DNA of 64,000 nt from positions 64,001 to 128,000 of the forward strand of contig JABCTZ010000006.1 of NCBI GenBank assembly GCA_018238155.1, read 5' to 3'. Source of the stretch: Candidatus Heimdallarchaeota archaeon. Its GTDB lineage: Archaea > Asgardarchaeota > Heimdallarchaeia > JABLTI01. Made by a program: the position numbers and the translations under genes. Positions 1-64,000 of this stretch are shown here, piece after piece (position 1 is the stretch's first letter; each line of letters opens with the position of its first letter). A model generated the notes under the pieces. That model worked only from the letters and a program-made list of their open reading frames with translations, was not told the origin of the DNA and made no database searches.

Positions 1-82
1 ACAAATGAGGTACATTTACAGATACGAATAAGTAGAGTGATTTGATAAGAAATTAATAGAATCACATCTGGAGCGAATAAAA

Positions 83-1729
83 ATGCCTGAAATAGGTCTT
101 GGAGAATTCGATGATCAAGAAGTATTGAAGAAATCACTTGAGATATTTGAAAAAAAGAAAAAAGAAATTCAAGATCACATTCTTGAAAGAACAGCAGTCG
201 TTCCAGATGAAACTTTAACAGAACTTGAAAAACAATTCAATATTTCCACAGAATTAGCGAAAGCTGTTTTCGTACTAGAGTTTGAGTATCACATTCCAAG
301 GGAACTTTCTGCAAATCACTATAAAGCTGAAATGAAAAGACTGACACAAGCACAATATGAATTGCCTGATATCTACTCTTTTAGAGTAAGATTTTCAATG
401 GAAGAAGGTTTTTGGATTAAATATCTAGTAGTGGACCTTCCAAAAAAACTTGAGCAAAAAATGCTCAAATTGAAAAAAATCTATTGTTCTCTATTTGGCG
501 ATCTTGCTGCAGACAAAGAAGATGCAGCTGTATATATTATTGAAAGAGCTTTTATTTGCAGTGAGATAGTAAGACCAATTATCCATTCTTGGATGAAAGA
601 GCATCATCGAGCAAAGTATTCTGATTGTGTTGAAATTTTCTTGTGCAGCATCTCTCGAAAAGCGAGAGAAAAGTGTTTACTGTTAGTTGAAGAAATTAGC
701 AATAGATTTCATTCACAGATTGATTCATTAAGAAGTATCATTACTGAAATTAGACCACAAGGATGGATATTGAATGCAAAAGAAGAGTATAATAAACTTT
801 CAGAGAAATTGCTTCTATTCGATAAAGAAAATTATCTTGATTGGCGCTTGACTGCAGAAATCATCTTAGAAATAATGTTGTTTAGGGAATTTGATGGATC
901 AACAAAGGAAGAATCAGTTTTTCTAGTTAAAGAAATGCCGAAACAGAAAGAAAATATTGTCACTGAAATGATGGTCACAAAAAAAGAAAAATTCATCACA
1001 GATGATATTTCGGTGATTCTTACAAAAATAATTGAATTACCAGAAAATGATCAAAAGCAGCTGATCGTAGAAATGGTACAAGAAAGCTATGATTTTGCTA
1101 TAATTAAAAATCGTACAAAGCCAGCTATTTTCTCTAAGGTCTTTCTAGAAAGGATTATGGCAGAACTAATGGTTAGAAGTAATGAAATAACCAAAATAAC
1201 AAAGAAATTTGATATCCAACTAATGTTTCGCTTGTCTCCCGCAGGAGGAAAAGATCGTCGAAATTTAGATCTAGATGAAAAAATAACGGAATTACTTGAA
1301 GAATTTGTGGTGGATATTTTAAAAAGAAGAGATGAGCTAAAAATCGTTTCAACAGAAAAAACAATGAAAACAGCCGTTGAACCATCTCATGAAGAAATCG
1401 AAAAAAACTCTGAAGTGCACTCTGCAATAAAAAATCAAAGAGCAGGAAAAATAAAGGATTCAACTGAAAAGGAATTATGGCTATTTGTAAGAGATGAATA
1501 CTTGAAAGAATTATTTGATAGTGAGAAGGAACTAGTTGCCGGGGCAAAAATTTTAAAGAAATATTCACTTGATCTGGGATTATTAATGACAGAGGGAGAA
1601 GCAATATCATATTTAACCTCTGAACTCGAAAAAAGGGGTTTTTCTTTTGAAAACTCAAGCAAAGAAGATATTGATTCAAATTTGTGCAAAAGCATTTTCA
1701 GGCAGTTGAAAGAATTGAGAAAGTATTAA
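83..1729 (+). CDS. hypothetical helical protein (548 aa)
   Basis: Long ORF with GGAG upstream; E/K-rich; no motif recognised. Confidence 0.75.
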   Translation: MPEIGLGEFDDQEVLKKSLEIFEKKKKEIQDHILERTAVVPDETLTELEKQFNISTELAKAVFVLEFEYHIPRELSANHYKAEMKRLTQAQYELPDIYSFRVRFSMEEGFWIKYLVVDLPKKLEQKMLKLKKIYCSLFGDLAADKEDAAVYIIERAFICSEIVRPIIHSWMKEHHRAKYSDCVEIFLCSISRKAREKCLLLVEEISNRFHSQIDSLRSIITEIRPQGWILNAKEEYNKLSEKLLLFDKENYLDWRLTAEIILEIMLFREFDGSTKEESVFLVKEMPKQKENIVTEMMVTKKEKFITDDISVILTKIIELPENDQKQLIVEMVQESYDFAIIKNRTKPAIFSKVFLERIMAELMVRSNEITKITKKFDIQLMFRLSPAGGKDRRNLDLDEKITELLEEFVVDILKRRDELKIVSTEKTMKTAVEPSHEEIEKNSEVHSAIKNQRAGKIKDSTEKELWLFVRDEYLKELFDSEKELVAGAKILKKYSLDLGLLMTEGEAISYLTSELEKRGFSFENSSKEDIDSNLCKSIFRQLKELRKY

Positions 1730-1741
1730 AGATGATTTTTT

Positions 1742-1879
1742 TTATCTGTCCTCGAAAATTGAAAATGTTTTACTCGATGTTTTTTGATTCACAGTATCGG
1801 ATTGATTGCTAGCAATAACCTCTTTCTTACGATGGCTTCGGTTCAAGTTTTCAGCCCAAAAATCTAGTTCAATTGGCAT
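1742..1879 (-). CDS. small hypothetical protein (45 aa, MPIELDFWAENLNRSHRK...)
   Basis: Read by hand: ATG at 1879 to TAA at 1742, with AAGGT upstream; below the ORF-track cutoff. Confidence 0.4.
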   Translation of the reverse strand: MPIELDFWAENLNRSHRKKEVIASNQSDTVNQKTSSKTFSIFEDR

Positions 1880-2284
1880 TCTTTTTCTTTACCTTCTCAA
1901 GATTAGTTTGTAGTGAAAGAATATTTCAGTAATTCAATAAAAACAACTGCAATATCGGGATAGTTACCCCAATATTAGCCTTTAAAAGAATTTGGAGAGG
2001 AAAAATAAACAAAAAGAAGGGTCTTCATAGCGACAAAAACACTGATGCTTTTTCCCACAAAGCATAAAAAGAATCAATAAAACGTACAATTAGAAACTAA
2101 TTTGTCTTCAAATCTAGAAAAGCTATTTGAAGTTGCTTGTGTAAAAATATGCTCTTTGTTTGACCACTCAGAAGGACGGCTAGAACAGAAAACGCTACAA
2201 GATAAACAAGCACTTGGTACTGATAGATTTTGAAGGAAATGGATTACAGATTAAATAATTGATAGTAGGGTAGATGATAGAACA

Positions 2285-3517
2285 ATGTCAAATATAGAAG
2301 ATTTCACAAAAGAATTAGAAATTTCTACATTCTCAAAACCAATTCTAAAAGAAATGGGGATAAAGTCAATCTTCTTAGTTACATTTGATATTATTCTAGG
2401 ACCAATAGCTTATGTCAATACATTGACACCTGAAAAAAGTGAATACCTTGAATTCTTGGAAAATCTAGCGCATCTAGGAGAATTTTATACTGGGATATCA
2501 CACGCTCAAATTGATAAAGTAACAACAAGAACCGGAGAAGAGATGATAGTTGGACGCGCAACAAGAAAAGTAAATGAAATGGAATTAATTGATATTGCTG
2601 TAGCTATAGTAGACTCAACAGAATATCAAAATGAAATTGTTAAGATGCTGAAATTCGTAGTTCGTACTTCATATGGTAATCCAAAGAACTTTTGTGATTT
2701 ATTAGACAGAGTACTGCTAGAATATCAAGACCTCGGAAAGAAAAATGCCAAGGCTGGAAAATTCGCTGTATATAAAGACACATCAAAAGCAAAAGTGACA
2801 AATATAGCAAAGATATATCACAATTGGAAAGGCGTGCTCTTCATAGATTTTGAAAAAGATAACGTAAACAGCTCATTTATGCCTGATTGGATTGAAGCAA
2901 GCAAAATAAATTCACAGGAAATAGCACAAAAAACAAGAAATATGTACGCAGAAGGAGTTATCCTTCCAAGATCAAAACAAATTTTTTCGATGGTAAGCAT
3001 AAAGGGTAAACAAGTAATTGCCGTATCAACAAATAATTCACGGTTTGTAACAATAATATATCCCACAGCAGACGGAATGACAAAAATATCAACTATAGCA
3101 GAAAATATGGATATTATTAACGAAGCTTTGAGCGAAGTAGGAATGCAAGTCAATACAGAAGCAATGAAAAGTACTCTTGAAATGATCGATAAAAGAATAA
3201 GAGTAAATGACACAAGTGCATTAATGAAAGAAGTAATTGTTCTAATGTTGAGAGCAGAAGAGCTGATGCCAAAGAACAAGATACAACAAAAAGAATTCGA
3301 AACATTTCAAGGAGGAATACAAAAGAAATATTTCAAAGGATTAAGAAAAGCATTCGAAGAATTTGATGGCACAAAAACAATACTAGAAATTGCTCGAAAA
3401 GCAAATGTTAGTTTGGATAAAATGGCTGATTTTGTGTCGTTTTGTATGACAAGGGGAATTGTACAAGTTTTTACTAAAAATGGCCGAACAAGAACACCTG
3501 AAAGGAAAATTGTCTAA
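2285..3517 (+). CDS. longin/uDENN-like protein with C-terminal winged helix (NPRL2-like architecture)
   Basis: N-terminal SIFLVTFDIILGP resembles the F-D-x-x-x-G-P first hairpin of longin/uDENN domains; C-terminal FDGTKTILEIARKANVS...RGIV is wHTH-like. Confidence 0.5.
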   Translation: MSNIEDFTKELEISTFSKPILKEMGIKSIFLVTFDIILGPIAYVNTLTPEKSEYLEFLENLAHLGEFYTGISHAQIDKVTTRTGEEMIVGRATRKVNEMELIDIAVAIVDSTEYQNEIVKMLKFVVRTSYGNPKNFCDLLDRVLLEYQDLGKKNAKAGKFAVYKDTSKAKVTNIAKIYHNWKGVLFIDFEKDNVNSSFMPDWIEASKINSQEIAQKTRNMYAEGVILPRSKQIFSMVSIKGKQVIAVSTNNSRFVTIIYPTADGMTKISTIAENMDIINEALSEVGMQVNTEAMKSTLEMIDKRIRVNDTSALMKEVIVLMLRAEELMPKNKIQQKEFETFQGGIQKKYFKGLRKAFEEFDGTKTILEIARKANVSLDKMADFVSFCMTRGIVQVFTKNGRTRTPERKIV

Positions 3518-3672
3518 GTAAAAACAGTAACAAACAAACAATAAATTGAAAATAAGACTTATTTTTGATAAAAAAATTCACAAACAAAATAGCGATACAT
3601 TCTTTTGTATTGAATAAAAGAGGCTATTACTTCACAAAATGAAGCGATAGAATAAATGAATAAATAAGTTGG

Positions 3673-3972
3673 GTGTGTGTGAAATTGACAATGCAATATG
3701 TAGTTAAGAAAATGGCAAAAATACATTGTGCAAAAGGACCAAAGGGCTGCAAGAAATGTCAAGAATATGTGAAAGAGATAAGATATGCATTATTGGATAC
3801 CAATCCACAAGAAAATGAATTAGCAGCAAGACCAATGATAGAGTTGGAAATAGCTAGCGGCGAAAAAATTTGGGTAACTTTTGACATAATAGCCTATTTT
3901 GATACATTGGATGCAGTAAAAGAATATGCAGTAAAAAAAGGCATTGAAATTGAGCAAATAATTGAAGAATAG
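3673..3972 (+). CDS. small Cys-containing hypothetical protein (start probably ATG 3712)
   Basis: ORF with HCxxxxxxCxxC. Confidence 0.6.
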   Translation: MCVKLTMQYVVKKMAKIHCAKGPKGCKKCQEYVKEIRYALLDTNPQENELAARPMIELEIASGEKIWVTFDIIAYFDTLDAVKEYAVKKGIEIEQIIEE

Positions 3973-4080
3973 AATTTATGAAGGTTTATTTGCCAAAAAG
4001 AATCAATGATCCTTCCATTCAATAAAAAACAGTAAATGTGTAAGAATATAACTAAGACATAGATCGAATAAAATGATCTA

Positions 4081-5133
4081 TCAGAAACTTAAACCAAAAA
4101 AAGAATGCTTCTCAATTTGTTGTTTAAGATCAGGTTTTATCTGTATGCAAATATCAATAACTAAAGTCATTAAATCTTCTGAAGTCTGTTTAGTAAATTT
4201 CTTGAATTGTTCACTGTCAATTTTATCATTTGAACACAATCTTAACAAGTCAATACATTTTTGAATAATATTACTCATTTCCTTTTCATATGTTGCACGA
4301 ATTTCAATTTCTGTTTTTTGCTTTCGCAAATTTTTTATCAAAGCACGAAGAATTTTGGTACTTTTTGAACCATAAACAGTTCTCTTTTCAAATGAAATAG
4401 TTGTTACATCAGCATTTTTATAATTTTTAATAGATGCCTGAGGAACGCCAATAACATTAACTGTTTGAGGAATTACATATGAGCTTGAATAGTTGATCAC
4501 TTTGTGAAAGGGAAAAGGAGTAAGTAAATTCAGAATAGAAACTGTATTAGAGGCAGATAATATATCACCACAAATGATTATTGTTTTGTAAGACAATAAG
4601 GCATATATAACGGCATCTAAATTGGATTTTATATGCTCTAGAAGAAACGTGATAGAAACATCAGTAGCGGTATTCATCTTAGTACGAAAAACAGCTAAAC
4701 TCTCTTCTGAAAACCTTTTCATTTCAGTTGAGCTTCGATCAAAAGAGGATAAAACATTATCAATTATTTTATCAATTAGTTGTTCAGCTTCATTGGAGAA
4801 GCAGTAATCTGCGTGAATCTCTTTAATTTCAAATGAAATTTTGGATGCTATTTTAGATAGAATCTGATCGATTATTTCCCTTTTAAAAGCTATATTGATA
4901 TCCTTAATAATGACAACACCAAAATACTTTCTTATTTCCATATATATTTCATGTGTTTTTGTAGCAAAGTATTTCGCTTCACCAACATCTATTGTAGATA
5001 GAAATGCCTGTATGGCTGAAATAGCTCCTGAAAAAAGAGTAGCCCTGTCAATAGATTCTTTTTCTATTGATTGCAATTTTCTGAAATATAGAGGAAGTCC
5101 ACTTCGAGAAATAATATAAACAGCATCTAGCAT
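4081..5133 (-). CDS. longin + DENN-like domain protein
   Basis: N-terminal VYIISRSGLPLY...LFSGAISAIQAF is the Asgard longin pattern; LDAVIYALLSYKTIIICGD...LLTPF resembles the cDENN core. Confidence 0.6.
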   Translation of the reverse strand: MLDAVYIISRSGLPLYFRKLQSIEKESIDRATLFSGAISAIQAFLSTIDVGEAKYFATKTHEIYMEIRKYFGVVIIKDINIAFKREIIDQILSKIASKISFEIKEIHADYCFSNEAEQLIDKIIDNVLSSFDRSSTEMKRFSEESLAVFRTKMNTATDVSITFLLEHIKSNLDAVIYALLSYKTIIICGDILSASNTVSILNLLTPFPFHKVINYSSSYVIPQTVNVIGVPQASIKNYKNADVTTISFEKRTVYGSKSTKILRALIKNLRKQKTEIEIRATYEKEMSNIIQKCIDLLRLCSNDKIDSEQFKKFTKQTSEDLMTLVIDICIQIKPDLKQQIEKHSFFGLSF

Positions 5134-5328
5134 TTTGTAAAAAACAAATTAGTATCCATTTTAAATGTTCGTTAAGATTCATGAAGGGACGATGAACGCT
5201 TCTTTTGTCGGTAGAAATGCTTTTGCCTGTGTGCTCGAATTCATCCCTAGAATGAACTTCAAGACTTGATAGCTACATAAACTGAATAAACAAAGCAGAT
5301 TGATCACTCTACTATGATGACGATTAAA

Positions 5329-5640
5329 CTATTTAACTAACATCTTATATGTTCTAAAGCTTAACAAAACCATAATTAGAACGAAAATTGCACCAAATAA
5401 ATAAACAATGGGTGTTATAATTTGATTGATAATATCAATTTCTAATATAGCACTAATTATTGCCATGATATAACCAAAAGTAAAGAAAATAACAAGAACG
5501 AAAGCAATTTTCCAATACTTTGCTATTGTAGCGCCATCAGGAAATATTGAAATGATTTTCAAAATCAGATAAAAGCAAAAGCTGAAGCTTATAATTCCGA
5601 TAGATGCTGAAATAATTGTGAATATACCTAGTAAATCCAT
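5329..5640 (-). CDS. small membrane protein (3 TM)
   Basis: Three hydrophobic segments; AAGGA upstream. Confidence 0.7.
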   Translation of the reverse strand: MDLLGIFTIISASIGIISFSFCFYLILKIISIFPDGATIAKYWKIAFVLVIFFTFGYIMAIISAILEIDIINQIITPIVYLFGAIFVLIMVLLSFRTYKMLVK

Positions 5641-5811
5641 TTTGACATCACATCCTTCTATTTGGAAATAGTTATAAATCTTTTTTTAGCACAAAAAAAA
5701 CACTTATTATAAAAGTAACAGTAAACAGATAAAAAATACTCTCTCCAGAGGAAAAATTAACAGTAAAAGTAAAGAGAAAATATTTTATTCCAACAACGGG
5801 AATAATAAACA

Positions 5812-5829
5812 TGAGGAAAGGTTTTAATA
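5812..5829 (+). promoter_or_regulatory. candidate BRE/TATA promoter of the 16S precursor
   Basis: Purine-rich GAGGAAAG followed by TTTTAATA, upstream of a structured non-coding leader. Confidence 0.4.
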
Positions 5830-6233
5830 CTACTGCTTCAAAACAAAACAAGTCAAAAGACGAAAACTCGGGATGGAACGCAAGAGAAATAAAAACTTGC
5901 AGACCATTTGCTTATTGGAGCAAAAGTTTAAAAACAAAAAACTTCACCGACAGAGATTAGTTTCTTCATGAAACTGCTCGCACCGTATATGAAGGCGACA
6001 ATCCGACTAGGAGCATACCGCTCTAGAATGACAGGTTGCAAAAATCCAAGCGAGCAAACAATGAAAAAAGAAACGAAAAATCTCAAAAAAATAAATAATA
6101 TTAAATAACAATAAATAACATCAAAAAATAATAATCATTATGTTTACTATGAGATCCCGAAATAAAACGGTTCGGGGTTGATGAAAACCAACTCGCGCTA
6201 TTATATATTACCCCCAATAGAATAAAAGCAAAA

Positions 6234-6283
6234 TTGCATGGTTAAAAGACATGTAAAGGTTGTACAAACTAATAATTCCTACT
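6234..6283 (+). other. 5' strand of the 16S pre-rRNA processing stem (BHB)
   Basis: GTTAAAAGA-CATG-TAA-AGGTTGTACAAAC (6241-6269) pairs with GTTTGTATAACCT-CATG-AAA-TCTTTTAAC (7980-8008): 4-bp helix with two 3-nt bulges; CCTACT 6278-6283 pairs with AGTAGG 7973-7978. Confidence 0.9.
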
Positions 6284-6403
6284 GTTAGAAAGCAAATATT
6301 TTTCTAGTGGAAAGTAAGATCTTGTTAATAGTAAACCCGTACACAAAAAACCCTGTTATGTTTATACCATAAATGGTCCATAACTAATCAAAAACAGGAA
6401 TCA

Positions 6404-7894
<1,491 letters not shown>

Positions 7895-8060
7895 CTGAAA
7901 TCGATTGGTCCTCAGGACCGATCTTTAGTCAATGGAGGGGAAATTAAAACCCCTTTCCAAGTTTGACTTAATAGTAGGCGTTTGTATAACCTCATGAAAT
8001 CTTTTAACTGCAGAAATAATGGGTAGAAAAAAAGCGAGTTGTGTTAGTTAGGTTGTTTTT
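7895..8060 (+). repeat. native 16S 3' trailer (repeat copy 1): two hairpins, BHB 3' strand, GCGAGTT..GTTAGGTT, T-rich tail
   Basis: Complementary to leader 6241-6283 and to CAACTCGC 6189-6196. Confidence 0.85.
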
Positions 8061-8072
8061 TTATTATTTTTT
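8051..8072 (+). terminator. T-rich terminator of the 16S transcript
   Basis: GGTTGTTTTTTTATTATTTTTT directly after the processing stem. Confidence 0.5.
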
Positions 8073-8231
8073 GATTATGAAATAAGTGTTTAAGCGTCAT
8101 TTTTCTTGTATAGTTTTCTTCTCTGTAGAACCTTTACTTTTTTTCTTAGAAAATTTGACTATTAGAGCAACAATAGCTATTTCTAGAATAACCGGGATTC
8201 CATACAGAACAAAATAGAAAATAAATGGGCG

Positions 8232-9818
8232 TTACTGTTGTTTTTTTCGAACTATGAATATGATGATAGGTATGGCAATAATTGGTATGATAACTAAAAA
8301 GGCGAAATAGCCATAATTACATTTGGTAGGTTCAACAAAAATCGCAATAAAAGCATCAGTATGATCATCAAAGAAATTACGATAAGCATTCTGCGTAGTA
8401 GGGAAATCACTTGAAAAAGTTTCACCCATTACATAGCAGCTCCCATCACTTGCAACTACAACACTGTTAGCGCGATCAGTAGAATCCCCTCCTAGGTAAG
8501 TACTCCAGAGAAGTGAACCTGATGGAGAGAACTTTGTAATAAAAGCATCATAAATACCTCCTATAGTACTATTAGAAACCCCCTGTACTGGGAAATCACT
8601 CGAGGAAGTCTCACCAACGACATAACAGCTGCCCTCACTGGAGACCGCAATATCGTAACCGCGATCCCCGTTATACCCTCCTAAGAACGTACTCCAGAGT
8701 AAGGATCCATCCTTTGCCAGTTTGACCACGAAAGCATCTCCATACCCGCCGTAGGTGTGATTATGAGCATTGTACATGGGAAAATCAGGTGACCCTGTGA
8801 ATCCAGTAATATAGCAGCTGTCATCCCCTGCTACAGCAATACCAAGAGATTCATCCCAATAACTCCCACCAAAGAAGGTACTCCAGAGTAAAGAACCATT
8901 GGAAGAGAATTTGGTTATAAAAGCATCCCAATCACCAGCATAAGTGTCGTTAATTGCATTTTGTGTGGGAAAATCAATAGAAGAAGTAAATCCTGTGATA
9001 TAACAGCTGTCATCACTTGCTACTGCAACACCATACCCCCATTCTCCACCATACTCCCCGCCCAAATAAGTACTCCAGAGGAGAGCGCCATCAGGGTCGA
9101 ATTTGGATACAAAGACATCATAACCGCCATTAAAAGTGCTATCGAATGCCTTTTCAGTGGGAAAGTTCGTGGAGGACGTCAATCCAGTAACGTAGCAACT
9201 ACCATCACTTGTTGTTGCAACACTACACCCCATATCCCAGTTATTTCCTCCTAGGTAGGTACTCCATAACAGCGTACCATTCGTAGCAAATTTACTAAGA
9301 AAGGCATCGGTAGCAACATCAATCCCACTTCCATAGGTAGCATTGTAAGCATTCTTTGTAGGAAAGTTTGAAGACCAGGTTGTCCCCGTGACGTAGCAGC
9401 TGCCATCACTCGCCACAGCTATATCATAACCATAATCTAAATCACTCCCACCAAGATAGGTACTCCAGCATAGAGTGCCATTTGCAACAAATTTGGACAC
9501 AAAAGCATCTCTACCACTATATGTATAATTGAATGCATGAAGCGTTGGGAAATCTCCTGAGGAGGTTCTTCCTGTGAGATAATAGCTGCCATCCCCTGCC
9601 ACAGCAATGCCTAAGCCAATTTCTGTTCCACCCATGCCACCAAAAAAAGTACAATACTCAAGAGTAGGCATAGCAGTCTTCTGGACTCCAAATTGAGTCT
9701 GAGGAAGTATTTGTCCACTGCCAAAATTCAGAGGAAAGGGGGAACAAAGTATTAGAATTACAAAAAGAACGCCACAAGTCCCTCTCTTGCTTCGATTGGA
9801 AAATATCGTTTGACCCAT
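8232..9818 (-). CDS. SBBP-repeat beta-propeller surface protein
   Basis: Seven repeats of WSTYLGG..D.G..IAV.SDGSCYVTG.T.S.DFP..DAF; signal peptide; C-terminal TM plus basic tail. Confidence 0.9.
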   Translation of the reverse strand: MGQTIFSNRSKRGTCGVLFVILILCSPFPLNFGSGQILPQTQFGVQKTAMPTLEYCTFFGGMGGTEIGLGIAVAGDGSYYLTGRTSSGDFPTLHAFNYTYSGRDAFVSKFVANGTLCWSTYLGGSDLDYGYDIAVASDGSCYVTGTTWSSNFPTKNAYNATYGSGIDVATDAFLSKFATNGTLLWSTYLGGNNWDMGCSVATTSDGSCYVTGLTSSTNFPTEKAFDSTFNGGYDVFVSKFDPDGALLWSTYLGGEYGGEWGYGVAVASDDSCYITGFTSSIDFPTQNAINDTYAGDWDAFITKFSSNGSLLWSTFFGGSYWDESLGIAVAGDDSCYITGFTGSPDFPMYNAHNHTYGGYGDAFVVKLAKDGSLLWSTFLGGYNGDRGYDIAVSSEGSCYVVGETSSSDFPVQGVSNSTIGGIYDAFITKFSPSGSLLWSTYLGGDSTDRANSVVVASDGSCYVMGETFSSDFPTTQNAYRNFFDDHTDAFIAIFVEPTKCNYGYFAFLVIIPIIAIPIIIFIVRKKQQ

Positions 9819-10016
9819 GATAATAACCTATTGCCTTTCTTTTAAGTATTTTATTCTTATAAGATTTATCTTGATTGAGGTTTCCTTAAATCTTTTAGTT
9901 TTGCACTTTCTTTACAATATAACCTCAAATAAAAGAAGAAACAATGAAATAAATAATGCTGTTATTTTTAAAAAAAAGATAATCCTAGCAAAGCTAGGAT
10001 TTAGTGGTAATAGTTT

Positions 10017-11015
10017 CTAGGAACCAAACCATACATAACTTGAACAGTCACTTATTTGAGCATATTGAGCATCACCAACTGGGGATTGACAGCAACTGTA
10101 AGCAATAGAGAAACCTTCGGTACCTGTAGCATCCAAATTTAATTGTGCAAAGAAGTAATGTGAAAACCTTCCTTCATAAGGTAATGGTTGGAAAAGATAA
10201 GAAAAAGCAGGTTTGTCTTCACGACTGCAGGATATAGCAAGATAAGGTGAAGCTGCAAAATCGTCCACCCAGTAACCTGAATAACATGATTCCACAACAA
10301 TACATTTACGGGGAGCCTCTAATGCATCCATATAGTCTCGAAAATCATCTGAAGAGATTGTGGTTCCATCTTCTTTAAATTTTGTATGGGAGTGTTCATT
10401 ATATGTACTTCCATGACCAAAGATATAAACAAATACGGTGTCTTGATCATGTTCGTATGCATCTATAGTATTCATTGCACTTTGAACAGCTGCAACATTT
10501 GCGCAGTCTTCGTATTTATAGAATTTCGTATATCCATGTTCTTCTTCTAGAATATCAATATAATCGTCAATATCTTGTTCCCGTCCTGCATCACTTGCCC
10601 AGAAGAAGACACCTATCTTTTCTGTTATTCCGACAAGTTCAAAATCATTTGTTCCTCCACCATAGACCGTTTCCATACCAGAATTGAAACGAGTTTTGGT
10701 TGCAGTCAAATAATAAGGTGCATTACCATTCAATGTGACACTAAATCCATAATCACCTGAACTGTCTGTTGTATCTATTCCTAGTATATTGAAATAGCAG
10801 TCAGCGAGCATTATTGTAGCACTACTTAATGGATTATCAGAACAATCTTCTACTGTTCCCTCAAAGGTTGATACACCTTGTACACTCATTATTCTCATTG
10901 TTGAAAAAAGGAGAATGATGATAGCTAAGAAACTTATTTTTTTTTCAAATATTTCATTATTAAATCTCCAATTCAAAAGTGTTGAAAGAAAATTCTTTAA
11001 CAGAGCTATTACCAA
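10017..11015 (-). CDS. secreted caspase-like (clan CD, C13/C14) peptidase with N-terminal carboxypeptidase-regulatory-like domain; start region probably frameshifted
   Basis: VFVYIFGHG (His) and IVVESCYSG (Cys) dyad; GTVED...LSSATI...TTDSSGDY. Confidence 0.75.
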   Translation of the reverse strand: MVIALLKNFLSTLLNWRFNNEIFEKKISFLAIIILLFSTMRIMSVQGVSTFEGTVEDCSDNPLSSATIMLADCYFNILGIDTTDSSGDYGFSVTLNGNAPYYLTATKTRFNSGMETVYGGGTNDFELVGITEKIGVFFWASDAGREQDIDDYIDILEEEHGYTKFYKYEDCANVAAVQSAMNTIDAYEHDQDTVFVYIFGHGSTYNEHSHTKFKEDGTTISSDDFRDYMDALEAPRKCIVVESCYSGYWVDDFAASPYLAISCSREDKPAFSYLFQPLPYEGRFSHYFFAQLNLDATGTEGFSIAYSCCQSPVGDAQYAQISDCSSYVWFGS

Positions 11016-11148
11016 TGGTGTGTAATAAAGTTACCTACATAGTATACGTTATCTTTTCTCTTTGTGAAATTTCCAGTAAGAATTCAAAAGCTTAAAGAAT
11101 TGTGAGAAAAGGAATTTTTCACTCAAATTAAAACATTGATTTACTACT

Positions 11149-11309
11149 AACCTGCGGCTGGATCACCTCCTCTGAAATCGATTGGCCCTCAAGGCTAATC
11201 TCTGGTCCATGGAGGGAAATTTAACCCCTTTACATGTTTGACCTTAATTGTAGGGTTTGTTCAACCTCATGAAATCTTTTGTCATGCAAGAAAAAATATT
11301 TTTGTGCGA
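11149..11309 (+). repeat. repeat copy 2: last 23 nt of 16S plus near-complete trailer
   Basis: 37 nt identical to 7872-7908, then a diverged trailer with intact AACCTCATGAAATCTTTT, ending at TGTGCGA. Confidence 0.95.
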
Positions 11310-11352
11310 ATCTTTATAGTTTATATCTAGCTCTTATATAATAGGTGAATAT

Positions 11353-11547
11353 ATGAATTCAATTAACTTGAAAGTAGATGAACCAATAGTTATCCTTTCT
11401 TTGGCTGATTATGAAGCTTTAATAGAATCACTTGAAATTTTAACTGAAGATTCCAAGATATTAGAAGAGATTACAAAAGCAAGAAAGGAGATTGTTACTG
11501 GTCAAGGCGTGCCTCTCAAGGAATTTCTCAAGGAATTGAAGTCATGA
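11353..11547 (+). CDS. Phd/YefM-type antitoxin
   Basis: VILSLADYEALIESLEIL pattern; AGGTGA RBS; stop overlaps the toxin ATG (ATGA). Confidence 0.8.
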   Translation: MNSINLKVDEPIVILSLADYEALIESLEILTEDSKILEEITKARKEIVTGQGVPLKEFLKELKS

Positions 11548-11801
11548 TCTATGATATAATATTGGCACCTCAACCACAAAAATTTCTTAAAAACATGAAA
11601 AATAAATGAATATTTCTTCAAATTGAAGTTGCTTTCACAAGTATATCTTTAGATCCTAAAAAAGGCAAACAATTAGTAGGTGCTCTAAAGGGATTGTGGA
11701 GTTGGCGTGTAAGTTCTTATCGAATTTTATATGAAATTCAAGAGCAGAAAGTAATTGTATATGTACTTCGTATTTCACATCGGAAAAAAGTCTATGAGTA
11801 A
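11544..11801 (+). pseudogene. relE: RelE/ParE-family toxin with in-frame TGA at 11607-11609
   Basis: Hand translation MIYDIILAPQPQKFLKNMKNK*IFLQ...GKQLVGALKGLWSWRVSSYRILYEI...VLRISHRKKVYE. Confidence 0.85.
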
Positions 11802-11828
11802 TTTTTAGTCTGAATTTTCATATCTTTG

Positions 11829-11908
11829 TGTAGGTTATTGTACTCTTTGATTATCTTTTACCATTCAAGGAGCGAAATTTTATTGTGCGAGTTAGGTTCG
11901 TTGTTTTT
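11829..11908 (+). repeat. repeat copy 3 (degenerate trailer)
   Basis: TGTAGG...ATCTTTTACCATTCAAGGAGCGAAATTTTATTGTGCGAGTTAGGTT. Confidence 0.85.
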
Positions 11909-12026
11909 AGATAAAGTTTTAACCTTTTTTTAAGAAGTTTTTACTTTGCACGTGAGTTGATTTCTTATAAGTTGAAAGGTATTATTTAATAGTTTAACTT
12001 CTATATAGTATAAAAGAGGAATTCGT

Positions 12027-12278
12027 ATGAGTAAATTTGAACGAATTGTCCGTGATCCTGAGATTTGTGGAGGACAACCAACCATAAAAGGCACTCGAGT
12101 TCTAGTTCTCGATATTCTTGATTGGGTTAAAGAAGGACTATCTTTCGATGAAATTTTGGAGAGCTTCCCCAGTATTACTCGAGAGGATATCCAAGAAATA
12201 ATTGCATATGCAAAGGATATGATTGCAGGTGAGGTTGTCATTTATGGTTCTAAGAAAAGCGAAGTTTCTATTGGATGA
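12027..12278 (+). CDS. DUF433 antitoxin (VapB45-like)
   Basis: RIVRDPEICGGQPTIKGTRV...EILESFPSITREDI. Confidence 0.9.
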   Translation: MSKFERIVRDPEICGGQPTIKGTRVLVLDILDWVKEGLSFDEILESFPSITREDIQEIIAYAKDMIAGEVVIYGSKKSEVSIG

Positions 12279-12603
12279 GAACATTCCTATAAAGCTTGAA
12301 CAATTATTCACTTCTCTTGAGTTATCTTGTGTTTCAATTCGGGATGTGAAGTGGTTTGGCATTAAAAATAGAAAATTATCTGAAAGAGTCAAAAAGAGCT
12401 CCTATATTCTAATTACTCGTGATAAAGATTTCACGTTTCTCTGGAACAAATATGAAGTCCAAGTTATTTATTTAGCTATTGACCCTCCACTTCTATCTTC
12501 TTTTCTTCAACCTCTTCAGAATTTACTTCTAAATTGGCACTATAACCTAGACAAACCTTTTCTTATAATTTTGACTAAGGATACAATTCGTTTAAGACAA
12601 TGA
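12244..12603 (+). CDS. DUF5615 / Mut7-C PIN-like toxin
   Basis: FLLDENIP...ILITRDKDF; overlaps the DUF433 gene. Confidence 0.85.
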   Translation: MVLRKAKFLLDENIPIKLEQLFTSLELSCVSIRDVKWFGIKNRKLSERVKKSSYILITRDKDFTFLWNKYEVQVIYLAIDPPLLSSFLQPLQNLLLNWHYNLDKPFLIILTKDTIRLRQ

Positions 12604-12672
12604 TTTGTATTAACACTCTGAAATCTTTTACCAAGTAAGGAGCAAAAAAAGTATTATTGTGCGAGTTCGGTT
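12603..12672 (+). repeat. repeat copy 4
   Basis: TTTGTATTAACACTCTGAAATCTTTTACCAAGTAAGGAGC...TATTGTGCGAGTTCGGTT. Confidence 0.9.
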
Positions 12673-12682
12673 AGATAATCAT

Positions 12683-13048
12683 TTAATCTTTAGGTCTTAT
12701 TCGAATTGCTTTGGTTGTAATAATAACTAATTTGCCTTGATATCTAGGTTCTTTTAAGTCTCTAAGCATAAGGCTTCTATGCAATAGTTGATTTGTTGCT
12801 TCAGGATGTGGTGATAGCACTTGCAGAATAATTGTTAATGGAGGTTTTTCTTTCGTGTTATGATATATTTCTCCGAATCTTCTATCATGTGTAATCAACG
12901 GAGTAGAATTTTCTGTTGCATAATCATATATTTCCTCATCAGTTATACTTGATTTCAAAATCTCATCAATTTCTAATACTATGAATTTATTTTTTCTCAA
13001 AATTTTCTTCGTTGATTCTGATAAGCATTCATCAACAATTACTCTCAT
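12683..13048 (-). CDS. DUF5615 PIN-like toxin
   Basis: MRVIVDECLS...TDEEI...LITHDRRFG. Confidence 0.85.
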   Translation of the reverse strand: MRVIVDECLSESTKKILRKNKFIVLEIDEILKSSITDEEIYDYATENSTPLITHDRRFGEIYHNTKEKPPLTIILQVLSPHPEATNQLLHRSLMLRDLKEPRYQGKLVIITTKAIRIRPKD

Positions 13049-13063
13049 TGCCCCTCTCCTCTC

Positions 13064-13303
13064 TTACTCTACTATTGGGATAATTTCATCTTCTGGGTGA
13101 TTAATGAGGTGAATTGAATATTCAAGTGTTGCTCGTATATCCTCTTCTGTTAATTTTGGATATTCTTTGATTATCTGCTCAAAAGACGCTCCGTCTTTTA
13201 GCATCTGTAAGATAATGTAAATTGGTATTCTAGTATTTCTAATGACAGGTTTGCCACCTAGAATCTTGGGGTTTACTTCTATACGATTTATTATTGGATT
13301 CAT
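13064..13303 (-). CDS. DUF433 antitoxin
   Basis: RIEVNPKILGGKPVIRNTRIP...EYPKLTEEDI. Confidence 0.9.
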   Translation of the reverse strand: MNPIINRIEVNPKILGGKPVIRNTRIPIYIILQMLKDGASFEQIIKEYPKLTEEDIRATLEYSIHLINHPEDEIIPIVE

Positions 13304-13374
13304 TTCTTCTCACAATTATATTTATCTGGCTGACTAATAAAGTTTTTTTGGATTTCTAACAAATTTTTCCATAA

Positions 13375-13455
13375 TAGGAATTTGTTTACACAAAACATCT
13401 TGAAATCTTTTACCAAGCAAGAAGTGAAAAATAGTTTTGTACGAGTTAGGTTGTT
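13375..13455 (+). repeat. repeat copy 5
   Basis: TAGGAATTTGTTT...TGAAATCTTTTACCAAGCAAGAAGTG...TTGTACGAGTTAGGTTGTT. Confidence 0.9.
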
Positions 13456-13592
13456 CTACTTTTATTTGACTCTAATTTTTTTGATTTAGATTTTAAAAAG
13501 AATGAAACAAGAAATAAGAATTTCAAAATATCTTAAGATAGTGGATTTTACATTAAAAAAACCGTTTTGGTAACTAATTTTCTGTATTGTTT

Positions 13593-13835
13593 TTACTGAA
13601 GCATTTCGATGAGTTTATCTTTCGAGATATTGTTCCAAATTGCTACCTTCGTTAAAATATCGTTTAGAGTTCCTTTTGCAATCTCTTTATGTGTAACAAT
13701 AGTAATATGATGTTCTCCTGCTTCCCCTTTCTTTGTTAGTCTTATATGACTTCCTTTTTGTCTTACTACCCGATAATCTAGTTTATTCAGTAGCTTTAGT
13801 AGTTTCTTTCCACTAACTACTGGAAGCTTTGGCAA
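13593..13835 (-). CDS. hicA: HicA-family mRNA interferase toxin
   Basis: PKLPVVSGKKLLKLL...RQKGSH...H...EIAKGTLNDIL; GAGGTG RBS before TTG 13835. Confidence 0.9.
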   Translation of the reverse strand: MPKLPVVSGKKLLKLLNKLDYRVVRQKGSHIRLTKKGEAGEHHITIVTHKEIAKGTLNDILTKVAIWNNISKDKLIEMLQ

Positions 13836-14049
13836 TTGCTTGCACCTCAAATTCAGACAAAGTTAAAATTCTTATCGTTTCTGTTTGCAATTCTTCCTCA
13901 AAGTGCACCTCAACGGCTTCTTCAATATTCTTTCGTAATTCATCTAAGGTTTTCCCTTGAGTAAAAATATCTGCATCCATTCCTCTTGCACACCAATTTC
14001 CCTCTTCATCTTGATATATTTCTAATTTTATTAGACGCATTAATTTCAC
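13813..14049 (-). CDS. hicB: HicB-like antitoxin
   Basis: EEGNWCA...IFTQGKTLDELRKNIEEAVEVH; overlaps hicA. Confidence 0.8.
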   Translation of the reverse strand: MKLMRLIKLEIYQDEEGNWCARGMDADIFTQGKTLDELRKNIEEAVEVHFEEELQTETIRILTLSEFEVQAIAKASSS

Positions 14050-14117
14050 CTAATTATATCTTCTTTTTCTTTAATTATAAACTCATTTATTATTGATTAT
14101 ATTTAAAACTCATTCTC

Positions 14118-14207
14118 TTTTCATGTTCGATCTAAAAGTAGGATTTGTTTAACCTCATGAAATCTTTTACCAAGCAAGGAGCGAATAAATTATTGTGCTA
14201 GTTAGGT
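14118..14207 (+). repeat. repeat copy 6 (intact BHB half-site)
   Basis: TTTCATGTTCGATCTAAAAGTAGGATTTGTTTAACCTCATGAAATCTTTTACCAAGCAAGGAGCG...TGTGCTAGTTAGGT. Confidence 0.92.
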
Positions 14208-14255
14208 CAGTTGTTATTATTTTTACTATTTTTCGTTTATCTTAATTGTAAATGG

Positions 14256-15536
14256 TCACTCAGATTTTTTCAGTTGTTTTTTTGTTCTTATCCTAATAGC
14301 AGCAATTACTTTTAGGACAATAACAATTAGAATGATAGAAATAACCGCTATTACTGATACAATTGTAATTATCATTTTAGTTTCAAAGGTTAGAGGAATT
14401 ACCATTGGAAATAATCTTTTAATTCTCTCAGGATTTGTAACATCATAGATAAAAAGGAACCAAGAATAATAAAAAGTCGTAGCAATCCAATCTTCCGTAA
14501 TTATTATACAAATGTTGTTTATCATGACTATTTTTTTATACTCTAACTTCAAACGGTCTTCCATTGAATGTTTATCGAGTTCAATAATATGTTCAAGATT
14601 TGTTTTATCTAATGTTAGTATTTCCCTTTCAGTTACTAGATAAACAATATTTTCAGATACATGAGCTGATTTTGCATTTTCTAATGTATAATTAGCTATA
14701 CAATTCAATCTATTATCATTTAGTATTTCATAAATCTTCAATCCCATATTATCGCAAGCATTTAGCTGATCATCCGACAATGAAATGCTGTTTAGATTGT
14801 CGAATTCATATTCAACTACAAAATCTAATTGAAGAGCACTATTTACTTCATAGATAGCTAAATTTTGCTCTCCGGTTATTACGAAAACTCTTTCCTCATC
14901 CATTATTACATCATTAAAGGAAAAGTTTCTCGTTGTATTACCAATTAAGTTCCAGTTGTTAAAATCTGTTAAATCATATGTGAGCATTAATTTACTTCCA
15001 TAATCGTTAGAACCAAAAATGAATAATTCATCATTGATTATAATCAATTTTAGTATTTCCAAATCTATTGTTGTAAGTATATTCACCAATGTAGCGTTTA
15101 TTTCACAATTAACTATCCCAATGAAATTATCATAGTGTCTTGCACTGAATAATATCTTATCATTGTATCTTGTTATATACCGTGCTAAACTGAGATTTGC
15201 ATTTTTTTCTTGATAGATTACTTGCGCTTTCGCTGGTCTACTTATATCGATTATCTGAAAACCTGCTGAGCTTGTTGAATAGATTAAATCTTCATATACT
15301 ACAAAATCAAAACTACAATGCATCACTGTATTGATCGTATAAAATTTGTCGATACAGACTTTCTTATTGATTGATGTATTTCCACTAATATATTGTGGAT
15401 TTTTGATGTTATTATAGTCTATGGACGTTCCAATGATAACTGTAATGATCATTGAAATTCGTACTAATTTAAAAAAATCGTTTCCTCTCATAATGCATCC
15501 CGCTTTTCCATTCTCTTGTATTTCTTTCCTTTTCAA
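14256..15536 (-). CDS. LVIVD-like beta-propeller surface protein with C-terminal TM (start probably ATG 15491)
   Basis: GFQIIDISRP, GLKIYEI, LFIYDVTNP repeats; N-terminal hydrophobic segment; TM plus basic tail. Confidence 0.65.
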   Translation of the reverse strand: MKRKEIQENGKAGCIMRGNDFFKLVRISMIITVIIGTSIDYNNIKNPQYISGNTSINKKVCIDKFYTINTVMHCSFDFVVYEDLIYSTSSAGFQIIDISRPAKAQVIYQEKNANLSLARYITRYNDKILFSARHYDNFIGIVNCEINATLVNILTTIDLEILKLIIINDELFIFGSNDYGSKLMLTYDLTDFNNWNLIGNTTRNFSFNDVIMDEERVFVITGEQNLAIYEVNSALQLDFVVEYEFDNLNSISLSDDQLNACDNMGLKIYEILNDNRLNCIANYTLENAKSAHVSENIVYLVTEREILTLDKTNLEHIIELDKHSMEDRLKLEYKKIVMINNICIIITEDWIATTFYYSWFLFIYDVTNPERIKRLFPMVIPLTFETKMIITIVSVIAVISIILIVIVLKVIAAIRIRTKKQLKKSE

Positions 15537-15562
15537 ATTGATAAAATTTTTTGTAATGAGCG

Positions 15563-15577
15563 TGTGCGAGTTAGATT
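15563..15577 (+). repeat. repeat copy 7 (tail only)
   Basis: TGTGCGAGTTAGATT followed by a T-tract. Confidence 0.7.
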
Positions 15578-15588
15578 AGTTCATTTTT

Positions 15589-16904
15589 TTATTCTTCTTT
15601 ATATTTCAATTCAGGTTTATTTTTCAGTTTTATTTTTTTAGATTTCTTCAACTTCCTCACAGAAAAGATAGACATAATTATAACAATAATCAAAATAAAT
15701 GGACTTGCAATACCCATTATTGGAAGAATTAAATAGTGAAATATGAGTGGTAATTTTATTATTGGAAATTGTAGTTTAATTCTATTCTTATTTTCTATAT
15801 CAAAGATAAAAAGATCGGTTTGTGTGTCAGGGGCACCTGTCATGTAATCCTCTGTCATAACTAAAACATAGTTTTTGTACAAGAAAATTTTCTTAAAATC
15901 TAGTTCTACTATATCCTTTAGCCTATATTTACTTCTGCATTTAATTTCATCATTTTCTACTTCTAAAAGTACTAAATTCTTTGAGTTTATGATGCAAATA
16001 ATATCATCCTTAACAGCAATTGACTTTGGTTGAGCTATATCATAACTTGCAATTTTTTCCGGATTATAAGGATCGTCATTATTGAACACTTGAATTTGGT
16101 TACTTTTTAATGCATACAGAAAGTTATCCTGAAAACTTATTCTGGTATATTCTTCTTCAAATTCTTTTACTTTTACTGGTGCACTTACATTGCTGAAATC
16201 GTAGACCAACAATTTGTTGTCAATAGTACTATGATATAGAAAATTATTATGGAATTTATAATCTAGGATATCATCATATTTATAATACGGTGGATATTGA
16301 TTCCCAATCACAATTTCTGAAATATTGTGACAACCAATTAAGATTGGATTATAGATATCACTAATATTGTATATTTCACATTGAGGGACTTCATATCTTG
16401 AACCAAACAAAAAGAGATTGTTCTTTTTTTGCTCTAAACGGTGAACAAAGCTTAAATTTGTACCAATTATTTTATTAAAGTATTGATCTTTTCATTTTCA
16501 ATAAATCCAATTACACTTTGATTAACATTATAATTTCCATCCATTGCCATGAACGTAATACTGCCATTATTGTAAAATGAGAAAATATATTCATAATCAA
16601 AATATCTTACCCATTTTAATTCTTTCCATCTTTGTAATTGGGAGATATTTCTTACAAATATTGAACTTGATGAGAAGCTAACGAGAACTAAATCATTTAC
16701 GCATGTAATATCATTGCACATCTTTAACATATGATTAATACTCAGTGGATTATTATTGAAATAATTTAAACTTTCAGTTTTAGCATTGTTTTTCTCAGTA
16801 TTCATATTTGAGTAATGATTCCGTAAATCATTCATTTGAACTAAAATTATGATTATAAAAAAAAAGGTATAAATAATCCTCTTCCTACAATTCTTTAATC
16901 CCAT
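15589..16904 (-). pseudogene. LVIVD-like paralog split by a 1-nt frameshift near 16470
   Basis: ORFs 16467-16904 and 15589-16410 join as ...NTLIK/IIGTNLSFVHRLEQKKNNLFLFGSRY, collinear with the neighbour's NATLVNILTTIDLEILKLIIINDELFIFGSNDY. Confidence 0.75.
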
Positions 16905-16965
16905 TTTTCCACTCTCTTGTATTTATTTACTCTTCAAATTAATAAAATTTCTTGTAATAAGAATA

Positions 16966-16978
16966 TGCGAGTTAGGTT
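16966..16978 (+). repeat. repeat copy 8 (tail only), distal end of the array
   Basis: TGCGAGTTAGGTT followed by a long T-tract. Confidence 0.75.
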
Positions 16979-17206
16979 TGTTTTTTTCTTTTTTTGTTTT
17001 TCGTTCGAGTTTTCCTATTATTTTCAACCCAAGAACTATACTTAATATTATTATGATAAAAATAATCCTCGATTTTTATTGTTTATTTCAATCAAAAAGA
17101 GCATGCCAAATTATTATTAAAGATAGAAAGATATTCTTCATTGGGATTTATACTAGGTTTATTATCTTAGATTTTGAATTCACAAGAAATTTCCAGGTGA
17201 AAAAGT

Positions 17207-18508
17207 ATGGAAGAAAACCAACTAACTGAACAAGAAACAGATACTAGAATAGAAGAAGTATTGAACGATAATCGAGCAGATAAAAAGCAAATTAGTCCAG
17301 TATTAAAGGTGATTATTCTAGGCATATTGACCTTCTTTACTATTGTAGCTGTTTCAGTTTTACACGCAAATAAACCAGAATTCCTCGCTAAAGTCAGTAC
17401 GTATGAGTTATCAGAGTTTCAGGAATCGTTATTTGATTCTGTGCAATATGCTTCGTATCTTATTTTCGGTATTATTATAGGAATACTTGCTGATAGATTC
17501 GCAAAGCGGAGAATCTTTATTCTTATTGGAAGTGCTGTTTCAGCAGTTTTCTTCTTTCTAATGACGATTGTGGGTCAATATTGGCTTCTCTTGATTTTCA
17601 GGTTTATCCAAGGAGCCTTCACTGTTATGATTTGGCAGATGTTAATGACTATGATTCTTGATGTTTCTACAGAAAAGGATCGTGGAAGAAACATGGGTAT
17701 TTATGGCTCTTTACTTGCATTAGGTTTTGGTTTAGGACCAATGTTTGGAGGTTTCTTATCTAAGGCGGGAGTTAATGTACCCTACTACACTGCTACTGGT
17801 CTTGTCTCACTAGTTTTTATTCTCTCTTTAGTTATTTTACGAGAAGCAGAAACTACTGCTGATAGACCCACAATTATTGACTCACTTTCAATTGTTAAAA
17901 AATATCCCCGAATTATTATCCCCAGTATATTCAATTTTGTGGATAGATTTACTATTGGTTTTATAGTCTTTTTAATACCGTTCTTCCTTAATGATGAATT
18001 AGGGCTTCCAGCTGAAAAAAGAGGTCTCTCTCTTGCAATCTTTGCTTTACCATTTATTCTTCTTCAATTTCCGATGGGCAAACTAGCAGATAAAATTGGT
18101 CGGTATATTCCTTTATTGATTGGTAGTTTATGTTATTGTATTGTTTTACCGATGGTAGGCTATTTTAGCGCCAATAATTTTACCGTGTTGTTAATACTGT
18201 TAGCTCTTTTAGGAGTCTTCTCAGGTATTTCTGCACCTGCTAATATGACTTTAGTTGGAGACTTTGTTAAAAAAGAGGATAATGCTATGGGAATGGGTTT
18301 CTTTAATTTCGCCGGAAATTTAGGTGTTACTCTTGGTCCTTTAGTTGGTAGTTTATATGGCATTTATGGATACAACACAATTTTTCTATCAGCTGGCATT
18401 GGAAGAATGATCCTGTTAGTTATTAGTGTTCTCTTGATCTTCTTAGTTTTCAAAGAAAAATTACAACCTTCTCCTAAAGGAGCTGTTGAATTAAATACTG
18501 AAAAATAA
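17207..18508 (+). CDS. MFS transporter
   Basis: GILADRFAKRR and GKLADKIGR motif A; about 12 TM. Confidence 0.92.
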   Translation: MEENQLTEQETDTRIEEVLNDNRADKKQISPVLKVIILGILTFFTIVAVSVLHANKPEFLAKVSTYELSEFQESLFDSVQYASYLIFGIIIGILADRFAKRRIFILIGSAVSAVFFFLMTIVGQYWLLLIFRFIQGAFTVMIWQMLMTMILDVSTEKDRGRNMGIYGSLLALGFGLGPMFGGFLSKAGVNVPYYTATGLVSLVFILSLVILREAETTADRPTIIDSLSIVKKYPRIIIPSIFNFVDRFTIGFIVFLIPFFLNDELGLPAEKRGLSLAIFALPFILLQFPMGKLADKIGRYIPLLIGSLCYCIVLPMVGYFSANNFTVLLILLALLGVFSGISAPANMTLVGDFVKKEDNAMGMGFFNFAGNLGVTLGPLVGSLYGIYGYNTIFLSAGIGRMILLVISVLLIFLVFKEKLQPSPKGAVELNTEK

Positions 18509-18525
18509 TGTTCAAAACTAATAAT

Positions 18526-18551
18526 CTAGATTCCCAGTAAGAGGAATCTAG
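18526..18551. terminator. inverted repeat between convergent genes
   Basis: CTAGATTCC-N8-GGAATCTAG. Confidence 0.45.
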
Positions 18552-18613
18552 TGACTCTTTTCTTTCGATATTCAATAATTTGAAGTGAGAAAAATGAAAC
18601 GGATAATTACTAA

Positions 18614-19639
18614 TTAAGGTGTAATCACCGTTCTGAATTCTGCAGTAAACTTTCTAAGACGATGTTGTACTTCATTAATAGCACCTGCTTCTAGTGGAAC
18701 TGTTTTTGTTACCACATTAGTTAAGTCAAGTTTTCCTTTTTCTGCTAATTCAAGTAAGAAAGGTATCTCAGATAATAGGTGATCAGAACATCCAATGATT
18801 TCTTTTTCTCTACATATTGCCTCATAAGAATCGATATTGAATGGTTGTTTTGTAATTCCGACTAATCCCAATCTCCCAAATCGAGCCAATGATTTAATTC
18901 CTTGTTCCATTGTTAGTTGAAGTCCAATTAATTCTAATGCGACATCCACACCATCTCCGAGAGTTAGCTCCATTATTTTCTCCACAGGATCATTTTCTTT
19001 GGCGTTGATAGGTATCGCTCCTAGTTTTTCTGCATAAAGCAATTTTTTCTTATCAATATCTACAGCGTAAATCTCTCGAGCACCAAAAACTTTTGCTAAC
19101 TGCAATGCAGAAATCCCCAATCCTCCTAGACCAAAGATTGCTATGTTTTCTCCCGGTTGAAATCTTGTTTTCCTTAGTGCATGAAGCGAAGTTGCTGAAG
19201 AACACATCATCACTGAAGCATGTTCAAATGAAACCCCATCTGGTAGCTTGTATATACCTCGAGTGGGTACAGCAATATATTCTGCGTATCCACCATCAAC
19301 ATCTTTCCCTATCATTTTACCCTTGACACAAAACTGTTCTGTACCTTGAATACAGTATTTACACTTACCACATGTAATCATATAATTAACACAAATACGG
19401 TCTCCAATTTGAAAATCAGTTACATTTTCGCCAATTTTTTCAATTTCCCCTGCAACTTCATGCCCTAAAGTTATTGGTAAATATCCCACAGGAGAAACCC
19501 CCGCTCTATAATGAACATCCGAATGGCAAATTCCTGCTGCTTTTATTCGAATTAGAACTTCATCTGTCTTTGGTTCCGGTTTTGGAATTTCTCTTTCCTC
19601 TAAATCTTTACCAATTTCAATTAATTGAATAGTTTTCAT
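18614..19639 (-). CDS. zinc-dependent alcohol dehydrogenase (MDR family)
   Basis: GICHSD, GHE, CxxCxxC-x7-C, GLGGLG. Confidence 0.95.
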   Translation of the reverse strand: MKTIQLIEIGKDLEEREIPKPEPKTDEVLIRIKAAGICHSDVHYRAGVSPVGYLPITLGHEVAGEIEKIGENVTDFQIGDRICVNYMITCGKCKYCIQGTEQFCVKGKMIGKDVDGGYAEYIAVPTRGIYKLPDGVSFEHASVMMCSSATSLHALRKTRFQPGENIAIFGLGGLGISALQLAKVFGAREIYAVDIDKKKLLYAEKLGAIPINAKENDPVEKIMELTLGDGVDVALELIGLQLTMEQGIKSLARFGRLGLVGITKQPFNIDSYEAICREKEIIGCSDHLLSEIPFLLELAEKGKLDLTNVVTKTVPLEAGAINEVQHRLRKFTAEFRTVITP

Positions 19640-19801
19640 AGTTTGAGTTATTATCTACCTCATTTAAAACTATTTTATATTATATGAAACAAGCATTAAT
19701 TGTTCTTGATGGACTCGATTAGAATAAGGATTAATATTGTTAAAAAAAAAAGCTTTTTAAGTAACTTGTGAGTCAATCAAAGTATATTCAAACAATTATA
19801 G

Positions 19802-22800
19802 GTGTTTCATATTTCCAACTATTACATCGGTACCAATGTAGGTTCTGTTTCAGTGAACCTTGTCTATATTGATGATGACGATAATGTTGCTACATTCAAA
19901 CGACCTCATCTTGGCAATCCAAAACAAGTTCTGAACTATCTCTTAGAAGAAAAGATCGGTAAAAAAGATAACTATTATGGTGTTAGTGGTTCTTTTGGTG
20001 ATATTTCTGAAATTGTTGCAGTAGAACGTGCTCTAAATTCTTTCGATGAAAAATTCGATGTTGTTCTCTCTTTAGGAGGGGAAGCACTTATTCTTTATGT
20101 CTTAGGAGAAGACGGTCATATCGCCAACGTCATGTCTCACGATAAATGTGCAGCCGGAAGTGGAGAGTTTTTCATACAACAAATTGATAGATTAGGTCTA
20201 ACTCTTCCTGAAGCCATTGCACTTGCATTGAAGGGTAAGAAAACTGAATTAGCTTCAAGATGTTCTGTTCATTGTAAATCTGATATTACACACAAATTGA
20301 ATCGTGGAGAAGCACTAGTTGAAGATTTATTAACTTCCGTTCTTGCGAGTATAGTGAGCAAAGTACAAGCTTTGATCTTTCAATCTCGAGCCACTGTCAA
20401 ACGTATGTTAGTCATTGGCGGTGTTTCATTAAATGAAGCCTTTATTAAAATATTGCGCGAAGAGATTTCTGGTGTTAATGTAGTAATAAAAGAAGTAAGT
20501 CCCGTTTTCGAAGCATATGGAACTGCACTCTTGGTACGTGACAAACCTGTTTATCAACAAATCAAGTTAAAAATAACTAAAAGTTTCACATCTAACCCTT
20601 CCCTATCTGATTTCGAAAAACAAGTAACAATTATTGAAGCAACAGAAAATAAGACAAAATTCAAGAGGAACACTGTTTTTCATTTAGGTGTTGATGTGGG
20701 TTCTACAACAACAAAAGCTGTATTGGTTGACCCTTCTGATTCAAGCGTAGTTGCATCTTATTATGGAAGAACAAGTGGAAACCCAATTGAGGCAACAAAG
20801 AACTGTCTTGTAGAGCTTATTTCTCAAGTCGGTAATCAGAAAGTTTCTTTGGTCGGAGTAACTGGATCTGGAAGATCACTTGTCGGTGCTTTTCTGGGAA
20901 CACCGGCAATTTATAACGAGATTTCAGCTCATTCCCAAGGAGCTGTTTTTTATGATCCCGAAGTTGATACCATCTTTGAAATTGGTGGTCAAGACTCCAA
21001 ATATATGCTCTTGCAGAATGGTGTTCCAGTTGACTATGCTATGAATGCTACCTGTTCCGCAGGCACAGGCTCATTTCTGGAAGAAAGTGCAAAAGGTGAT
21101 TTGGGTATATCTGTTTTTGATATCTCTAAAATAGCAATTGATGCAAAGCAACCTATTAGATTCAAAGCTGATTGTGCAGCATTCATAAATACGGATATTC
21201 GCACTGCACTACAAGAAGACTATGGCAGAGAAAATATCGTTGCAGGATTAGTCTACTCAATTGTTGATAATTATCTAAACAAAGTAAAAGGAGCAAGACA
21301 AGTAGGCAAAAAAATCTTCTTTCAAGGTGGCGTTGCAAAAAATCATTCAGTTGGATATGCATTCGCACAAACAACTGGGAAACAAATTATTATTCCTCCA
21401 AACCCCGAACTTGTTGGAGCGTTTGGCATTGCTTTAATTGCGAAAATTAAATTCGAACAACATGAAATAACAGAAATGCCAAAATCAACTTCTCTCGAGA
21501 CTTTGATCAAAGCAGAACTTAAACATCTTGGAAGTGTTACTTGCAAATCTTGCAAGAATTTTTGCAAAATTGAGCGATATGAAGTTAGTGGTCGACGTTT
21601 CTTATTTGGTGGAAGTTGTTCAAAATACGAGCACCAGTGGAAAGGGTCCGAAAAAACAGCTGAAGTGGAAGACCTTGTTCAAAAAAGAAATGAAATAATG
21701 TTTGACGATTCAAATAATAACAAGACGAAAATTTCTAGAAGTAAAAAATCAATTGGAATTCCTCGAGCTTTGTTAACTCACAGCTTATATCCACTGTACT
21801 CCACTTTCTTAAGAGAATTAGGTTATCAAGTCATTCTCTCTGGAATTGATGATGATAAAGAATTAATGACAAATGCTCCATTTTGCTATCCAATTCAAAT
21901 TTTGCATGGTGCAGTCTTAGATCTTGTAAAGAGAAAAATTAAAACGATATTTATACCACATATTGTTAAATTGACAAAAATATATACTTGGAGGGATTCA
22001 ACATTCTGCCCAATAACTCAAGCAAGTCCTTACATTATCTCACAAGCATTTGAAGATACTACTATTTTAAAACCAACTCTTGATTTCTCACGAGGGTATA
22101 CCAAAGAAAATGCCTTAATCAAAATGGCCGTAGACGAATTACATCACACTAAAAAATTAGCTAAGAAAGCCTTTCAAAAAGCTGTTGAAGCTCAATTAGA
22201 TATTGAGAAACAATTCTTGCTTTTAGGACAAGACGCAATTAACAAATTGAAAGGGACTGATGAAATCGGTATCTTATTGGTCGGAAGAAGCTACAATGCT
22301 TTTCCATCTGAAACCTCTCTGAAAATACCAAAGAAACTCTCGAGCATGGGTATTACAGTAATACCTTTTGATTTTCTGGAAAAAACTGATACAGACGATA
22401 TTCCCTGGTATTTTGCAAACTATGTCAAAGTAGCAATTGATCTTGCGTTAAAACACGAAAATCTCTACGTACTCTATATTAATAGTTTCAGTTGTACAAT
22501 AGATGCTTTTATTCAAAATTATGTTAGTACCGAGATGACTTCAAAACCTTATCTCTTTTTAGAATTGGATGCACATACTGCAGATGCGGGGATCCAAACA
22601 CGATTAGAAGCCTTTCTTGAAATTGTTAAAAACTACAAAATAAGTGAGAAAATAGACAAAGAAGATTCATTTCAAGTAGCACAAGTAAAACGTAGAAATG
22701 GAAAAACAGTAGTAATAACTTCCCAAGGGAAAACTCTCGATATAAAAGACTCTCGAGTCAAACTCTATTCACCAAGCTTTTCAAAAAATCATACCGATAT

Positions 22801-24187
22801 CGGTGAAAAATTCATGTCTATGTTTGGCTTTAACATGGGTGTTGCCAATGACATTAAACTAGACTACGCCGTGAAAGGATTAAGATGTAGTTCAGGAAAA
22901 GAATGTATTCCTCTTCCAATCGTTTTAGGTCAAATAATGACTCTTGTTGAAAATAAAAAACCTGAGGAACTTATAGGTATGTTCATGATTCGTGGAGGTT
23001 CACCCTGTGCCGTTTATAGCTATTATCATTACATTGAACAATTTTTAGAAAGTAATAAAATAGAAAATGTTTTCATTTATAGATTGGATTATCTTACAAA
23101 GTTCTTAGGTATGAAATTAATTGATGTTTTGCGCTTTTTCCCAAAAGCAATGGTAATTGCTGATATTATTGATGAAATTGAAAGCTCTCTCCGAGTTGTA
23201 GGTGATCAAGATAGTTTAGATTCACTTCAGAGAGTTTGGGGAGAATTTTTGAACAACATTACCAACAAAAGAAATTTTACCAAAGGATTACCGAGGCTCA
23301 TTAGAAATATTAGAAAAATACCTCGAAAAGACTCACCAATAGACTATCCAAAAGTACTGATCAGTGGTGATTTCTTTGTGCGATTTAGCCCCTTCTTTTT
23401 GAAGGAATTACGTGATATTTACAGTGAAAATGGCATCATCGTTAAATCCTCAGATTTACTTGAATTAAATTTGTATGGTACAAGTTTTAATGGTGGTTAT
23501 GAGGTTTTGAAGAAATGGAATAAAGACCCCACGAAATTCTTAACTCAATTGAGAGCTTTTCTCACACCTTGGGATCTAGCTTCTAGAAACCTAATTATTT
23601 CAAAGATTGTTTTAAAATTTCTACATTCACTTGAAAGAAGAATTAGAAATCGATTCAAGAAAACAAGATTATTATATGCTGAACCAAATGATATTGGAAA
23701 GCTGATAAATCACTCTAGCCCTTATATCTCTCGTTTAATTTTTGGCGAAGCAATTCCAACAATTGGTAAAGGATTAGAAACTTTGGAAGAGTCTGCATAT
23801 GATTCTCTGATATTAACTGGTCCCTTTAATTGTCTGCCATACAAAATATCTCAGGCAATTTTGAAACCTATTTACTTTGAACATAACACTCCTTTCCTAG
23901 TATTTGATGTAGATATTACCGCAATTACACCCAACACGAAACGATTAATTCATGCCAACATTGAACAAATAAAAAGAAAAAGAACGCAAAATCTTCGTGA
24001 AGTAAAATGGTCTCATAGAGTAGAGAGTAGATTGAAATCACAAGAAAGAAAGCAAGAACGCAAAAAAGAACGTTTATACAGAATGGTTCAACGGAAAGAA
24101 AAAATTTGGTCTCAACAATTAGAGCGAACTGAAAGGCGACTTAAGAATCGAACGATTATTAATCTGATTAGATGGAGGAGAAAATAG
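19802..24187 (+). CDS. fused 2-hydroxyacyl-CoA dehydratase activase (two BadF/BcrAD ATPase modules + DUF2229-type domains)
   Basis: KCAAGSG/SRCSVH, GVDVGSTTTK, EIGGQDSK, CSAGTGSF, GIPRAL, ELDAHTADAGIQTRLEAF. Confidence 0.9.
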   Translation: MFHISNYYIGTNVGSVSVNLVYIDDDDNVATFKRPHLGNPKQVLNYLLEEKIGKKDNYYGVSGSFGDISEIVAVERALNSFDEKFDVVLSLGGEALILYVLGEDGHIANVMSHDKCAAGSGEFFIQQIDRLGLTLPEAIALALKGKKTELASRCSVHCKSDITHKLNRGEALVEDLLTSVLASIVSKVQALIFQSRATVKRMLVIGGVSLNEAFIKILREEISGVNVVIKEVSPVFEAYGTALLVRDKPVYQQIKLKITKSFTSNPSLSDFEKQVTIIEATENKTKFKRNTVFHLGVDVGSTTTKAVLVDPSDSSVVASYYGRTSGNPIEATKNCLVELISQVGNQKVSLVGVTGSGRSLVGAFLGTPAIYNEISAHSQGAVFYDPEVDTIFEIGGQDSKYMLLQNGVPVDYAMNATCSAGTGSFLEESAKGDLGISVFDISKIAIDAKQPIRFKADCAAFINTDIRTALQEDYGRENIVAGLVYSIVDNYLNKVKGARQVGKKIFFQGGVAKNHSVGYAFAQTTGKQIIIPPNPELVGAFGIALIAKIKFEQHEITEMPKSTSLETLIKAELKHLGSVTCKSCKNFCKIERYEVSGRRFLFGGSCSKYEHQWKGSEKTAEVEDLVQKRNEIMFDDSNNNKTKISRSKKSIGIPRALLTHSLYPLYSTFLRELGYQVILSGIDDDKELMTNAPFCYPIQILHGAVLDLVKRKIKTIFIPHIVKLTKIYTWRDSTFCPITQASPYIISQAFEDTTILKPTLDFSRGYTKENALIKMAVDELHHTKKLAKKAFQKAVEAQLDIEKQFLLLGQDAINKLKGTDEIGILLVGRSYNAFPSETSLKIPKKLSSMGITVIPFDFLEKTDTDDIPWYFANYVKVAIDLALKHENLYVLYINSFSCTIDAFIQNYVSTEMTSKPYLFLELDAHTADAGIQTRLEAFLEIVKNYKISEKIDKEDSFQVAQVKRRNGKTVVITSQGKTLDIKDSRVKLYSPSFSKNHTDIGEKFMSMFGFNMGVANDIKLDYAVKGLRCSSGKECIPLPIVLGQIMTLVENKKPEELIGMFMIRGGSPCAVYSYYHYIEQFLESNKIENVFIYRLDYLTKFLGMKLIDVLRFFPKAMVIADIIDEIESSLRVVGDQDSLDSLQRVWGEFLNNITNKRNFTKGLPRLIRNIRKIPRKDSPIDYPKVLISGDFFVRFSPFFLKELRDIYSENGIIVKSSDLLELNLYGTSFNGGYEVLKKWNKDPTKFLTQLRAFLTPWDLASRNLIISKIVLKFLHSLERRIRNRFKKTRLLYAEPNDIGKLINHSSPYISRLIFGEAIPTIGKGLETLEESAYDSLILTGPFNCLPYKISQAILKPIYFEHNTPFLVFDVDITAITPNTKRLIHANIEQIKRKRTQNLREVKWSHRVESRLKSQERKQERKKERLYRMVQRKEKIWSQQLERTERRLKNRTIINLIRWRRK

Positions 24188-24422
24188 GCTACTTGTTGGT
24201 TCATCTTTTCTTCATCAATTATTATTTTTTTATTAAAAAAAGATTTAAATTGAACAGAATTCTTTTAAAATGTAGTTTGAATAAAATAGTATTAATTAGA
24301 AATGATGGTTTTTTTACCATAATATTCTAATTAAATAACTTGAAACACAAAAAATTATTATAAAAGAAGCGCTGAAAACTCATTGCTCGGTAATGTGATT
24401 CTTACTTAGGGAATAGATCAAT

Positions 24423-25301
24423 ATGAAAATCGTTGAAAATAAACCTCTAAATATACTTTTCCAAGTAGCTATTGCTGTTGGAATTGCTGGACTAGTAATG
24501 TTCTTGATTCAAGAAATTATTACTATTTGGACTGGTACTGCATATACAGTGATACTTGTAATCGCTGACTTCATTGGAATTATTGCTCTTATTACATTTA
24601 TTGTGTGGATGTTTCTACCAACTAATAGAGACATTACTTTGAATGTTGCATTTATTAGTAGTGCAGTTTATGTTTTATTATACTCATTTGCTCACTTCTT
24701 CGTTATACAATATCGAAGTTCAATTGGCTCCGCACCTTCAACAGGAAATATTCTTAGTGATTTTATAGATTCAGGAGTTAGCTTTATTGGCTTAGTAGCT
24801 TTAACATTAATCTCTATAATGATGGTAATTGTTTTTGCTCTTAGGTTTGTAAAACGAAGTGCAATGCCTGTATATGAGAAATTTGCAACATTGATTTGGT
24901 TGTTAGTTTTAGCTATTTATGATTTCGGTGGATTCTATTACGTCAAGCAAAGCATAACATATGGAACTTCAGGAGCTCCATTAACAACACTGCTAGGAAT
25001 AACTTTCTTACCAAATACTTTGGAACTTATTTTCCTTCTCTTTGCAGCTCTTATTGTAATCTTCAAACTGTTTGGAAGATTGGATAAAAAAGTCGAAAAA
25101 ATTCTTGTATTGACTTTAGTAAATACTTTCTTCCTCACTTTTGCTATTGCTACAGTAAATGCAATAGGCTTTGTTACTTCAATTACAGCACGAATTCCAT
25201 CTGTGATCGGTAATCATTTCATCATGGCTGGTACACTGCTAGCAATAGTTATCACTTTTATCATGTTGGGAAAAGAATATCCTGTTAGATCAAGACAATA
25301 G
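24423..25301 (+). CDS. polytopic membrane protein
   Basis: About 8 hydrophobic segments. Confidence 0.75.
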   Translation: MKIVENKPLNILFQVAIAVGIAGLVMFLIQEIITIWTGTAYTVILVIADFIGIIALITFIVWMFLPTNRDITLNVAFISSAVYVLLYSFAHFFVIQYRSSIGSAPSTGNILSDFIDSGVSFIGLVALTLISIMMVIVFALRFVKRSAMPVYEKFATLIWLLVLAIYDFGGFYYVKQSITYGTSGAPLTTLLGITFLPNTLELIFLLFAALIVIFKLFGRLDKKVEKILVLTLVNTFFLTFAIATVNAIGFVTSITARIPSVIGNHFIMAGTLLAIVITFIMLGKEYPVRSRQ

Positions 25302-25320
25302 AAATAAGAAAACAAAATTC

Positions 25321-25848
25321 TTATTTCAAATTCTTCTTTTTCTTTTTTTGAAAAAAACTGATAATAAATATCGTTGAGAGAACTATTTTTATTGATGAAT
25401 TTGCTCTGCTTGTTTCTTCCACTGCATTGGAATTAGGTGCTGTATCTGTTATTACAGCTGTAACTGTGGTATTTTCATCTTTGAAATCCCAATCTAAATG
25501 AACAAACCTGATTGAATAATTCAGTGAGACTTCAGCTAAAAAGCTTCCTTCTCCAATACTTATTCCATGAGCTAAAAGAGTGCTCGATCCTTCTTCTCCA
25601 GGAAGAATAGCTAATGTATAGATTGAGATGTTGATAGTATCTGAGGTGCTTACGAAAGACCAATACAGGGTTTGGTTTTCTATGTGGAAAATACCCAAAT
25701 CGATATTCAATGCTCTAGAATAAGCTATCTCTTGGGAACCAATCCACGGACTTTCGGATCGACTCATTTCCATCGATCTACTTAGAATTAAAAATAAAAT
25801 TAAACATACTATTCGAAATTTATTCTTTCCCAAATATTTTACCCTCAA
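25321..25848 (-). CDS. secreted beta-rich protein with C-terminal anchor (possibly GOLD-like)
   Basis: Signal peptide; LYWSF..INISIY..GEGSF..YSIRF; hydrophobic plus poly-K tail. Confidence 0.55.
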   Translation of the reverse strand: MRVKYLGKNKFRIVCLILFLILSRSMEMSRSESPWIGSQEIAYSRALNIDLGIFHIENQTLYWSFVSTSDTINISIYTLAILPGEEGSSTLLAHGISIGEGSFLAEVSLNYSIRFVHLDWDFKDENTTVTAVITDTAPNSNAVEETSRANSSIKIVLSTIFIISFFQKKKKKNLK

Positions 25849-25961
25849 TTAAAGTCAAAATCTAATTCGTATAAAGTTATTGTTAATTATTTTGTGAGAA
25901 TGATGTTTTTTGAATTAAATTGACGGAAGAAATAAATTAGTAATCAGCTTATTTAGTAACC

Positions 25962-26516
25962 ATGCCTTTTACACCGTTTCATTTAGGGTTTGGTGTGTTC
26001 ATATTTGCAATATGCCCCTTTATTGATATTACAGCAATTTTGATTGGAACTATAATCATTGATATAGAAGGAGTTCTTTATTTATTGTTTAAAATTGGTG
26101 CATTACATGGCTACTCTCATAGCTTGCTTGGAGTCATGATTTATCTAATTCCATGTACGTTTTTCAGTTGGATATTTTACAAGCTGTTAGCAAGAATGAC
26201 AAAAATAGAATTTAGATTTAACTGGATATTATCTGGTATCTCAAGTCTAATTGGTCTAATATCACACATCATTTTTGATGGTAGTTTATATCCGGAGATG
26301 ATGTCTTTGTATCCATTCTCCAAAGTCCAAGGACACCTCATAGGAATCATGTCCTATCAAACAGTAATTATTATTTTAATATCTATGTTCGCAGTAGGTG
26401 TTCTTATTATAGCAGTAAAATCTTTATTGAGGTTTAAATTTGAGAAAAATATCTTATTATCCTATAATTTATTGAAACCATTAAACATAGAGGACTCTAT
26501 ACATACTGAATCGTAA
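25962..26516 (+). CDS. membrane-bound metal-dependent hydrolase-like protein
   Basis: MPFTPFH, IIDIE, LHGYSHS, SHIIFD. Confidence 0.75.
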   Translation: MPFTPFHLGFGVFIFAICPFIDITAILIGTIIIDIEGVLYLLFKIGALHGYSHSLLGVMIYLIPCTFFSWIFYKLLARMTKIEFRFNWILSGISSLIGLISHIIFDGSLYPEMMSLYPFSKVQGHLIGIMSYQTVIIILISMFAVGVLIIAVKSLLRFKFEKNILLSYNLLKPLNIEDSIHTES

Positions 26517-26564
26517 GGCAATTTTTTTCTTCTCTTGTTTTTTCGATTTCCTAAAGACAATTCA

Positions 26565-27011
26565 TTATTTATGAAAGGGAAGATTAAAATCTCGATTTTG
26601 TCTCTCTATCTTTATTTGCTCCAGAAAAGAGCTTATTTGATGATCTCTTTTGTGTTTGAATATTTTGTCTTTAAACTTCTTCTCCAAAAGAGCTTCTATC
26701 TGAATAAGCAGACGGTCATCGTAAGGTTTGAAATTCAATTTGCCTTCTGCAGTTCTTTCGATAGTTTCTACTATAGTATAGAGTTTGGAAATTAATCTTT
26801 CTTCAATTTCACTATGGATGTTTTGTCTTACAGGAAGTCTTTCATTGAAGTCTTCTTCTTTTGGCATCACTTGCTCCCTCACAATACTATATGCCGACAA
26901 AAAATAAAAGACTTTTGTAAGAAAAAGAAATACGATGGAAATATATCCATTGCTCATCGTTTTTTCATCTGAATTTATGGGATTCAAAGTAAGCAAGGTG
27001 AACAATTTCAC
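26565..27011 (-). CDS. hypothetical protein (true start probably internal, MPKEEDF)
   Basis: ORF; its N-terminal part overlaps the upstream gene. Confidence 0.5.
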   Translation of the reverse strand: MKLFTLLTLNPINSDEKTMSNGYISIVFLFLTKVFYFLSAYSIVREQVMPKEEDFNERLPVRQNIHSEIEERLISKLYTIVETIERTAEGKLNFKPYDDRLLIQIEALLEKKFKDKIFKHKRDHQISSFLEQIKIERQNRDFNLPFHK

Positions 27012-27729
27012 ATTCTGTTATCAGGTGTCCAAAATTTAGAATAAAATTCTCATCTGCTAAAGGTCCAAAATGGATAGGAACAAAGTATTCAGGTTGAATG
27101 ATATCAATTACATCTATGATTTCTAAATCTGTCATAGTTTGACATCCAGGACCTAAAGGAAGTAATGCTACATCAATTAAACCTGTTAGTTGACTATATT
27201 CTTCAATATTCTTGGAATCTCCTGCATGAAAAATAGTAAACCCATTTATGTTTACAATATAGCTAGTAAAATTCTCTTCTTGAGGATGGCTTGCAAGATA
27301 CACTTCAACTGGAAGTGTATACATATAGAATGCTGTGATATCAAAGAGACTTACTTGATATTCATCTTCGGGGTTAAGTCCTATTCCATCAAATGATGCT
27401 ATGGCTGCTGTCATACATTTTGGAAAAATATTAACGGTCTCATTTTTTTGTAACATATCAATAATTATCGGTTGGTAATGATCCGAATGACTATGCGTTA
27501 TTAATATTGCATCTGCAAGTTTAGCACTATAATCTTCTGGAAGTTCAATGGGATCAATGTATAATCTCATCCCTCGTGTTTCAATCATAACTCCCGCGTT
27601 ATCTAGTAATGTTAAATTGACTGCATTGTAGTTGAGTATTGAAAGAGTTATAATTGGTGTTGCAACAGCCGTTACTGTTAACATCACTCCAATACCTATG
27701 AAAATTTTAACTCTCTTTGTAAACTTCAT
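26965..27729 (-). CDS. metallo-beta-lactamase-fold hydrolase, N-terminally anchored
   Basis: THSHSDH, FHAGD, PIHF. Confidence 0.9.
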   Translation of the reverse strand: MKFTKRVKIFIGIGVMLTVTAVATPIITLSILNYNAVNLTLLDNAGVMIETRGMRLYIDPIELPEDYSAKLADAILITHSHSDHYQPIIIDMLQKNETVNIFPKCMTAAIASFDGIGLNPEDEYQVSLFDITAFYMYTLPVEVYLASHPQEENFTSYIVNINGFTIFHAGDSKNIEEYSQLTGLIDVALLPLGPGCQTMTDLEIIDVIDIIQPEYFVPIHFGPLADENFILNFGHLITECEIVHLAYFESHKFR

Positions 27730-27850
27730 ACTATCTAAATTAAAACAGTTATATTAAAACTTCTCGACATTTTGGAGAATTAATTCTCGCCTATATGAGA
27801 ACAATACTATTTCTTCCCTCGTAGGATTTTTACTAGTACTTTTAATATGC

Positions 27851-28471
27851 TTAACAAGATTTCAAAGTTTCTTTAATATCATTCTTGTATATCATAATAA
27901 GCCAAGCGATATTTTGAATGAATTGATTTATTTCAGTAAAGTCTTGCCCTTTCAGTAGTTCAAAGACTTTTTCATCAGAATTTTGAATGAATTCGATAGC
28001 AAGTTCTTCTCCTTTGGATAACTTCGCCATGATTGTTTCTATACATTCTTTCGTAAACGTTTTTTCTTCATCAACTTGATCTAAGAGTAATTTGTATGCT
28101 TGATAGTTTTTCTTTTTACTTGCCTTAGTTGTTGATGTTTCCATTGTGTCATCAAAAAATACTTTGGCTGTTCGCATAAAAATAGAGACACTTTTATTTC
28201 TATTTTCATCATCAGTGAAAATTCGTTTCCCTGCTTCTACTACCAACCCAACATCCCCCAAAGTCCGAATATATCGATATAGTGTTTTATCCGATTTCTC
28301 ATTTCCTTCAGCTGCATATACCTCTTCAATTTCCTTTATGGTTTTAGGCCCTGTTCTCAAGACGGTCAAAAGAAGTCCATAATCCTTATCATAGAAATAT
28401 TTTGAAACCTCTTTATCTTTGACTTTCAAAGTGACTCGCTGATTGTAGGTTATTACATCTTGTTCACGCAT
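27851..28471 (-). CDS. winged-helix transcriptional regulator
   Basis: GPKTIKEI...KSDKTLYRYIRTLGDVGLV. Confidence 0.8.
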   Translation of the reverse strand: MREQDVITYNQRVTLKVKDKEVSKYFYDKDYGLLLTVLRTGPKTIKEIEEVYAAEGNEKSDKTLYRYIRTLGDVGLVVEAGKRIFTDDENRNKSVSIFMRTAKVFFDDTMETSTTKASKKKNYQAYKLLLDQVDEEKTFTKECIETIMAKLSKGEELAIEFIQNSDEKVFELLKGQDFTEINQFIQNIAWLIMIYKNDIKETLKSC

Positions 28472-28657
28472 CTAAATCTCCAATATATTTGTCGTAACTA
28501 TGAAATATTAATGTTTTCTCACCTCTTAGGAGTGCTGAACAAATCACAAACTAGTCGGACAGACAATACAAGTCTTTTCTCAATAGATAAACCTCTTTCT
28601 CAATGAATGAGAAAGTTTATATACTTGTGTATTTATTATATAGTCAAGGTGAAAAAA

Positions 28658-28768
28658 ATGTCACAACCATTCCTAAATAAAAGAGAAAAAATATCATCAA
28701 CCTACGAACGCTTCTTGGATAAAAGATTATCAAGTGCTGAACAGTACTTGTTACTTTCCCACAGATGA
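28658..28768 (+). CDS. small protein (36 aa, MSQPFLNKREKISSTYERF...)
   Basis: AAGGTGA RBS, upstream TTTATATA box; divergent from the regulator. Confidence 0.5.
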   Translation: MSQPFLNKREKISSTYERFLDKRLSSAEQYLLLSHR

Positions 28769-29217
28769 GTGAATAAGTGTGGATAAGGAAGGTAACTTCC
28801 TTTTATTCATTCATCACACAATATTTTTCTAATTCTAACTAATTTCAAAAATCTCCATTATTAATAATGAACTTCTGTTTTTGTAAGACTTCTTGTGAGG
28901 ATCAAAGAATTTCCTTTTCATTTAAAGATAAAATTGCTTAATATCTTCAAATTCATTGCTAGTGAGTTGTTTTATTGTTATTTTCCTTGAAAACGAGTTT
29001 ATATTTTTCAATCAAATTGATGAATTAAGTAATAAGTATACCTTTATAAGTTGAAACAGAGAACAAATATCTTGTATACATTCAAAAAACAAGAAGAATG
29101 AAAGTAAGAGATTTCAGTAATTAGATTATGTAAAAATAATTTTTTTAAAAAATCAAACCTTCCAATTGATTGTTTTGAGTTTATGTATAACAAAAAATTA
29201 TTCGGTGAAAAAACAAA

Positions 29218-29376
29218 ATGAATAACTATAACGGATACAACCGCGAACCAAGAGAAATGCATAAAGTCACATGTGCTGACTGTGGAAATGAAACAGAAGT
29301 TCCATTCAAACCAGATGGCGAAAGACCAGTCTATTGCCGCGATTGTTACCAAAAAAGAAAGCCAAAAAGATACTAA
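29218..29376 (+). CDS. CxxC-x17-CxxC zinc-ribbon protein (52 aa)
   Basis: Hand translation REMHKVTCADCGNETEVPFKPDGERPVYCRDCY; GGTGA RBS; missing from the ORF track. Confidence 0.92.
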   Translation: MNNYNGYNREPREMHKVTCADCGNETEVPFKPDGERPVYCRDCYQKRKPKRY

Positions 29377-29555
29377 GTTTCTTAGTTACATAATCTAGTT
29401 GAATACTAACTATCTTTTTGAATGTTATATTCAACCTTTTCTTATTTTTTGATTTAATTTACTGTTTATTTAAGAAGTAATTATTCTCTAATAAATTTAT
29501 TTTTGAGAAAAATAAATGTGACTTTTCTGATTTATTCAAAAAAGTGCTAATCTAT

Positions 29556-29690
29556 TCACGTGTTTTTCTTCATTCGAACCAATCCACATTCCGGACAAAT
29601 AAATTTAGTTTGTTTATGAAATCCTCCTTTTCTTTTCACAGGTTTCATATGAACTCGCAAATTTTTTAATCGGCAACGTGAACATTCCAT
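29556..29690 (-). CDS. small zinc-finger protein
   Basis: MECSRC...FICPECG. Confidence 0.65.
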   Translation of the reverse strand: MECSRCRLKNLRVHMKPVKRKGGFHKQTKFICPECGLVRMKKNT

Positions 29691-29786
29691 ATAAATCACA
29701 TTTTGATTTTCAATAAAATGTTTTAAAATTATCTCTCTCTTAAAATTTATTATGTAATAGAAAAAACAAGAAAGGAAAAACAATTG

Positions 29787-30707
29787 CTATCTTTTTCTTT
29801 TCTTTGAAAAATATCGCCCCTTTGAAATGGCAAAAACGCTGAGTATACTAGAAATGAAACCAATTGCTGATACTCCTTGTGAAGGTTGTAATTTGAAAGC
29901 AGGCATATTATAATCAACCTCCTCAAATAATAGTGATGTAGATACATCAACAGCATAACCATTGATTTCACCAGAACAAGAACCCTCATATCTTGATCCC
30001 AATACAATTCCTGTTAACTTATGAATAGAAATCTGATAATTACTTGTACCTGTAATATTCGAAATGAAACGTTCATTTGAACGAATATCTATCATTTCAA
30101 CGACCCATTCAGCAGTAAACACATCACTTTTGGTCTTGCTTGTATAGTCAATAGTATAATTAGCATTGTCAGATGTAGCTGTTAAAAAAAAATGAGCAAA
30201 ATTGTAACTATATAAGTTTAGATATTCCCAAGTTGATTCTGTGATATCTATGAATGGAACAAAAGTAGGCATATAGAGTATTTGATATCCTTCTGCGAAT
30301 CGTGTTTCTGCAGTTTTCCAATTATTTGCAAATGATCCCATTACGTTAAAAACGTACATTACTGAGTCTGGAATTAAATATTCCACAACATCTAATCCTA
30401 TATAACCAATATCTTCGGAATCTTCTGCTGCAAAAGTAACTTTTACAAGAGCAGATGAAACATCATCTATTTCCACTGAAAAAGAGTGGCCTTCTTCGAT
30501 ATTTTTCCCATAAATACTTATCCCTGAAGTTTCAAAATAATCTAAACCTATTGCTGCTTCAAGAGAAGCTTCAGAAATAGAGTAATTTATCTTTTCTCCT
30601 TTGCTCACATTAAAAGTGCATGCACTAAATTGTAAATTTACCAACAAAGCACTCAATATGATTTGAAAAATAATTATCCAAATTTTCTTAATAATCATTA
30701 TCTCCAA
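29787..30707 (-). CDS. secreted C-terminally anchored protein (choice-of-anchor S-like)
   Basis: Signal peptide, beta-rich body, TGIVLG motif, hydrophobic plus basic C-terminus. Confidence 0.55.
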   Translation of the reverse strand: MEIMIIKKIWIIIFQIILSALLVNLQFSACTFNVSKGEKINYSISEASLEAAIGLDYFETSGISIYGKNIEEGHSFSVEIDDVSSALVKVTFAAEDSEDIGYIGLDVVEYLIPDSVMYVFNVMGSFANNWKTAETRFAEGYQILYMPTFVPFIDITESTWEYLNLYSYNFAHFFLTATSDNANYTIDYTSKTKSDVFTAEWVVEMIDIRSNERFISNITGTSNYQISIHKLTGIVLGSRYEGSCSGEINGYAVDVSTSLLFEEVDYNMPAFKLQPSQGVSAIGFISSILSVFAISKGRYFSKKRKR

Positions 30708-30807
30708 TTAATCTTCATTATAAAAAACATATAAAAGATATATAAAGCTATTTTTATTGAAAAGTATTTGTTGTCAATTTTAGAAACTCTTAAATGAAAG
30801 AATTACC

Positions 30808-31809
30808 TTGTTTTATTATATTAGGTGGTATATTGTGAACAAGAAAATAATAATCATATTAATAACAAAAATATCGCTTATTACCATTTTAATGGTCAAT
30901 ACCACATCTATTCAATCAGCAGATCGATCATGGCATGCAGGTGAAGTGTATTTCTTTGGAAGCTCTTATGATATACACGAAATACTTAGAACTCATTCTC
31001 CTGATCTTCAAACAATTGTTGATATTAGTGGTGAAATGCAATTTTCTTATAATATCACTGGAATAGATTTAATACAAGAGAGATATCAAGCAATTTATAC
31101 AGATAATTCAGGACCATCCACTACTACAAATCGGCGCTTCATTTGGGAAGATTTTGTTGAACGTTATTTAGAGAATCTCTTTGATGCTACTTATGTGTGG
31201 GATTATGAACACAATAGCACAGTTCTCACTGGTTTTAGTATTTCTTCATCCAAATGGACTTTCATTGAACCACAGTGGGATAAGATAAATAGTGGATTCG
31301 CAAATGATTTTCTCAACACATCAGAAATTATTGCTACAGTAAATGATCCCTATTCTTCAGTCATTCACAACATTACTTTAGGTTCTTTTCTTAATGATAC
31401 AAGTTCATATACGATAATGGGGAAAGATAATTTAGAGGATGCTAAGAATAAATTCACAGAAAAAGTCACCAAGTGGTTTTTAGAGCTTGATTTAACCGGA
31501 CTTTTAATGACCGGTATTTATAATAGTACTTTAGGATACAATTTATATCATCCTGCTGAAAAAGCAACAATTTCCTATGAAGTTGAATATTCCAAAGGAG
31601 GGGTTTTGAATAAATTGCAACTAGGTAGTTTTTCAAATTATACATTCACTGATTATTCAGTTGAATCTTTGATGAATCACCTAACTGTTCTTGGTGGTAT
31701 AGAATCACTTGAAGGCAATTTTCCAATTTTAATGGTATTTCCCGCAATAATCTTTGTAGCTATTTTTGCGCTGAAAATTAGAAAAGAAAAGAATCGGAGG
31801 GTTTGGTGA
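30808..31809 (+). CDS. secreted anchored protein, paralog 1
   Basis: Signal peptide, C-terminal TM; WTFIEPQW, HNITLG, EYSKGGVL shared with the next gene. Confidence 0.8.
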   Translation: MFYYIRWYIVNKKIIIILITKISLITILMVNTTSIQSADRSWHAGEVYFFGSSYDIHEILRTHSPDLQTIVDISGEMQFSYNITGIDLIQERYQAIYTDNSGPSTTTNRRFIWEDFVERYLENLFDATYVWDYEHNSTVLTGFSISSSKWTFIEPQWDKINSGFANDFLNTSEIIATVNDPYSSVIHNITLGSFLNDTSSYTIMGKDNLEDAKNKFTEKVTKWFLELDLTGLLMTGIYNSTLGYNLYHPAEKATISYEVEYSKGGVLNKLQLGSFSNYTFTDYSVESLMNHLTVLGGIESLEGNFPILMVFPAIIFVAIFALKIRKEKNRRVW

Positions 31810-32789
31810 TTACTATGAAGCAAAACACAAAATTTTTCATGTTATTCCAATTAACAATACTAATTTTTGTAATGGTAAATCCAACAAATAGTCAAGCAAT
31901 AGGAGAATCTTGGGAAGCTGGGACCTTCTATACATTCAACACACGTGACCTTGAAAATTTTTCTTTCATCAATGAAAAGGAAGATACTGAATCGCATTCG
32001 GATACGTTAATTCTCAATGAGTTTAGTTTCAATATCACTAGTATTAACAATATTACAAAAAACTATGATAGAGATAGTTATGACTCTTATGGGAATGTAG
32101 CATCATCTACAAGTAGTTATGATACAGAAATTTTTAGTAATACAAGGTTAAGATTGAGTGACATGATACAAGCAAATTACGATTGGAATTATGAATTCAA
32201 TACAACTGTGCTTACATCTTTTACTTGTAATGTTAATCTAAATTCATGGTTTTTTATTGAACCAAACTGGACATTGATTAACAACAATTTTGTAAGTAAT
32301 TTCGTTGAATCAGAAATTATTTTTACTCTTTCTGATCCTTTCAACCCAATCATTCATAATTTTACCTTAGGCGATGTTCTCGATGACGCAGCATCATTTG
32401 CAATATTGGATAAGGATACTTTTCCAGAAATAAATCAGCAATTTGTAAACGGTATTTCTCGCTGGACATTTACATTTGATTTTTCAAACAGAATATATTT
32501 TGGAATCTTCAATAACACAATAGGTGAATTGTCATATCATCCATATGAAACCTACATAAAAACTCTTGAATTTGAATACTCATCTGGAGGGATTCTCAAG
32601 GAATACTTCCACAGAACCGAAGTTAAATATACTTCACTCAAACAAATTTTAATATATTTAGATGAAGATGGAGTTACATTTGGAGCTTTGCCAATATCTA
32701 CCCAAGATTCTAATTCTGCATACCTACTATCCATCCCTGCGATTCTCGTTGTAGCCATAGTTTACAAAAATCAAAAAAAGAAGAAATGA
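31803..32789 (+). CDS. secreted anchored protein, paralog 2
   Basis: WFFIEPNW, HNFTLG, EYSSGGIL. Confidence 0.8.
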   Translation: MVITMKQNTKFFMLFQLTILIFVMVNPTNSQAIGESWEAGTFYTFNTRDLENFSFINEKEDTESHSDTLILNEFSFNITSINNITKNYDRDSYDSYGNVASSTSSYDTEIFSNTRLRLSDMIQANYDWNYEFNTTVLTSFTCNVNLNSWFFIEPNWTLINNNFVSNFVESEIIFTLSDPFNPIIHNFTLGDVLDDAASFAILDKDTFPEINQQFVNGISRWTFTFDFSNRIYFGIFNNTIGELSYHPYETYIKTLEFEYSSGGILKEYFHRTEVKYTSLKQILIYLDEDGVTFGALPISTQDSNSAYLLSIPAILVVAIVYKNQKKKK

Positions 32790-33003
32790 TTTATCCTCTT
32801 TCTTCTTCTATTTTTCATTCAAATATAATTATAATAATATAGTGAATATCTAACAATGTAATTTAATTGAGAAATTAAAGAGAAAATTTATTTAGAGTTA
32901 CTTTTTAAACCATAATTATTAATATAAAATTAAGCATAGTAAGTGTACACAGTTGCATATTTAGTAAATTATATTTTTATCTACAAAAGGATGAAAAAGG
33001 TTA

Positions 33004-36000
33004 ATGAAACAAATCAAATTTAAATTATCTTTTACAAAAAAAGCTGTTCTTGTATTAGTCGTAATGTTATTTAGTTTAGTTTTTACTGGTTTTACATTTA
33101 ATCCACAACTAATAAGTGCACATTCACCAATAGCTTATCCTGCTGAAATATTTTCTATTTGGAATAATACATCCCCAACTCTTGATGGAAGTATAGATTT
33201 CAACCCTCAAAACACATCTAAGGAATGGGCTTATGCTGCTGTTTATGATTTATATGATGAAAATACCACTGTTAGTGGTAAATTGTTCTTACAAAATGAT
33301 AATGAAAGTTTCTTCATTGGATTAGATGTAATTTCATTTGAAACAGAAGATCCAGTAACAGATTGGGGTATGACTATTTATTTTGATGTTGATCATAATG
33401 GGTTCCTTTCAGATAGTGATAAATCAATCTACTTTGTATCAAATTCATCTGATGATTTTGTAATTTATCGTGATTATTCTATTTCAGAGCACGGTTGGAC
33501 TGTCATTGAAAGTAATAATCCTGAAACAAGTCTTCCAAGTGGTATCTATTTAGCAACTGATTTCTCTCAGTCTGCTTTTGAAAATGATACAGATCATAGG
33601 CAGTATGAGATTGAAGTACCTTTCACAACAATCTCAAGTGGTACTGGTAAAAGCTCAGGAATTGCTATTGAAGTAACAAACGATTTTGCAACAAATTCTG
33701 CAGGAATTACTTGGCCATTTATAGAAGATAATCTCTTCAACATCAGAACACAATCAAGTGTGTGGGGTGATATTTCTTTTGGTGAAAAAAACAGAAATAG
33801 TTTTGACTTTCTCATTGAGGATAATTTGAATGTTAAAGATTCAGCTATTGGCTACAATAATGGAACATACATAATCACAGCAGATATTGACGGAGACGGT
33901 GATTCTGAACTGATAGTTAGTTCTAATAGGTCCGTTTTAGGTGATAAAAATCTATTAGCAATATTCGATTACGTGAGTGGTGGTTATCAGAGGATCTGGT
34001 CTAGCTGGACAACGAGTCATCAAGATTTGATTGATTTTACAGTATTGGCGATGGCTGCATTTGATTTCGATGAAGATGGAAAAGATGAAATATTTGCAGT
34101 GGGGATTGATCGGTCTATTCTTAGATTTAATGATTGGAATAGCAGCAAAAGTGATTTTGAAACTAGTGAAGTCATTTTCGAACATTCTAATCCACTCATG
34201 GGTTATCTTGAAATTGGCGATGCTTCAAATGATTTTGAACCCGATTTGGTATTTGGTGATCAAAATGGTTATCTCAATATTTTAGAATATAGCAGTGGAA
34301 CAGACACATTCAATCACGATTCACGATCCCCCTCTAGAACGAAAATAGATGGATCATATCCATATAGAATACATGAAATTGAATTGGGAAATATCGATTC
34401 AGATAATCAAATTGAAATACTTTTTAATTATCAATACTCAGCTGATAACCAACTATCAGAAACGCTTCTATTGATCTATGAACGGTCTCCCGCAAAATAT
34501 CTCGATAATCTTGATGACGATTTGCCGGCTATTTCCTCAGTTACTACTGCTGATTACTTTGGTCATACAATTATTGTAGCAGATGTAGATAATGATTCAG
34601 TTAATGAAACTATTATTGTAGGTAAAAACTATTTGAGAGTTTTTGAGCAAAACTCTTTTACTGATTCTTCTCCACCACTGGAATTTTTGGTAAATGATGA
34701 AACAACAGAACCATTAATGGCTGGCGGTGCAACTGTTGGAGACATTAATAATGATGGAATAAATGAGCTGATATTTGGTGCTAACAATGGTACTCTCTAT
34801 ATTGGTCGCGTAGTAGATAATGGAACAGCATTAAGTTTTCATTTGAATTGGTCTGCGGACTTAGGAAGCAGCTTAGGGTACCATGGTTCAATGCTCGTTG
34901 AGGATTTCGATGGAGATGGAATAAATGAGCTTGCCGTAGGTGATAATTCCGGTCAAATTTTTATTATTGGTAAAGGAGATGCACCTGAACTAACTATTAC
35001 AAATCCAAGTTCTGGCTATGTTTCTTCACAAGATCATATCCTTGTTACTTGGGATGCTTCGGATGATCATCAAGCATTGCACTACGTTGATATTTATGTT
35101 AATGGTATTTTCACAAATAGACTTGGTGGAGCACAAACAGGGACAATTGTTTACCTGTCTCCCGGTCAAAATAGTATTGAAGTTGATGCCAATGATTTCT
35201 CAGGATTAAATACAAGTAAAATCATAACTGTGAAATTTAATGTGAAAGCACCACAAGTAACAATTACAACTCCTACAAACTATTTCGAAACATCTCTTAG
35301 TTATGTTGACATAACCTACTATAATACTGATCCAGATGGGGACTTTGATCACTATAAAATATTTCTCAATGGTGATGAAATAGAAAATGATACTATCGAT
35401 GAATCTTATCGTTTAGATTTATCTTCTAGTGGTGAAGGGGAAATGAATATTACCATTGTAGCTATTGATGATACTTTACTTGAAGGTCGAGCATCATTAT
35501 TTATCATCAGAGATATTTCTGCTCCAAATTTAACGATTTCATCACCTAGTGATGGTGCAGCAATTAAGACCTCAGAGCTAGAATTTACTTGGACAGCTAA
35601 TGATACACATACTGATGTTGAATATTTTGATATCAAAGTTGATGGAGTGCTTTATGATACTACAACAGATTATTCAGCAACCATAAATTTTGGAATAGAT
35701 AAAGAATTTCTTGTTGAAATTATTGCCTATGATTCACTAGGACATAGTGTTACTAGTTCAGTTACAATAACTCGAGATCTGGTTTCTCCAACTGTTTCTT
35801 TTGATCCTATAGGTTTGCCAAAGCTAATAGATGGAACTTTTTATACTAATAATCCAAATCTCTTTCTTTCATGGAATGCTACGGATAATGAATTTGGTTC
35901 TGGAATTATTTCAAGTAGAATAACAATTAATGGTCTGTTATATGATACTTATCCTGCGGAAACACAAGAAGCAACAATTAATCTTGGAAATGATAGCTAT

Positions 36001-38541
36001 AAGAATATCTATGTTATCACTTATGATAAAGCAGGAAATTCTGCGGAAAATAATTTTGCCGTAATTCTTGATAGACTTGCACCAACATTATTGATTGACA
36101 ATCCTGAAAATAATTTTACTTCTGGATTAAATTATACAATTGTCACATGGAATGCAAATGATGCAGGTGTTGGTGTTCTCAAGTATGATATCCTTATTGA
36201 TGGTGCAATTGATGTAACAATAGCAGATCCTGATACTAATCTATACTACGTTTTGCTTCCAATTCCTAAAACCTATAATATCACTGTTAGAGTAACAGAT
36301 GTTCTAGGGTACTCTTTTGAACAAACAATTAATGTTACTTATGATCCTCTTGCACCAACCATTCTCATCACCAGTCCTACTAGCATGGAAAGTTATTCCA
36401 ATTCTTCAACGATTACTGTAAATTGGGATATTAACAACTTAATTATTGATCATTTCGAAATTTATTACAATGATACACATGTTGGTAATTACACAAGCAC
36501 TATTTTTACCGCCGAAATTTATTTTGCTGATATCATTCCTAATGAATATCAAGTGTATAATGTTACGATTTATGCAATTACTACTGAAGCAAAAATATAC
36601 TCAGATTTTCATTGGATAATAATTGATCAAGTAGCACCTACGATTTCTATTTCAAGTCCAGGTTCAATTAATCCAATTCTCGACTATGACCTTCAAATTG
36701 AATGGTTTGGTGAGGATGAAAAATCAGGAATAGAAATATTTGTAATTGAAATTAGTACAACGTCAATTATTAAGAGCTCTAACAGTGTGAGTCACATATT
36801 AGATGTAACTGGTTTAGATGGATTTTATAACCTAACAATTATCGCTAGTGATGTTGCGGGAAACAAAGCAAGTGATACAGTAGAGATTCAAATAGCTCTT
36901 CTTATACCCGATTTTATTACAACCTTGGAACCAATAACTATTCAAAATGATTTTGAAATTCAGTTTAATTTAACAATAACTAATCCTAGACTAGGCATAA
37001 AATCTATTAGCATTTATGCAGATGGAAGTGAAAATGTTTACACAGTTAGTTATGGAACTAATTATGTTACAGTTCCTTTTTGGTTGCTTGTCAATACTTC
37101 TGCAAGTGATTTTCAAGGAAATTCGGGTCTTCACAACATGTCAATATCTGTTATTGATAGAGTAAATCGTGAGACTAAGAAAAATTATGCTGTGGTTATA
37201 GATCAGGAGAATCCCGAATTTTGGCCTGGACAAGATCCTGTTCTGGGTTCTATCGTGCTAAGCACCTCAACAAACGAGGTATTTTGGAATGATGAACCAA
37301 GTTCAAACATCTATGATCTGAAAATTTTTATTAAAGAATTATATGGCTTGAGCGGTGTAAATATCTCTATTGTTGGAGATGGATATGATGAAACGTATCA
37401 AATGATTCATAATGTTGTAAACTCTCATGATGAGCATCATCAATATGATATAAAACTGGATTTCAATGATTTGTCTATTGGGGACTACTCGCTAATCTTT
37501 TCTTTCAAAGATACTGCTGGAAATAGTAATAATAAAGCATTTTCCTTGTCGCTTAAAGCAGCTGCAATTCCTACAACACCTACGACTGTTATAGAACCAA
37601 CCAATTCATTTCTGTACATTATACTTGGTGCTTCTCTTGCCATTGTACTTGCATTTGTTTTTTCTCTAACTCTGAGGCAACCTCTAAGCAATATCGGTTG
37701 GCAAAAGGAATTAGTTGTTGTTGTATTTGTACTAAGATCGGGTCTAACCGCAGTTTTTGTTCCTTATTCTCATGAAATAACTACTGATGAACAATTATTT
37801 GGAGGTGCTATGAGTGGAATTCGTGGTATACTTGAGGAAATAATTGGAATGCGTGGAAAAGCGGAAGTAGAGAAAGTAGAATTTGGTGATAAAACGCTAT
37901 TGATTTGCCCTGGAGAATTTGGCGATGCAGTTCTTCTAGTGCATAAAGATAAACCAATCCATTCCAAGCTTTTATCAAATTTTGCTGCTGCATTTGAAGA
38001 AGAATATGTCGATGCACTTCAAAATGACACTCATGTTAATTTTAGCCAATATGAAGGCACTATTGAGCTTATAGAGAGCTTTTTTGGTCCCATAGAAGAT
38101 TTGGATTTACAACTGCCTTTGCAAGCTGAAGTTGTAACAAACGCAGAAATTGTTGAACCAATGAAAATAGATCCTAAAGAATCCTTGCTAGGGTCATTTT
38201 ATCAAGAGATATTTGCTACAAATGATCAATTCATTGAGATTTCTGATAAAACAAAGGTATTCATTGGTGATGCGATAATCTTGGTTGAACAATCACTTAA
38301 TGCACTTATATCACGTGATTTCAAGATGGCTGAGGGAAAAGCTAAAACAGCATTGAAGAGTTTAGAATTTGCTCGACAATCAAAAGAACCTGTGGGTGAT
38401 TTTTCCAAACTTATAAGAGTGCTACCAAGAATAGCAGAGATTGTTTTGAATGGTGCAGAAAGTAGTAAAAGAGGGGATACAAAGGAAGTGCACATGGCAA
38501 TAGAAATGGCTTCCCAATTATTCTTAGAACAGATAACATAA
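33004..38541 (+). CDS. large single-pass surface protein: CBM9/DOMON-like, FG-GAP/VCBS propeller, Ig-like repeats, TM, cytoplasmic longin/roadblock-like domain
   Basis: PTLDG..EW; repeated DxDxDGxxE loops; APxxxIxSP...YDKAGN Ig repeats; TM FLYIILGASLAIVLAFVF; RSGL...DEQLFGGAMSGIRGILEEI. Confidence 0.85.
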   Translation: MKQIKFKLSFTKKAVLVLVVMLFSLVFTGFTFNPQLISAHSPIAYPAEIFSIWNNTSPTLDGSIDFNPQNTSKEWAYAAVYDLYDENTTVSGKLFLQNDNESFFIGLDVISFETEDPVTDWGMTIYFDVDHNGFLSDSDKSIYFVSNSSDDFVIYRDYSISEHGWTVIESNNPETSLPSGIYLATDFSQSAFENDTDHRQYEIEVPFTTISSGTGKSSGIAIEVTNDFATNSAGITWPFIEDNLFNIRTQSSVWGDISFGEKNRNSFDFLIEDNLNVKDSAIGYNNGTYIITADIDGDGDSELIVSSNRSVLGDKNLLAIFDYVSGGYQRIWSSWTTSHQDLIDFTVLAMAAFDFDEDGKDEIFAVGIDRSILRFNDWNSSKSDFETSEVIFEHSNPLMGYLEIGDASNDFEPDLVFGDQNGYLNILEYSSGTDTFNHDSRSPSRTKIDGSYPYRIHEIELGNIDSDNQIEILFNYQYSADNQLSETLLLIYERSPAKYLDNLDDDLPAISSVTTADYFGHTIIVADVDNDSVNETIIVGKNYLRVFEQNSFTDSSPPLEFLVNDETTEPLMAGGATVGDINNDGINELIFGANNGTLYIGRVVDNGTALSFHLNWSADLGSSLGYHGSMLVEDFDGDGINELAVGDNSGQIFIIGKGDAPELTITNPSSGYVSSQDHILVTWDASDDHQALHYVDIYVNGIFTNRLGGAQTGTIVYLSPGQNSIEVDANDFSGLNTSKIITVKFNVKAPQVTITTPTNYFETSLSYVDITYYNTDPDGDFDHYKIFLNGDEIENDTIDESYRLDLSSSGEGEMNITIVAIDDTLLEGRASLFIIRDISAPNLTISSPSDGAAIKTSELEFTWTANDTHTDVEYFDIKVDGVLYDTTTDYSATINFGIDKEFLVEIIAYDSLGHSVTSSVTITRDLVSPTVSFDPIGLPKLIDGTFYTNNPNLFLSWNATDNEFGSGIISSRITINGLLYDTYPAETQEATINLGNDSYKNIYVITYDKAGNSAENNFAVILDRLAPTLLIDNPENNFTSGLNYTIVTWNANDAGVGVLKYDILIDGAIDVTIADPDTNLYYVLLPIPKTYNITVRVTDVLGYSFEQTINVTYDPLAPTILITSPTSMESYSNSSTITVNWDINNLIIDHFEIYYNDTHVGNYTSTIFTAEIYFADIIPNEYQVYNVTIYAITTEAKIYSDFHWIIIDQVAPTISISSPGSINPILDYDLQIEWFGEDEKSGIEIFVIEISTTSIIKSSNSVSHILDVTGLDGFYNLTIIASDVAGNKASDTVEIQIALLIPDFITTLEPITIQNDFEIQFNLTITNPRLGIKSISIYADGSENVYTVSYGTNYVTVPFWLLVNTSASDFQGNSGLHNMSISVIDRVNRETKKNYAVVIDQENPEFWPGQDPVLGSIVLSTSTNEVFWNDEPSSNIYDLKIFIKELYGLSGVNISIVGDGYDETYQMIHNVVNSHDEHHQYDIKLDFNDLSIGDYSLIFSFKDTAGNSNNKAFSLSLKAAAIPTTPTTVIEPTNSFLYIILGASLAIVLAFVFSLTLRQPLSNIGWQKELVVVVFVLRSGLTAVFVPYSHEITTDEQLFGGAMSGIRGILEEIIGMRGKAEVEKVEFGDKTLLICPGEFGDAVLLVHKDKPIHSKLLSNFAAAFEEEYVDALQNDTHVNFSQYEGTIELIESFFGPIEDLDLQLPLQAEVVTNAEIVEPMKIDPKESLLGSFYQEIFATNDQFIEISDKTKVFIGDAIILVEQSLNALISRDFKMAEGKAKTALKSLEFARQSKEPVGDFSKLIRVLPRIAEIVLNGAESSKRGDTKEVHMAIEMASQLFLEQIT

Positions 38542-38650
38542 ATGCTTGTCAAATGATAAACATCTTGATAATTATTTACTACAAAGATAATGAAGCGAAG
38601 AGATTGAGGGACAATCTTCTTCTATTTTTTTCTCTCAAAACAAATTCTAA

Positions 38651-39082
38651 TCAAGGCTCAGGAATTGTTTTAGTTTTGTCACCTACTATTGCTTGTAATT
38701 CTTCTAGTGTGCATGGTCCTTCAGTAGGCACATAAGTTAATCTAACTTTCAACCAATAGAGTGCCCATTTTGCACCATGTAGTACTATTTCATCTTCTTC
38801 TCTTTTGGTTATATTCTCTAAAACCTTCTGAACATTTCTGCCACCAATTCTTCCTAGAGACCAGGTAGCAAAAGAGCGTCTTCGCCAATCTGAATCATTT
38901 TTCAAGATTTCACTAAGTGTACCACTGGCTTTTTCTGCTTTGGTTTCCATATTACCAAATTCTCAGATAATAGTACATTGTTTAGAATTAGTTTGTGTAT
39001 TCACAAATTCTTGCAGCATCTCCTTAGTTTGAACTATACTTTTTGACCCCGATACTATATCTGATAATATCAAATATTGCAT
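38651..39082 (-). pseudogene. HEAT-repeat protein with in-frame TGA at 38963-38965
   Basis: RRSFATWSLGRIG and GAKWAL repeats; frame continues upstream through II*EFGNM to ATG 39082. Confidence 0.6.
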
Positions 39083-39191
39083 CTACTTATCATCCATACT
39101 TAACTTTCCATTTAAAATCAGGTTTTTTCATTCATCTATACACTAATCTGATTCTATTTCAATCTGAAATGGTTTTCTAGAATAGATTTGA

Positions 39192-39368
39192 TTATCCTTT
39201 AATACGAGGATCGTCAACTATCTGAATTCTATTTTCTTCTGAGTCTTTTAGATTGAAATAGGAGATAATATTGGAATTATCGTAAATCTCTGTTGGCTTC
39301 AGACCTTGTTTGATGAAATATCCTCTGGTTTCTTCTAAATTTTCAACTTCGAAAGTTAAAACACCTTG
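39192..39368 (-). pseudogene. VOC/glyoxalase-family C-terminal remnant
   Basis: Hand translation QGVLTFEVENLEETRGYF...ISYFNLKDSEENRIQIV; no start codon. Confidence 0.6.
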
Positions 39369-39635
39369 CTAAATAAATTTTGAACGTTAAAAGTAGACAA
39401 TTCTAAGGCGAATTGAAATAAATATTTAATTGGATAAATCAAAAATTCAAATGTCAGGATATTTAGTATAATTACTTAAAATCTGAGATGAATAGAATTG
39501 CAAGCTGAAAATCGTTTAATTTCAATGAGAAGAATAGTTGATTTTGGCATACTTTTGTTGCAGTAAAAAAGAAAATACCGCTAAATCATAAACAAAAAAA
39601 TTCTCTTGTTTGTGTCAATTAAAATTAGCATTCAT

Positions 39636-40220
39636 CTAGGTAAAATCTGCAAGACCCCAAAAGAAAGTAAAATCGGCATTCATAATGGATTCTTGAGTAT
39701 CTTCCTTCTCATCAACTTCTTTGATTTTAGCCCAAAGTGCAGTAAATTCTTGCTTTACCCTATCTAATTTTTCTTTGGAACAAAACCACATGCCAATTTT
39801 ATGAACTGGCGTTTTCTCAGATTCCTTGAATTGTCTTTCTGACATCATGCTTAATTGATTTATTTCCCGCTGCATTAAACTATTTGCAATTAACAAGGAG
39901 AAAACTCTAAACTCTCTTTCCTTACCTTCAAGTTCCTTTTTATCTACTTGATACAAATCGAAGAAATTCAGAAGGATATGATAATGCTTCAAACCTTCAC
40001 TCCTTTTGACATTAATAATTGAATATTCTTCTAGTAATTTAAGATGATAATACATAGCTGTTTTTTGAATCAAAATGACATTCATTAATTCTTTAGCAGT
40101 AATTCCTGGCTTTCTCAAAACTTCAAACCAAATGGCAACTCGAGTAGGATCCAGCATTACTTTTCTAATTAGCTCAAAAATTTCATGTGTTGCCAAAGAT
40201 TGGCTGTTCATTTCTGCCAT
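39636..40220 (-). CDS. ArsR-like winged-helix regulator
   Basis: DPTRVAI...ITAKEL...AMYYHLKLLEEYSII. Confidence 0.8.
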   Translation of the reverse strand: MAEMNSQSLATHEIFELIRKVMLDPTRVAIWFEVLRKPGITAKELMNVILIQKTAMYYHLKLLEEYSIINVKRSEGLKHYHILLNFFDLYQVDKKELEGKEREFRVFSLLIANSLMQREINQLSMMSERQFKESEKTPVHKIGMWFCSKEKLDRVKQEFTALWAKIKEVDEKEDTQESIMNADFTFFWGLADFT

Positions 40221-40341
40221 TTCATTATCACAATACTAATTTTAATTTGATATATTATTAAGTTTACTCCTATGTTTAGGAAAGGGTTCAATTATCTTTC
40301 CTATATATGGGAAAATATTCTCTTACTCTGATTAGAGTGTA

Positions 40342-40569
40342 TTGGGAAAAGTGGTGCAAATGGAAATTGATTGTAAAATAGAAAAAATTACTGCTCGAAC
40401 TGCAATAAGTAGAAGCTTTATAGATAAAAGCGATACGCAAACAAATTTGGATGTTATTGAATTTTATGATTATCTAATTCTTATTGATCCCTCACCAAAT
40501 GAGGACGCTGCAAAGATAATGAAATCTCTAATAAAAGAGAAATATAAAAAACCAGTGATTTTCCAATGA
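40342..40569 (+). pseudogene. truncated N-terminus of an MBL-fold protein
   Basis: TNLDVIEF..LILID...KYKKPV, stopping just before the expected THxHxDH. Confidence 0.5.
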
Positions 40570-40587
40570 AAAAAGGAAAAGAGAACA

Positions 40588-41757
40588 TTAGCGATAATAA
40601 TGTACTGCTAATGCTTCATCAAATAGTGAAGTTGGATCTGCAGGCAAAGTAGTGGCATTATCAATAACCTGTAAAAGTAGTTCTCGATCGCCAATCATCT
40701 TAATCATGATTACTTTGTTGTAATAGATTGGAAAACTGAATTCTTCACAGAAATAATAGTAGATATCGCCATCATTTGTTACTTGGCTAAAATTACGATT
40801 CATAAAACCACTATTAGTAGGATTAAATCTTTGAACTCTTCTATCCCAAGTAGAGTTCTCAGCATTACCTATCGAGATTACTCCTTTTGAGGCATTTATA
40901 TTACTGTAAACTAATGCAAGGCCTCGCTCTTCTGCTTCATGACCAGTCCAACCTTCACGTGCCCAAATACCCTGTGCTGTATTTGGTACATCAAAATCAA
41001 TTTTTCCACAATGACCAAGGGGATACACAGGTCCACCCCAACCTCCAAGTTTATCCAATAGAGCCTCTTTTAAAGTATCAGTGAAATAAGCTAAAGGACA
41101 GACTGTATTTTGAAAAGTACTAGAAATATCAGCATTCACCCATTCTAAATTGACTCGAGTATCTTTTAACCAGAAATCAAATCCACCGCCACCTATACAT
41201 GCTCTTCCTAAAAGCTGTCCGGCATCAACATCAATACGAATTGTTTTCTCAAATCTTGTGTATGTTCTACCATCAATTTCATAGGAATTCTCATTATCGC
41301 CATATTCTGAACCAAACTCGCCTGTAATATCACTAAGAAAAGTGCTAATATTGTTTACATGTCCAAATCGTCCAGAAATTTTTGAGCATACTACAAAATC
41401 GATAGAGTAATCAATTGTTACTCCACCAATTTGTGGTGGATCATATTCCACTTTAGATATTTCAGTAATTGAAATATTTCCCGGAGCGTAAATCTCAAAA
41501 CCATCAGGCCAAGCAGTAGAATTTGTATTAAAATACATATGATCTGTAGGATAGGTATGTCCAGGTGGATTTAGATTTCCCAATGGAATGATTGATACTA
41601 AGCGATTCATATCTACAGGATAACTAGTAAATGGCTTATCTTCACAAGGAATAAGAAAGTCAGGATTATACAAGAAAAAATGTGTTAAAAATCCTGATGT
41701 TCCAAGGACTATTATGATAGATGTGACTATAACAAGAATCTTTATTCCTTTCTTCAT
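40588..41757 (-). CDS. N-terminally anchored secreted protein, M23-like fold possible
   Basis: GHTYPTDH, IYAPG, FGHV, VDAGQLLG. Confidence 0.55.
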   Translation of the reverse strand: MKKGIKILVIVTSIIIVLGTSGFLTHFFLYNPDFLIPCEDKPFTSYPVDMNRLVSIIPLGNLNPPGHTYPTDHMYFNTNSTAWPDGFEIYAPGNISITEISKVEYDPPQIGGVTIDYSIDFVVCSKISGRFGHVNNISTFLSDITGEFGSEYGDNENSYEIDGRTYTRFEKTIRIDVDAGQLLGRACIGGGGFDFWLKDTRVNLEWVNADISSTFQNTVCPLAYFTDTLKEALLDKLGGWGGPVYPLGHCGKIDFDVPNTAQGIWAREGWTGHEAEERGLALVYSNINASKGVISIGNAENSTWDRRVQRFNPTNSGFMNRNFSQVTNDGDIYYYFCEEFSFPIYYNKVIMIKMIGDRELLLQVIDNATTLPADPTSLFDEALAVHYYR

Positions 41758-41816
41758 AATTCTTAAACTAGACTAAACAACAAAAAGTTTGTGATATGGA
41801 AAAAGAGTATGGAAAG

Positions 41817-42902
41817 TTATACTTCCCATTTTTTACACTTACTGCCCCAACAAGCAATGGTTTTCCCATCACGAATAACTCTAATAACTTCGCAGAGATT
41901 AGAACAATCTTTACACTCAAAACCCTTAGTTTCATATTGTAAATCAGGAATATTCCAACCAACGAATTTAGTGTCATAAGATTTTTTGATCATTTTATTT
42001 AAAGCAAGAATTGCTGCACCGATTGCACCCATAACAGCAAAGTTCTCTGGAACAATAACTTCCTGATTTAATGAGCGTTGAAAGGCATCACGAATGCCAA
42101 TATTCGCAGCCACACCTCCTTGAAACATGATAGGACCAAGAATTTCTTTTCCTTTCCCGACATTGTTCAAGTAATTTCTTACTAGTGCTTCTGAAAGACC
42201 TCTGATAATATCTTCAACGGGATGACCTAATTGCTGTTTGTGTATCATATCACTTTCAGCAAATACAGTACATCGACCTGCTATACTAACTGCATGTTCG
42301 GATTTTAAAGCTAAATCACCAAACTGTTCAATTGGTATCTCGAGTCTATTTGCTTGCTGATCTAAAAATGACCCCGTACCAGCTGCACAAACAGTATTCA
42401 TAGCAAAATCAATAGCAATACCATTGCGAATTAAAATTATTTTAGAATCTTGCCCGCCTATTTCAAAAATCGTTTGGATATCCGTTCTTACATTCAAAGA
42501 AGCTACTGAGTGAGCTGTTATTTCATTTTTAACAATATCTGCTCCAACAATTAATCCGGTTAATTGTCTTGCACTACCTGTTGCTCCTACACCAGAAATA
42601 ACAAAATCTTCTCCAATCTTCTCTTTCAGTAGTACAATTCCACGCTGTACTGATTGGATGGGTTTTCCTTCTGTTCGAATATAAATTGATTCAACGAGTT
42701 CCTTATTTCCATTAATCACTGCAAGATTAGTGCTTATAGATCCAACATCTACTCCAAGGAAATATTGATTAGCTAATGCATCAGCCATTATTCCTTCATT
42801 TGTTTCTCTCAAAACTTTTCCTTTATTAGGAGAACTTACCAAATCACTTTTTTGCACTTTTATACAATCACTTTCACAATTTGTTTTAGTATTATTAGTC
42901 AT
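41817..42902 (-). CDS. acyl-CoA dehydratase activase (HgdC/BcrAD ATPase)
   Basis: GVDVGSIST, EIGGQDSK, CAAGTGSFLD, RCTVFAESD. Confidence 0.92.
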   Translation of the reverse strand: MTNNTKTNCESDCIKVQKSDLVSSPNKGKVLRETNEGIMADALANQYFLGVDVGSISTNLAVINGNKELVESIYIRTEGKPIQSVQRGIVLLKEKIGEDFVISGVGATGSARQLTGLIVGADIVKNEITAHSVASLNVRTDIQTIFEIGGQDSKIILIRNGIAIDFAMNTVCAAGTGSFLDQQANRLEIPIEQFGDLALKSEHAVSIAGRCTVFAESDMIHKQQLGHPVEDIIRGLSEALVRNYLNNVGKGKEILGPIMFQGGVAANIGIRDAFQRSLNQEVIVPENFAVMGAIGAAILALNKMIKKSYDTKFVGWNIPDLQYETKGFECKDCSNLCEVIRVIRDGKTIACWGSKCKKWEV

Positions 42903-44052
42903 AATTGAATGTCTCCCAAGTTACTTTTTCGGGTTCTTTTCCACCTAGTCTCTGTTCTCGTTTTAAATGTAACATATCTACAAAGGCTTCAAGTCGTGTT
43001 TGATATCCTGCTTCGCCTGTTTGTTCATCAACTATCATCGGTAAAACGGGCATATCATATTCTTTTGTAATGCTTGGTATTATGTTTTGAGCACTAAGTT
43101 CTGGAATACATGAAAATGGCCATACATGCACCATTCCATCCCAACCTTTCTTTTTCAAGAAAATCGTCGTTCCAATGCTCTCTTGTCCATCCCCTCCAAT
43201 ATACTCTTGCATATATGGTCTTGCTTCTTTTCTATAAACTTTGTAATATTCCTTTTTGAATGGGTTGATTTTTGCCGGAATGTCTGAGAATTTCTTTAAG
43301 GACACTCCACATCGTGCTGCTACGCCAAGTTTGTTCAAACGACGGTAAAGATCTAAATGAAGCATTGGTTCTAATACTGCATAGATTTCCCCTATGACCC
43401 CTACTTTCAATGGTATAATTGATTCATCAACTTCTATTTCATTTTTGAAAATGGCTGGTATTTCTTTATGGAATTTCTTTACTTCTCTAACTTTACGTAA
43501 CTTGAAGAGTTTTTCGTAAACTTTTGCTGCGACATTATCAGTTGTATCTTCAACTGCTTCTACTGCACGATAAAAATTGATGAGGTTCTCAATAAGATCT
43601 ATTGAATAATTCTTGGTCCAAATTTTTCGTAAAACACCAATTGTTTTCAAGGTGCTGAAACCGTTGCTGATTTCCTTGAAGTCTTTTATCATTTCAATCG
43701 GTTTATGGTAATCAATATTAGTGTATTTAACCGTATATCCTAAGTCTTTACAGATTACTCTTTGAACTGGACCATAACAACTTGCTCGACAAGTACCAAT
43801 TCCGCCAATTTGGAAAACATGATCTGCTCCTCGTTCAATACTATCTAGTAGAGACCCAAGGCATAATTTGAAAGGTGTGCACATCCATTCTGGAGAATGT
43901 TTAGATCCACGGGTAATTGTTTCCTTATTCGGTGGTGTAGGCTCAATGATATTTTCTTCTGGTACTTCTAGTTCTTGAAAGACTGATTTAAATAATAAGG
44001 TTAGTGAACCAAAATAGGGATAAGTAACAGGCATAAATTTTAACTCCATCAA
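42895..44052 (-). CDS. 2-hydroxyacyl-CoA dehydratase-related subunit
   Basis: SPEWMCTPFK, GTCRASCY, PFSCIPE, DEQTGEAGYQTRLEAF. Confidence 0.8.
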   Translation of the reverse strand: MMELKFMPVTYPYFGSLTLLFKSVFQELEVPEENIIEPTPPNKETITRGSKHSPEWMCTPFKLCLGSLLDSIERGADHVFQIGGIGTCRASCYGPVQRVICKDLGYTVKYTNIDYHKPIEMIKDFKEISNGFSTLKTIGVLRKIWTKNYSIDLIENLINFYRAVEAVEDTTDNVAAKVYEKLFKLRKVREVKKFHKEIPAIFKNEIEVDESIIPLKVGVIGEIYAVLEPMLHLDLYRRLNKLGVAARCGVSLKKFSDIPAKINPFKKEYYKVYRKEARPYMQEYIGGDGQESIGTTIFLKKKGWDGMVHVWPFSCIPELSAQNIIPSITKEYDMPVLPMIVDEQTGEAGYQTRLEAFVDMLHLKREQRLGGKEPEKVTWETFNYD

Positions 44053-45203
44053 GCTAATACCATTGGGGAATCTTTCTTTGTTCCCGGAAGAGAAACTCCT
44101 TCTTTCATCTTCTTTAAACGTAGGATATCTGTGAATGCTTCTAATCGGGTAAGAAAACCAGCCTCTCCTGTATGTGCATCTAAAGTGATAATCATTAATG
44201 GTGTTTCAGATTTAATTCTCTTAGAAAATTGTTTCACATATTCCAGAGAAACAGAGACAGGTCCACAAATGAAATTTACCAACATTAATACACCATCTAT
44301 TTTTTTATTTTCAAGATAGTGCATTGTCGTTCCAACAAGTTCATGTTCAAATTCAAAATAGAGATAATCGTTTTCCCCGAGAAAATATTTTTCTTTCTCT
44401 TCTTTGGTAACATTATCTATATCTTTAACCATCAGCCCATAATCATCAAATGTTAATCGTTTTATTTGGCGTTCTATTATTGAACGCGGCATTTGTTGAG
44501 CAGTAATAATATCTACGCCCAATTGTTGCATTTTTTTCCTCATCTCCAAAGAGGCGAATTCATCATTAATAACATATGGGTGGCTAACTACTGCAATTTT
44601 CAAGACTTCTTCTCCATCTTGGATATTGGGTGGATCATTCAGTAAGATTTCTGAATGCTCCCATTTTGCCAAATCCTCTTCGCTGATAATTAAATTGTTC
44701 AGATATTTCTTATCCGCTCTTAATCCTTTGATGGTAGCATTTAGGATTTTAAATGGGTTCTTTGTGAAATGAAATCCAATTTGGAATACTATTTTTAGTA
44801 AGCGTAATAGTCCATGTCCTTCTCGAGAGGTTGAATAATACGGTCCAAAAACCGGTGGAGCGTTTTCAAAAGTTGCCTTTATGATGTCCGCTAAAGCAAT
44901 GAATTTTGGACATCCAACTTCTTTTTTCTTTCTACTGGCAAATCTTGGAACAAATAAATAGTCTACTTTATCTTGCAGTTCAAGAATGTGCCCATAAAAT
45001 AATTTTGCTGAATAACAGTCGTCATCTAATGTAGATTTAATTCCATTAGTTTTCATTTGTTTTGTTGTTGGAGCTGAAATAACAACTTCTGCACCTAGTT
45101 TCTCAAAAAAAGTCGTCCACATTGCTTCAAATTTAAAGAACAGTAGTGCACGTGGAATACCAACGCGTTTCTTCTTTTTTTGTGCAAGTGATCTCTTTGA
45201 CAT
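44049..45203 (-). CDS. DUF2229 activase-related subunit
   Basis: VGIPRAL, GCPKF, FICGP, DAHTGEAGFLTRLEAF. Confidence 0.85.
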   Translation of the reverse strand: MSKRSLAQKKKKRVGIPRALLFFKFEAMWTTFFEKLGAEVVISAPTTKQMKTNGIKSTLDDDCYSAKLFYGHILELQDKVDYLFVPRFASRKKKEVGCPKFIALADIIKATFENAPPVFGPYYSTSREGHGLLRLLKIVFQIGFHFTKNPFKILNATIKGLRADKKYLNNLIISEEDLAKWEHSEILLNDPPNIQDGEEVLKIAVVSHPYVINDEFASLEMRKKMQQLGVDIITAQQMPRSIIERQIKRLTFDDYGLMVKDIDNVTKEEKEKYFLGENDYLYFEFEHELVGTTMHYLENKKIDGVLMLVNFICGPVSVSLEYVKQFSKRIKSETPLMIITLDAHTGEAGFLTRLEAFTDILRLKKMKEGVSLPGTKKDSPMVLA

Positions 45204-45427
45204 TCTTCTTTTCCTCTTTAGATTGACTGAAAGAAACTTTTTATAATTCTTTCCTTACTAATCATTATTTAATATACAACTTAAATTAACCTTAATCTCT
45301 TCTATTATAAAAGAGAACTTTTTTTCTTATTTATTATCAGAATCATTTCTCGAAGTGATGAGAATGCTTTTTTAATACCTTGAAAACATTCAAGTAGGAA
45401 AATAAATTGATGAAATGAGGGTATCTT

Positions 45428-45679
45428 TTGTCAAGTTGTGATAATAAAAGAAAGAAAACATTGGATATGCTACTTATTTCTATTAGAAATAATGAACTCT
45501 TTGAACTTCTTAAAGAATACTTGAGATTAAAGAATAATTTCGAAGAGCCTATTGATGCTAAAAAAATGAGAGAAAGAGCTGAAGAATGTTTGCAAGAAGA
45601 TTTATTAGATTATGCTCGTGCATATAAGCTTCTTAAACTTGCTACGAAAATTCTGAAAGCTTGTAATGGTATAAAATAA
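45428..45679 (+). CDS. small hypothetical protein
   Basis: ORF with GAGG upstream. Confidence 0.55.
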   Translation: MSSCDNKRKKTLDMLLISIRNNELFELLKEYLRLKNNFEEPIDAKKMRERAEECLQEDLLDYARAYKLLKLATKILKACNGIK

Positions 45680-45693
45680 TAGTAATGAAGTTT

Positions 45694-46404
45694 TCACTTC
45701 ATTACATCATCTGGTTTGAGTGTTGTCCAGATTTTTGCTTCTCCTGAGCGTATCTTTTTGAATTCTGGAATGTAGCGAAGGAGAATAATTGCCAATATGC
45801 CAAACGAATATAGAACTGTGAACGGTATTCCATACCCTGAACCGTCTACTAGGTAACTATGTGGAAATATTTGTATTATTTGTGTTCCAGGACCTATCAA
45901 ATCTAGAATGAAAAACACTGGTGAAATTAAGCTTACACCCCAACCCGAACCAACACCAGAATAACCTGAAAATCTACTTAACAGAACAATGAGTAATGGG
46001 AAGATAAGTGGTCCAATAGGCCAGTAGAAGAACATCAACGTTCCTGCCATTGTAGCGAGTCCTTTGCCTCCTTTAAATCCTAAATAAGGCATCCAACAAT
46101 GTCCTGCTACTGCAGCTAATGCTGTTAACACTACAAGATAATCTAAATGCGGATGATTACGCGCCAATGCGTATTCTACAATAGCACATGCAGCTGCACC
46201 TTTTACAAGATCAGTACCTCCGACTAACATTCCCCACCATACTCCTGTTGCTCGGATAGCGTTTCTTGTGCTTACTGAGCCTGAACCAAATTCACGTGGG
46301 TCTATTCCCTTTACTAATTTACATACAATGAATGATGTAGGGAATCCTCCTAATAATAAACCAATAATTGGGGCAACAAAAAATTGCCATATAATTGATG
46401 CCAT
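45694..46404 (-). CDS. plsY: glycerol-3-phosphate acyltransferase PlsY family (divergent)
   Basis: GIDPREFGSG..STRN, DLVKG, AVAGH, FKGGKGLAT; multi-TM. Confidence 0.85.
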   Translation of the reverse strand: MASIIWQFFVAPIIGLLLGGFPTSFIVCKLVKGIDPREFGSGSVSTRNAIRATGVWWGMLVGGTDLVKGAAACAIVEYALARNHPHLDYLVVLTALAAVAGHCWMPYLGFKGGKGLATMAGTLMFFYWPIGPLIFPLLIVLLSRFSGYSGVGSGWGVSLISPVFFILDLIGPGTQIIQIFPHSYLVDGSGYGIPFTVLYSFGILAIILLRYIPEFKKIRSGEAKIWTTLKPDDVMK

Positions 46405-46433
46405 TTTTATTTTTCTCCTGGTTTCTTTTGACT

Positions 46434-47330
46434 TTAATTCTTAGTGTTTTCAAGCCAAGAATTTTCATATTCTCCAAGATAACCTAAAGTTAATGATTTC
46501 TTGCCAACAAAGTTTGCTACAATTGCTCCTGTCTCTTGAATAATTATCTTTTTGTTTTTAGGATTATATTGTTGCATATATTTAACGATATCCTCAGCTG
46601 CTTCAAGCCAACGAGTGTGCCCGATAATCACGTGATCACTATACCCATTGATATTTTCTAAAGCTGCTCTGCCATATTTCTTCATTTGTTGAATAATGAT
46701 TTCATCATTTGCTCTTATTTTTCCTTGAACAATTATTTTTCCTTCTTCTAATTTAACAATGGGTTTTACTTTAAAGAAATCAGCGAGATACTTCTTTGTT
46801 TTGGGTACTCGTCCTGTTCTCACAAGATTTTCCATAGTGGATATAATCCCTGCAAAATTTATTTCTTCCATAAATTCAGTTAACTTTTCAATTATCGCTT
46901 CAAATGACATCTCATTTTGTGCCATTTTTCCTGCTTCTAAAACTAAAATTGCTAATGCAACGCTTGTTACTTTGGAATCAATGATGTGGATTTTCTTTTC
47001 TGGGAACCTCTGATTAACTAAAGCTTGTGTATTTGTTGCGATAGGTGACATTAGATTTGAAACGAAAATACCAATGACTGTATCTGCTTTTTGCAATGCT
47101 TCCTCTACTTTTTGAAAGATACTTCCAGGTGATGGTGTGGATGTTGTTGGTATTTCAGATGCCGTTCTTTCATAGTATTCATCAAGAGTTAATTCTCCTG
47201 TTGGACCACTAGAATTAAAAACGTGGTCAGAAAAAATAATCTTTACTGGAATTATTGTTATATCTAATTTTTCAATTAATTCCACAGGTAAATCGCATGT
47301 ATCGTCACTGATTATTGCTACTTTTGCCAT
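46434..47330 (-). CDS. degV: DegV/FakB fatty-acid-binding protein
   Basis: IISDDTCDLP, PTTSTPSPG, IIDSK, NLVRTGRV, VKPIV. Confidence 0.92.
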   Translation of the reverse strand: MAKVAIISDDTCDLPVELIEKLDITIIPVKIIFSDHVFNSSGPTGELTLDEYYERTASEIPTTSTPSPGSIFQKVEEALQKADTVIGIFVSNLMSPIATNTQALVNQRFPEKKIHIIDSKVTSVALAILVLEAGKMAQNEMSFEAIIEKLTEFMEEINFAGIISTMENLVRTGRVPKTKKYLADFFKVKPIVKLEEGKIIVQGKIRANDEIIIQQMKKYGRAALENINGYSDHVIIGHTRWLEAAEDIVKYMQQYNPKNKKIIIQETGAIVANFVGKKSLTLGYLGEYENSWLENTKN

Positions 47331-47501
47331 TGAATGATATCTCCTACAATATCTGTTTTTATTATAATTTCCCCTGGAAAAACCAGGTTAGATTGTTATT
47401 TTTACTTTCATCATTAAAAAAATATCTAAGAAAATCACTTTTGGAGTAAGTAAAAATGAATTTTTCCTTCAAAAAAAACATTTAAATGGTACTCAGATGA
47501 G

Positions 47502-47912
47502 TTACTCACCTGCTTGTCCGTATTTGAAATCTGGTGCACAAAAGCTTGATTTTTCACCTTTTAACCATGCGTTTAGGTTATCTTTCTCGTAAACGACCTT
47601 GTCATTAATCGAGAGTTTTATTTTATTAAGGCACCAATCATCATCTCTTGCAGTTTGTGTTCTTTTCTTGAAACACAAATAACGGAAGGTAGAACTATCC
47701 ATATTCTCTGGTACATCTAAATCAAAGCTATCTGTATTTCCTCTTTCAAAATCATCATAATGAGGTTTGTCTAGGTCCCATTCATGACCACCAACGTAGA
47801 GTACTACTGGATCATCTGTTGAGCTTCTTCTTTTCTCACTGCAAGTTGTGAGCTCGATGACAATTTTGTTAATTTTTTCGTAATTTTTGCCAGTCATTAT
47901 TTCTTCCTTCAT
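47502..47912 (-). CDS. stand-alone PLAT/LH2 domain protein
   Basis: STDDPV.L, DDFERGNTDSF, DDWCLNKI, NAWL are the PLAT signature. Confidence 0.75.
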   Translation of the reverse strand: MKEEIMTGKNYEKINKIVIELTTCSEKRRSSTDDPVVLYVGGHEWDLDKPHYDDFERGNTDSFDLDVPENMDSSTFRYLCFKKRTQTARDDDWCLNKIKLSINDKVVYEKDNLNAWLKGEKSSFCAPDFKYGQAGE

Positions 47913-47919
47913 TGAATTA

Positions 47920-48258
47920 TTATCTATGGTGATACTGCCTTTGAACTATAAAACAGTATTCTTTAAACTTCATGAAAATAGATAAAATATGGAAGACAAA
48001 CAGAAATGATTTCCTTTTTGATTTCGGTTCTCTTCCACATTCAATTCGAATACCTTTTCCAATTCCCGCGACGACTGCTACAATTTCTCCCCAAATTGCT
48101 TTTTTTTGTCATTTAATTTCATCTTTTTTTACTCTAATTTCTTCATTAGATGAATTTTGAGAAGAATCAAATAAGTCGGTCAAAGTTCTGTTTGTATAAA
48201 CCATCCTTTCTTTGATCCAGATGGTTCCTCTCCTTGATTTCCCTTTTGAATCCATCAT
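47920..48258 (-). pseudogene. possible interrupted ORF (in-frame TGA 48109-48111)
   Basis: MMDSKGKSRRGTIWIKE...EIK*QKKAIWGEIVAVVAGIGKGIRIEC; frame is open on both sides of the stop. Confidence 0.35.
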
Positions 48259-48457
48259 AGAACTTGAACGATATATCGTTAAAGCGATATATAATTCTTA
48301 CTACAAATATTCACTAATTCTGTAAGTGTATCTTTTTCTTCCTTTGATAAAATTAAGCGTTGGGTTCTTCAGAATTCAAAAGATTTTGTTTGATTCATTT
48401 CTTAAATTGGGAAATATCTATTAAATGCTACATTCAAATTTTTGATTGTGAACCAAA

Positions 48458-49021
48458 TTGATTTCTAAGACCGGTTGGTCAATAGAAAAAGGAAGAAACG
48501 GACTGCCTGTATGGCGGTTAAATCGAATACTGTCAATTATCCATAAGCACGCAATTAACTTGGTAGATGCAAATAGAGAAACACCCCTTGTTTGGAGTAT
48601 AATGCATATGCATACCACAATGCAGTTAGCAAAACTGATTGCTTTGCAAAGAAATATTGATCCCGAACTTGCTGGTTTGGTATGTGTATTCCATGATATT
48701 TACACACTTTACACTGGATTTCATAAAGACCATGGGTTGTTAGCAGAAAAACACATTGTGGAAATTATTGCTGAATATAATGAAAACACTCGAGATGAAT
48801 TGTCTCCCGTAACTGCAGAAGAACAAATGTGTATCATTGCGGCTGTTAAAGTACATAGTGATAAACAATCAATGGAAGAAAACGTTTACGCGGAATTGTT
48901 GAAGGATGTGGATAGTTTGGATAGTTATTTAGCAGGATTTACTCCCGGGCGAAAGTCTGGAAGAATTCCGCGAATAAATACTCTCTTCAAAAGTTTAAAT
49001 TTAGACTGCCGTGTCGAATGA
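48458..49021 (+). CDS. HD-domain phosphohydrolase
   Basis: H...FHDI...DHG...HS...KDVDSLD. Confidence 0.85.
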   Translation: MISKTGWSIEKGRNGLPVWRLNRILSIIHKHAINLVDANRETPLVWSIMHMHTTMQLAKLIALQRNIDPELAGLVCVFHDIYTLYTGFHKDHGLLAEKHIVEIIAEYNENTRDELSPVTAEEQMCIIAAVKVHSDKQSMEENVYAELLKDVDSLDSYLAGFTPGRKSGRIPRINTLFKSLNLDCRVE

Positions 49022-49046
49022 GCATTGAGAAAAAAGTTCTGAGGAT

Positions 49047-49292
49047 TCATTCCTCTATATCTGCTGACCAATAATTGCCGCGTTGCCTTCGCTTTAATTC
49101 TGCTTGTTTAGATTTATTCCAATTTTGAATTTCTGAGAAATAGCCTACAATTCTACTAATACCGTAAACATTGTTGCTACCACATGATGGACACGTGCAT
49201 TTTTCCTCAGAACCACTTGATTCTAAATTTTCATTTATACAATGCTTTTTGAGGTTTTTCTCTTTCAATTTGTCTTTGCTCTGATAAATCAT
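49047..49292 (-). CDS. small NrdD C-terminal-like protein (Zn ribbon + glycyl-radical loop)
   Basis: CPSCGS.NV..ISRIVGYFS...WNKSKQAELKRR. Confidence 0.85.
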   Translation of the reverse strand: MIYQSKDKLKEKNLKKHCINENLESSGSEEKCTCPSCGSNNVYGISRIVGYFSEIQNWNKSKQAELKRRQRGNYWSADIEE

Positions 49293-49578
49293 TCATCCCT
49301 CTAATCATTAGATCGTGATTTTATATTAACTAATTATACATTGTGTTTGTTTATTTAAATCATTTATCTCTAGAGATAACCTAAACTATTCTATTTCTTC
49401 GTCTAGACAAAAGGTTATGCTATCTCTCATGTTCAAAATCCAAAGATACGCGATTATTCCTCCTGTGTTTGGTTTACATAAAAATGTTCATTTTGCAATG
49501 GTTAGAAAGAACTTCGTCATAGATTGATAGAAATACATAGTAAAATCTTGGTTTGTTTGCTAAACCATTGCTTTTTCT

Positions 49579-50103
49579 CTAACGCAATATTTTTGCTTTA
49601 CAAACTGGACAATTTTTCATAGTAGTAAACCAAATCATTAGATTTATTTTATCAAAATATGATTTGCATTGAAGGCATTGTAAAACATCCCGATCTGTTA
49701 ATATTGGTATTCTGCTAACTGTACAGATATATTTCTTCTTTTTTACTTTTGCAATATTCATTTTTTTGATTTTTTCTAAATCTTCTTCTGAGAATTTTTT
49801 AGTTAATTCTTCAACATCTATTTGCTTTCCATTACTTTTTGTTTGAATTAATTGTTCTTGATATTCTGCTTCGATCCTTTGATTTCTTTCCTCTCGTGTT
49901 TTTTTTGCCTCTTTCCGAATTTCAAATATGATCCCCAAAATTATTGGAATTAAACTATTTAATGCTGTAATTACTAAAATAAATAATTCCTTCAAATTTA
50001 TAGCTAAAACTATTCCTATTATCCAATTAAGAATGAAACAGCTGAAAGCTAATACAATTTCTTTAGTTGGTTTTAGCATTCGTTTCCATTTTGCTCTTCT
50101 CAT
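49579..50103 (-). CDS. 2-TM membrane protein with degenerate C-terminal RING-like domain
   Basis: CTVS...CLQC..YF...L..W......CPVCK. Confidence 0.65.
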   Translation of the reverse strand: MRRAKWKRMLKPTKEIVLAFSCFILNWIIGIVLAINLKELFILVITALNSLIPIILGIIFEIRKEAKKTREERNQRIEAEYQEQLIQTKSNGKQIDVEELTKKFSEEDLEKIKKMNIAKVKKKKYICTVSRIPILTDRDVLQCLQCKSYFDKINLMIWFTTMKNCPVCKAKILR

Positions 50104-50249
50104 TCTTCATCCCTTTTACATTATTTGATAAAAAAATTATCTCTCCATATTTCGTTAGGCTTTTTTATTTATAATAATATTTATATATCGGGGCTCCCCA
50201 TACCATCCTCAGAGATGTTCTGGAGATTCTCTTAAAAGGTGAAATAATC

Positions 50250-50699
50250 ATGTATAAAGAGTCAAAAATGGAAAAATTAACAATAAATTTACCCCCTGTA
50301 GAGCTTGCAAGAATAGATATTCTGGTAGAAGCAGGAATCTACCCAAATAGAACAGAGCTAATTCGAACTGCTGTCCGTAAGACTTTGGATGAAAATCAAG
50401 ATTTTATCAAAGAACGCATCTCTCAATTCAGAGAGGAATTTGATCAAAAGAAGGAGGGAAATGATTCTGATAAATACTCTACGAAAATGTTTTACATGGG
50501 TGTAGTGAATTTGGGTGTTAAAACGTTTGAAAAGGCGATGAAAGACGGCAAAAAAATTCGTGTTGTAGCTTTTGGTTTACTATCAATCGATAACAAAGTA
50601 ACTATAGAACAGATTGAACAAACCGTTGAAAGGATTAGAGTTTATGGTGTACTAGTCGCCTCGCCTAAAATAAAAAAAGCTCTAGCAGGAAAGCGGTAA
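50250..50699 (+). CDS. ribbon-helix-helix (CopG/Arc/MetJ) regulator
   Basis: KLTINLP...IDILVEAGIYPNRTELIRTAVR. Confidence 0.88.
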   Translation: MYKESKMEKLTINLPPVELARIDILVEAGIYPNRTELIRTAVRKTLDENQDFIKERISQFREEFDQKKEGNDSDKYSTKMFYMGVVNLGVKTFEKAMKDGKKIRVVAFGLLSIDNKVTIEQIEQTVERIRVYGVLVASPKIKKALAGKR

Positions 50700-50720
50700 A
50701 TATACGTTTGGTGATTGGTT

Positions 50721-50840
50721 ATGAAAACTAAGAAAACAATCATTGTGCCAGATATTACTTATAATTTACCTTGTGTAAGAATTGAATTAAAATTTAGAGA
50801 AAAGAAACTACGAGTAATTATCTCACTCCTTGTATACTAG
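50721..50840 (+). CDS. small protein (39 aa)
   Basis: GGTGA RBS; MKTKKTIIVPDITYNLPCVRIELKF...; follows the RHH gene. Confidence 0.45.
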   Translation: MKTKKTIIVPDITYNLPCVRIELKFREKKLRVIISLLVY

Positions 50841-51027
50841 TTATAATCTTTGTTTATTGGTTGAAGTGGAGATAGACTCAAAATTCTTTCTCACTTTATT
50901 TTATTTTTTCACTTATTTTGTCCCTATCAAAGCACTCTTATACTTGACCGACAAAATTAATGGTTGTATGGTAGATTAGTAAAATAATCGAGTGTAAAAA
51001 CTAGTATTAAATATGTAATTAAATTGG

Positions 51028-51396
51028 ATGTTCATTAGAATGAAAATTATGATTGTTGAAGATGATCCACTTATCAGACAGTTATTTGTTGAAGCTCTAT
51101 CAAAGAACGGATACGAAGTCATTGCAGTTGCTTCAAATGGTGCTGATGCTATTATGATGTACAACAATCTCAACCAAAAACCGGATATTATTATTTTAGA
51201 CTTCCGTTTACCTGAAAAAAATGGTTTTGAAGTTTCACAAGAAATCTTAGCGACCAATTCTAGTGCTGAGATTCTTATGATCAGTGGTGACCCAACGTTT
51301 GATCGAAAAGCGATTATTAATCGTGGTATCAACTTCATGCAAAAACCTGTTGAAATAAACGCAGTTATTAATGAAATATCATCAATTTGTGGATAA
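51028..51396 (+). CDS. single-domain response regulator receiver
   Basis: IVEDD, IILDFRLP..NG, ISG, QKP. Confidence 0.92.
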   Translation: MFIRMKIMIVEDDPLIRQLFVEALSKNGYEVIAVASNGADAIMMYNNLNQKPDIIILDFRLPEKNGFEVSQEILATNSSAEILMISGDPTFDRKAIINRGINFMQKPVEINAVINEISSICG

Positions 51397-51500
51397 TTAA
51401 AAAAACTCTGGGATGACCTTTTCTCCAAAAGAAACAAATAGTATAATTAGTTTACCAAACCAGCGTTAACAAATAATGAGTTATCTTTGGGGAAAATAAA

Positions 51501-52901
51501 ATGAATGTTCTAGTGCTAAGTTTTCTAGTTATTTCATCTCTTTTACTTCTTGTTTTAGTTGTTATTTCACTTTCCTTTCTTGGGCTATATCTCTCAGAAT
51601 TAGGTTTGTGGTTTTCTTGGTTACCTTTTGGGTTAGTTATTGCTTCTATTCCTTTTCTAATACAATTATCTGCTGAACCTCACCCAAGTGTTGATTTCTT
51701 TTTATTGTTGCTAAGTACGATTTTTAACATAGGTACATTTCTTAGATTGATTACTCCTTTTCTATTGATCTATCGAACAAATAAAGAATTCAAAGCAAAA
51801 ATGAAACAATCACTAGGAACGGACTATTTATTATATATCGACCCTAGAATTAGATCCCGGTTTTTCAAGAACGTTCACTTTCGATTGAAGCACTATTTCT
51901 GTGGAATAAGAGAAAAAAGGCTTCTTCAGAATATTGAGATACAAGAAGATGTTATCTACAAGACAGTAGGAAACGAGGAAATAAGATTAGATGCCTACTA
52001 TCCAAGAAAAGATGGCCTATTTCCAATCATTGTTTTTATTCATGGTGGGGGTTGGATGAGGGGTTCAAAAGATGAGGGTACGAATGAAAAGGTTGTTATG
52101 TTGCTAGCAACATATGGCTATTCAGTTTTTAATATTGATTATCGATTATCCCCTTCTGAACCTCTGACTCACAATATAAAACGTCCCCATGAACATCCGA
52201 CTATTCTTGAAATGGTATCTGATGTAAAATCAGCAATAACATTTGTTTTGAAAAATGGAACGCAATATAAAGGAGATACAGAGAATATTTTTCTATTTGG
52301 CAGATCTGCAGGTGCACATCTAGCTCTTCTAACAGCATTTAGTTTTGATGAGAGCTTCTTTGATGAATGCAATGAGAATTTCTCATTAGATAATTCACCA
52401 ATAACGGGTGTGATAGCTTTCTATCCAATAACCGATATGGAAGATTTAGATGAATTTTATGATGCTCTAAATCCTTTAAGATTAGCCCTTGTAAGGGGAA
52501 CTGGTGGAATAGAAGAAGAGAAGCTTAATCTGTATGAGTTGTTTTCTCCAATAAAATATGTGACAAAAGATAATGCATCAAAGCTTCCTCCGATTTTTCT
52601 TGCAGCAGGAAAGTTTGATCGAATTGTCGATGTTTATCAATCAGAAGAATTATCTGAAGAGCTTGATAAATTAGCTATCCCGAATGTTTATCTTGAACTT
52701 CCGTGGGCAAATCATGCATTTGATTTGTTGCTTTCAGGACCGGGAGGACAATTAGTGATTAAATATATGACCCAATTTTTAGTTTGGAGTCTCTCTAGAA
52801 AGAATCTACTTCAAATTGAAGCACTTGCAAACAAGTCTGGGTTAACAAATATCGTTTCTGTTGCTAAGATGAAATCACTTCAACAAACAAAGGAAAATTG
52901 A
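51501..52901 (+). CDS. membrane-anchored alpha/beta hydrolase (HSL-like esterase/lipase)
   Basis: HGGGW, GRSAG, D and H (ANHAFD). Confidence 0.9.
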   Translation: MNVLVLSFLVISSLLLLVLVVISLSFLGLYLSELGLWFSWLPFGLVIASIPFLIQLSAEPHPSVDFFLLLLSTIFNIGTFLRLITPFLLIYRTNKEFKAKMKQSLGTDYLLYIDPRIRSRFFKNVHFRLKHYFCGIREKRLLQNIEIQEDVIYKTVGNEEIRLDAYYPRKDGLFPIIVFIHGGGWMRGSKDEGTNEKVVMLLATYGYSVFNIDYRLSPSEPLTHNIKRPHEHPTILEMVSDVKSAITFVLKNGTQYKGDTENIFLFGRSAGAHLALLTAFSFDESFFDECNENFSLDNSPITGVIAFYPITDMEDLDEFYDALNPLRLALVRGTGGIEEEKLNLYELFSPIKYVTKDNASKLPPIFLAAGKFDRIVDVYQSEELSEELDKLAIPNVYLELPWANHAFDLLLSGPGGQLVIKYMTQFLVWSLSRKNLLQIEALANKSGLTNIVSVAKMKSLQQTKEN

Positions 52902-53040
52902 GTGATAGAGTGTAGATTTTTGAATACCTATTGATAGATAGCATTTTTTTTCAGATTTATGTAGTAATATATAGTTCATTGTACCATTGTTTAATTGTGT
53001 GATGTAGTTACCATTGGTTGGTTGGGTTGGTTAAAAAAAC

Positions 53041-54471
53041 TTGATAACACAAGCAATAATTCTTTTAGCAATTGCAGTAGCCCTCTTCTTAATAATGGTA
53101 CCAGTTTCATACTCCATTTTTGGTATTTGGTTATCAGAATTGGGGTTCTGGGTTGCTTGGATTCCTCTTGGAATGATTGCTTATGAAACATATCAAATAA
53201 TTGCAATAGAATCACAAATTGATTTACTACCTGTACAAGGTATATTCTTCGTTTGTATCATTTTTAATTCGATTACGCTTGTAAGAATGATTATTCCACT
53301 CATTAGAGTAAAATCTACAAACAAACGTCTATCGCAAGCAATGAAACAATATCTTGGACCTGATTATCTCCATTATATTGCTTCTTCAAATTGTGTCGGG
53401 TTCTTCAGTTGTGTAAAATTCAAATTTACTTATTATTTAACAAGCTTACAACGTAAGAATTTGAATAAACGGGTAATAACAATCAGAAATTTGACTTATC
53501 GTGTGATAGATGGAAAGGATTTGAAATTAAATATTCATTATCCAACAGCAGAAGGAATAAATCCTATTATTGTATTCATTCATGGTGGAGGATGGATATT
53601 TGGTTCTAAAGATAAACCTGCTCATGATCGGGTTTGTAAATTACTGGCAAGTTTCGGATACACAGTATTTAATATCAATTATCGATTAATACCTCCTGAA
53701 TATATTTTCTCCAAAAAACCTTTACTATTTGAAAATCCAGTATTGAACGAACTAGTTTCAGATGTTGATAGTGCAATTTCATTTGCAATAAAAAATGCTC
53801 TTAAATATAATGGGAATCCAAATAGTTTATTCCTATTTGGTCGCTCTGCAGGAGCACATTTAGCTTTGTTGAGCACTTTTCTACCTGATACATATTCAAA
53901 AATATCTGGTGTCATCGCTTTATATCCTATTACTGACCTAGAAGGATTCTATGATTTTTACAAAAATAATCACAAAAGAAAAATCTCCTTGATAGGAAGC
54001 TCATTTGACGATACAGATGAACATCTGATGCTTTACAAGCTCTTCTCACCACTTAGCTATATCAATGAAGATACAAGTGAGGATATTCCACCTGTTTTCC
54101 TAGCTACTGGTGATAAAGATCGACTTGTAAATCCTGAACAATCAAAGAAATTGTTCAAACGAATGCAAAAACTAGGAATACGTAGTGTGTTATTGGACCT
54201 TCCTTGGGCAAACCACGGTTTTGATCAAGTTCTACTTGGTCCAGGTGGACAATTGGTGTTCAAGTATCTCATTCAATTTTTGGCTTGGGTTATAGCTCAG
54301 CAAGAACTGGATGATATAGAATTCAAAGCGAAAGAATTTGGTTTAGATTCTGTTCTCTCGAGAGAGAAAATTCGCTCTATACATAGTATTGATGATACTA
54401 GAAAAACTAGAAAAGAGAACATTGTGAATGTTGTCTCAACGAATGAAGAACGATATAAACGTGAAAAATAG
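53041..54471 (+). CDS. membrane-anchored alpha/beta hydrolase, tandem paralog
   Basis: HGGGW, GRSAG, ANHGFD; same LSELGxW N-terminus. Confidence 0.9.
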   Translation: MITQAIILLAIAVALFLIMVPVSYSIFGIWLSELGFWVAWIPLGMIAYETYQIIAIESQIDLLPVQGIFFVCIIFNSITLVRMIIPLIRVKSTNKRLSQAMKQYLGPDYLHYIASSNCVGFFSCVKFKFTYYLTSLQRKNLNKRVITIRNLTYRVIDGKDLKLNIHYPTAEGINPIIVFIHGGGWIFGSKDKPAHDRVCKLLASFGYTVFNINYRLIPPEYIFSKKPLLFENPVLNELVSDVDSAISFAIKNALKYNGNPNSLFLFGRSAGAHLALLSTFLPDTYSKISGVIALYPITDLEGFYDFYKNNHKRKISLIGSSFDDTDEHLMLYKLFSPLSYINEDTSEDIPPVFLATGDKDRLVNPEQSKKLFKRMQKLGIRSVLLDLPWANHGFDQVLLGPGGQLVFKYLIQFLAWVIAQQELDDIEFKAKEFGLDSVLSREKIRSIHSIDDTRKTRKENIVNVVSTNEERYKREK

Positions 54472-54507
54472 TTTTTCAAAATAGAAAAGTAAACAACAGA
54501 CAGGACG

Positions 54508-55086
54508 TTGGTTTGTATTATGGTTGATCGATGTTGGTGGGCAGGAACAGATAAAATGTATAATGATTATCATGATTTAGAATGGGGTGTTCCTGTTCAT
54601 GATGATAGAATTCTTTTTGAGTTTTTAACACTAGAAGGAGCACAAGCCGGACTCAGTTGGAGAACAATACTCGAGAGAAGAGAGAATTATCGATTGGCAT
54701 TTGATAATTATGATTACAAGAAAATTGCTCAATACGATGAAAGTAAAGTTGAAGAACTTAGAAATAATGCCGGAATCATTAGAAATAAATTAAAAATTCG
54801 CTCAACTATTACAAATGCAATTGCTTTTCTTGAAGTGCAGAGAGAATTCGGTTCTTTTAATGATTACATTTGGTGTTTTGTTAAGAATAAGCCAATTCAA
54901 AATAATTTCAAAGAACCAAAGGATGTTCCCGCTAAGACTGAACTATCTGAGACCATTAGTAAAGATTTGAAAAAAAGAGGTTTCAAATTTGTGGGTCCAA
55001 CGATTGTTTATGCCTACATGCAAGCAGTTGGCATGGTAAATGATCATACTGTTGATTGTTTTCGATACAAAGAACTGTTAGAATGA
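54508..55086 (+). CDS. tag: DNA-3-methyladenine glycosylase I
   Basis: RCWW, YHDLEWG, LEGAQAGLSW, IIRNKLKI, FVGPT, NDH...C. Confidence 0.95.
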   Translation: MVCIMVDRCWWAGTDKMYNDYHDLEWGVPVHDDRILFEFLTLEGAQAGLSWRTILERRENYRLAFDNYDYKKIAQYDESKVEELRNNAGIIRNKLKIRSTITNAIAFLEVQREFGSFNDYIWCFVKNKPIQNNFKEPKDVPAKTELSETISKDLKKRGFKFVGPTIVYAYMQAVGMVNDHTVDCFRYKELLE

Positions 55087-55119
55087 TTAAATGATTAATC
55101 ACTCCATCAACCAACCAAT

Positions 55120-55713
55120 TTATTTTCTTTTCCTTTGAATTGTTAGACTGAAAAAGACAAAAGCAAGAATTCCTGTAATAATTGTTATTGGCATTTCAAG
55201 ACTGATTTCTTCAGTGGGTATCAGTCCACTATTGATTTGATAATATTCTAAAGTTAGGTAGAGTGTATCTTGGATAGCACTAGTTAAGCTTTGATCATTG
55301 TCAACTTCAAAATAAAAATTCAAAGGGAGAGAATATTCCTCTGTCTTTGAAACATTAATTTTGATACTGATATTACCACTACTTTCTTGGCATCGAAGAA
55401 TACGTAAATATCCTAAGTTACCAAATTCTCTTTGGTTTTCATCAGATAATGTTTCTAAACTCCAAAAATTAATTACTGCAGCAGAGCATGTTGCTCCTAT
55501 GGAGCCGGGCCAATTAAAGTAGGCAATAAATTCTCCATTTCCTAATACTTCAAAAATTTCAATTGGAGTATCTTTTGCAGTGTCTTCTGATATTTTGAAT
55601 GAAGTAGTATAGGTAGGAGTAGCTTCTAAACTAGTAACTTGTAAGTTGAACATATTTATACTTAAGATCAGAATTATCAGTAAAATATTGGATACATGCT
55701 TTAATTTTGACAC
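55120..55713 (-). CDS. secreted anchored hypothetical protein
   Basis: Signal peptide; C-terminal TM plus RKRK. Confidence 0.7.
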   Translation of the reverse strand: MSKLKHVSNILLIILILSINMFNLQVTSLEATPTYTTSFKISEDTAKDTPIEIFEVLGNGEFIAYFNWPGSIGATCSAAVINFWSLETLSDENQREFGNLGYLRILRCQESSGNISIKINVSKTEEYSLPLNFYFEVDNDQSLTSAIQDTLYLTLEYYQINSGLIPTEEISLEMPITIITGILAFVFFSLTIQRKRK

Positions 55714-55823
55714 TATCGATTCACCAAGTAATAAGCAGCACGGTACAGTTTTAGTCTATTTATTAAAAAAGTAATAAGAAGAGTAGAAAAAAAATTAGAA
55801 ACGAAAGAATTCTCCACCTGTAG

Positions 55824-56462
55824 TTAAGTGAAGAGTGTTGGGATATCTGCTATAGTATATAATCTTGCTAAAGCAAGTAATAAAGCCATACAAACACAGA
55901 GAAAAGCATTGCCTAACAACCATCTTTCAGTCCATTTAACATTTAGAGTTCTACGTTGTTTTCCCTTCCGGTCTTTAAAAACGAAAGGAACATGCATGAG
56001 AAAAGTACCTTTTTTCTGACCAATTCGCAATTCTCCATTTTTCAAATCCCGTATATTGATATTTGGGAAATAGTCTAAGAAGAGATGTGAACCATAAGCA
56101 ATAATGAATGGGATAAAGCAGCTAATGAGAGGATCATTTGCTGTGACTCTCCACCACATACTTAATCCAAAAACGATTCCTGGATAAAAGGATGAATGGG
56201 ATACGATATCTCTATGAGACATGAAACTATAGAGAACATCAAAATCTGGTCCTTCTGCTCCAAGGATTGCTAACAATAAAGCAATAACCCAATAGAGCCA
56301 AATGTCTGATAATCCCGCTCCAAATTTATCGTTAATAAGGATGAAATCAATGGGGATATATGCTGCACCTAATATTATACCAATAGTTACATGAGCTGTT
56401 CTGTTTGCCAATAAATTCCCACCTGTGTTTCTTTTATAAGAAATAAGTAATTTAGTATTCAA
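55824..56462 (-). CDS. membrane metal-dependent hydrolase (YdjM-like)
   Basis: H, PDFD, HRDIVSHS, SHLFLD. Confidence 0.8.
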   Translation of the reverse strand: MNTKLLISYKRNTGGNLLANRTAHVTIGIILGAAYIPIDFILINDKFGAGLSDIWLYWVIALLLAILGAEGPDFDVLYSFMSHRDIVSHSSFYPGIVFGLSMWWRVTANDPLISCFIPFIIAYGSHLFLDYFPNINIRDLKNGELRIGQKKGTFLMHVPFVFKDRKGKQRRTLNVKWTERWLLGNAFLCVCMALLLALARLYTIADIPTLFT

Positions 56463-56556
56463 ATATGTAAAAATCTTTTGGGAACAAAAAGCACTTCAGA
56501 CTTCAAAAAAAATTGATATAGGAGAATAATTCATCGAGCACACGAGGAAGTAATAC

Positions 56557-57534
56557 TTGACAATTCAAGATGATAAGAACAATACAGATGGTTTTAAGGA
56601 TCTAACATTCAAATATGAAGGTCCAAAATGGGATGCTCATGTTCATCTTTACAAACTGGATGATGTTCGTGAATTTGTTAAATATTCTCAAGGATATAAT
56701 GTTCAAAAGATGACTGCTATTGTAAGAGAAGATTGGAAAACTTATGAAAAAGAATTTCCAGAAAGATTCGTTTTTGCTCGTTTCATTATGTCCCAAGATC
56801 TTTTCAAAGGAGATATCAAAGCAGTTGTCAATGACTTACAAGAAATGCATGACTCTGGGTATCCTATTGCAAAATTCTGGTATGCACCTAGATGGCGAAA
56901 ATATGTAGATGAGAAGTATCAAGCTAATATCGAAGGATTTAGAATTGATAACCTTGATTTAGACCCTATCTTTTCCAAAATCGAAGATCTGGGATTAACG
57001 TTGTTATTTCATATCTCCGATCCAGACATTTTTTATGATACTAAATATCAACCAACCAGTTACTATGGAACTAAAAATCAACATTTGGAAGAATTTGAAA
57101 ATATTGTCTCGAGACATCCCAATATGAAAGTCATTGGTGCACACATGTCAGGACAACCAGAACACTTGAATGATTTAGGAAAATGGTTTGAAAAATATCC
57201 CAACTTTTACGTTGATACTTCATCTGCAAAATGGATGGTCCGTGAATTTTCCTATGATCCTGACGGAACCACTGAATTCTTTGTCAAATATCAAGACAGA
57301 ATTATGTTCGGTACGGACATTGTAACAGGAAGAGCTGATCGTGAACCAATTCCGGGATATTATTACAAACGCTATCTCTCTCTTTTAGCATTATTGGAAA
57401 CAGATGTAAGAGATTTACCATTACCCGTCGAAGACCCTGAAAATAATAATAAAACGGTAATAAATGGGTTAGACCTACCAATGAACGTTCTGAGAAAAAT
57501 CTACTGGGAAAATGCTAAACAACTCTTTGGTTAA
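56557..57534 (+). CDS. amidohydrolase family protein (Amidohydro_2)
   Basis: DAHVH, FH, GAHM, VDTS, MFGTD, ENAKQLF. Confidence 0.9.
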   Translation: MTIQDDKNNTDGFKDLTFKYEGPKWDAHVHLYKLDDVREFVKYSQGYNVQKMTAIVREDWKTYEKEFPERFVFARFIMSQDLFKGDIKAVVNDLQEMHDSGYPIAKFWYAPRWRKYVDEKYQANIEGFRIDNLDLDPIFSKIEDLGLTLLFHISDPDIFYDTKYQPTSYYGTKNQHLEEFENIVSRHPNMKVIGAHMSGQPEHLNDLGKWFEKYPNFYVDTSSAKWMVREFSYDPDGTTEFFVKYQDRIMFGTDIVTGRADREPIPGYYYKRYLSLLALLETDVRDLPLPVEDPENNNKTVINGLDLPMNVLRKIYWENAKQLFG

Positions 57535-57773
57535 TTTTCCTTTTTTCAATAATGATATCAAATTTGTACAATCAATTATCCACAGACATTCAGTAGTTGA
57601 ATGGGGTTTTATTTTTAGAATGTATCACTTAATTTTGATATTGGACAGTAGGGATTAGCAGAAGAGATTTTACTAAACAACAATCTGAATATTAATAGAA
57701 ATCTCAAAAAAAAAATTTTGACTCATTTTCATTATTAGAAACTGGAAGAAGAATTGGAAAGTTCTATCTTTTT

Positions 57774-58028
57774 CTAAACTTTACTTCCAAAACGTGTTCT
57801 AAATCTTGAATAGCCTCTTGAGTGATAATTTCTAATGACTCCTTTTGAAAGGATGGTATCACCACATCTCGGACATGAGTAAAAGTTTTGATAGTATTTG
57901 TGCTCTTTGAATTTCAAAGTAATGAGTTGTCCACAGTTTGGACAAAATCTCAGTGTTTTCATTTCTTCACGCGCTTCTCGTTGCCAATCGATTAATGTAT
58001 CTTCATCAAACATTCTTATCGGAACCAA
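57774..58028 (-). CDS. small zinc-ribbon protein
   Basis: FCPNCG...SCPRCG. Confidence 0.7.
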   Translation of the reverse strand: MVPIRMFDEDTLIDWQREAREEMKTLRFCPNCGQLITLKFKEHKYYQNFYSCPRCGDTILSKGVIRNYHSRGYSRFRTRFGSKV

Positions 58029-58319
58029 TAATTTTTTCTCTCGATCATGGTCCCAAAGTTTCCCATTCTAGATTCAATTGGCAATTCAATTCAGATAATA
58101 TAAAACACTAGAAAAACAAATCTTTGTCTCGTTTAAAAGAAAACAATGATAAAGTGTTTAATGAGAAAATTTTGCCCGGAAAAAGACAATTCAATGCAAT
58201 AATTTCGAGATAATTCCCTCAACTTAACCGTTAAATTCACAATATATATTGAATTTGTGCTTTTAAACCTAACAAATAATCGCGAAAAGAAGAAATAAAA
58301 TGAAGAGAGGAAAGTTGGT

Positions 58320-58565
58320 CTATTTCTTTCCTTCTAAACCGTAGATGCAGAAATAGCCACCTTGAAGATTATCTCTCTTGTAGATCGGGCATCCGAAACA
58401 AGTGCATCCTTTGTCAACAATTTTATCTGCTATCTCAGATTTTCCCCGAGCGCAGAAAAGTGCATGTGGAGCAACTTCTTTTAGTTTATTTTCTTTGAAT
58501 GTTGGGCACATACCACAAAAATCCTTACAGATCATCATGTTTTCTTTATTGTCTTCAACGGGCAT
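58320..58565 (-). CDS. DUF2769-like Cys-rich protein
   Basis: CGMCPTF, LFCARGKS, GCTCFGCP, YFC. Confidence 0.8.
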   Translation of the reverse strand: MPVEDNKENMMICKDFCGMCPTFKENKLKEVAPHALFCARGKSEIADKIVDKGCTCFGCPIYKRDNLQGGYFCIYGLEGKK

Positions 58566-58701
58566 TGTTACTCACTCATTATCTATACGCTTCTATAATA
58601 TATTATAAGCATGTTCCTTAAAGAAATAAACCTTTTTTATTAGGTTAATTGAACATTTTATAATGCTCATTTTTGAGTATTTATTGGTGGTTGCTATTCT
58701 T

Positions 58702-59733
58702 TTAGTTGACTTTTCTCCTCTTAGCTTTAACAATAAATATTAGCATAAGAATAGATGTACATAGAAGTAAAAATTGATGAGTAGTAGCTAAACTTAGAAC
58801 TGAATTGATGCAAATACTTTCTTCCAATTCATATATTCCGATGTTTCCCAATACATCTTCAGCGATGATTTTCAAACTATAATTACCAACAGGAACTTCA
58901 TCTATGATGGTACTAAAAATAGGATTATTTTTGTACAATTCAACTTTGGTATATTCATATTGAGATTGATTATCTAAAACCAGAGAAATTTTTGCAGTTA
59001 CCTTTTTTGTTGCGAATTCGTCCCTCAATTCAACAATAATTGTTATTGATTCTGTTTCACCTGTGGCTACTGAACCAATAGTATACTTGATGATTTCTGG
59101 GGGCTCTGTTTCATAAAACCCTAGCGCTTTGAGAATACCTTGTTGAGCTAATGTATACATAAAGGGGAAATCTGCTGTTACAAATGGACCATCAATAACA
59201 ATTTCATCTGGAACAAAATTTCCACCTGCATTAACGACATCAGCTGAAATTACTGCATTGCCACTAATGTTGTATCCGGAAATGATATCTGCAGCAACGA
59301 ATACAATTGGTCCCGCACAAATAGCTACCATAATCAAACCGCTTTCAAAAACCTCTACAGTCAAATCAATGCTTTCAGGAATATCTAGTAGTTTCCCTGC
59401 AGAGCTTCCACCAGGAACAAAGAAGAAATCATACTCAGAGACATTATTCATATCATCGATTAAAAAATCCGTTTCAAGAACAACTCCATTGCTAGTAGTT
59501 ACAGAATTTTCAGGAGCAACTATCGATATTTTACATCCGAATTCTGTTAGAAACTCAATAGGATAAGTGTACTCCGAATGTTCAGCTCCATCTGTCATCA
59601 ATACAAGTCCATGTACATTTTCTAATGGTTTGTTACTCATTGAAGTTATTTCTGTGGAAACAATTGAGCTTTTAACCTGAATACAGAAAATAAATAAAAT
59701 CAATGACAATAACATAGTGCTTTTTTTACTCAT
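58702..59733 (-). CDS. secreted DJ-1/PfpI-family protein with Ig-like domain and C-terminal TM
   Basis: DGAEHSE, VPGG, AICAGP. Confidence 0.85.
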   Translation of the reverse strand: MSKKSTMLLSLILFIFCIQVKSSIVSTEITSMSNKPLENVHGLVLMTDGAEHSEYTYPIEFLTEFGCKISIVAPENSVTTSNGVVLETDFLIDDMNNVSEYDFFFVPGGSSAGKLLDIPESIDLTVEVFESGLIMVAICAGPIVFVAADIISGYNISGNAVISADVVNAGGNFVPDEIVIDGPFVTADFPFMYTLAQQGILKALGFYETEPPEIIKYTIGSVATGETESITIIVELRDEFATKKVTAKISLVLDNQSQYEYTKVELYKNNPIFSTIIDEVPVGNYSLKIIAEDVLGNIGIYELEESICINSVLSLATTHQFLLLCTSILMLIFIVKAKRRKVN

Positions 59734-59840
59734 ATAATCCCGCAGATATAGCTTTTAATATCTGTTGAAAAATAAAAAGGAGGGCACTACTCTAGCAAAA
59801 AGTAGCTTGTAGAAAAGAAAAATTATTTATTACCAATCAA

Positions 59841-60809
59841 TCATTTTTCGATTATTTTAATGGCAATTGGAAAGTGATCACTGTATCCTTCTTCATTATA
59901 TTTTTGCTTAGAAGGTCTACCAAATCGTTTTGGTATATTGTAATCTCCTTCTTTCATTCTTTCATATCTGACAATTTCAGCAGGTGCATCTGAGAGAGCA
60001 AAATCGCCTTCATCCATTAGAAGACCTCGAGATACCATTATTTGATCCAACATTGATGGAAAATTCTGATAATAGTAAGTACCAATACTTTTGCCCATTT
60101 CTTCCCACATCAAATTGAATAACCTTGGAGTGGTTTTTTTGGCTTTAATAACTTTCATCTTGCTGGATGTGCTCAAAGCATAATCAACTAAAGAACGATT
60201 GAATGGCTCATCGTTAAAATCACCCATAACGATTATTGGAGCCATCTTACCTTTAATTTCATGTATTCGATAATTCCAATAAGCAAGAGTTTCACCGGCA
60301 ACAATTCGATAAGGTTCGGATTCAAGCACCCCTCCACTCCGAGCAGGCCAATGATTGCCGATAACAATAATTTCTTTCCCGCTTTCTTTTATTTTGAAAT
60401 TCACTTGATAAATGTCTCGAGTAGCAACACGTTTCATAATTACATGAGAAAAGTCTAAACCCTTCTCGAAAATATTTCCATCATAGATGAATGCTACATC
60501 GATTCCTCTTTTATCTTTGCAATCATGATGAGCAAGTTGATAATTTCTATCAGAACTATTGATTTTTTCAACAAGTTTCTTCAATACATTATCATTTTCA
60601 ATTTCACAGACACCGAGTAAATCAGGTCCTTTCTTTTCATTCATATTTTGAATGATGTCAGCTAGTTGAGCTAATTTCTTATCAAGAACATCTTGAGTCC
60701 AACCTTTAAGCTCATTTTTAATTGTTCGTTTCAGTTTTTCTGATCTTTGCTCATAATCCTCAACATCAAAAAGGTTCTCAACATTCCACCATGCTAAATA
60801 ATATTCCAT
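59841..60809 (-). CDS. endonuclease/exonuclease/phosphatase family protein
   Basis: WNVENLFD, CEIEN, NHWPAR, MGDFND, LDQI, SDHFP. Confidence 0.92.
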   Translation of the reverse strand: MEYYLAWWNVENLFDVEDYEQRSEKLKRTIKNELKGWTQDVLDKKLAQLADIIQNMNEKKGPDLLGVCEIENDNVLKKLVEKINSSDRNYQLAHHDCKDKRGIDVAFIYDGNIFEKGLDFSHVIMKRVATRDIYQVNFKIKESGKEIIVIGNHWPARSGGVLESEPYRIVAGETLAYWNYRIHEIKGKMAPIIVMGDFNDEPFNRSLVDYALSTSSKMKVIKAKKTTPRLFNLMWEEMGKSIGTYYYQNFPSMLDQIMVSRGLLMDEGDFALSDAPAEIVRYERMKEGDYNIPKRFGRPSKQKYNEEGYSDHFPIAIKIIEK

Positions 60810-61122
60810 GTCATTTTAACCTCAAGATTTACGTTTTATTCCTACAATTAAAATACTAATTAACTGATTTAAGTTTTATGAGAGAAAAAATGGCATAAAT
60901 GAAACAGAAACTCTTGAAAATGTCACTGAATATATAGCAAAATTTGTTGATGAGCTTTTTGAATTGGAAAATCATTTGAGATGGGTCTATTTTAGGGTAA
61001 TTATAAAATTGTATCGAGATAAAGAATGCCCATATGATCAAGCGGAATGTCCGTTTTAATTTTTTTTTAAAAATAAAAAAGAACAATAGCTTTGACGCGC
61101 TTTGCTATTGTAAATTTGGATA

Positions 61123-61581
61123 TTAGTTAAACCAGAATAGAATCATTGCAAGCAATCCTCCTGTTTGGCATAATCCCAAGATAATTCCAATTATTGCTTT
61201 ACTTCTCTTATAGGGATTGAGAGCACCAACAATACCAAAAATGATTGCTAATATTCCTCCTAAACCAGGCATGATGAAAAATCCAAGTATAGCAAAAACT
61301 ACTGCTAATTCTGCAGCTTGATTCTTCCGGAGGGTTGGGTGTTCACCAACTTGAACATATGTTGTTTGCGTTGCTGCACCATATTGATGACTTGGAGCTG
61401 CTCCTAGAAAGGGTTGCTGCTGAACTGGTTGGGGATAAGGTTGAGCCGTTTGAGTTTGAAGTGGAGTGCTTGGAGAAGTATTGTTATCTAAACTTGCCCC
61501 ACAAGACTGACAAAATATATCACCTGTTTTTGATACACTTCCACAATAAGGACAATATGAATCTGACATAAATGATTTCAC
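61123..61581 (-). CDS. zinc-ribbon + DUF4190-like membrane protein
   Basis: YCPYCG..FCQSCG, Q/P-rich linker, 2 TM. Confidence 0.8.
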   Translation of the reverse strand: MKSFMSDSYCPYCGSVSKTGDIFCQSCGASLDNNTSPSTPLQTQTAQPYPQPVQQQPFLGAAPSHQYGAATQTTYVQVGEHPTLRKNQAAELAVVFAILGFFIMPGLGGILAIIFGIVGALNPYKRSKAIIGIILGLCQTGGLLAMILFWFN

Positions 61582-61734
61582 CTAAGAATATAATTTAATA
61601 TTATCTCATCAACAATATAAACATCAGTATTCAAACAAAGGTTTTTATCAATAATAGTAAATTTTCACATAATACTATTCACGAGAGAGAAAACAAATTT
61701 TTTTTTACTGCTTTAGCATTTTCAGCTGATTTTG

Positions 61735-62364
61735 TTATTCATCTTTTGTTTTATCATCATTAGCTTCTTTTTCTTCTTCATAATTCAAAGAAAATGAATT
61801 TGAAACCCACTCTTCTAAGTCTTCATTTTGCTCAGATCTAAATGCAGACCCTTCACCGTAATTTTCCTCTCGCCATTTAGCCATAATTTCTGATTTGTCG
61901 TTTTCCTCAATTAATTTGCCATTTCTAATTTTCAGTTCAAAAACAGTTTTATAAGCCATGGGTTTCTTAAATCCCATATGGGCACCCATATCTTCTACAA
62001 AATCTTTGGCTATTAGAACTCCTCCTGTGAAATTTAATTTCAAAAATAATTCAATATAATAGAATTTGAAAAAGTTTCAATTAGATTCTATACTAGGCTC
62101 TTTATTGAAATCGGGTTTACCTAGTACTTTTGGTTGTTTATCATTTATTTTTCTCTCTTTTTCAAGATTGATAAATAAATTATCAATCACAAGATGATTG
62201 TCAATAATATTATAGAATGCTTGAAAGCCACGCCAACAACCAGATGAAGTAGAGTAAGGTTCTAAACCATGCTCTTTTGGTGAAAATAATTCACCGCCTC
62301 TTACTCCACAAATAGCATATTCTTCCTCTTTGAAGAAAAATTTATCAGAAATTTGAATTGTCAT
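61735..62364 (-). pseudogene. single gene interrupted by in-frame TGA at 62077-62079
   Basis: The two listed ORFs share a frame: ...IESN*NFFKFYYIELFLKLNFTGG... Confidence 0.75.
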
Positions 62365-62593
62365 TTGTGTATCTCAAGATGTTTCTATTATTTAGAAATA
62401 AATTCTTTCTGTTCTGTCTAGTAAAAGAGTTTTGCTAATTAATTCCTTTTTACATGCTTCAACTAGAATTAGTATTCTCATTTCGAATGAAAAAATACAC
62501 AATAATATAGATATTATTAACTCAAAGACGTTTCTTAAACAAATTGAGCAATGTTAAAAAAAATGAATAAAAGAAAGAATCGTATTGAGAATG

Positions 62594-63070
62594 TTAAGGC
62601 ATATAACTGAAGGATGCAAATAATACTATTACTACTATAATTGCTATGATACTCAATATGATACCAATTGCAGATAGTATCAAACCTCCTATTGCTACTC
62701 CTTTACTAGGTTTTCCCATTCCAATGACACCTGTTATCAAACCAGCAATGAAAAATATTGGGGATAAAAAAGGGAAAATAAAAATTGAAATAAAACCAAT
62801 AAATGACACTATTAGTGATATTATTCCAAGTGAATTTGTTTGATTCTCAGTTTTATTAGGTTGAACATAAATAGTCTTAGCACTTGCTCCATATTGATGT
62901 GTTGTTGTTTTTGGAGGAGGAGGGTACTGCTGTTGAGTGGATTGTTGTGATGATAAGGTCTGACTTTGAGCTGGATCAGTTTTTTCCAAAAGGTTTGCAC
63001 CACAACTATTGCAAAACTCATCTCCAATTTTCATCACGCTACCACAGAAAGGACAATAATTATCTGACAT
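62594..63070 (-). CDS. zinc-ribbon + DUF4190-like membrane protein, paralog
   Basis: MSDNYCPFCG..FCNSCG, HQYGA shared with 61123-61581. Confidence 0.8.
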   Translation of the reverse strand: MSDNYCPFCGSVMKIGDEFCNSCGANLLEKTDPAQSQTLSSQQSTQQQYPPPPKTTTHQYGASAKTIYVQPNKTENQTNSLGIISLIVSFIGFISIFIFPFLSPIFFIAGLITGVIGMGKPSKGVAIGGLILSAIGIILSIIAIIVVIVLFASFSYMP

Positions 63071-63328
63071 TTATAAATCGCCATTTTCTATTATAATATT
63101 ATCGTCTCATTATAGGATATAAATTCTTTTGTGGTATTAATTTTCTGATTGTAAATGAATGGATTTCCTCTCAAAATTAATGATACATCTTGTTCTGAAA
63201 GTAATGGTAATTTTATATAAAATTCAAGCAGAAATTCTCCAAAGAAGCTACATAATGCGTTCTCCCTAATCTTTATTTAGTGTGAAGTTTAAGAAATAAG
63301 GAACTTGCAAAGATGAAAGGTTTTAAAG

Positions 63329-63580
63329 ATGCGTCCCCCTGAATGTGCAATTTGTGGAAATGATTTTGAACCAGGAGAAAAAGGTGGAGTTTTACATTTT
63401 AAAAAACGATTTTCAGATTATGTTTGGGAGAGAAAAATGAAGAGAATAAATGGTGTAGGGCATCCTCCATTTGCTGATTGGTTCTGTGAAAAACATTTCT
63501 CTAGAGCAAAACAGCTCTTGAGTTTGACGATCAATAAAGCGATGAAGATTCTAAGAGAAGAGGAAGAAGAAAAGAAATAA
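63329..63580 (+). CDS. small zinc-binding hypothetical protein
   Basis: MRPPECAIC...WFCEKH. Confidence 0.75.
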   Translation: MRPPECAICGNDFEPGEKGGVLHFKKRFSDYVWERKMKRINGVGHPPFADWFCEKHFSRAKQLLSLTINKAMKILREEEEEKK

Positions 63581-63594
63581 AGTAAATAAAAAAA

Positions 63595-64000
63595 CTAAAT
63601 GATTGACTCTTTCGAATATTCACTTTTTTCTTTTCGCTCATTAATCATAGGTGCAATTCTTAGCACCAAAGTATCATCTTTTTTAATTTTGAAATTGATT
63701 CCTGTTCTCTGAAGCTTTTCAAGGGTTGTTTCTTCAGTATCAATTTCTGAATTACTATGCTTGTAAATAATTTCTACATTCAGATCAGTTTTCTTAGGTA
63801 AACGAGTTTTAGCTGGGATGAGTACTCTAAAATTCCCTTCTTTCTTCTTGCCACGATTTAAGAGAAACACGAACAAGGATTTCTTTTCTTTATTGAATCG
63901 GCAAACAATTTCTATCTCTACATCTGAATTGAAAGTTTTATGCACATTATGTAAGGCTAACATATCTTCTAGAAATTCTCTATTTTGTTGTTTGGTTTTC
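63595..64000 (-). CDS. C-terminal part of a gene running off the window
   Basis: Frame is open to the window edge. Confidence 0.6.
   Translation of the reverse strand, partial: KTKQQNREFLEDMLALHNVHKTFNSDVEIEIVCRFNKEKKSLFVFLLNRGKKKEGNFRVLIPAKTRLPKKTDLNVEIIYKHSNSEIDTEETTLEKLQRTGINFKIKKDDTLVLRIAPMINERKEKSEYSKESII

Follow-up and report, generated by a model that had tools for sequence, protein, structure and literature searches.

A 3.3-kb insert bounded by copies of the 16S rRNA 3' end and trailer in a Heimdallarchaeota genome, and orphan 16S 3' ends in other Asgard archaea

The 16S rRNA gene of a Candidatus Heimdallarchaeota archaeon (genome G000, assembly size 4.08 Mb) is followed by a 3.3-kb insert that is bounded by direct repeats of the 16S tail, such that the gene is rebuilt and a second copy of its tail lies downstream. 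The reading that we favor, and to which we give about an even chance of being right, is that the DNA was captured by homology-driven single crossover and that gene conversion later acted among the tail copies. Unless another contig or locus is named, coordinates are positions in the window, i.e., the whole stretch of 64,000 nucleotides that was analyzed, which is part of a 137-kb contig (C1).

The displaced 16S tail and the pre-16S processing stem

The 16S rRNA gene (6404–7894, forward strand) is complete (Rfam RF01959, 1391 bits, model positions 1–1478), continuous and uninterrupted, and it is the single 16S copy found in the assembly. Downstream of it, positions 11149–11185 are identical to positions 7872–7908 at 37 of 37 nucleotides. 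The displaced copy starts with the first A of the GGAA loop in GCCGTAGG-GGAA-CCTGCGGC (helix 45) and contains GGATCACCTCC and the anti-SD, just as an earlier note on this DNA had described. When its first 23 bases served as a query with up to three mismatches, no third site was found beyond those at 7872 and 11149, and 100 shuffles yielded no match. The 32 bases preceding 11149 bear no relation to 16S. Past 11185, on the other side, the similarity goes on, at 87% over 76 nt and then at 75% over the next 67 nt, and the right limit of the displaced copy is reached at about 11281–11324 (11324 by profile search). The direct repeat extends over 7872–8005 and 11149–11280, and the resident 16S still matches the full model. 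In total, the displaced copy comprises 23 nt of 16S and about 150 nt of trailer; outside the 37-nt block, the trailers of the two copies differ at about 20% of positions.

We refer to the resident copy as unit R1 (7872–8062, forward strand). It is attL-like and begins in the helix-45 loop with the final 23 nt of 16S, to which a hairpin of the trailer and the processing stem's 3' arm are joined, the latter with a strand of a bulge-helix-bulge (BHB) motif at 7980–8008. The displaced copy, unit R2 (11149–11324, forward strand), is attR-like and is composed of the 16S 3' end (11149–11171), the remainder of the identical block up to 11185, a trailer hairpin and a BHB strand at about 11255–11283. 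The proposal of the earlier note that 7872–11185 is a 3.3-kb unit with attL- and attR-like ends therefore stands as far as a repeat-bounded insert and a restored gene are concerned; the single crossover site in helix 45 that went with it does not, as detailed below.

The 5' strand of the processing stem is provided by the 16S leader (6180–6275, forward strand), the BHB half of which, at 6241–6269, pairs with trailer positions 7980–8008 (inverted repeat I2). In this pairing, a 9-bp helix, a 3-nt bulge, a 4-bp CATG/CATG helix, a second 3-nt bulge and a 13-bp helix follow each other, by eye a canonical 3-4-3 BHB. Pairing between the leader and R1 spans about 90 nt on each side (dG −49 kcal/mol, z −5.6 versus shuffles), and the duplex of the leader with R2 has a dG of −39 and a z of −4.6. 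Complementarity to the leader is kept in all six full units of the repeat family described below (z −2.8 to −5.6), and CATG-AAA-TCTTTT is kept in R1, R2, and R6. The leader/trailer BHB pairing thus identifies the duplicated unit as the 3' strand of the pre-16S processing stem. Between R1 and R2, the stem of the first trailer hairpin differs by four substitutions, all of which (4/4) preserve pairing, one of them as a double change. As the hairpin has been kept despite these substitutions, the comparison of the two sequences weakly suggests that R1 and R2 have both evolved as working tails, as would be expected if one of them had arrived with foreign DNA.

In both tail copies (7890–7940 and 11167–11215), the trailer sequence GGAGGG is predicted to pair with the anti-SD CUCCUC, and this pairing would mask the 16S 3' end in the precursor.

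Four public DNA runs (marine-sediment and cold-seep metagenomes) gave short contigs of approximately 3–13x depth, none of which bridges 11148/11149 or the predicted empty site. No circle, no empty site and no strain free of the insert came to light. In one contig from a low-depth run, X1, position 11244 is linked back to 7979 across 19 other letters; the contig is too weak to use and could stem from a circle, a tandem copy or another strain. A different, 451-nt contig from run X1 matches the R1-type tail (7867–7916) only from A1513 on and carries 399 other letters before that point; within the population sampled, it may represent a further orphan or an allele that bears an intron. Ends of 16S genes are classic misassembly points, and together with the unbridged 11148/11149 junction this could be taken to mean that the duplication is an assembly artefact, namely a chimera that arose in a metagenome bin by joining at the conserved 16S end. 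We regard this as extremely improbable. The same structure is present in the single-contig genomes G016, G026, G086, and G116, the trailers of R1 and R2 are about 20% different past the 37-nt block and are thus not collapsed duplicates, and a module further downstream (module C, see below) is common to the related genome G010, where it occupies the same relative place.

An array of tail units and gene modules behind the 16S gene

A profile search of the 4.08-Mb assembly with the tail unit retrieved six copies, all of them on the same strand and within positions 7958–14217, and the repeat family is confined to this locus in the genome. Two more right-half copies, at 15553–15585 and 16950–16985, were found by means of a 15-nt right-hand motif (a 13-nt core motif with two mismatches gave only noise), which makes an array of eight units spanning 7958–16985. 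The units share their right end and differ at their left end. Among the displaced units, 16S sequence is found in R2 only and is absent from R3–R8. Each interval holds one self-contained module in either orientation, and four of the modules are toxin–antitoxin pairs.

Module A lies between R1 and R2 and is made up of two genes on the reverse strand, one for an SBBP beta-propeller repeat protein of 528 aa (8232–9818; Pfam PF06739, E 3.7e-22) and one for a Peptidase_C13/CarboxypepD_reg protein of 332 aa (10017–11015; Pfam PF01650, E 5.2e-07). Paralogues of the latter are encoded elsewhere in the genome (39%–52% identity), and the genes of module A belong to a multicopy family native to the genus. 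The pair of SBBP and C13 peptidase genes occurs at least five times in G000, always as neighbors and with about 40%–57% amino acid identity; the four other contigs concerned are C17, C41, C11, and C19, the identity to their pairs being around 50%. With 42.6%, the G+C content of the SBBP gene is raised compared to that of the genome (32.8%). A foreign origin of module A, considered on this basis, was rejected because the raised G+C is a family trait shared with the paralogues elsewhere (39%–42%).

Downstream of R2, module B (11353–11801, forward strand) comprises a gene for a small Phd-like antitoxin (11353–11547; weak match, E 0.021) and a broken ParE-type toxin gene, the C-terminal piece of which lies at 11694–11801 (ParE_toxin, E 2.1e-06). 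The toxin gene is interrupted by a stop upstream of this piece (11541–11801), and the small antitoxin-like reading frame is intact. Repeat R3, a trailer arm without a 16S part (11813–11905, forward strand; nhmmer E 5.9e-14), separates module B from module C (12027–12603, forward strand), in which domain matches identify genes for a DUF433 antitoxin-like protein and a DUF5615 PIN-like toxin. After R4 (12584–12680, forward strand; E 6.8e-19) follows module D with domain matches to DUF5615 and DUF433 (12683–13303, reverse strand), and after R5 (13363–13459, forward strand; E 5.9e-17) module E with a HicA toxin (E 2.2e-13) and a HicB-like antitoxin (weak match, E 0.0016) at 13593–14049 on the reverse strand. 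Repeat R6 (14122–14217, forward strand; E 4.2e-22) has an intact BHB strand. The last two modules encode membrane-anchored proteins on the reverse strand: module F (14256–15536) is located between R6 and the right-half copy R7 (15553–15585, forward strand; motif TGTGCGAGTTAGATT at C1:79563), and module G (15589–16904) between R7 and the right-half copy R8 (16950–16985, forward strand; motif TATGCGAGTTAGGTT at C1:80964).

In the relative G010, module C is likewise located between two repeats of that genome, and its proteins share 91% and 65% amino acid identity with those of G000. The repeats of each genome follow the trailer of that very genome, with CATGAAATCTTTT in G000 and CGTGTAATTATC in G010. 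A module that is common to both genomes while the flanking repeats are genome-specific points to concerted evolution of the copies with the functional arm. Given concerted evolution, the perfect 37-nt block beside sequence of 80% identity is readable as a conversion or crossover tract. Further along the same strand, the 23S gene starts at C1:134052, 62 kb apart from the 16S gene.

Orphan 16S 3' ends and helix-45 insertions in other Asgard genomes

The 16S 3' end was searched for in 83 genomes belonging to the class and in 400 belonging to the phylum, and the flanks of all additional copies were read. Boundaries of the orphans were assigned by ungapped extension against the true 16S (by eye for the start at about 1522 in G012), a procedure that detects starts upstream of about 1522, later ones being invisible to it. 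Orphan 16S 3' ends, for which the earlier note had thought Asgard genomes worth searching, recur behind or near the 16S gene in at least eight further Asgard lineages, closed genomes included. Here, lineages were counted (eight besides G000) and not copies, because G000, G004, and G010 may have inherited their copies from a common ancestor. In Escherichia coli numbering, the orphans start at 1518 in G000, 1516 in G004, 1520 in G016, 1521 in G038, 1522 and 1513 in G070, about 1522 (by eye) and about 1427 in G012, 1524 in G116, 1503 in G127 and 1511 in G086. Accordingly, 10 of the 11 sharp starts fall within 1503–1524, that is, in the last 40 nt of the 1,500-nt gene, and the start at about 1427 is the exception. 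As the starts cluster in this way and are nevertheless variable, the hot spot is regional, comprising helix 45 rather than one nucleotide.

Downstream of each sharp orphan comes a trailer that resembles the one of the same genome or of the nearest relative, and not the trailers of other genera. What is repeated is thus the tail of the locus concerned, which is the outcome expected of a process based on homology. Trailer-only copies are common as well (R3–R8 in G000, two copies in G026), and unit 2 of G010 and a second copy in G038 look like longer, decayed orphans. In the closed genome G016 (3,081,793 bp), the repeats comprise 134 nt with 95.5% identity and enclose an insert of 6.6 kb; in G012, 14.4 kb lie between repeats of 347 nt with 97.4% identity; and in G026 (3,326,783 bp), a virus-like element of about 38 kb is bounded by 93-nt trailer repeats that are 97% identical and are located 38 and 41 kb behind the 16S gene. 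The same layout is found in G010, G127, G070, G038, G116, and G086. Behind the trailer, G016 and G026 share no synteny, so this pair provides no clean empty site. Exact-pattern scans of metagenome and genome collections for the trailer of the G000 species gave zero matches. Two further observations concern individual loci. Directly behind its 16S gene, G012 encodes a protein of 1,625 aa (L030:13389-18266) without a Pfam match, which over 694 aa is 38% identical to the product of a 1,340-aa open reading frame adjoining the orphans of G038 (L044/L073). In G086, the 16S and 23S genes are 4 kb apart, and the spacer contains an orphan 16S end and a LAGLIDADG remnant.

Mobile DNA at this site has been reported before. 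In Ca. Heimdallarchaeum, the element HeimM2, with genes for an LRR protein and a homologue of homing endonucleases, is located behind the 16S gene, and the 44-kb HeimV2 occupies the same site in a sister species; both are targets of CRISPR spacers and hence mobile (Wu et al. 2022, PMC8813620). Judging from gene content, we infer that G016 and G026 are the genomes with HeimM2 and HeimV2. The order in G016 is 16S with trailer, three unknown open reading frames and an LRR gene, the orphan 16S end with its trailer, a LAGLIDADG gene and tRNA(TCT). The repeats in G016 and G026 would then mean that the published elements are bounded by the same kind of repeat as the insert in G000. A search of the text of PMC8813620 found no mention of direct repeats or of a duplicated 16S end or trailer. 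Comparison of the HeimM2 proteins with PHROGs and the PDB yielded nothing. The situation in G000 resembles that of HeimM2 and HeimV2 in that variable DNA immediately follows the sole 16S gene of an archaeon of the Heimdall group and in that G016 and G026 have the same repeats, but differs in that the G000 window is devoid of an endonuclease gene and contains an eight-unit array of small modules. The G000 locus is thus partly anticipated by Wu et al. (2022), who reported elements at the site and not the repeats; the points within helix 45 at which the copies start, the table of these starts and their overlap with intron sites are new here.

The earlier note had attributed the insertion to a tyrosine integrase and had taken recurrence at the helix-45 loop as a sign of site specificity. 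The recurrence is real with regard to the clustering of 10 of 11 starts, whereas the start varies even within one array. A site-specific origin, in which a tyrosine integrase or a different dedicated recombinase made the crossover within the helix-45 loop, working in trans or being lost afterwards, would agree with a copy that starts in the loop of a symmetric stem-loop and with a restored gene, as at tRNA genes, with the accumulation of starts at 1516, 1518, 1520, 1521, and 1522 across lineages and with the repeat-bounded, virus-like element of G026. We nevertheless judge such an origin to be unlikely. The insert encodes no integrase, its two reading frames matching SBBP and Peptidase_C13 in Pfam, and a search with PF00589 found no tyrosine integrase beside it or anywhere on the 137-kb contig. 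Of the two PF00589 matches in G000, located on contigs C8 and C19, one is XerA-like, and an integron integrase is not among them. In or beside the equivalent inserts of 10 other genomes there is no PF00589 match either (0 of 11 genomes with G000), an integrase between the trailer copies of G026 was not found, and genome-wide searches of G016 (closed), G012, and G038 gave no match at E ≤ 0.001–0.01. If real, the absence of even a Xer-type recombinase from these three genomes would be unusual. Moreover, one and the same array may contain different starts (G070, 1513 and 1522; G012, about 1427 and 1522), R3–R8 and the repeats in G026 are free of 16S sequence, and left-arm symmetry upstream of the copies is not seen. 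Starts that vary from 1503 to 1524, and R3–R8 without any 16S sequence, mean that the locus cannot be explained by one crossover site in the helix-45 loop, and the integrase mechanism, for which no candidate is encoded in cis in the 11 genomes, is left unsupported.

The loop adenosines of helix 45, which we take to be A1518 and A1519 of E. coli, counted from the 3' end, bear on another explanation, namely that a cDNA of the pre-16S 3' end, stopped at the dimethylated adenosines, was inserted downstream. Presumably, A1519 is m6,2A, and reverse transcriptase would be expected to stop just 3' of it, i.e., at C1520, exactly where the orphan in G016 starts. Units with a common right end and differing left ends also resemble 5'-truncated retro-copies. 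However, the displaced copy in G000 includes both adenosines and that in G004 starts two bases further upstream; instead of being scattered, the copies invariably follow the 16S gene in direct order at a distance of a few kb; and modules A, D, and E are antisense and have intergenic DNA of their own. A retro-copy is therefore very unlikely. The earlier note had ranked it low as well, and we uphold this ranking for another reason, that is, the inclusion of both adenosines that should block reverse transcriptase and the antisense orientation of three modules.

Helix 45 is also a place at which true Asgard 16S genes are interrupted. Short insertions of about 30 nt each are present at A1519|C1520 in G106 (L087) and G116 (L053), insertions of 33 nt and about 166 nt follow A1513 in G044 (L050) and G086 (L051), respectively, and an insertion of about 38 nt follows U1512 in G070 (L037). 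In all five 16S genes the insertions are hairpin-forming, and they are probably mini-introns. The second orphan in G070 starts exactly at the junction of the U1512 insertion in its own 16S. LAGLIDADG genes adjoin the orphans in G016 (L033:8998-9618) and G086, and a free-standing relative is located just behind a 16S 3' end in G040. These observations, along with the proposal of a co-opted endonuclease for HeimM2 (Wu et al. 2022, PMC8813620), would fit a break-seeded process, in which an intron-type homing endonuclease cuts helix 45, a related 16S locus serves as the template from which repair copies the tail with its neighboring genes, and the broken end persists as the orphan. Contig C1, though, is free of LAGLIDADG and other homing endonuclease genes. 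Relatives of the G016 enzyme (43%–56% identity) reside in introns at about position 865 of 16S (G000 numbering) in G335, G384, G364, and G106, and others in the 23S, but none in helix 45; trailer-only units, furthermore, are left unexplained. On balance, a break-seeded process appears improbable to us as the origin of the array. The locus shares with archaeal rRNA BHB introns carrying LAGLIDADG genes that helix 45 takes short intron-like insertions in several Asgard 16S genes and that LAGLIDADG genes occur near some Asgard orphans. A BHB intron or homing-endonuclease element was rejected for the window itself, where the 16S gene is continuous, there is nothing to splice and C1 has no endonuclease gene.

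Known islands, the favored mechanism and its implications

Genomic islands and integrative elements sit at the 3' ends of tRNA and tmRNA genes, tandem accretion included, and their att sites are reportedly sublocated in stem-loops of these genes. The G000 locus is similar in that direct repeats consisting of the 3' part of a structured RNA gene bracket the insert, in that the gene is rebuilt and the other copy is found downstream, in that the boundary is in a stem-loop and in that several inserts occur in tandem. It differs in its target, 16S helix 45 plus the processing arm, in the lack of integrase genes from all inserts, in a boundary that varies by about 20 nt and is often in the trailer, and in modules as small as 0.5 kb. 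Integron cassette arrays and CALINs, archaeal integrons among them (Ghaly et al. 2022, PMC9668308), likewise feature a repeat at each module joint, common toxin–antitoxin modules and modules in either orientation. Unlike integron recombination sites, the repeats studied here do not adopt an attC-like hairpin fold (z −0.05 to +1.4 on both strands, i.e., about 0) and are genome-specific copies of a functional rRNA processing arm, and an integron integrase is not encoded in G000 (best TIGR02249 score 38 bits versus a cut-off of 265). An attC, integron or CALIN reading was rejected because the repeats do not fold and intI is absent.

According to the favored reading, capture by homology, the incoming DNA, either a module excised as a circle or DNA of a related strain, would carry its own copy of the 16S tail, and a single crossover would join it to the resident tail. 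The outcome would be a complete 16S gene with a working processing arm, followed by the module and the other tail copy, and repeated capture would build the array. The exchange would be brought about by host recombination, the insert encoding no recombinase, and later gene conversion among the copies would create the perfect 37-nt block. The left limit in helix 45 would correspond to the end of the tail segment borne by the incoming DNA, and breaks at helix 45, where Asgard 16S genes naturally accept introns, may perhaps have given rise to such segments. Homologous exchange alone leaves the frequent starts in helix 45 unexplained.

A broader proposal, rather doubtful at present, is that an Asgard-wide gene-capture platform has its recombination site in the 3' arm of the pre-16S processing stem, bounded upstream by helix 45, and that this platform operates without a dedicated recombinase, or with one linked to intron machinery, builds integron-like arrays downstream of the 16S gene and perhaps drives 16S and 23S apart. 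Structured RNA genes are classic landing sites of mobile DNA, and to our knowledge the ends of rRNA genes are absent from the usual list of such sites. In the genome studied here, the end of the only 16S gene acts as a gene-collecting site much as tRNA genes do, and the unit that is duplicated is a working piece of ribosome assembly, comprising helix 45, the anti-SD and the BHB processing arm. The locus points to capture without a resident integrase. If general, such capture would explain the hypervariable DNA behind Asgard 16S genes, the gathering of defense and toxin–antitoxin modules there and the separation of 16S from 23S, and orphan copies of GGATCACCTCC would offer a simple marker for islands of this kind in metagenome bins.
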